DNA of 27,055 bases from an uncultured Candidatus Saccharibacteria bacterium. GTDB taxonomy: Bacteria > Patescibacteriota > Minisyncoccia > UBA6257 > UBA11618. The DNA is taken from positions 1 to 27,055 of the forward strand of contig CAYHSQ010000001.1 in assembly GCA_964359365.1 (NCBI GenBank), written 5' to 3'. The translations under genes and the position numbers were made by a program. The notes beneath the pieces are model-generated. The model did not search any database. It was not told where the DNA came from and saw only the letters and a program-made list of their open reading frames with translations. Positions 1-27,055 of this stretch are shown in pieces. Position 1 is the first letter of the stretch. Each line of letters opens with the position of its first letter.

Positions 1-1532
1 CAGTTCATGGGGGCGGTGTTCCAGATTTTTTGTAAAACTGAACGAGTGTCTTTGCAGTTGGTAAAAGATTTTAGCATTGAGAAGATCGCGGGTGGGAGCT
101 TGCAGGATGGAGGAGTGCCTTTGGAGCCGGCATCTTTGTATGCTTTGTATTTATCTAGACAGTTTTTAATTTCGAGGGAGGTTTCGAATAATTTTTGGCC
201 GACGTAGTCTGGATGATTGTTGAGAAGGAGGTCGGGAATGGTTTGGTTGCCAAAAAGAGCAACGGTTGAAATGCCCGCGACGGTTTTTTCGGCGAGAGAG
301 CCTTCAAAGCCGTAGCCGACAATGATTGATTGAGCAACGCCGGCGATGGCGGCGGCATAGACGGTAAAGGTAACCGCACGACCGCCTAGTTGAATGGTTC
401 GATTGATAACTTTGCCAGCTTTGGTGGCTTCTTCGGCAGCTTCTTTGATGGCTTGTTTGAGAGCGTCTTGGTCGGTGACGCTTAATTCTTTAATGGTATT
501 CTGTAAAGCAATTTCTTCAGGAGAGATTGTTGGTTTGGGGCAGGCTTCCCCGGTGGGAGTTTGAGGTGGGGTTATAGTAGGGGGAGTTCTTGGGACTAAG
601 GCGCTTTTTCTTGGGCATAGAAAGTTTCTTAATTTTCCCCAAATTCCCTTGCCATCTTTATGAGCTTCAAATCTTTTATAAACGGCTTCAAATAAATCAT
701 CAAAGTTTTTGTAACCTAGGATTTTACTTAACTCATTAGCGTTTACATTTTCTGAACCAGCTTTTTTAAGCAAATTAGCGAGATCGATTTTTTCTTGCAC
801 AGCGGCCGCACTTTCTTTTTCTAGCATATCTTCCCCAGTTAAGATGGCTAGAGCGTAATCAAAACCAGTGTAGTCTGTGGTGGTGGTTAGCGAGCTATAT
901 AAATAAGATTTAAGAGAACTTCTTGTTACGCCTTTATCACCAGCTAAACCAACGATAATATTATTTAAATGGCTGTCGGTGTATTTGGAGCAGTTACACA
1001 CGGCATTTTCTGCATGTTGAGGAATTAACTCTGGCAGGAAGCCTGATCTACCGCTGTCACGGTTTACGCAGTGAACTAATTCGTGAGCCAAACTAGCTTT
1101 TGCTGGGCCACTTTTTTGATTTCTGCCAATTCTAATAGTGTCGCAGCTTTTGAAAGCGTCATCGGCTATACTAAAACTACCGCCTTGGCCTTCGGTTAAA
1201 GATATTTTTAATTTTTCGGGCAGGAATTTTTTACCTGTTAATTTTTCTATTTCGTCTTTCAATGAAAGATAGTCTTTTATGACTGTTATGGCTTGATTGA
1301 TATTGATGGAGGGGTTTCTTGGATTGAAGTTGATTTCTAGATAAGGTTCTAAAATTGTAATTAAGCCATAATCACCGTCCGTAACTACGGTGACATTTTT
1401 TAGACCGGTAGCCTTCATGATTTGATTGGCTAGTTCGATGTTGTTTGTTAGCTCTGGAAAAGCTAACACTGGCTGCCAAAAAAAGATGAAAAATGAGACG
1501 ATGAAAAAAAGTGGCAAGAGGAACTTGGCCAT
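1..1532 (-). CDS. Secreted zincin-like metalloprotease-domain protein, partial (runs off the left edge, >=510 aa)
   Basis: Absent from the ORF track. Manual translation from ATG at 1532 is stop-free to the window edge. It begins with the signal peptide MAKFLLPLFFIVSFFIFFWQPVLA, has AHELVH (HExxH, nt 1071-1085) with a downstream Glu (QHAENAV), a Pro/Thr linker, a helical segment and a hydrophobic Ala/Gly-rich stretch. Confidence 0.85.
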   Translation of the reverse strand, partial: MAKFLLPLFFIVSFFIFFWQPVLAFPELTNNIELANQIMKATGLKNVTVVTDGDYGLITILEPYLEINFNPRNPSININQAITVIKDYLSLKDEIEKLTGKKFLPEKLKISLTEGQGGSFSIADDAFKSCDTIRIGRNQKSGPAKASLAHELVHCVNRDSGRSGFLPELIPQHAENAVCNCSKYTDSHLNNIIVGLAGDKGVTRSSLKSYLYSSLTTTTDYTGFDYALAILTGEDMLEKESAAAVQEKIDLANLLKKAGSENVNANELSKILGYKNFDDLFEAVYKRFEAHKDGKGIWGKLRNFLCPRKSALVPRTPPTITPPQTPTGEACPKPTISPEEIALQNTIKELSVTDQDALKQAIKEAAEEATKAGKVINRTIQLGGRAVTFTVYAAAIAGVAQSIIVGYGFEGSLAEKTVAGISTVALFGNQTIPDLLLNNHPDYVGQKLFETSLEIKNCLDKYKAYKDAGSKGTPPSCKLPPAIFSMLKSFTNCKDTRSVLQKIWNTAPMN

Positions 1533-1538
1533 TTTTTT

Positions 1539-1547
1539 ATTTTAGCA
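1539..1547 (-). promoter_or_regulatory. Extended -10 (TGcTAAAAT) 6 nt before the ATG; probable leaderless promoter
   Basis: Minus strand reads TGCTAAAAT-aaaaaa-ATG, with no Shine-Dalgarno sequence. Confidence 0.5.
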
Positions 1548-1581
1548 TTTTAGCAGGGGGATTATTAGTATTGATAATGAA

Positions 1582-1613
1582 CTGGATCCCCGGGTCAAGC
1601 CCGAGGATGACAG
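1582..1613. repeat. REP-like palindromic element (minus strand GTCATCCTCGGGCTTGACCCGGGGATCCAG)
   Basis: GC-rich hairpin in an AT-rich intergenic region. It resembles the GTCAT(T/C)CC...GG(G/A)ATCCAG class of dispersed repeats (dRS3-like); recognised by pattern only. Confidence 0.6.
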
Positions 1614-1666
1614 ACTGTGGGAGGTGACAGAATATTGGAAACGCGCTAAGATCAAGGCACTTTTTT

Positions 1667-2233
1667 ATGAAAGACAGGATTGTGTTTGATATTGAAACGA
1701 AAAATACTTTTGCGGATGTGGGCGGGCAGGAGAATATTGATAAGCTCGACATGTCGGTGACGTGTGCTTATTCTTATAACGAAAATAAATATTATACTTT
1801 TTGGGAGTCGGATTTGGAGGCCTTGGGGAAGATGTTGCAAGATGCATCTGTCGTGATTGGGTTTGCGATTAATCGGTTTGATTTACCGGTGCTCGCAAAA
1901 TATTTTAAATTTAACATTGATAAGGTGCCGAGAATCGATTTGCTCGAAGAAATCGAGCTAGCTTTTGGGAGCAGAATTGGGCTCGGGATTGTGGCGGAGA
2001 CGACTTTGGGGATTGGGAAGAGTGGGCATGGGCTGGATGCGATTGAATATTGGGAAACAAAGAATTTTGAAGCATTGGAAAAATATTGTTTACAGGATGT
2101 AAAGGTGACGAAGGAGCTTTATGATTTTATTTTGAAGAATGAGTACGTGCTGATTCCAAAGAGATATACTAATGAAATTATCAAGGTGCCGGTAGTGATT
2201 AAGCCTTTGGAGATTCCGTTGAGTTTGTTTTAA
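1667..2233 (+). CDS. DEDDy 3'-5' exonuclease, RNase H-like fold (YprB/RNase_H_2-like)
   Basis: ExoI motif VFDIET, ExoII motif GFAINRFD, ExoIII motif YCLQD; 188 aa. Confidence 0.85.
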   Translation: MKDRIVFDIETKNTFADVGGQENIDKLDMSVTCAYSYNENKYYTFWESDLEALGKMLQDASVVIGFAINRFDLPVLAKYFKFNIDKVPRIDLLEEIELAFGSRIGLGIVAETTLGIGKSGHGLDAIEYWETKNFEALEKYCLQDVKVTKELYDFILKNEYVLIPKRYTNEIIKVPVVIKPLEIPLSLF

Positions 2234-2238
2234 AAAAC

Positions 2239-2259
2239 AAAACCCCTTTCGGGGTTTTT
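2239..2259. terminator. Bidirectional intrinsic terminator
   Basis: AAAACCCC-tttc-GGGGTTTT between convergent genes. Confidence 0.75.
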
Positions 2260-2273
2260 GATAATTGTACTTT

Positions 2274-2984
2274 TTATTTTCTTCTCATTGCCATGTGAGT
2301 GGCGGGGATGATGTCGAATAAGAAATCGTATAAGAAGTGAACGAGGATTGCTATTGGGAGGCCGAATTTGAACATGATCCAGAAGAGGAACATGCCGCCA
2401 AACCAACTGTTTACCCAGCCGAAAAATCCTTGATATTTGTGTCCATCTCTAAAGAAGGTATTGGTAGCGATTATCGAAGCTCCAACTGCCCAGCTAGAGC
2501 TATGAAAGATATATGGTTCTAGAGCTTTGAACGTTGCCCAGTTTGCAATTGGTCCAACTAAGTGCATGTGGAACCATTCGGTGATGCCGAAGCCAAGAAA
2601 GCCGAAGAAGCAGTAGTTAGCAATTTGTACTGAAACAATGTTCGACATGAAAAAGAGCCATCTAAAGGCTATTTCTTCGGTAACTCCTGCAAAGAGGCTG
2701 TGCAATGTTCCTCCAATTAAGAATTCGTGGACCTCTGGGTCTCGGCGACGCCTTGGGCCCATAGATAGTGCGGCGAGAGTTGCGAGGGCGGTTCCCCAGA
2801 GGAGAAGCGGCCAAGAACCAATCAACCAATCAATCATCGCCCCTTTAACTTTCCAAAGTTCGAAAAATTTGAATGGTACGGCCTGAGGCCAAAAGTGCAT
2901 AATGATTGGTAATACGATGATGCTTCCCAATAATTTGTTCCAATACTTACTCCACCATTCTCTCGTTTCGTTTTCAGCAGACAT
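2274..2984 (-). CDS. CPBP family (CAAX/Abi) intramembrane glutamic protease
   Basis: Motifs EEIAFR, FFRDGH and HFLYD, with several TM helices. Start moved to ATG 2984 because GGAGG lies 5 nt upstream (2990-2994). Confidence 0.85.
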   Translation of the reverse strand: MSAENETREWWSKYWNKLLGSIIVLPIIMHFWPQAVPFKFFELWKVKGAMIDWLIGSWPLLLWGTALATLAALSMGPRRRRDPEVHEFLIGGTLHSLFAGVTEEIAFRWLFFMSNIVSVQIANYCFFGFLGFGITEWFHMHLVGPIANWATFKALEPYIFHSSSWAVGASIIATNTFFRDGHKYQGFFGWVNSWFGGMFLFWIMFKFGLPIAILVHFLYDFLFDIIPATHMAMRRK

Positions 2985-3102
2985 GGGGGCCTCCACACTA
3001 TGTTAGGGGTCGGGTTTTTCAAAGGGCCACTTTTCGTATATTGACAGATATATTCATATAAGTCAATAGTATTTAAGATGATGATTTTTTAATTGGGCAA
3101 GG

Positions 3103-3131
3103 CTGACGGGGTTTGAGCTTATCTATATTAT
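3103..3131 (+). promoter_or_regulatory. Sigma70-like promoter, probably leaderless
   Basis: CTGACG-17 nt-TATTAT, then 7 nt to ATG 3139. Confidence 0.45.
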
Positions 3132-3138
3132 ATAATTT

Positions 3139-4431
3139 ATGCATATTGCTGATTTGGATTTGAATGAGGATTTTGTGCGGGCTTTGGATTTGCTTGAAAA
3201 TTCGGAGAAGCATCTTTTGATTACGGGGAAGGCGGGGACGGGGAAGTCGACTTTGTTGAGTTATTTTCGAGACAAGACGAAGAAAAAGTTGGTGGTGTTG
3301 GCTCCGACAGGAGTGGCGGCGGTGAATGTGGGTGGGGAAACGATTCATAGTTTTTTTGGATTTTCGCCGATGATTGAGGTGATTGCGGCAAAGCAGCTTG
3401 GGGCACGGACGAAGAAGACGATTTATGAAAGATTGGACGCGATTATTATTGATGAGGTGTCGATGGTACGGGCTGATTTACTTGATTGCGTGGATAAATT
3501 TTTAAAGGCGGCGCGGAAAAGTGAGCTGCCTTTTGGCGGAGTGAGAATGATTTTTTTGGGAGATTTATATCAGTTGCCGCCGGTGTTTAAAGAAGAAGAG
3601 AGTGGGTTGTTTGGGAGTGTTTACAAAACTTTTTATTTTTTTGGGTCGATGGTGATTCGGGAAATTTTGCAAAGTGGTGATTTGATATTGGTGGAGTTGG
3701 AAAAAGTTTATCGACAGAAGGAGGCGGATTTTCTTTCTGTGTTAAATAAAATTCGGGAGGGGCGAGCGGATTATGATGGGTTAAATTTTTTAAATAAAAG
3801 GCACGAGATGCCGCGGGCCTTGTTACCTAATGAGATTATGCTTACCTCTACAAATTATTTGGCGGAGCGAATGAACGAGGGTAATTTAAAGCAGATTGAT
3901 TCGGCGATGAAAGAATATAAGGGGGTGCGGTCGGGGGATTTTGCTGAACACACTTTGCCGACTTATGAAAAATTGGCGTTGAAAAAAGGGGCGCGGGTGA
4001 TGACTTTGAATAACGATGAGCGCGGGCGATGGATTAATGGAACTTTGGGGGTGGTGAAAGAATTAAATAAAGATACGGTGGTGGTGAAGCTTGATAGCGG
4101 GAAGGAGTATGAGATTGGGCCTTACGTGTGGAATGTTTATAAATTTATGTTGAACGTGAGTCGGAACACGGTGGAGGCGAAGGAGGTGGGGAGTTTTGCA
4201 CAGTTGCCTTTGAAGCTTGCGTGGGCGATGACGATTCATAAGGCGCAGGGTAAGACTTTCGATAAAGTGGCGTTGAGTTTGGGGCGAGGGGCGTTTGCGG
4301 CGGGGCAACTTTATGTGGCTTTGAGTCGGGTGCGGACTTACGATGGACTAACTTTATTTTCGAAAATTAGTGATGAAGATTGCATCGTGAATTATGAAGT
4401 GGAGGAGTTTTTGAATCGGCTTAGGGGGTAG
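3139..4431 (+). CDS. Pif1/RecD-like SF1B DNA helicase
   Basis: GKAGTGKS, APTGVAA, TIHSFF, IIDEVSMV, GDLYQLPPV, QLPLKLAWAMTIHKAQG and GQLYVALSRV. Confidence 0.92.
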   Translation: MHIADLDLNEDFVRALDLLENSEKHLLITGKAGTGKSTLLSYFRDKTKKKLVVLAPTGVAAVNVGGETIHSFFGFSPMIEVIAAKQLGARTKKTIYERLDAIIIDEVSMVRADLLDCVDKFLKAARKSELPFGGVRMIFLGDLYQLPPVFKEEESGLFGSVYKTFYFFGSMVIREILQSGDLILVELEKVYRQKEADFLSVLNKIREGRADYDGLNFLNKRHEMPRALLPNEIMLTSTNYLAERMNEGNLKQIDSAMKEYKGVRSGDFAEHTLPTYEKLALKKGARVMTLNNDERGRWINGTLGVVKELNKDTVVVKLDSGKEYEIGPYVWNVYKFMLNVSRNTVEAKEVGSFAQLPLKLAWAMTIHKAQGKTFDKVALSLGRGAFAAGQLYVALSRVRTYDGLTLFSKISDEDCIVNYEVEEFLNRLRG

Positions 4432-4439
4432 GGAAGAAA

Positions 4440-4514
4440 CTAGAGAACTAGAATCTAGAAGCTAGTAGAAGGTGAAGATGAGGGGGGAACTAGATACTAG
4501 TCCCTAGATTCTAA
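4440..4514. repeat. Two runs of CTAG with ~7-nt period that form an inverted repeat
   Basis: CTAG at 4440, 4448, 4455, 4462, 4490, 4497 and 4504. TAGAATCTAG (4449-4458) is the reverse complement of CTAGATTCTA (4504-4513). Confidence 0.75.
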
Positions 4515-4518
4515 TTTG

Positions 4519-4548
4519 TGCTACAATATTTTTTAGTTCGTTGAGGTT
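4519..4548 (+). promoter_or_regulatory. Extended -10 promoter plus conserved AGTTCGTTGAGGTT motif (copy 1)
   Basis: TGcTACAAT at 4519-4527. The 14-mer at 4535-4548 is identical to 5095-5108. Confidence 0.55.
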
Positions 4549-4612
4549 ACGATTTTTGTTTTCCGGATAGTCTACGCTTATGAAGCTTAGGCTTACCGAG
4601 GGAGGAGTTGCC

Positions 4613-4912
4613 GTGTTACGAAAAGCATTGCTAATGATTTTTATGTGCTCGACTTTGTTTATGGCGACGGAAGCCTTTGCTGATCATAGACATCATCGTG
4701 GTGGAAATTGTGTGCCGCAGCGTGGTTATTACACTCCTCAGTACAATTATGGTGGTGGGGGAATGGGTTTGGGATTTAGCATAGGTGGTGGAAGTAGTCG
4801 TGTTTACATTGGTCAGCCTTACTATCAACCTGTGTATAGTTATGTGAATCAGTGGCATTGGGATGCTTGGGGGCGTTGGGTTTACGGCCCGGTGCTTGTC
4901 CGGATTAGGTAA
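4613..4912 (+). CDS. Secreted small Gly/Tyr/His-rich protein, paralog 1 (99 aa)
   Basis: Start moved to GTG 4613 (GGAGG at 4601-4605), which gives a 23-aa signal peptide aligning residue for residue with paralog 2. C-terminus is WGRWVYGPVLVRIR. Confidence 0.8.
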   Translation: MLRKALLMIFMCSTLFMATEAFADHRHHRGGNCVPQRGYYTPQYNYGGGGMGLGFSIGGGSSRVYIGQPYYQPVYSYVNQWHWDAWGRWVYGPVLVRIR

Positions 4913-4932
4913 TAATAATGATAACAATAAAT

Positions 4933-4958
4933 AAGCCTCGAATTTTTCGGGGCTTTTT
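4933..4958 (+). terminator. Intrinsic terminator
   Basis: AAGCCTCGAA-ttt-TTCGGGGCTT followed by T-run. Confidence 0.8.
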
Positions 4959-5078
4959 AAACTGACTTTATTCTCTTGGCGGGTGGTAATATCTCATCAA
5001 GTTTAACGGCGTTAATAAGGACCACTTAAAGGGGTGGCTACATTAGTTCCTTTATAATTTGCTAATTATTTAATTTTG

Positions 5079-5108
5079 TGACATAATTTTGATCAGTTCG
5101 TTGAGGTT
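5079..5108 (+). promoter_or_regulatory. Extended -10 promoter plus conserved AGTTCGTTGAGGTT motif (copy 2)
   Basis: TGaCATAAT at 5079-5087 and the 14-mer at 5095-5108. Confidence 0.55.
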
Positions 5109-5171
5109 TGTTTCGACCCTTTTTTTGAGCGATAAGCTGCATTTTACACAACTTATCGCAGGAGAATTGTC

Positions 5172-5654
5172 ATGCCTAAGAAACTTTTGTGGATGATTTT
5201 GATGTGCTCTATTTTGCTTATGGCGGCGGAAGTTTTTGCTTTTGGTGGTCATGGCCACGGTGGAGGCAGCGGTCATCATGGCGGCGGTAGTTTCCGCGGC
5301 GGTGGGGGTATGTCTCATCACGGCGGTGGTTCTCATGGTGGGCATTTACATGGCTATGGCGGCGGTTACACTTCAAGTTTGTTGGATTACCGAGGTTCTA
5401 ACTATGGCGGTGGATACAGTACTTATGGGTATTCGCCTGGATTTTATAGTGGGCATGGAAGTGGCTATAGTAGCTACGGCAGCGGGTACAGCAGCGGAGG
5501 TGGTGGATTGAGTTTTGGCTTGAGTCTTGGTGGTTCGGGTTATTCTCAGCCCTACTATCAGCAGTCCGTGCCCGAGTATGCTTATCGTAATCAATATTAC
5601 CGAACTTGGTGGGGGGAATTGCGTTACGGTCCCATACTTGTTCGAATTAGATAA
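5172..5654 (+). CDS. Secreted small Gly/Tyr/His/Ser-rich protein, paralog 2 (160 aa)
   Basis: SD AGGAG upstream; signal peptide ending AEVFA; His/Gly block followed by GYS/SYG repeats; C-terminus WWGELRYGPILVRIR. Confidence 0.85.
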   Translation: MPKKLLWMILMCSILLMAAEVFAFGGHGHGGGSGHHGGGSFRGGGGMSHHGGGSHGGHLHGYGGGYTSSLLDYRGSNYGGGYSTYGYSPGFYSGHGSGYSSYGSGYSSGGGGLSFGLSLGGSGYSQPYYQQSVPEYAYRNQYYRTWWGELRYGPILVRIR

Positions 5655-5688
5655 AAAATTAGTATATAAATTAGTTGACTTGAAAGTT

Positions 5689-5712
5689 AAGCCCTGATAA
5701 TCGGGGCTTTTT
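5689..5712 (+). terminator. Intrinsic terminator
   Basis: AAGCCCTGA-taa-TCGGGGCTT followed by T-run; similar to the terminator of paralog 1. Confidence 0.8.
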
Positions 5713-5748
5713 GTTTTTTAATATTACATAGCCTATACTCTAGGTAGG
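5711..5748 (+). promoter_or_regulatory. Promoter of the copper operon with a possible CsoR operator
   Basis: TTGTTT-17 nt-TATACT (5711-5739). The imperfect inverted repeat CCTA-N9-TAGG (5732-5748) overlaps the -10. Confidence 0.4.
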
Positions 5749-5798
5749 AGGTGTTAATAAGTGTTAAGATTTATTAATTAAGAATAAAGAGAAAGGAT

Positions 5799-6074
5799 AT
5801 GAAAATAAATAAAAAATTACCGGTGAAAAAGGCTAAGGCTTTGCTTTGCGCGAAGCAGGCGGCAGGGACTTTGGCAAAGGTCGTTTTAATGATGGAGGAG
5901 AATAGATATTGTCCTGAAATTATTCAACAGGTGGAGAGCATTATCGGTTTGATGAAAACTACCAAACGAGAACTTTTAGCAGGACATCTGGATACATGTT
6001 TAGAGCACCAGCTTTCAAGTAATAAAAAAAAGGCGATCGAGGAATTATTAAAAATTTTTAATTTGTCGGATTAA
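5799..6074 (+). CDS. csoR: CsoR/RcnR-family metal-sensing repressor
   Basis: C38, H63 and C67 form the CsoR C-H-C fingerprint; 91 aa; directly upstream of a Cu ATPase. Confidence 0.85.
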   Translation: MKINKKLPVKKAKALLCAKQAAGTLAKVVLMMEENRYCPEIIQQVESIIGLMKTTKRELLAGHLDTCLEHQLSSNKKKAIEELLKIFNLSD

Positions 6075-6084
6075 AAATTGAACA

Positions 6085-6118
6085 CCTCCCCCCACCCCTC
6101 CTCATTAGAGGAGGGGGG
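6085..6118. repeat. GC-rich palindromic element CCCCTCCTC-atta-GAGGAGGGG
   Basis: Perfect 9-bp stem (6095-6116) preceded by a C-tract, between csoR and copA; no U-tract follows. Confidence 0.6.
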
Positions 6119-6132
6119 ATGGAGTAAAAATT

Positions 6133-8502
6133 ATGAAAAATATTAAAAAGTTTCAGGTGAGGGGTATGGATTGCGCATCATGCGCAGCTATTATTGAAAA
6201 GACTTTGAAAAAGGTGGATGGGATAAATAATGTAGAGGTTAATGTTGCGACGGAGATGGCTAAGGTTGAGTTTGATGACCAGAAAATTAAGCCGAGTGAA
6301 TTTTCTAAGATAATAGAACCGTTGGGGTATAGTCTTGTTGGTAATGATATGGATAAGATTCCTGCCTCCTTAGGAATGACAATGAGTGAGATGGGAATGA
6401 CAGGTGGTGGGGATATGCCGAGTGCGAGTGAAATGGGGATGTCGGCTTCGGAACACGCTGCGCATTTGGGGATTAATCAATCTAAAGAGGAGAAGTTGGC
6501 TGAGGTTGATGCTATGAAGAGGGTGGTTTTAAGTGCCTTGCCGCTTGCTATAATTAGTATTTTTGTGATGGGCTGGGATATTTTGGCTCAGTTTAGTTAT
6601 GCCTTGCCGATGAGTGAAATAGTGGAGGAATTTTTTCATCATTTACTACCTTTGATGGCGACTTATGCGCTGTTTGTGGTGGGGAAGCCTTATTTATTGG
6701 GTGTATATCGATTTATGCGTTATGGGGTGGCGAATATGGATACCTTAATTGGGATTGGGACTTTGGTGGCGTATGTTTATAGTTTTATAATGACGGCCTT
6801 TGAAGAACCGTTAAAAATATATTTGGACACGAGCCATACATATTACGATGTGACGATTGTGGTAATTACCTTTATTGCCTTGGGGAAATATTTGGAGGCT
6901 CGAAGTAAAGTAAAAACGGGTGAGGCGATTGAAAAATTATTGGGTTTGCAGGCGAAGACGGCTTTAGTGATTAGGGATGGAAAGGAGGTTGAGGTGGCTG
7001 TGTCTGAAATTGTACATGGCGATTTGATTGTCGTGAAACCTGGGTCGAAGATTCCGGTGGATGGGGTGATTACTGAGGGTGAGTCTTTTATTGATGAGGC
7101 GATGGTGACTGGGGAGCCGATGCCGGTTTCGAAAACTACAGGAGATAAGGTTATGAGTGGGACTTTGAATATTACCGGTGCTTTTATTTTTAAGGCGACG
7201 AAGGTGGGGTCGGAAACACTACTGGCTCAGATTATTAAAATGGTGAGTGAGGCGCAGGGAAGTCGGGCGCCGATTCAGGGATTGGCTGACAAAATTTCTG
7301 GGATATTTGTACCGATTGTTTTAGTAATTGCTGTTTTATCTTTAGCTACTTGGCTTTATTTTGGCATTGGAATTTTAGGTCTGTCCGAGGCTTTAGCTTT
7401 GGGTTTATCAGCTTTTGTAGGAGTTTTAGTAATCGCTTGTCCTTGCGCTTTAGGGCTTGCAACACCGACTGCAATTATTGTGGGAGTGGGAAAGGGGGCG
7501 AGTGAAGGGATTTTGATAAAGGATGCGGCGACTTTGGAAAAATTACATAAAGTAGATGTGTTGGTGTTTGATAAAACTGGTACCGTTACAAAGGGAAAGC
7601 CTGAATTAATGAAGATTAAAAATTATTCGGAGCAGAGTGATTCGGAGTTGGTTATGATTCTAGCGGCGCTGGAAAGTAAATCTGAGCATCCGATTGCGGG
7701 GGCGATATTAAATTATGCTAAGGAGAATAAGATAGATTTGTTGCCGGTGACAAAATTTGAGAGTGTGAAGGGGAAGGGATTGAGGGGTTTTGTTCTCGGT
7801 AAGGAATATGTGGCAGGGAACGCAAAAATGATGAGCGATTTGGGGGTGGAGTTTGATAAGAAATTTTTTGAAAAAGAAAGTTTGGAGGGGAAGACACCGA
7901 TAATTTTAGCTCAAGGAATAGTTGCGCTTGGGGTGTTTATGGTGGCGGACATGATTAAGCCGGAAGCAACTTTGGCTTTGATGAGCTTGAAAAAGATGGG
8001 GATTAAGACTTTGATGCTCACTGGAGATAATAAAAATACGGCGAAATTTATTGCGAAACAGTTGGGAATTGATGAGGTGCTGGCGGAGATGATGCCGGAG
8101 GATAAATTGAAAAAAATTAAGGAGTTGCAGAAAAAAGGTTTGATTGTGGCGATGGCGGGCGATGGCGTGAATGATGCCCCGGCGTTAGCGATTGCTGACG
8201 TGGGGATTGCGATGGGCACTGGGACGGATGTGGCGATTGAAACGGCTGGGATCACATTACTCGCCGGAGATATTAGTAAGCTCCTGAAGGCGATTAGGTT
8301 GTCGAAGATGACGATGCGGGGAATTAAACAGAATTTATTTTGGGCTTTTATTTATAATTTTTTGGGGATTCCGCTCGCCGCCGGATTATTTTATCCGATT
8401 TTTGGGTGGGTATTGTCGCCAGTGTTTGCTGGGCTTGCGATGGCTTTTTCTTCGGTGTCGGTGGTCGCTAATTCTTTAAGATTGAAAACTATTAGGTTAT
8501 AA
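6133..8502 (+). CDS. copA: Cu(I)-translocating P1B-1 ATPase
   Basis: HMA motif GMDCASC, CPC in TM, DKTGT, SEHP, GDGVND, YN and MAFSS. Confidence 0.95.
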   Translation: MKNIKKFQVRGMDCASCAAIIEKTLKKVDGINNVEVNVATEMAKVEFDDQKIKPSEFSKIIEPLGYSLVGNDMDKIPASLGMTMSEMGMTGGGDMPSASEMGMSASEHAAHLGINQSKEEKLAEVDAMKRVVLSALPLAIISIFVMGWDILAQFSYALPMSEIVEEFFHHLLPLMATYALFVVGKPYLLGVYRFMRYGVANMDTLIGIGTLVAYVYSFIMTAFEEPLKIYLDTSHTYYDVTIVVITFIALGKYLEARSKVKTGEAIEKLLGLQAKTALVIRDGKEVEVAVSEIVHGDLIVVKPGSKIPVDGVITEGESFIDEAMVTGEPMPVSKTTGDKVMSGTLNITGAFIFKATKVGSETLLAQIIKMVSEAQGSRAPIQGLADKISGIFVPIVLVIAVLSLATWLYFGIGILGLSEALALGLSAFVGVLVIACPCALGLATPTAIIVGVGKGASEGILIKDAATLEKLHKVDVLVFDKTGTVTKGKPELMKIKNYSEQSDSELVMILAALESKSEHPIAGAILNYAKENKIDLLPVTKFESVKGKGLRGFVLGKEYVAGNAKMMSDLGVEFDKKFFEKESLEGKTPIILAQGIVALGVFMVADMIKPEATLALMSLKKMGIKTLMLTGDNKNTAKFIAKQLGIDEVLAEMMPEDKLKKIKELQKKGLIVAMAGDGVNDAPALAIADVGIAMGTGTDVAIETAGITLLAGDISKLLKAIRLSKMTMRGIKQNLFWAFIYNFLGIPLAAGLFYPIFGWVLSPVFAGLAMAFSSVSVVANSLRLKTIRL

Positions 8503-8503
8503 A

Positions 8504-9523
8504 ATGAAAAAATATTTATTTCATATTAGCGGGATGCACTGTAAGTCTTGCGTGGTTTTAAGTGAGAGTGAGGTTTTGGAGCTGAAAGAGGTGGTGAGCG
8601 CTAAGGCTTCGCTCGCTCACCATACTTTGGAAGTGGAGGCGGACTTTGGTGATAAGGAGTTATTTCATGTGATGGATGATTTAAATGTGGTTTTGAAACC
8701 TCATGGGTATACTTTGTCTTTAGAAAAAAAGAATCATGATAAAAAGTGGGGTGATTTTATTTATGCGGTGCCGATGGCTTTAGGATTTATTATTTTGTTT
8801 GTAGTGTTGCAAAAATTAGGGATTGTTAATTTGATTGGGGGTGGGAAGATTGGTTATGGGACGGCATTCTTAATTGGTCTAGTTGCTTCTGTGTCGAGTT
8901 GTATGGCGGTCGTGGGAGGGTTAGTACTTTCAATGTCGGCAAATTTTACAAAAGAGGGGGATAAAATTCGACCGCAAATCTCATTTCATTTAGGTAGGTT
9001 GATTTCCTTTTTTGTTTTTGGTGGAGTGATTGGGGCTTTAGGGTCGGTGTTTCAATTAGGTTTAGTGGGGACTTTTTGGTTGGGAATGGGTTTGGGTTTA
9101 GTGATGATAATTTTAGGAGTTAATTTGCTAGATATTTTTCCGGGGGCGAAAAGGTTTCAAGTAACCTTGCCAGGATTTTTAGGGAGGTGGGTTCATACTT
9201 TGAAAAATTTAAATCATAGCGTGACGCCATTTTTAGTGGGTGTAGTTACTTTCTTTTTACCATGTGGCTTTACGCAGTCGATGCAAATTTATGCCTTGAG
9301 TACCGGGAGTTTTTTTGCTGGAGCTATGTTTATGTTGGTTTTTGCTCTGGGAACTTTGCCGGTGTTAGGTTTGATTAGCTTCAGTTATTTTGGAGTTTCG
9401 AAGAAATCTCAATCAGGAGTTTTCTTTAAGACTACTGGCTTGATTGTGATATTTTTTGGAATCTTTAATATTATTAATAGTTTAGTCGCAGCGGGAATAA
9501 TTCTACCGCTTTATAGTTTTTGA
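8504..9523 (+). CDS. HMA domain plus DsbD_2/TauE-like membrane protein
   Basis: N-terminal GMHCKSC, then TM Cys motifs SSCMAVVGG and FLPCGFTQ; about 7 TM helices; starts 1 nt after the copA stop. Confidence 0.85.
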   Translation: MKKYLFHISGMHCKSCVVLSESEVLELKEVVSAKASLAHHTLEVEADFGDKELFHVMDDLNVVLKPHGYTLSLEKKNHDKKWGDFIYAVPMALGFIILFVVLQKLGIVNLIGGGKIGYGTAFLIGLVASVSSCMAVVGGLVLSMSANFTKEGDKIRPQISFHLGRLISFFVFGGVIGALGSVFQLGLVGTFWLGMGLGLVMIILGVNLLDIFPGAKRFQVTLPGFLGRWVHTLKNLNHSVTPFLVGVVTFFLPCGFTQSMQIYALSTGSFFAGAMFMLVFALGTLPVLGLISFSYFGVSKKSQSGVFFKTTGLIVIFFGIFNIINSLVAAGIILPLYSF

Positions 9524-9587
9524 AGACAGAAATTAAGAGTTAATAATTATAAATTAGGAAAATGAATTTATTAAAATATATTTAATT

Positions 9588-9977
9588 ATGAAAATTATTT
9601 TTTGGTCTTTGGTGGTTGTAGTGGTTTTGGGAGGGTGGTTTTTGCTTTCTAGGGGGGTAAATAAAAATAGTGGTAATGAAAAAGAGGGTGATAATGTTTC
9701 TATGGTTATTGGAAAGCAGGTGATTAATATTTTAGCGAAGGGGGGATATTCGCCTCGAGTGACTTTGGCGAAAGCGGATTTGCCATCAGTTATAAAAATG
9801 CAGACTAATGGGACTTTTGATTGTTCGGCATCAGTCACGATTCCAAGTTTGAATTATAGGACGATGCTTGTGCCTACTGGGGTGAGTGAGGTGGAAGTGC
9901 CAGCCCAAAAAGCAGGAGCGGTGTTGCGAGGGTCGTGTGGGATGGGGATGTATAGTTTTGAGATTAGGTTTAGTTAG
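9588..9977 (+). CDS. Membrane-anchored cupredoxin-fold protein (CupA-like copper chaperone)
   Basis: N-terminal TM helix, GGYSP, an upstream Cys (FDCS) and C-terminal SCGMGMY. Confidence 0.8.
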   Translation: MKIIFWSLVVVVVLGGWFLLSRGVNKNSGNEKEGDNVSMVIGKQVINILAKGGYSPRVTLAKADLPSVIKMQTNGTFDCSASVTIPSLNYRTMLVPTGVSEVEVPAQKAGAVLRGSCGMGMYSFEIRFS

Positions 9978-9980
9978 GTA

Positions 9981-10008
9981 ATGACAGAAGTTGAAAAATT
10001 AGTATTAT
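9981..10008 (+). promoter_or_regulatory. Probable leaderless promoter of the cysteine desulfurase gene
   Basis: ATGACA-16 nt-TATTAT, then 7 nt to ATG 10016. Confidence 0.4.
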
Positions 10009-10015
10009 AGAGAGA

Positions 10016-11158
10016 ATGGCAAAGAAGACTTTATATTTTGATAATGCGGCTTCGACGAAGCTCGACCCTGCGGTGAAAAAGGCGATGATGCCTTATTTTG
10101 ATAAGATTTATGCTAATGCTGGCGGTTTACATTTGATGGCTCAGCAAGCTTCGGCGGGGATTTATGAGGCGCGGAAGCAGGTGGCGGCGACTTTAGGGAC
10201 GGGTTTCAGGCAAATCTTTTTTACTGGTTCGGCGACGGAGGCGAATAATATGGTGTTGCGGGGGGTGGTGAAAAAATATGGGAAGGGGAAGATTGTGGTT
10301 TCGACCGTGGAGCATGATTCGGTTTTGGAAACAGCTTTGGATTTGAAACGTGAGGGGGTAGAGGTGGATTTTATTGGGGTGAATGAGGAGGGAATGCTGG
10401 ATTTGAAAGCATTGGAGAAGGCGATTGATAAAAACACGATTTTAGTTTCTTTGATGTATGCAAATAATGAGATTGGGACTTTGTTTCCGATTGAGAAGAT
10501 TGGAAAGATGCTTCGAGAGAAGCGAGCTCTTGGGTTTCCGGTTTTGTTTCATACGGATGCGGTACAGGCATTTCAATATTTAGATTGTTCGGTGGAAAGA
10601 TTGGGGGTGGATTTCTTAACTTTATCAGGGCATAAGATTTATGGACCGAAGGGGGTGGGGGCGCTTTATGTGCGAGATAGAAGTAATTTGGAATCGGTAA
10701 TGACTGGCGGTGGACAAGAAGAGGGGTTGCGTAGTGGGACAGAAAATACGCCTTATATAGTAGCGATGGGGAAGGCGGTGGAGCTTGCTCAAAAAATAAG
10801 AGAGAAAGAAAGTAAGCGGATCCGCGGCCTGAGAGATAGGCTATGGCAGGGAATTCAGAAAATTTTACCGGAAGCGGAATTAAACGGCAGCTTTGAAGAA
10901 AGGTTACCGAATAATTTAAATGTTTATTTTCCGGGGCGGGGAGCGCAGGATTTAGGGATTGAGTTTGATTTATTTGGGATAGCGGTGTCGCCCGGCGTGG
11001 CTTGTGCAGCTCGAACTGCGAAGCCATCCCATGTTTTAACTGCTTTAGGCATACATGATGCTCGTCCACATCAAAGTTTGAGGTTTTCTTTAGGGAAATT
11101 TACGACGGCGGAAGAGGTGAGGGCCTGTTTACAAATCTTAAAAAATAGGTTTAAATAG
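10016..11158 (+). CDS. iscS: Cysteine desulfurase, IscS/NifS group I
   Basis: YFDNAAST, HTDAVQ, PLP lysine motif SGHKIYGPKG, RSGTEN and catalytic Cys in SPGVAC. Confidence 0.9.
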   Translation: MAKKTLYFDNAASTKLDPAVKKAMMPYFDKIYANAGGLHLMAQQASAGIYEARKQVAATLGTGFRQIFFTGSATEANNMVLRGVVKKYGKGKIVVSTVEHDSVLETALDLKREGVEVDFIGVNEEGMLDLKALEKAIDKNTILVSLMYANNEIGTLFPIEKIGKMLREKRALGFPVLFHTDAVQAFQYLDCSVERLGVDFLTLSGHKIYGPKGVGALYVRDRSNLESVMTGGGQEEGLRSGTENTPYIVAMGKAVELAQKIREKESKRIRGLRDRLWQGIQKILPEAELNGSFEERLPNNLNVYFPGRGAQDLGIEFDLFGIAVSPGVACAARTAKPSHVLTALGIHDARPHQSLRFSLGKFTTAEEVRACLQILKNRFK

Positions 11159-11252
11159 AGGAAGAAAGAGGTATTCTTACGTCTTACATAGGTTTCAGAG
11201 AATGCGAGAATAATAAGTAGTCGCTAATTAGTGTTAGATAAACTTTATTTAT

Positions 11253-13904
11253 ATGAAACAAGGAGGACAACATAAATTTACTTTAAAAGCTCAGGAAGCC
11301 TTGCAAGTAGGCCAGGATTTGGCGGCTTCGAGGAATCATGGGGAATTTCGGGGGGCGCATTTGCTATCGGCTTTAATTGCTGATGGACAGTCTTTGGTTC
11401 AGCCAATGCTGGCGCGAGCGGGGGTGGATTTGCAGGCGCTTTTTCATGAGATTGAGCAAGATTTAGGACACTTGCCACGAGTTTTAGCGAGCTCTCAGGT
11501 GGGGCAGCTTTATTTGTCGCAGGAAATTATGGCGATTTTAGATAGGGCGTTTAAGATTTCGGTGGCGCAAAAAGATGAGTTTATTTCTTGTGAACATTTA
11601 CTTTTAGCTTTACTTGATGTGCCTTCGACGGCGCAGGAGATTTTGGCTTCGTTTGGCTTGAGAAGGGAGACGATGATTCGAATTTTGGCGCAATTGCGTG
11701 GTTCAACTCGGGTGACAGATGAGGCGCCGGAAACTAAATTCCAAGTGCTCGAAAAATACGCGGTGAATTTAACGGATAAGGCGAGAGATGGAAAGTTGGA
11801 TCCGGTGATTGGCCGCGAGGAGGAGCTCCGACGGGTGATTCAGATTTTAAGTCGTAGGACAAAAAATAACCCGGTTTTAATTGGTGAGCCTGGTGTGGGA
11901 AAGACGGCGATTGTGGAGGGTTTGGCGCAGAGAATTGTGCAGGGCGAGGTGCCAGAACCATTAAAAGGAAAAGAAGTGGTGATGCTTGATATTGGGTCTT
12001 TGATTGCTGGAACGAAGTTCCGTGGTGAATTTGAAGATCGATTGAAGGCTTTTATTAAAGAAATTAATAATTCTCAAGGAAAGATTATTCTTTTCATTGA
12101 TGAGTTACATATGATTGTGGGCGCAGGAGCGGCAGAAGGTGCGGTGGATGCGTCTAATTTACTGAAGCCATCTTTGGCACGAGGAGAGTTACGAGCGATT
12201 GGGGCGACGACTTTGAAAGAGTATCAAAAACATATTGAAAAAGATTCGGCTTTGGAAAGGCGCTTTCAGCCGATTTTAGTGGAAGAGCCAAGTCCTGAAG
12301 ATGCGATTGCGATTTTGCGTGGTTTGAAAGAGAAGTATGAGGTGCATCATGGTTTAAGAATTTCAGATGAAGCGATTATTGCTTCAGTGAATTTGTCGGC
12401 GCGCTATATTACCGATCGATTTTTGCCAGATAAGGCGGTGGACTTAATGGATGAGGCGGCGGCGGCGAGAAGATTGGAGACTGAGAGTTTGCCTCGCGAG
12501 ATTGATACTTTTAGAAGGGATATTACACGACTTGAAATAGAGAAGTCGGCTTTGACGCACGAAGAAAATGAGGTAAAAAACAAGAAACGTTTAAGTGTAA
12601 TTAACAAAGAGCTAAAGGACTTAAAAGAAAAGAATGATGAGTTGTCTTCGATGTGGCACGCGGAAAAGTTGGCATTTGAAAATTTACATAATTTAAGAAG
12701 AAAGATTGATGAGCTCCGAAGAAAGATTGAGGTAGCGGAGCGTGAGGGTAATTTGGAGGTGGTGGCGCAGACTTTATATGGCGAATTGCCAAAAGCTGAG
12801 ACTGATTATAAGGCTTTAGAGAAAAAACATTTTGGTGGGAAAACTAAAATGCAAAAAAGTGAGAAGTTTTTGAAAGAAGTGGTGGATGAGGAGGATGTGG
12901 CTTCGGTGGTATCTCGTTGGACGGGGATTCCGGTTAACAAGATGCTTGAGACTGAGGCGAAAAAATTGTTGGGCGTGGAAGATGATTTGCGAAAGAGGGT
13001 GGTGGGTCAGGAAGAGGCGATTTCGGCGATTGCTCGGGCGCTTAGGCGCAGTAGGGCGGGTTTGTCGGATGAGAATAAGCCTTTGGGATCTTTCATGTTC
13101 TTGGGGCCAACAGGTGTCGGTAAAACCGAGCTATCAAAGGCTTTGGCGGAATTGATGTTTAATGACGAGAAGGCCTTGGTGCGAGTGGATATGAGTGAGT
13201 TTATGGAAAAGCACGCGGTGAGTAAGTTGATTGGTTCGCCTCCAGGTTATGTGGGATATGATGAGGGCGGGAGCTTGACTGAGGTGTTGCGACATAGGCC
13301 ATATTCTTTAATTTTATTTGATGAAATTGAGAAGGCTCATCCTGAGGTGTTTAATATTTTGCTTCAAGTTTTAGATAATGGAAGATTAACCGATTCTAAA
13401 GGGAAGACGGTGAATTTTAAAAACTCGATTATTATTTTGACTTCGAATGTGGGGAGTCAGTATTTTAGAGAGGCGGCGACGCAAATTGGGTTTGGGACAC
13501 CTTCTAAGGAGGAGCTTCAAAAAGAAAAGGAATCGATGTTTAAGGATAAAGTAAATAAGGCGCTAAAGGATCGTTTTAGACCGGAGTTTTTGAATCGATT
13601 AGATGAGATTGTGATTTTTAATGCTTTGAGTCGTGAGAAGATCGAAGAAATTGTGGAAATTCAATTGAAACAAGTGAAAGCGAAGTTGGCTTTGAAGGGG
13701 ATTACGGCGGATTTTGCTCCAGCGGTGAAGAAATATATCGTGGAGCATGGGTTTGACCCTGATTTTGGAGTGAGGCCGATTAAGCGTTTGATTCAGCGCG
13801 CGATTTTAGATAAGTTGGCTGACAAGATTATTTCTGGTCAGGTAAAAGACGGCGGGAAGGTGAAATTAGATTTTATTGATTCGGAATTAACGGTCAAAAT
13901 CTAG
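11253..13904 (+). CDS. clpB: Hsp100/Clp AAA+ chaperone of ClpB type (long M-domain) carrying an IGF loop
   Basis: Clp N-domain, Walker A motifs GEPGVGKT and GPTGVGKT, long coiled coil, GSPPGYVGY and RPEFLNRLD; IGF at residues 745-747. Confidence 0.9.
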
Positions 13905-13950
13905 AAATTAAGAGTTAAGAATTAGCGATTAGGAGAGGTGGGGATTATTC

Positions 13951-13987
13951 AACAAAAAAAGAACCTTGAAAAAGGTTCTTTTTTGTT
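13951..13987 (+). terminator. Intrinsic terminator after clpB
   Basis: AACAAAAAAAGAACCTT / AAGGTTCTTTTTTGTT inverted repeat. Confidence 0.8.
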
Positions 13988-14046
13988 AAGTCTAGTTTTT
14001 GTGATAAGATTGGCTTGGTTTTTTTACAAGAAATGGAGTGTGCGTA

Positions 14047-15096
14047 ATGGAAAGAGTGGTTGATTTTACTAGATCGGGATTTGATCATGATCCATATTCG
14101 CTTGGGTTGATGCAGGGGCGTTATTTTAGAAGACAAATTTTGGAATTATATAAGGTATTTCGGGGTTTCGCTAAAAAACAGGCGAAGGCAAAGTTTGGTT
14201 TTTTGGGGGGATTGCTGGGTGATCTGCCGCTGACTTATTTTCTGAGTCGGGGTGAAAAATTCGAGCCATTTATTGATAGGTGTTTTAGATTGGAAATGCG
14301 AGGTATGGCTCTAGGGGCAGGAGTAGATTATAACTTTATTCGGATTATTAATGTTTTGGATGACGTGGTTAATCTTTCCCTGTGTTCGGTAGTGGGGATG
14401 CGAGATTTAAATACGAATGATTATGTTTATGCGGCGAATCTTGATTACCCAATATTTCTGGAGACGATGCGGAATAATGTGTTTGTGATGAAGAAGGGTA
14501 ATTTCATCAGCGTCGGTTTTCCGGGTTATGTTGGAGTTTTGCGGGGGGTGAATCGACATGGTTTGTTTCTGGCGTCGCTGACTAGTAAGACGAAAAAGGC
14601 GAGTAATCGCTTTGGTGTGCCTAATGGGTTGCTTTACAGAGAGATTATTGACGGAGCTCATTCTCTTGAGGAAGTCCTAGAATTAATTAGGGGCGCTTAT
14701 CTTGGAGCGAGCAATAATGTGCTTTTGGGGACAAAGGACGAAGCACTTCTTGTGGAATTCAATCAAGATCATGTTTGCGAGATTGGGCGGAAGTGTAATG
14801 CGGTCGCGGTGACTAATCACTTTCGTTCGCCGGCGCTTACTCCATATCAAGAAATGGTAAAGCCTAATTTTGAAATTGAGGTGAGGTCTGAGCATACCGG
14901 AAAGGATTTTAGTGAGCAACGACTTCGTTGTTTAGGGAGCTTAGATGTTTCTAATTTAAAAGAGGCTTTTACTACTCAAGAACCACTTTTAAATGATGGC
15001 ACCGTATTTACTACTTTGGTGGATTTTAGTAAAAATGAACTGACTGTAGTGATTCCGCATCGAAAGGAAGAATTAATTGTGCCACTTACTTGGTGA
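14047..15096 (+). CDS. Peptidase C45 / acyl-CoA:6-APA acyltransferase-like Ntn-hydrolase
   Basis: Putative autocleavage site L|CSVVG (Cys codon 14383), ANLDY, GVLRGVNRHGL and AVTNHF. ATG 14047 is preferred because GGAG lies 8 nt upstream. Confidence 0.75.
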   Translation: MERVVDFTRSGFDHDPYSLGLMQGRYFRRQILELYKVFRGFAKKQAKAKFGFLGGLLGDLPLTYFLSRGEKFEPFIDRCFRLEMRGMALGAGVDYNFIRIINVLDDVVNLSLCSVVGMRDLNTNDYVYAANLDYPIFLETMRNNVFVMKKGNFISVGFPGYVGVLRGVNRHGLFLASLTSKTKKASNRFGVPNGLLYREIIDGAHSLEEVLELIRGAYLGASNNVLLGTKDEALLVEFNQDHVCEIGRKCNAVAVTNHFRSPALTPYQEMVKPNFEIEVRSEHTGKDFSEQRLRCLGSLDVSNLKEAFTTQEPLLNDGTVFTTLVDFSKNELTVVIPHRKEELIVPLTW

Positions 15097-15197
15097 ATTA
15101 GAGATGTTAAATAATGCCGCCTAGCTTAAAGCTTGAGCGGCGTTTTAATTTGAAAATTTTGAATTTTAAGGATTTGGTTTTATATTGGAGGAATTAT

Positions 15198-15953
15198 ATG
15201 TTTCAGATTGGTCAGGTGTATATTCCTCACAAGAATTTAATAATTAAGAGTATTTTAGTGGCTTTTTTTTGGTATCAATACGCTGTTTTTGGAGGATTAT
15301 TTTGGTTTTTGGGGTGGCTTTTAGTGGTTGGTTATGGCTTTTTTAGGCCTAAATTAAAGTTTTCACCTCAATTAATCTCTTTTATTGTTTGGTTTTTAAG
15401 TGCTTTTTTGGCTGCTAACTATGATTTTTGGCCATTTGTTTTGCGGTATTTGAGTTTGGTTTTGGGGGCGATTTTCTTTGTGATTTTGATTTTGCATGAT
15501 GAGGTTTTGGAGGATCCTGGTATTTCTAGGAAATTTGAGACTGGGAAGATTTTGGCCTTGTTTTATCTAATTTTATTAGGTTTTTTTAGTATTAATTGGG
15601 CTAGTTTTTATGTTTGGAAGTGGTTTTTGACCGCTATTTTATTAGGTTTTTTGTGGTTTGAGTGGTTATTGTGCGAAAAAACCACAGAATCTTTTTTGAA
15701 ACCTTTAGTGGCCAGTTTGGCGATAGGATTGTTTTCGGCAGAAATGCTTGTGGTTTTGAGCTGGCTACCCTTAGGGAGTTTGGCTTTGGCTAATTTTGCT
15801 TGGATTTTTGAGGTTTTGAGCGGGGATTTATTGATTAGCTATTGGCATAAAAACCTTGATTTTAAAGGTGTTTTTAGGGATATCTGCTTATTTTTAGCCT
15901 TATCTTTGGTGATTTTATTGACGGCTAGCTGGGGGAGATTGGGGGCGATGTAA
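15198..15953 (+). CDS. Multi-pass membrane protein (possibly DUF5656-like)
   Basis: About 8 hydrophobic helices; GGAGG SD before ATG 15198. The family guess is from memory only. Confidence 0.7.
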   Translation: MFQIGQVYIPHKNLIIKSILVAFFWYQYAVFGGLFWFLGWLLVVGYGFFRPKLKFSPQLISFIVWFLSAFLAANYDFWPFVLRYLSLVLGAIFFVILILHDEVLEDPGISRKFETGKILALFYLILLGFFSINWASFYVWKWFLTAILLGFLWFEWLLCEKTTESFLKPLVASLAIGLFSAEMLVVLSWLPLGSLALANFAWIFEVLSGDLLISYWHKNLDFKGVFRDICLFLALSLVILLTASWGRLGAM

Positions 15954-16120
15954 CAAAACAATTTGTTTTCACGTTATCCTTTGTAGAACTCCCAAAAAGT
16001 TTGTTTTTCTTTCGTTTAGCTGATCTTCGGGGAAAAGGCTGATTTTTTTACTAAAAATCTAGGTTTTATAAGGTTTTTGGTATAAAATAGTGGTTTGAGA
16101 GGGATTTGTGTCCTTCTGGA

Positions 16121-16149
16121 TTGACTTTTTCCATCAATTCGGCTATAAT
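16121..16149 (+). promoter_or_regulatory. Near-consensus sigma70 promoter
   Basis: TTGACT-17 nt-TATAAT; predicted TSS about 16156. Confidence 0.8.
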
Positions 16150-16155
16150 AGACAG

Positions 16156-16270
16156 AATAACAAATTGAATATCACTTGTTTGGTGTGAGGCCAAAGCAAG
16201 ACAGTAGTCATCCCTAAAGGATGGCGCTCAAGCTTGTTTTTACTCACTCCGAATCAATTTCGGAGTTTTT
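16156..16270 (+). ncRNA. Candidate structured cis-regulatory RNA or small RNA (unassigned family)
   Basis: Starts at the predicted TSS. Predicted three-way junction: P1 16159-16168/16228-16238, P2 16175-16200, P3 16207-16225. It ends in a terminator. Confidence 0.5.
16246..16270 (+). terminator. Intrinsic terminator inside the 5' leader of the S-layer-like gene
   Basis: ACTCCGAA-tcaat-TTCGGAGT followed by TTTTGTTTGTT. Confidence 0.75.
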
Positions 16271-16398
16271 GTTTGTTATTAGCAGTTATCAATCTTACTT
16301 TCATTGATTTCGCGAGGAATCATGGTCGATGATAAGACGATGACTTGGCATGAAGTAAATAATATAAAAGTAAATTTGTCGTTTTGAATCATTTTACA

Positions 16399-19300
16399 AT
16401 GAAAAAAACAATTTCTAAGATTACGTCCATTGCGCTTACTGCTTCAACAGTAGCTTGGATTGCTTCTGCTTCTTTTGCTCCTTTGGCTTTTGCTGAAGGT
16501 ACAGCTGAAGTGAGTCAATTACAGGCCTTGATTGCGCAATTGACTTCTCAATTATCTACGCTACAAGGTGGTGCAACAACTACCACTGCGATGACTGGTT
16601 CTTCTATGTGGCCAGCTGGTATTCCAGCCGGTTTTCGTTTCACTAAGACCCTCACTCTTGGTGCTCGATCTGAAGAAGCTACTAATTTGCAGAGGTTTTT
16701 AAATGCTGTTAATCCAGCTTTAGCTTTACCAACCACAGGTTATTTTGGTCCTATGACTAAGAAAGCTGTGATGTGGTATCAGGATGCTAATGCGTCTGAC
16801 GTATTAGCTCCAGCCGGTTTGTCTAAGAGCACAGGTTTCTGGGGTTCCTTAAGCAGAGCGAAGGCCAATGCGACCTTAGCTTCTTGGGAAATGCCAGTTC
16901 CTACAACTCCTAGCACGACCACTACAACTGTTCCAACTACAACTACAACCACCACCACAACTACTGGTAGTTCTACCCCAGTGGGTCAGACTTCTACTGT
17001 TGATGGCTTGATGGTTTCTTTGGATGCTAGAACTCCAGTTTCTTCTAATGTTCCTAAGGGTGCCGCAGGTATTCCTTTCTTGAGCATTTCAGTTTCTGGT
17101 AACGGTACTCTAAATGCTTTGACATTTAAGAGAACTGGTTTGGGTTCCTCCGCTGACTTCGCTACCGTCAACTTATATGATGGTGGTTACAGATTAACTT
17201 CTGGTAGAAGCGTGAACTCCACTACTAACGAAGTTTCCTTTACTGGCTTAAACTGGAAGATTATGGGTTCTAAGGTTTTGACCTTGGTAGCCGATATCTC
17301 TTCTTCTGTTTCCTCTGGTAACATTGACGCCTTCAATTTGGTGGCTGTTAATGGCACAGTCCTCGCGATGCCTATCAATGGTAACTCGATGGCTTTTGCT
17401 GGTTCTACCGTAGGTGGTATTACCGTCACTATGACTGGTGATGGTTCTGATAATGGTTCTATCTCTAACCCAACAGTGGGTCAGACTAGTGCTCAATTAG
17501 GTGAATTAAAGTTGCAAGCCAACTCCGTTGAAGATTTATGGGTGAAGAGAATAGTTTTGTACAATGTTGGTACAATGAACTCTTCTAACATTAGTAACTT
17601 AATGTTGAAGCAAGCTGGTACTTTAGTGGCTAAGTCCGCTGGTACTGCTGGCCGAGACTTATTTGTCTTCGACTTCGACCAACCTTATAGCTTGTTGAAG
17701 GGTCAGCAAAGGACTTTCCAGGTTTACGGTGATATCAGTGCTTTAGCTAGAGCGGCTGAAACTGTTAAGTTCTCCATAGACAACACATCTGATGTGTTTG
17801 CTACTGGTGCTACTTATGGTTACGGTGCGGCTGTAACTAACAGCGCTTCTTCTTCAGTGGCCAACGTATTAACTTTGCGTGGTGCTGAAGTAACTTTGAG
17901 CTTCAATGGTCCTATTACTAGGGACATCGCTCAGAGAGCCCAAAATGTAACTTTATTTGATTTCTCTATTGCTTCTAAGAACAATATTGAAGTGAAGAAG
18001 TTAAACTTTGTGGTTGATTTGACTAACATGAACACAACTAGCGCAGAAGGTTTGGACAACTTTAAGGTTGTCGATGCTACCACTGGTGCGGCTGTGACCT
18101 CTTCTGTTGATTTGCAACACGGTGTTGCGACAACTGTGGGTGGTGCGGCTTTGACTCCAAACGGTAACAGCTCTAACACCTTCTCTTTCAACGACTCGAT
18201 TAACGTCGCAGCCGGTGAAACTAGAAAGTTCTTGGTAACTGCTAACGTTAACTCTTTAGTGGCTGGTGGTAACGAGACTGCTAAGGTAACCCTTGGTACT
18301 TTCGGATCTACTGACATTAAGAACTTGGATAACAATCAATTCGTAACCGTTTCTACAGATTTAGTGCCTAACAGCACGATCGTGGGTAACGTACAATCCG
18401 TTAAGACCGTTGGTTTGACCGTTTCTTTAAACGCCAGCCCAGCTTCTCACACGATTGTTAAGGGTTCTGCAAATGAACCTTTGTTAGGTTTGAACTTCCA
18501 GGCGACTAATGGTGAAGTTAGAATCAATAATATGACTCTAACCGCCGATGCTTCTACTGGTACCGATGCTCAATTAAGAAATGACTTGAGAACTCTTGGT
18601 ATCTATGGATCCAATGGTAGCTTAGTGGGTAATTCCACCAAGCAAAACTTGACCTCCTCTTCCGCTGTATCTGTCGCCACTTTTAACAACTTAAACTTAG
18701 TTGTTCCTAATGGTCAGACTATTACTGTTTGGGTAAAGGCGGATCAAATTTCGACCGATGCGACTACCTCCAATGTTTACTTTGTTTACTTAGCCGATAT
18801 GTCTGCTGATATTTCAGCGACTGACGTTGATGGTAACAATTTGACATTGTCTGGTTCCGTTAACGCCACTCCAACTACTGCTGTGACTGTTAACGCTCCT
18901 CTTATCCAGGTTGTAGCTGTGAACGATCAAGACACCGAAGCTGCTATTGTGGCTGCTAATGGTGAAAGATTGTTAGCAAAGTTTGATTTCTTTGCTACTA
19001 ACTCTGATTCTCAGGTCAATAAGTTGCAAGTTGGTTTGGATGATGACAGCACCGCTGGCGACGATCCAGCTGCTACTCCTTTAGCTGCTTTAACAAAGGC
19101 GGTTAGAGAAATCAGATTGTACTCTGGCGATACTTTGATTGCGACTGGTATTCCTGCCGCTTCTGGCACTGATGCTGGTACTTTCAGATTCGAAAATGCT
19201 AGTGGTTTGTTCACTGTCCCTGCTAATCAAACAAAGCAGATTCAGGTCCGAGGCTTGTTAGGTGATATCACCGGTGTAACTGGTAGCGCGACTACTGGTA

Positions 19301-19965
19301 CTTCGATTTTCGCCAAGATAGCTTCTGCTAACTTTGAATCTGTTTCTGGAACTACAAAGTTAACTACGTTAACTAACACTCCAGTAATTGGCAGCTTGAA
19401 GAGAATGTACCGAACTATTCCTACTGTTACAGTATCTAATCCTTCTTCTTCCGTGCTCACCGTTGGTGAAAACGAAGTGTTGAAGTTTACGATTGCGGCT
19501 GATCAAAATGGTGACTTAGATGTTTCTAAGGTAGCCTTCAATGTTTCAGCTTCTACTAGCGTAACTATAGGTGATACTGAGACTACAGATTTGAAGGTCA
19601 GAACTTCTTCTGGTGATGTGTCTTTGAACACTACCGATTCAAACATTAGCGCCACTACTGGTACTATTGTTGTAGGTGTGATCTTTACCACCCCAGAAAG
19701 AATTGCTGCCGGCACTTCTAAGACTTACAGCTTGTACTTGAACGTTACCGCTGTTCCTGCTGGTTCTGGTTCTCTCTCTGCGAGAGTGGCTCGAGCCGAA
19801 ACGGACGTAGTAACTCCAGCGGCTGTGTCTGGTCTTTATGCGGCTAATAGCTTTGTATGGAGTGATCGTGGCGTACAGCCTCACACAACCAGCACTGCTG
19901 ATTGGCACAACGGTTTCTATGTGAAGACTTTACCTTCGTCTACAAAGGCGTTGAGCAAGTCCTAA
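16399..19965 (+). CDS. Large S-layer-like surface protein with PG-binding domain and tandem beta-sandwich repeats (1188 aa)
   Basis: Signal peptide ending LAFA; short coiled coil; PG_binding_1-like segment (LQRFLN...TGYFGPMTKKAVMWYQ); Thr-rich linker; about 6 Thr/Ser/Asn/Val-rich beta repeats; codon usage unlike neighbours. Confidence 0.85.
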   Translation: MKKTISKITSIALTASTVAWIASASFAPLAFAEGTAEVSQLQALIAQLTSQLSTLQGGATTTTAMTGSSMWPAGIPAGFRFTKTLTLGARSEEATNLQRFLNAVNPALALPTTGYFGPMTKKAVMWYQDANASDVLAPAGLSKSTGFWGSLSRAKANATLASWEMPVPTTPSTTTTTVPTTTTTTTTTTGSSTPVGQTSTVDGLMVSLDARTPVSSNVPKGAAGIPFLSISVSGNGTLNALTFKRTGLGSSADFATVNLYDGGYRLTSGRSVNSTTNEVSFTGLNWKIMGSKVLTLVADISSSVSSGNIDAFNLVAVNGTVLAMPINGNSMAFAGSTVGGITVTMTGDGSDNGSISNPTVGQTSAQLGELKLQANSVEDLWVKRIVLYNVGTMNSSNISNLMLKQAGTLVAKSAGTAGRDLFVFDFDQPYSLLKGQQRTFQVYGDISALARAAETVKFSIDNTSDVFATGATYGYGAAVTNSASSSVANVLTLRGAEVTLSFNGPITRDIAQRAQNVTLFDFSIASKNNIEVKKLNFVVDLTNMNTTSAEGLDNFKVVDATTGAAVTSSVDLQHGVATTVGGAALTPNGNSSNTFSFNDSINVAAGETRKFLVTANVNSLVAGGNETAKVTLGTFGSTDIKNLDNNQFVTVSTDLVPNSTIVGNVQSVKTVGLTVSLNASPASHTIVKGSANEPLLGLNFQATNGEVRINNMTLTADASTGTDAQLRNDLRTLGIYGSNGSLVGNSTKQNLTSSSAVSVATFNNLNLVVPNGQTITVWVKADQISTDATTSNVYFVYLADMSADISATDVDGNNLTLSGSVNATPTTAVTVNAPLIQVVAVNDQDTEAAIVAANGERLLAKFDFFATNSDSQVNKLQVGLDDDSTAGDDPAATPLAALTKAVREIRLYSGDTLIATGIPAASGTDAGTFRFENASGLFTVPANQTKQIQVRGLLGDITGVTGSATTGTSIFAKIASANFESVSGTTKLTTLTNTPVIGSLKRMYRTIPTVTVSNPSSSVLTVGENEVLKFTIAADQNGDLDVSKVAFNVSASTSVTIGDTETTDLKVRTSSGDVSLNTTDSNISATTGTIVVGVIFTTPERIAAGTSKTYSLYLNVTAVPAGSGSLSARVARAETDVVTPAAVSGLYAANSFVWSDRGVQPHTTSTADWHNGFYVKTLPSSTKALSKS
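16900..16965 (+). repeat. Low-complexity ACN codon run encoding a poly-Thr linker
   Basis: PTTPSTTTTTVPTTTTTTTTTTG. Confidence 0.8.
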
Positions 19966-19990
19966 ACTAGGATACTGTTACTGCATAAGT

Positions 19991-20027
19991 ACGAAGGGAG
20001 CCCCCGAAAGGGGGCTCTTTTCGTTTT
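19991..20027 (+). terminator. Strong intrinsic terminator
   Basis: GAGCCCCC-GAAA-GGGGGCTC followed by TTTT. Confidence 0.9.
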
Positions 20028-20047
20028 AAAATATTTGGTTTTTGTTT

Positions 20048-20083
20048 TTATCCACAAGTGGAATATTTAACTTTTGTTATACT
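20048..20083 (+). promoter_or_regulatory. DnaA box plus extended -10; probable leaderless promoter
   Basis: TTATCCACA at 20048-20056; TGtTATACT at 20075-20083; 6 nt to GTG 20090. Confidence 0.45.
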
Positions 20084-20089
20084 GAATAG

Positions 20090-20620
20090 GTGAAGGTTTT
20101 GTTTCATAAAAAAACTTGGACGGTTGTGTTGCTTATAAGCTTTTATTTGATTTTGATTTATGTTTGGCGGACGAGTAATTTTGGGTTTGATAAATTGAAA
20201 GATAATGCAGTGGATAATTTTTCTGGATTTTGGGGGATGTGTCGTTCTGGTAGCTTTGTTGATGAATTAGCCAGTCGTGGGAAGGGGAATGCTCCCGAGC
20301 TTAATTATATTGAGCAGGTTAGTCGGTTAGTAATGGTGCAACAAGTTAATTCGCCTGTGGTAGGAATTTTTACTAAAGAATATGCATTAGAGGACCATGA
20401 TCCCGGGGTTTTAGAGATGCAGCGTTGTTTAAATAAATTGGGATTTTTAATTGCTAAAAGTGGACTAGGATCGATGGGTCAGGAGACAGATAAATACGGC
20501 TTGGGAACGGCCGATGCTTTAAAGAGATTTCAAAGATCTAATAATTTAATTTGTAAATTAGGAGTGCCGGATTTGGTGACGAGGGAGGCGTTAAATAAAG
20601 CATGCGGGGAGGTGAGGTAA
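20090..20620 (+). CDS. Membrane-anchored peptidoglycan-binding-domain protein
   Basis: N-terminal TM helix; VLEMQRCLNKLGF...YGLGTADALKRFQ...TREALN resembles PG_binding_1. Confidence 0.8.
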   Translation: MKVLFHKKTWTVVLLISFYLILIYVWRTSNFGFDKLKDNAVDNFSGFWGMCRSGSFVDELASRGKGNAPELNYIEQVSRLVMVQQVNSPVVGIFTKEYALEDHDPGVLEMQRCLNKLGFLIAKSGLGSMGQETDKYGLGTADALKRFQRSNNLICKLGVPDLVTREALNKACGEVR

Positions 20621-20644
20621 TTAGAGTAATGAATTTATTTTATA

Positions 20645-20674
20645 AAAAAGACCAGCAATATCGCTGGTCTTTTT
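20645..20674. terminator. Bidirectional terminator
   Basis: AAAAAGACCAGC-aatatc-GCTGGTCTTTTT between convergent genes. Confidence 0.85.
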
Positions 20675-20679
20675 GATTT

Positions 20680-21249
20680 TTAATATAAAGCCACTGAGCT
20701 GTAACGAACTATAAGAAGAGAATGGGGATTAACTTCTAATGAAGGCTTAGTTTTCCAAAATAATTCGGGGGAGATAAAGAATGAGGAGTGATTGGGAACG
20801 AGAGGTTCGATGAGGGATTCAGGAACTGGGATGAAGGGATTAGTTCGGAAAGTATCGCTTAAATCTTTTGGGAGGATGTTAAGGGGTTGAACTTTTTCTT
20901 TGGCGTTTAAAACTATTACTAGTGTAGTGTGATTGGGATTATCTTCTATGCCTAAAAAAGGAGCGATGCCAGAATGATAAAAGTCATTTGATTGGACAAG
21001 ACAAGACTGATCAACGAATTGTATTTCTATTTTATGATCAGCGTCAGAGTCGGTGGTTAAGATTAAGCCAACCGAGCTCATGATATCTTTGCTCGTTAGG
21101 AGTTTCATTAAGGAGCTCGATTGATTTGGCTTAGTCCTTAGATAGTTATTATTTAGGGCTAACTCAGCTAATCTAAATTGTCTGGGATGAGCCAGACCTT
21201 CTTCTAAAACTAGGTAGCCTTGCTCGCGGTAGGTGTGTAAATTGCTCAT
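20680..21249 (-). CDS. Hypothetical protein, possibly a degenerate PhyH-like jelly-roll
   Basis: 189-aa ORF filling the gap; YREQGYLVL at the N-terminus and LLIVRY at the C-terminus. Confidence 0.65.
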   Translation of the reverse strand: MSNLHTYREQGYLVLEEGLAHPRQFRLAELALNNNYLRTKPNQSSSLMKLLTSKDIMSSVGLILTTDSDADHKIEIQFVDQSCLVQSNDFYHSGIAPFLGIEDNPNHTTLVIVLNAKEKVQPLNILPKDLSDTFRTNPFIPVPESLIEPLVPNHSSFFISPELFWKTKPSLEVNPHSLLIVRYSSVALY

Positions 21250-21323
21250 TCTGGCCTCTTTTTGGGGGTTAGAATCAAGGTTCTGGGGGTTATTGTAGCT
21301 TAGCTCAAAAAGGCTTAAAACTG

Positions 21324-21352
21324 TTTACTTAAGCTAGATCCTATGGTATAAT
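21324..21352 (+). promoter_or_regulatory. Sigma70 promoter with very short leader
   Basis: TTTACT-17 nt-TATAAT with TG extension; 9 nt to ATG 21362. Confidence 0.65.
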
Positions 21353-21361
21353 AGGCTAGAT

Positions 21362-22693
21362 ATGAATACATTTAAAAAAGCTAGGTTTTCCGTGCTTTTT
21401 ATAGTGATTTTTGCAACTTTTAGCTTTTCTTCCATTGTCCATGCGGCTTCAAAAACCATTGTGACGGGGCGGGATTTGGGGGTGGAAAGCGCTGGTTTAT
21501 TGCCGTCTAATCCTTTTTATTTCATTAAGGATTGGTCTCGAGGGTTTAAGAGAGGGTTCGTGTTTGATGGGCTCAAAAAAGCTCAGTCTGAGCAGGACAC
21601 TTTGAACGAGATTGGGGCTGAATTTAGTAAGTTGAGCTTTGTGATCAAGGATAATAATTTGGTGTTTGGTGGGGCTTTAAAGAGTTATTCTGATGGAGTT
21701 GATCGGTTGACGGATCTTTTGCCAACTCTAGATAAAAAGAATCCTTTAGGGGATAAGTTTTTGGGTAAGTTGGTATTTGATTTGGTTAATCAGATTCAAT
21801 TGTTTGATGAGCTTAGCTCGAGAGTGAGCGAGTCTGAAAAGGTGGTTTTTAACGAAACGATTGCAGCGCAGGTGAAATTATTGGGGGTAGCGATTGGTAA
21901 TCTTTCTCAAATAGATGATGTGAGAATAAGATTTGGTGTGACGCTCGATAAGATGCAGGTTTTGAAGTTGTTGCGTCAGGCGGAAATTATTGAAAAGGTG
22001 CAAGATGTTTTAGGTGCCCCAGCTTATAAGTTAAATCGTATTAAGCAGGATTTATTAGTGGAGGTGGCGGCTCGGTTGTCGGCTTCCAATATTTTGCCTG
22101 AAGATATTATTGGTTTGAATGGGGATGTTTTAGTGAGATTGCGAGTAATAGAAAACATTAGATTGAAAGTAATGGATCCAAAGGCGAGCGAATATTTGGA
22201 TGGCTTGAGAGAAAGTTTGATTAAGAGCCTTAATCTGGATAAGGATGGTTCGGTGGGTTTTTTAGAATTAGCTAATAAAAAGATCCAAACTTTGAAAGCG
22301 GATATTTTGTTACAAGATAAGAATGCTTCGGTGATGCGTTTAATTGGTCAGGCGGATGCAAGTTTAAGTGAGGCCGCTAAAATGTATAACAATAAGCAGT
22401 ACAATGAAGCTGCGGTTCAGATTTTGGGTGGTTTGAATTCTATTGATTTGGCTAATTATTATTTGTTTTCTCAATATGATTATAAAAATGAATTAGTTTG
22501 GCTTGATCAAAATTTAACAGAGCTTCGGAGGAATAAGGAAAAAAGCTTTCTTTTGCCGGTGCTTGATAGGCGATTGGATTTAATGAAAAAGATTATAGCT
22601 AGCGGGGCGACATTTCCGGACGGTGACATGGAGAATTTGATTTTGGAAGTGAAGTTTTTACTTGTGAATTTGAAGTTGGAGGTTAGTAAGTAG
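21362..22693 (+). CDS. Secreted helical DUF5667-like protein
   Basis: Signal peptide ending VHA; AGLLPSNPFYFIKD motif; predominantly helical composition. Confidence 0.75.
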   Translation: MNTFKKARFSVLFIVIFATFSFSSIVHAASKTIVTGRDLGVESAGLLPSNPFYFIKDWSRGFKRGFVFDGLKKAQSEQDTLNEIGAEFSKLSFVIKDNNLVFGGALKSYSDGVDRLTDLLPTLDKKNPLGDKFLGKLVFDLVNQIQLFDELSSRVSESEKVVFNETIAAQVKLLGVAIGNLSQIDDVRIRFGVTLDKMQVLKLLRQAEIIEKVQDVLGAPAYKLNRIKQDLLVEVAARLSASNILPEDIIGLNGDVLVRLRVIENIRLKVMDPKASEYLDGLRESLIKSLNLDKDGSVGFLELANKKIQTLKADILLQDKNASVMRLIGQADASLSEAAKMYNNKQYNEAAVQILGGLNSIDLANYYLFSQYDYKNELVWLDQNLTELRRNKEKSFLLPVLDRRLDLMKKIIASGATFPDGDMENLILEVKFLLVNLKLEVSK

Positions 22694-22700
22694 GTCTATG

Positions 22701-22744
22701 AAATAACAAAAACACCCTTTTCTAAAAGGGTGTTTTTGTTATTT
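22701..22744. terminator. Perfect 21-bp inverted repeat / terminator
   Basis: AAATAACAAAAACACCCTTTT-ct-AAAAGGGTGTTTTTGTTATTT. Confidence 0.85.
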
Positions 22745-22759
22745 TGACTATACTAAGCC

Positions 22760-22768
22760 TGCTATAAT
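22760..22768 (+). promoter_or_regulatory. Extended -10 promoter of alaS
   Basis: TGcTATAAT, 16 nt upstream of ATG 22785; no SD. Confidence 0.55.
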
Positions 22769-22784
22769 GTGATATATTCCAACA

Positions 22785-24524
22785 ATGAATCAAGAAGAGG
22801 TGGTGGGAAAATTTGTGAAATTTTTTGAGAGTACTGGGCATAAATTAGTGCCTTCTTCGTCTTTGTTACCACCTGATCCGTCGGTGTTATTAACTGCGGC
22901 TGGGATGCAGCAGTTTAAACCTTATTATACTTTTGAATTAGATCCGTTGCGGGATTTTGGGGCGGCACGAGTGATCTCGGTGCAAAAGTGTTTTAGAACT
23001 TCTGATATTGAGGAGGTGGGTGACGCTACACACTGCACGTTTTTTGAAATGTTGGGTAATTTTTCTTTTGGCGATTATTTTCGAGAAGAGGCGATTGCTT
23101 GGGCTTATAAATTTATTACAGAAGAATTAGGTGTGAGTTTAGACCGAATGTATGTGACGGTGTTTGAGGGTGAGGGCGCGGTGCCGAAGGATGAGGCGTC
23201 TTATGATATTTGGAAAAAGCTGGGGATGCCAGAAGAAAAAATTAAGTGGTCAGGGATGGCGGATAATTTTTGGGGGCCAACAGGAAAGGAGGGGCCGTGT
23301 GGACCAACGACTGAGATTTATGTAGATGGAGTAGAGGTGTGGAATGTGGTATTTAATGAATATTATTCTAGTGGTTCGAGGGAAGAGTTGTTGGCTTTGA
23401 AGGTGAAATTGGAAAAATTAGCAAAGCCGGGGATTGATACAGGGATGGGGCTTGAGAGATTGCTTATGACCTTGAATGGTTATAAGAATGTTTATGAGAC
23501 GGATGTGCTTTTTGGATTATTTGATTTAGGACTGAAGGCTGGTTTGAGTGAGAGACGGGCGAGATTATTTGCCGATCATTTGCGGTCATCTAGTTTTTTA
23601 ATTAGTGATTCGATACGACCAAGTAACCGAGAAGCGGGTTATATTTTGCGTCGGTTGTTGCGTCGCATGCTGGCGGATAATTTGAGCGAGGAGATTTTGC
23701 AAAAAGGGGTGACTTGGGTGGTTGAGAAATATGGTGTAACTTATCCGAATTTAAAAAATGAAGAAATTTTGGCTGTGATTTTGGAAGAGAAGAAAAAATT
23801 TGAGAAGGTTATTCATAATGGTTTAAAGGAGCTTGGAAAATTGGACAGGGTAAATATTGAGATGGCATTTAAGCTTTACGAAAGCCATGGTCTGCCTTTT
23901 GATTTGATTATGGATTTTGTGCCGGAGGGGAGGCGGGAGGGTTTGAGTTATGGGGCTTTTGAAGAGAGATTTAAAAAACATCAGGAGGCTTCGCGAGCGG
24001 GGGCGGAGAAGAAATTTGGGGGGCATGGCTTGGTTTTAGATACTGGAGAATTGAAGGCGGGGAGCGAGGCGGATTTGGTGAAGGTGACACGACTTCATAC
24101 CGCGACACATTTGTTGCAAGCGGCTTTGCGAAAGGTTTTGGGAGATACTGTGAGTCAGAAGGGGTCGGATATTACGGTGGATCGCGCGCGCTTTGATTTT
24201 GGGTTTGAAAGAAAATTAACGGAGGAAGAAATTAAAAAGGTGGAGGTGTGGGTGAATGAAAAAATTGCCTTGGCCTTGCCAGTAAAATTTGTTAAGATGC
24301 CGCTAGAAGAGGCTAAGAAAACTGGTGCTTTGTTTTTCTTTAAGGAAAAATATCCAAGTGAGGTGAATGTTTATTTTGTGGGTGAAAGTCTGGAAAAGGC
24401 GGTGTCCTCGGAATTTTGTGGGGGGCCTCACGTGAAAAATACGAGTGAGATTGGCACTTTTAAAATTTTGAAAGATGAGGGGGTTGGGGCAGGAATGCGC
24501 AGGATAAGGATTAATGTTTTCTAG
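22785..24524 (+). CDS. alaS: Alanine--tRNA ligase, short form lacking the C-Ala domain
   Basis: AGMQQFKP, QKCFR, TFFEMLGNFSFGDYF and IDTGMGLERL; editing motifs HTATH and CGGPH; ends right after the editing domain (579 aa). Confidence 0.97.
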   Translation: MNQEEVVGKFVKFFESTGHKLVPSSSLLPPDPSVLLTAAGMQQFKPYYTFELDPLRDFGAARVISVQKCFRTSDIEEVGDATHCTFFEMLGNFSFGDYFREEAIAWAYKFITEELGVSLDRMYVTVFEGEGAVPKDEASYDIWKKLGMPEEKIKWSGMADNFWGPTGKEGPCGPTTEIYVDGVEVWNVVFNEYYSSGSREELLALKVKLEKLAKPGIDTGMGLERLLMTLNGYKNVYETDVLFGLFDLGLKAGLSERRARLFADHLRSSSFLISDSIRPSNREAGYILRRLLRRMLADNLSEEILQKGVTWVVEKYGVTYPNLKNEEILAVILEEKKKFEKVIHNGLKELGKLDRVNIEMAFKLYESHGLPFDLIMDFVPEGRREGLSYGAFEERFKKHQEASRAGAEKKFGGHGLVLDTGELKAGSEADLVKVTRLHTATHLLQAALRKVLGDTVSQKGSDITVDRARFDFGFERKLTEEEIKKVEVWVNEKIALALPVKFVKMPLEEAKKTGALFFFKEKYPSEVNVYFVGESLEKAVSSEFCGGPHVKNTSEIGTFKILKDEGVGAGMRRIRINVF

Positions 24525-24538
24525 GGCTCTTGGAAAGG

Positions 24539-24562
24539 CTTGCCCTGAGCAAAGCCGAAGGG
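24539..24562. repeat. REP-like element CTTGCCCTGAGCAAAGCCGAAGGG
   Basis: Resembles the dispersed CCCTGAGC-N4-GTCGAAGGG repeat class; recognised by pattern only. Confidence 0.55.
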
Positions 24563-24571
24563 AGATTTGTC

Positions 24572-25111
24572 ATGGCGCGCCATGTTCAGGTAGATAAAAC
24601 TTTTAGGCCTTTAAGTTGGACTGAGCAATTAATTGTGAGTTTTGATTTGGCGGCATTTTTAGCTTATGTGAAAAATCATAAAGGGAACTTAGGTGATAAT
24701 TTAGCTCATCTTAATTTGAGTCTTGGGAGTTTGCGGCTCTTAATGGCTAGGGGTTATTTGAAGCTTGTGAGGCATAGAAAGTCACCTATTCACACTGGTC
24801 GTGTTACGCCCGAAGGGGAATCATTCATTATTTCGATAAGAAAAGAAGCGGAGAGAGTTTGGCCGCTTTTACAGATAAGTAAGTTGCAGATTCCTGACTT
24901 AGGTTTAACGAATATTGACTCTGAGGAAGAGAAGAGATTGTTGAAAGATTTAAAATCTACGATTTCTTTTTTTGTGTTGCATGATAAAAATTTAGTCGAG
25001 GCAGTTTATGGTTTAAAAAATAAAAAAGGAAGTGGTCAGTCTAAAAGAAAATCGCTTACGAGGGAAGAGTGGTTAATGAAGCATGGTACTAAAAGAGCTG
25101 TTATTCGATGA
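24572..25111 (+). CDS. Hypothetical protein with a winged-helix-like motif
   Basis: ATG 24572 with GGAG 7 nt upstream; LMARGYLKLVR...RVTPEGESFI resembles the MarR-type recognition helix and wing. Confidence 0.65.
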   Translation: MARHVQVDKTFRPLSWTEQLIVSFDLAAFLAYVKNHKGNLGDNLAHLNLSLGSLRLLMARGYLKLVRHRKSPIHTGRVTPEGESFIISIRKEAERVWPLLQISKLQIPDLGLTNIDSEEEKRLLKDLKSTISFFVLHDKNLVEAVYGLKNKKGSGQSKRKSLTREEWLMKHGTKRAVIR

Positions 25112-25125
25112 GTTAATTATTTTTT

Positions 25126-25148
25126 AAAACGGGCAAGTCCCGTTTTTT
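25126..25148 (+). terminator. Intrinsic terminator
   Basis: AAAACGGG-caagt-CCCGTTTTTT. Confidence 0.75.
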
Positions 25149-25224
25149 GCTTAAATTTTTGCTTTCTTTATATTAGGTGTAATAGAATCTATGGAATAGA
25201 AGTTATTAATTAAATAAAAAATAT

Positions 25225-25908
25225 ATGAAAAAAATAATATTAGCGATTGTAATTTTAGTAGTTTTAATTTTTGGGGCTTATGAATACTTAACTAGGCCGG
25301 CATTGTTACCGAGTAAAGATATAAACGAGGTCGTGCCTAAGCCTGATTTAAATAAGGGAGGTGAGACCTCGGCTGCCTCTCCTAAGATTTATAAGATCGA
25401 TCAAAGTAAATCTAAGGCTGAGTTTGGGATTAATGAGGTGCTAAGAGGTAGTCAATTTGTAGCTAGAGGAACAACGAATCAAATGGGTGGGGATATTTTG
25501 ATATCTAATGGCCAACTTAATTTTTCAGAAATTAAGATTAATGCTCGAACTTTTAAAACAGATGATGCTAAGAGGGACGGGGCGATTAATAGGATGATTT
25601 TAAAGACCGATAGTCCCGAAAATGAGTTTATTACTTTTGTGCCAGATATGATGAGTGGAGTGGGGTATAAAATTACTGGGAGTGAATTTGATTTAGATGT
25701 TAAGGGGTCTTTGACTATATCTAGTATGACTCAAGCGGTGGTAGTTCCGTTGCATATCATAATTGGTGATGACAGCGTGATTGGTTCAACTCAATTTAGA
25801 ATCAAGAGATCCGATTTTAATTTAAAGATTCCTAGCCTTTCTTTTATAGCGAGCGTGGATGATGAGTTTCCTGTGTATGTGGATTTTGTGGCTAATTTAG
25901 TTAAATAG
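25225..25908 (+). CDS. YceI-family lipid/polyisoprenoid-binding protein, membrane-anchored
   Basis: N-terminal TM helix; YKIDQSKSKAEF, TFKTDDAKRD, GSLTI and IKRSDFNL. Confidence 0.85.
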   Translation: MKKIILAIVILVVLIFGAYEYLTRPALLPSKDINEVVPKPDLNKGGETSAASPKIYKIDQSKSKAEFGINEVLRGSQFVARGTTNQMGGDILISNGQLNFSEIKINARTFKTDDAKRDGAINRMILKTDSPENEFITFVPDMMSGVGYKITGSEFDLDVKGSLTISSMTQAVVVPLHIIIGDDSVIGSTQFRIKRSDFNLKIPSLSFIASVDDEFPVYVDFVANLVK

Positions 25909-26000
25909 TTTCTTGGTTTGCTTTAGAGTGGTGTTATAATAAGTTTGGTTTGCGATTATTTTGGGTTGTGTGAGATAATAAGAGCAATAGATAATGTAAT

Positions 26001-26068
26001 AGATTGCCACGGGAGTTTTATAATTAGTTTTAGTAAGTAAAATTAAATAAAACTAACCTCGCAATGAC
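26001..26068. repeat. RPE-like element AGATTGCCACG...CCTCGCAATGAC with AT-rich internal hairpin
   Basis: GC-rich ends at 26001-26012 and 26057-26068 bracket AGTTTTATAATT / AATTAAATAAAACT; resemblance recognised by pattern only. Confidence 0.6.
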
Positions 26069-26074
26069 AATTGG

Positions 26075-27055
26075 ATGAAAAAAACGATCAAGATTCAAAT
26101 TCATAAAAACGACGAGTTGCCGGTAATTGCTGAAAGTGTTTTTGCGGCGGATGGAAGTGAGGTGATTTTAGTGGTGCCGAGAAATTCAAAATTGGCTGAA
26201 TCTAAAGATAATTTTTCTTTTTTAAAGAAGGGCTTAAATGGTAAAAAACATTTAGTGATTGAGTCGGTGGATGATGAGGTGTTGCAGATGGCTAAGCAGG
26301 CGGGGATTGATGCGGATAATCCTTTTTTTGTAAGAATGGGGGCGGAGCATGCTTCGAGGGAGGCGATTGAGGCTGAGACTGCGGATGTGCCAGTGAAAGA
26401 CTACTCACATATTCACGATAATGAGATTTCTTTGGACGGAGATGATGTGGATAATAGTGGCGAAGATCAGGATGATGATTTGGGCTCTGATCTTCCTCGT
26501 AGTGATGCGGACGATGATTCGGGTATTGAAGATGACTCAAGTGAGAATCGGGATGAGAGAAGGGGTTTGTCTTATGATGATTTAGATGATCGACCGAAGA
26601 AGAAGGGGGCTTCTCGGTTAGTGAAAGTGGGAGCTGGGGTGCTTGTAGCTGCTTTTGCTTTTGTGGCTTTATATATTTTACCGGAAGCGAATATTGAAAT
26701 TAAAACTAAGAAGTTGAGTTTTAATTACGATGATAAGGTGACGGTGGATAAAAACTTAGAAATTTTAAACTTGAAGACGATGAGTATTCCGGGTGAAATT
26801 TTATCTTACAAGCGAAATGCGGAGCTGGCTTTTCCAGCTTCTGATAAAAAGACGATTGCTACTAAGGCACGAGGAAAAATTATTGTTTATAATGCCTATA
26901 GTTCGTCGCCGCAATTACTTGTGGCTGGCACGAGATTTCAATCGAGTGACGGAAAGATTTTTAGGTTAGTTGATAATATTACCGTGCCGGGAGCGAAGAT
27001 TGTAGACGGAAAAGTTTTGGCTTCTAGTATTGAGGCGAAGATTGTCGCTGATAAG
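26075..27055 (+). CDS. Membrane-anchored baseplate J/gp47-like protein, partial (runs off the right edge)
   Basis: Absent from the ORF track. Manual translation gives 327 stop-free codons: an N-terminal alpha/beta domain, an acidic linker, a TM helix, then KARGKIIVYNAY...LVAGTRFQSSDGKIFRL...VPGA. Confidence 0.75.
   Translation, partial: MKKTIKIQIHKNDELPVIAESVFAADGSEVILVVPRNSKLAESKDNFSFLKKGLNGKKHLVIESVDDEVLQMAKQAGIDADNPFFVRMGAEHASREAIEAETADVPVKDYSHIHDNEISLDGDDVDNSGEDQDDDLGSDLPRSDADDDSGIEDDSSENRDERRGLSYDDLDDRPKKKGASRLVKVGAGVLVAAFAFVALYILPEANIEIKTKKLSFNYDDKVTVDKNLEILNLKTMSIPGEILSYKRNAELAFPASDKKTIATKARGKIIVYNAYSSSPQLLVAGTRFQSSDGKIFRLVDNITVPGAKIVDGKVLASSIEAKIVADK

Follow-up and report, generated by a model that had tools for sequence, protein, structure and literature searches.

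Results

Organization of the leader upstream of the surface-protein gene

The window, by which we mean the whole stretch of 27,055 nucleotides that was analysed, comes from a source genome of 734 kb that is approximately 90% complete. Between positions 16121 and 19965 it carries a promoter, a structured leader with an internal terminator, and the gene of a surface protein, with the following features:

16121..16149, + strand: sigma-70-type promoter, TTGACT-17-TATAAT (consensus scan, 11/12 matches)
16175..16200, + strand: P2 hairpin, the proposed anti-antiterminator (covariation and folds)
16207..16225, + strand: P3 hairpin, a lineage-specific insert that caps the alternative rod (pair-preserving changes against the sister species G001)
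16233..16241, + strand: CUUGUUUUU, alternative pairing strand for the P2 3' arm (16193-16200), used in the read-through fold (MFE and consensus folds)
16243..16257, + strand: antiterminator, 3' strand (columns 27-40 of the alignment pair with 94-108)
16246..16277, + strand: intrinsic terminator, ACUCCGAA / UUCGGAGU with loop UCAAU, then a U-rich tail (consensus scan)
16278..16398, + strand: downstream leader with a GGUCGAU box (16324-16330) and GUCGU (16378-16382) (box recurrence in relatives)
16399..19965, + strand: surface (S-layer-like) protein gene, the proposed target of control (ORF, domains and orthologues)

From the promoter, transcription is predicted to start at approximately 16156. 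The arms of P2 are CTTGTTTGG on the 5' side (16175-16183) and CCAAAGCAAG on the 3' side (16191-16200, with one bulged G), and they enclose the loop TGTGAGG (16184-16190; U-GUGAGG in the RNA). P3 is formed by GTCATCC (16207-16213) and GGATGGC (16219-16225) around the loop CTAAA. The terminator consists of an 8-bp stem (16246-16266) followed by TTTTTGTTTG, and is located 132 nt 5' of the ATG at 16399. No Shine-Dalgarno-like sequence was found in the downstream leader from 16278 to 16398.

The sequence CUCAC (16243-16247) was complementary to GUGAG in the P2 loop (16185-16189), and overlapped the terminator stem by just 2 nt, the first two bases of the stem. In the same strand (16243-16257), CCGAAUCAA pairs with the P2 5' arm at 16176-16183, and CUUGUUUUU is also the U-run that precedes the strand. 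A sequence-only reading of this DNA had described a consensus promoter, the P2 and P3 hairpins, a strong terminator about 130 nt before the ATG, and a GTGAG/CTCAC complementarity overlapping the base of the terminator. All of these were recovered at the positions given above, and the complementarity turned out to be the core conserved feature of the leader.

The region 16150-16275 folded more stably than all of 200 shuffled sequences (z = -4.45). Two rival folds were computed for it, one containing P2, P3 and the terminator, and the other a long imperfect rod. The rod is built from two paired segments, 16176-16189 with 16243-16257 and 16193-16200 with 16233-16240, and is capped by P3; it takes up the entire 5' arm of the terminator. 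This read-through rod was the MFE structure of the whole leader in the window (z = -3.7).

The gene 3' of the leader encodes a secreted protein of 1188 aa. It carries a signal peptide, a segment resembling a coiled coil (LQALIAQL), a PG_binding_1 domain, a stalk rich in Thr, and long repeats rich in beta structure. Its orthologues in other genera of the family showed 50-55% identity. S-layers have been predicted in Patescibacteria by a 2024 preprint (10.1101/2024.05.28.596244). The surface protein is probably the most abundant protein of these cells and their interface with host and environment. Separately, the GC skew of the + strand was approximately +0.3 to +0.5 over most of the window (lower in 1-3000) and approximately 0 inside the surface-protein gene (16001-20000 compared with the rest); this drop fits the distinct codon usage of a very highly expressed gene.

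Conservation and distribution of the leader

The sister species G001 differed from the source by 4 substitutions in the 176 nt of 16134-16309, and by 16 in the 134 nt of 16000-16133. Three of the four leader substitutions fell in P3 and kept its pairing, with C-G changed to U-A at 16209/16223 and U-A changed to U-G at 16211/16221. A BLAST search with the leader DNA in 40 relatives found the sister species only, and wider relatives were reached by synteny and covariance models. The results showed a unit of promoter, hairpin and terminator directly 5' of the orthologous surface gene, and co-oriented with it, in approximately 80 Parcubacteria genomes of one GTDB order. Within the family, the region upstream of the orthologue began with a strong promoter, a hairpin with an (A/U)GUGAGG loop and a variable middle; the loop-complementary strand, the terminator and more conserved leader sequence followed.

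The covariance model R1 found exactly one strong copy per genome in 14 of the 17 family genomes (15 of 17 after a later find), and also matched other families of the order. The rebuilt model R2, which is over-fitted, matched 33 of 151 genomes of the order and none of the 146 genomes that represented the class's other orders. With R3, a stem-agnostic model of the hairpin, the order limit was the same, and the sole match outside lay inside a coding region and had a different loop. Every credible match was the single copy in its genome and lay 5' of, and co-oriented with, a surface-protein gene. The genes after these matches all started alike, with a signal peptide and an LQAQI..LLAQI segment.

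For a check independent of the RNA, 80 loci were selected by protein similarity alone from named assemblies, including Wolfe-, Colwell-, Jorgensen- and Liptonbacteria and other Parcubacteria. R2 matched 32 of these loci, all on the strand of the gene, mostly 200-450 nt upstream and in a few cases 500-700 nt upstream. A simple search for GUGAGG flanked by a stem raised this number to approximately 46 of the 80, so the models under-count. The Kaiser- and Zambryskibacteria-type loci among the 80 were without the motif. As far as searched, the leader is confined to one Parcubacteria order.

A terminator was present at the equivalent place in every related leader inspected (81 relatives), and the GC-rich stem with 5-8 U was kept in all copies. 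The U-run before the antiterminator strand occurred in the window's own family (f1) and in some other lineages; it was not general among the leaders, and was rejected as a universal pause signal.

Some loci carried additional genes. In two of them (L067 in G064 and L072 in G048), an extra ORF of approximately 90 aa lay between the leader and the surface-protein gene, co-oriented with both. In four others (L012, L015, L016 and L018, from G002, G007, G011 and G008, respectively), the gene just 5' of the leader encoded a small protein whose C terminus has a DeoR-like winged helix (..RTLRYDLQKL..). No such DeoR-like wHTH protein was found in the source genome using a query from those four genera.

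The P2 stem covaries around a fixed loop

The P2 stem was assessed in a gap-free alignment of 57 distinct sequences, in which 97.5% of cells were paired, a percentage that is inflated by sequences that were partly chosen for the stem or found by P2-containing models. Six of the seven pairs were changed on both sides. The number of doubly changed cells was 71, compared with 21 ± 3 in shuffles, and sliding the partner destroyed the pairing. The stems were as varied as GGUUCAG, GGCUUAG, GCUUCG, GUAUUUGG, CUUUCAG and others, around a loop that was GUGAGG in 56 of the 57 sequences. The one variant loop, GUGAGA, faces UCUCGC. The only invariant unpaired bases were the loop bases that pair with the terminator arm. 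Covariation among orthologues, for which the sequence-only reading had proposed to look, was thus found in the P2 stem, in a leader that is conserved together with the orthologous gene.

The middle part of the leader ranged from nothing (in G002) to approximately 200 nt. P3 was absent in G002, and relatives had other hairpins of variable size in its place. The three-way junction of the sequence-only reading is one possible drawing of the leader that did not carry over to relatives, where P3 is absent or replaced and the closing helix is not conserved. A closing helix of 16156-16164 with 16272-16280 was rejected; by eye it was present in the window and perhaps in G006, and not in other genera.

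The P2 loop is complementary to the terminator arm

Complementarity between the P2 loop and a strand forming or abutting the 5' arm of the terminator was found in 37 model-found and 44 protein-selected leaders. The typical pairing was GUGAGGCU with AGCCUCGC, in which CUCGC is the terminator arm. The median duplex energy was -10.7 kcal/mol in the model-found leaders (84% at <= -9 kcal/mol) and -11.6 kcal/mol in the protein-selected leaders (91% at <= -9 kcal/mol), compared with -4.5 kcal/mol at 408 terminator-like sites elsewhere in the source genome (4.4% at <= -9 kcal/mol). The register of the pairing shifted while complementarity was kept, the strand reading CUCAC in the window, GGCCUC in sister genera, and AGCCUCGC elsewhere.

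We also folded the nascent transcripts up to the terminator loop, and the MFE structure contained the antiterminator in 35 of the 37 leaders. Since this nascent fold has the terminator arm on the P2 loop and arm region, read-through is the predicted thermodynamic default.

In the window, where the loop complement reaches only 2 nt into the terminator stem, antitermination would rely on extension of the pairing into the P2 5' arm. An extended antiterminator of this kind was present in the window, G009, G008/G012 and G015/G010. The extension was not significantly species-matched, with 146 of 2000 permutations doing equally well, and pairing of the P2 5' arm with the terminator arm or loop was rejected as a general covarying helix. 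If P2 stays intact, the geometry that we infer for the loop pairing is that of an H-type pseudoknot. The fixed loop could alternatively be explained by a need to pair with two RNA partners, the other being a CCUCAC element that lies further down in many other families.

Promoter use and reading frames in the leader

A promoter with at least 10 of 12 consensus matches was present at the same relative place 5' of P2 in 20 of the 37 leaders. A separate promoter for the coding sequence downstream of the terminator, which the sequence-only reading had named as evidence that would count against it, was found at this threshold in only 1 of the 37 leaders, in a space that is longer and AT-rich, by a scan for the sigma-70-type consensus. 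Since no second promoter was detectable before the gene, its expression appears to need read-through of the terminator.

An ATG at 16221 opens a frame of 28 codons that runs through the terminator. This ATG was lost in the sister species (GGGUAGCG), and an ATG frame reaching the terminator was found in only 12 of the 37 leaders, at unrelated positions and with unrelated lengths. Gating by a leader peptide or mini-ORF was rejected on these results.

Conserved elements between terminator and start codon

The downstream leader showed a GGUCGR box between the terminator and the start codon in 36 of the 37 model-found and all 44 protein-selected leaders (80/81), at approximately 20 times the genome rate. 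GGUCGR was never found on the opposite strand, and GGUCGR or GUCGW recurred one to four times per leader. In the window, GGUCGAU (16324-16330) lies in the loop of AUCAU/AUGAU. In family f1, inspection by eye placed GGUCGR at the 3' side of a short hairpin loop with stems that differ between genera. Two explanations of these boxes, GUCGA as an ECF-type -10 element and GGUCGR as a complement of the terminator arm, were rejected by eye for inconsistent spacing and partners.

A CCUCAY element, complementary to the P2 loop and mostly located in hairpin loops, was present in the downstream leader of 12 of the 37 and 40 of the 44 leaders. It was found in 0 of 16 leaders of the window's own family, the window included. 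The CCUCAC element is therefore an add-on of other lineages and not part of the window locus. Examples of CCUCAC as a perfect complement of the P2 loop outside family f1 are L049, L058, L054 and L065.

Comparison with known RNA families and candidate binding proteins

A search against Rfam 15 gave no family at gathering score in the window, none that was meaningful at E<=10 on 15950-16420, and none at E<=1 on 20 related loci. The sole matches were at chance level (MALAT1, snoR24, mir-316 and a tmRNA fragment). None of the families that had been suggested from the sequence (purine, c-di-GMP-I, c-di-AMP/ydaO and lysM-TM7) was matched. The suggested likeness to the L2/L3 loops of purine riboswitches did not hold, with RF00167 unmatched even at E<=10 and with P3 and the junction varying or missing among relatives. 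The PyrR binding site (RF00515) was not matched even at E<=10, and 6S RNA was rejected for want of a match.

A divergent SRP RNA (RF00169 / RF01854) was rejected as well; no SRP RNA or Ffh M domain was found in the source genome and 40 relatives, and the search for an SRP54-type GTPase (Ffh/FtsY) gave only P-loop fragments in 41 genomes of the order. That Parcubacteria have lost SRP has been reported before (Nelson and Stegen, 2015, PMC4508563). Full-text literature searches found no description of the leader. The leader constitutes a new RNA family, and the mechanism proposed for it is of a known type.

Proteins that bind comparable leaders were searched for in the source genome. PyrR was absent from this approximately 90% complete genome, in which the only PF00156 match was a ribose-phosphate diphosphokinase (PRPP synthetase). 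CAT_RBD and CsrA were not found there, and the ANTAR search gave no match, with the control also unmatched. A search of this genome for the NusG N-terminal domain (PF02357) was also negative, probably through incomplete assembly.

In two lineages, the terminators of unrelated genes shared the loop and closing pairs CAG-NGUGAGG-CUG, followed by a U-run. These were located at L038 (G011:C41:43-115, - strand), L039 (G007:C9:5697-5769) and L059 (G127:C4:71756-71815, - strand). The genes beside them were mutually unrelated, one with a Kre9/KNH Ig-like domain and the other with a mechanosensitive-channel helix, and gave no clue to a regulator. Chance is an unlikely source of the shared terminator loops, which hint at a trans factor that reads the GUGAGG hairpin.

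Discussion

A proposed terminator/antiterminator switch ahead of the surface-protein gene

We propose that the 5' leader of the surface-protein mRNA is probably a cis-acting terminator/antiterminator switch in which P2 would serve as the anti-antiterminator. The sequence-only reading had suggested an uncharacterised attenuator on the main surface protein. This is supported by the conservation of the unit in cis, the alternative between terminator and antiterminator, and the lack of a detectable second promoter. The arrangement typical of intrinsic-terminator attenuators, in which a promoter is followed by a GC-rich hairpin with a U-tract before the gene starts, was found in the window and in 81 relatives, together with a conserved alternative pairing that excludes the terminator.

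RNA polymerase would start at approximately 16156 from the near-consensus promoter. In the OFF state, P2 (16175-16200) and the terminator (16246-16266, with its U-tract) would form and a short RNA of approximately 115-120 nt would be released. In the ON state, the loop GUGAG, and in the window also the P2 5' arm, would pair with 16243-16257, so that the terminator would be blocked and transcription would continue into the gene. Since the ON pairing would remove the terminator 5' arm and P2 is transcribed first, P2 would act as an anti-antiterminator. Folding predictions give the ON state the greater stability, which would suit a very highly expressed gene. That termination occurs and that it is regulated we infer here, as we do the nature of the effector.

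The invariant loop on a covarying stem suggests a trans factor that reads the loop of the P2 hairpin. By the logic of PyrR attenuators, a factor that holds P2 closed or masks its loop would give more termination. We favour a hairpin-binding protein over a metabolite because outside the loop no unpaired base is conserved, the gene is structural, and the same loop occurs on ordinary terminators of unrelated genes. Among the candidate effectors we therefore tentatively place a protein first. A small ligand stabilising the loop-arm pseudoknot seems unlikely, as does a purely kinetic switch or a switch with no effector, and the prospects of a trans RNA as effector appear poor.

Alternative explanations

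Two alternatives are a riboswitch and a separate sRNA. In a metabolite or ion riboswitch, a ligand would stabilise the H-type pseudoknot formed by P2 and the pairing of GUGAGG with the terminator arm, and would thereby prevent termination. The proposed pseudoknot geometry would fit (a stem of 7 bp, a single nt ahead of the loop strand, loop pairing over 6-8 bp, and a long variable linker), the element is strongly conserved, and the pseudoknot strand overlaps the terminator, as it does in small pseudoknot riboswitches. However, there were no conserved unpaired pocket positions beyond the pairing bases of the loop, and the flanks and linker vary or carry inserts of 100-200 nt. The element is also single copy per genome and tied to a structural protein gene rather than to a transporter or enzyme, it has no Rfam aptamer match, and in two lineages its loop recurs on plain terminator hairpins that belong to unrelated genes, all of which makes a riboswitch quite unlikely. 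An independent sRNA gene, or an sRNA derived from the leader, would instead make the product of approximately 115 nt functional, with the GUGAGG loop pairing with targets in trans. A strong promoter and a strong terminator make the unit self-contained, sRNA seed regions typically combine a covarying stem with an invariant loop, and the complementary CCUCAC is found in the downstream leader of many other families (12/37 and 40/44). We nevertheless think this rather unlikely, with CCUCAY missing from all 16 leaders of the window's own family, the unit co-oriented with and adjoining the same gene in every case, that gene without a detectable promoter of its own, and the unit's own terminator as the best conserved partner of the loop. 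Strict co-orientation, together with the lack of a detectable promoter downstream, argues for a primary role in cis, and action as an sRNA could be a second role of the terminated product.

Two further alternatives are a constitutive leader and another type of antitermination. The leader could be a constitutive structured 5' UTR that stabilises or processes an abundant mRNA, its terminator-like hairpin being structural or leaky. S-layer mRNAs commonly have long structured leaders, predictions rank the read-through fold as the most stable, and conserved elements such as the GGUCGR box reach as far as the start codon. However, the canonical GC-rich stem with 5-8 U in all copies is hard to explain if termination is unwanted, and a triad of fixed-loop anti-antiterminator, antiterminator and terminator exceeds the needs of stability alone, so that we hold this explanation to be improbable. 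Ribosome-mediated attenuation by a leader peptide could be proposed from the 28-codon frame at 16221, and a put/EAR-like processive antitermination RNA belongs to the same highly improbable group. Against the frame stand the loss of its ATG in the sister species and the unrelated positions and lengths of such frames in the 12 of 37 leaders that have one. The direct complementarity between loop and terminator arm points to antitermination by RNA-RNA pairing, not by modification of the polymerase.

Comparison with known attenuators and S-layer leaders

The closest resemblance of the proposed switch is to known attenuators, and it differs from each of them. In the pyr attenuators of Bacillus (RF00515), which are controlled by PyrR, a 5' hairpin with a purine-rich loop is likewise the anti-antiterminator, the antiterminator is more stable, and a terminator precedes the gene. 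The same topology of anti-antiterminator, antiterminator and terminator was found here, as a shared type of mechanism and not as family membership. The PyrR binding hairpin of pyr attenuators has a loop that contains GAGAGG, compared with CAG-NGUGAGG-CUG here. Unlike those attenuators, the leader has no RF00515 match and its target is a surface protein and not a pyr gene, there is no PyrR in the source genome, and the antiterminator strand is the hairpin loop itself.

The preQ1-I, fluoride and ZTP riboswitches are alike in having a loop that pairs with a downstream strand overlapping the terminator, and in their small core and variable linker. They differ from the leader, which has no sequence or model match to them, has no conserved pocket nucleotides, and precedes a gene for a structural protein. 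The RAT elements of LicT-SacY (BglG family) are similar in that a protein, putative here, decides whether a leader hairpin or an overlapping terminator forms. There, however, the protein-bound hairpin overlaps and prevents the terminator, whereas P2 is without terminator overlap and its stabilisation should favour termination; no CAT_RBD was found in the source genome.

The mRNAs of Lactobacillus slpA and Thermus slpA have long structured 5' UTRs, and resemble the present case in the length of the leader, the very strong promoter and the high expression of a surface-layer gene. To our knowledge, descriptions of these S-layer leaders assign them a stabilising or protein-binding role and mention no intrinsic terminator and antiterminator within them.

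Implications for CPR bacteria

CPR bacteria are ultra-small and host-dependent and encode very few regulators, and almost nothing is known of their gene regulation. As a broader reading that we regard as doubtful when taken whole, the GUGAGG hairpin could be where a sensor docks, the sensor being a protein or, on the loop-arm pseudoknot, a small ligand. The leader would then be the first regulatory RNA class specific to CPR/Parcubacteria, coupling the synthesis of the surface layer to the state of the cell or host, and the terminated product of approximately 115 nt could double as a trans RNA that kisses the CCUCAC loop in the mRNA leaders of most other families.

A widely conserved, order-specific RNA switch on what is probably the most abundant protein would offer a compact handle of approximately 120 nt that is workable without culturing. 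The description of the leader would add an Rfam family and improve the annotation of hundreds of Parcubacteria genomes, in which the unit could otherwise be mistaken for an orphan sRNA or plain intergenic space. The effector, once found, could reveal what these cells sense.
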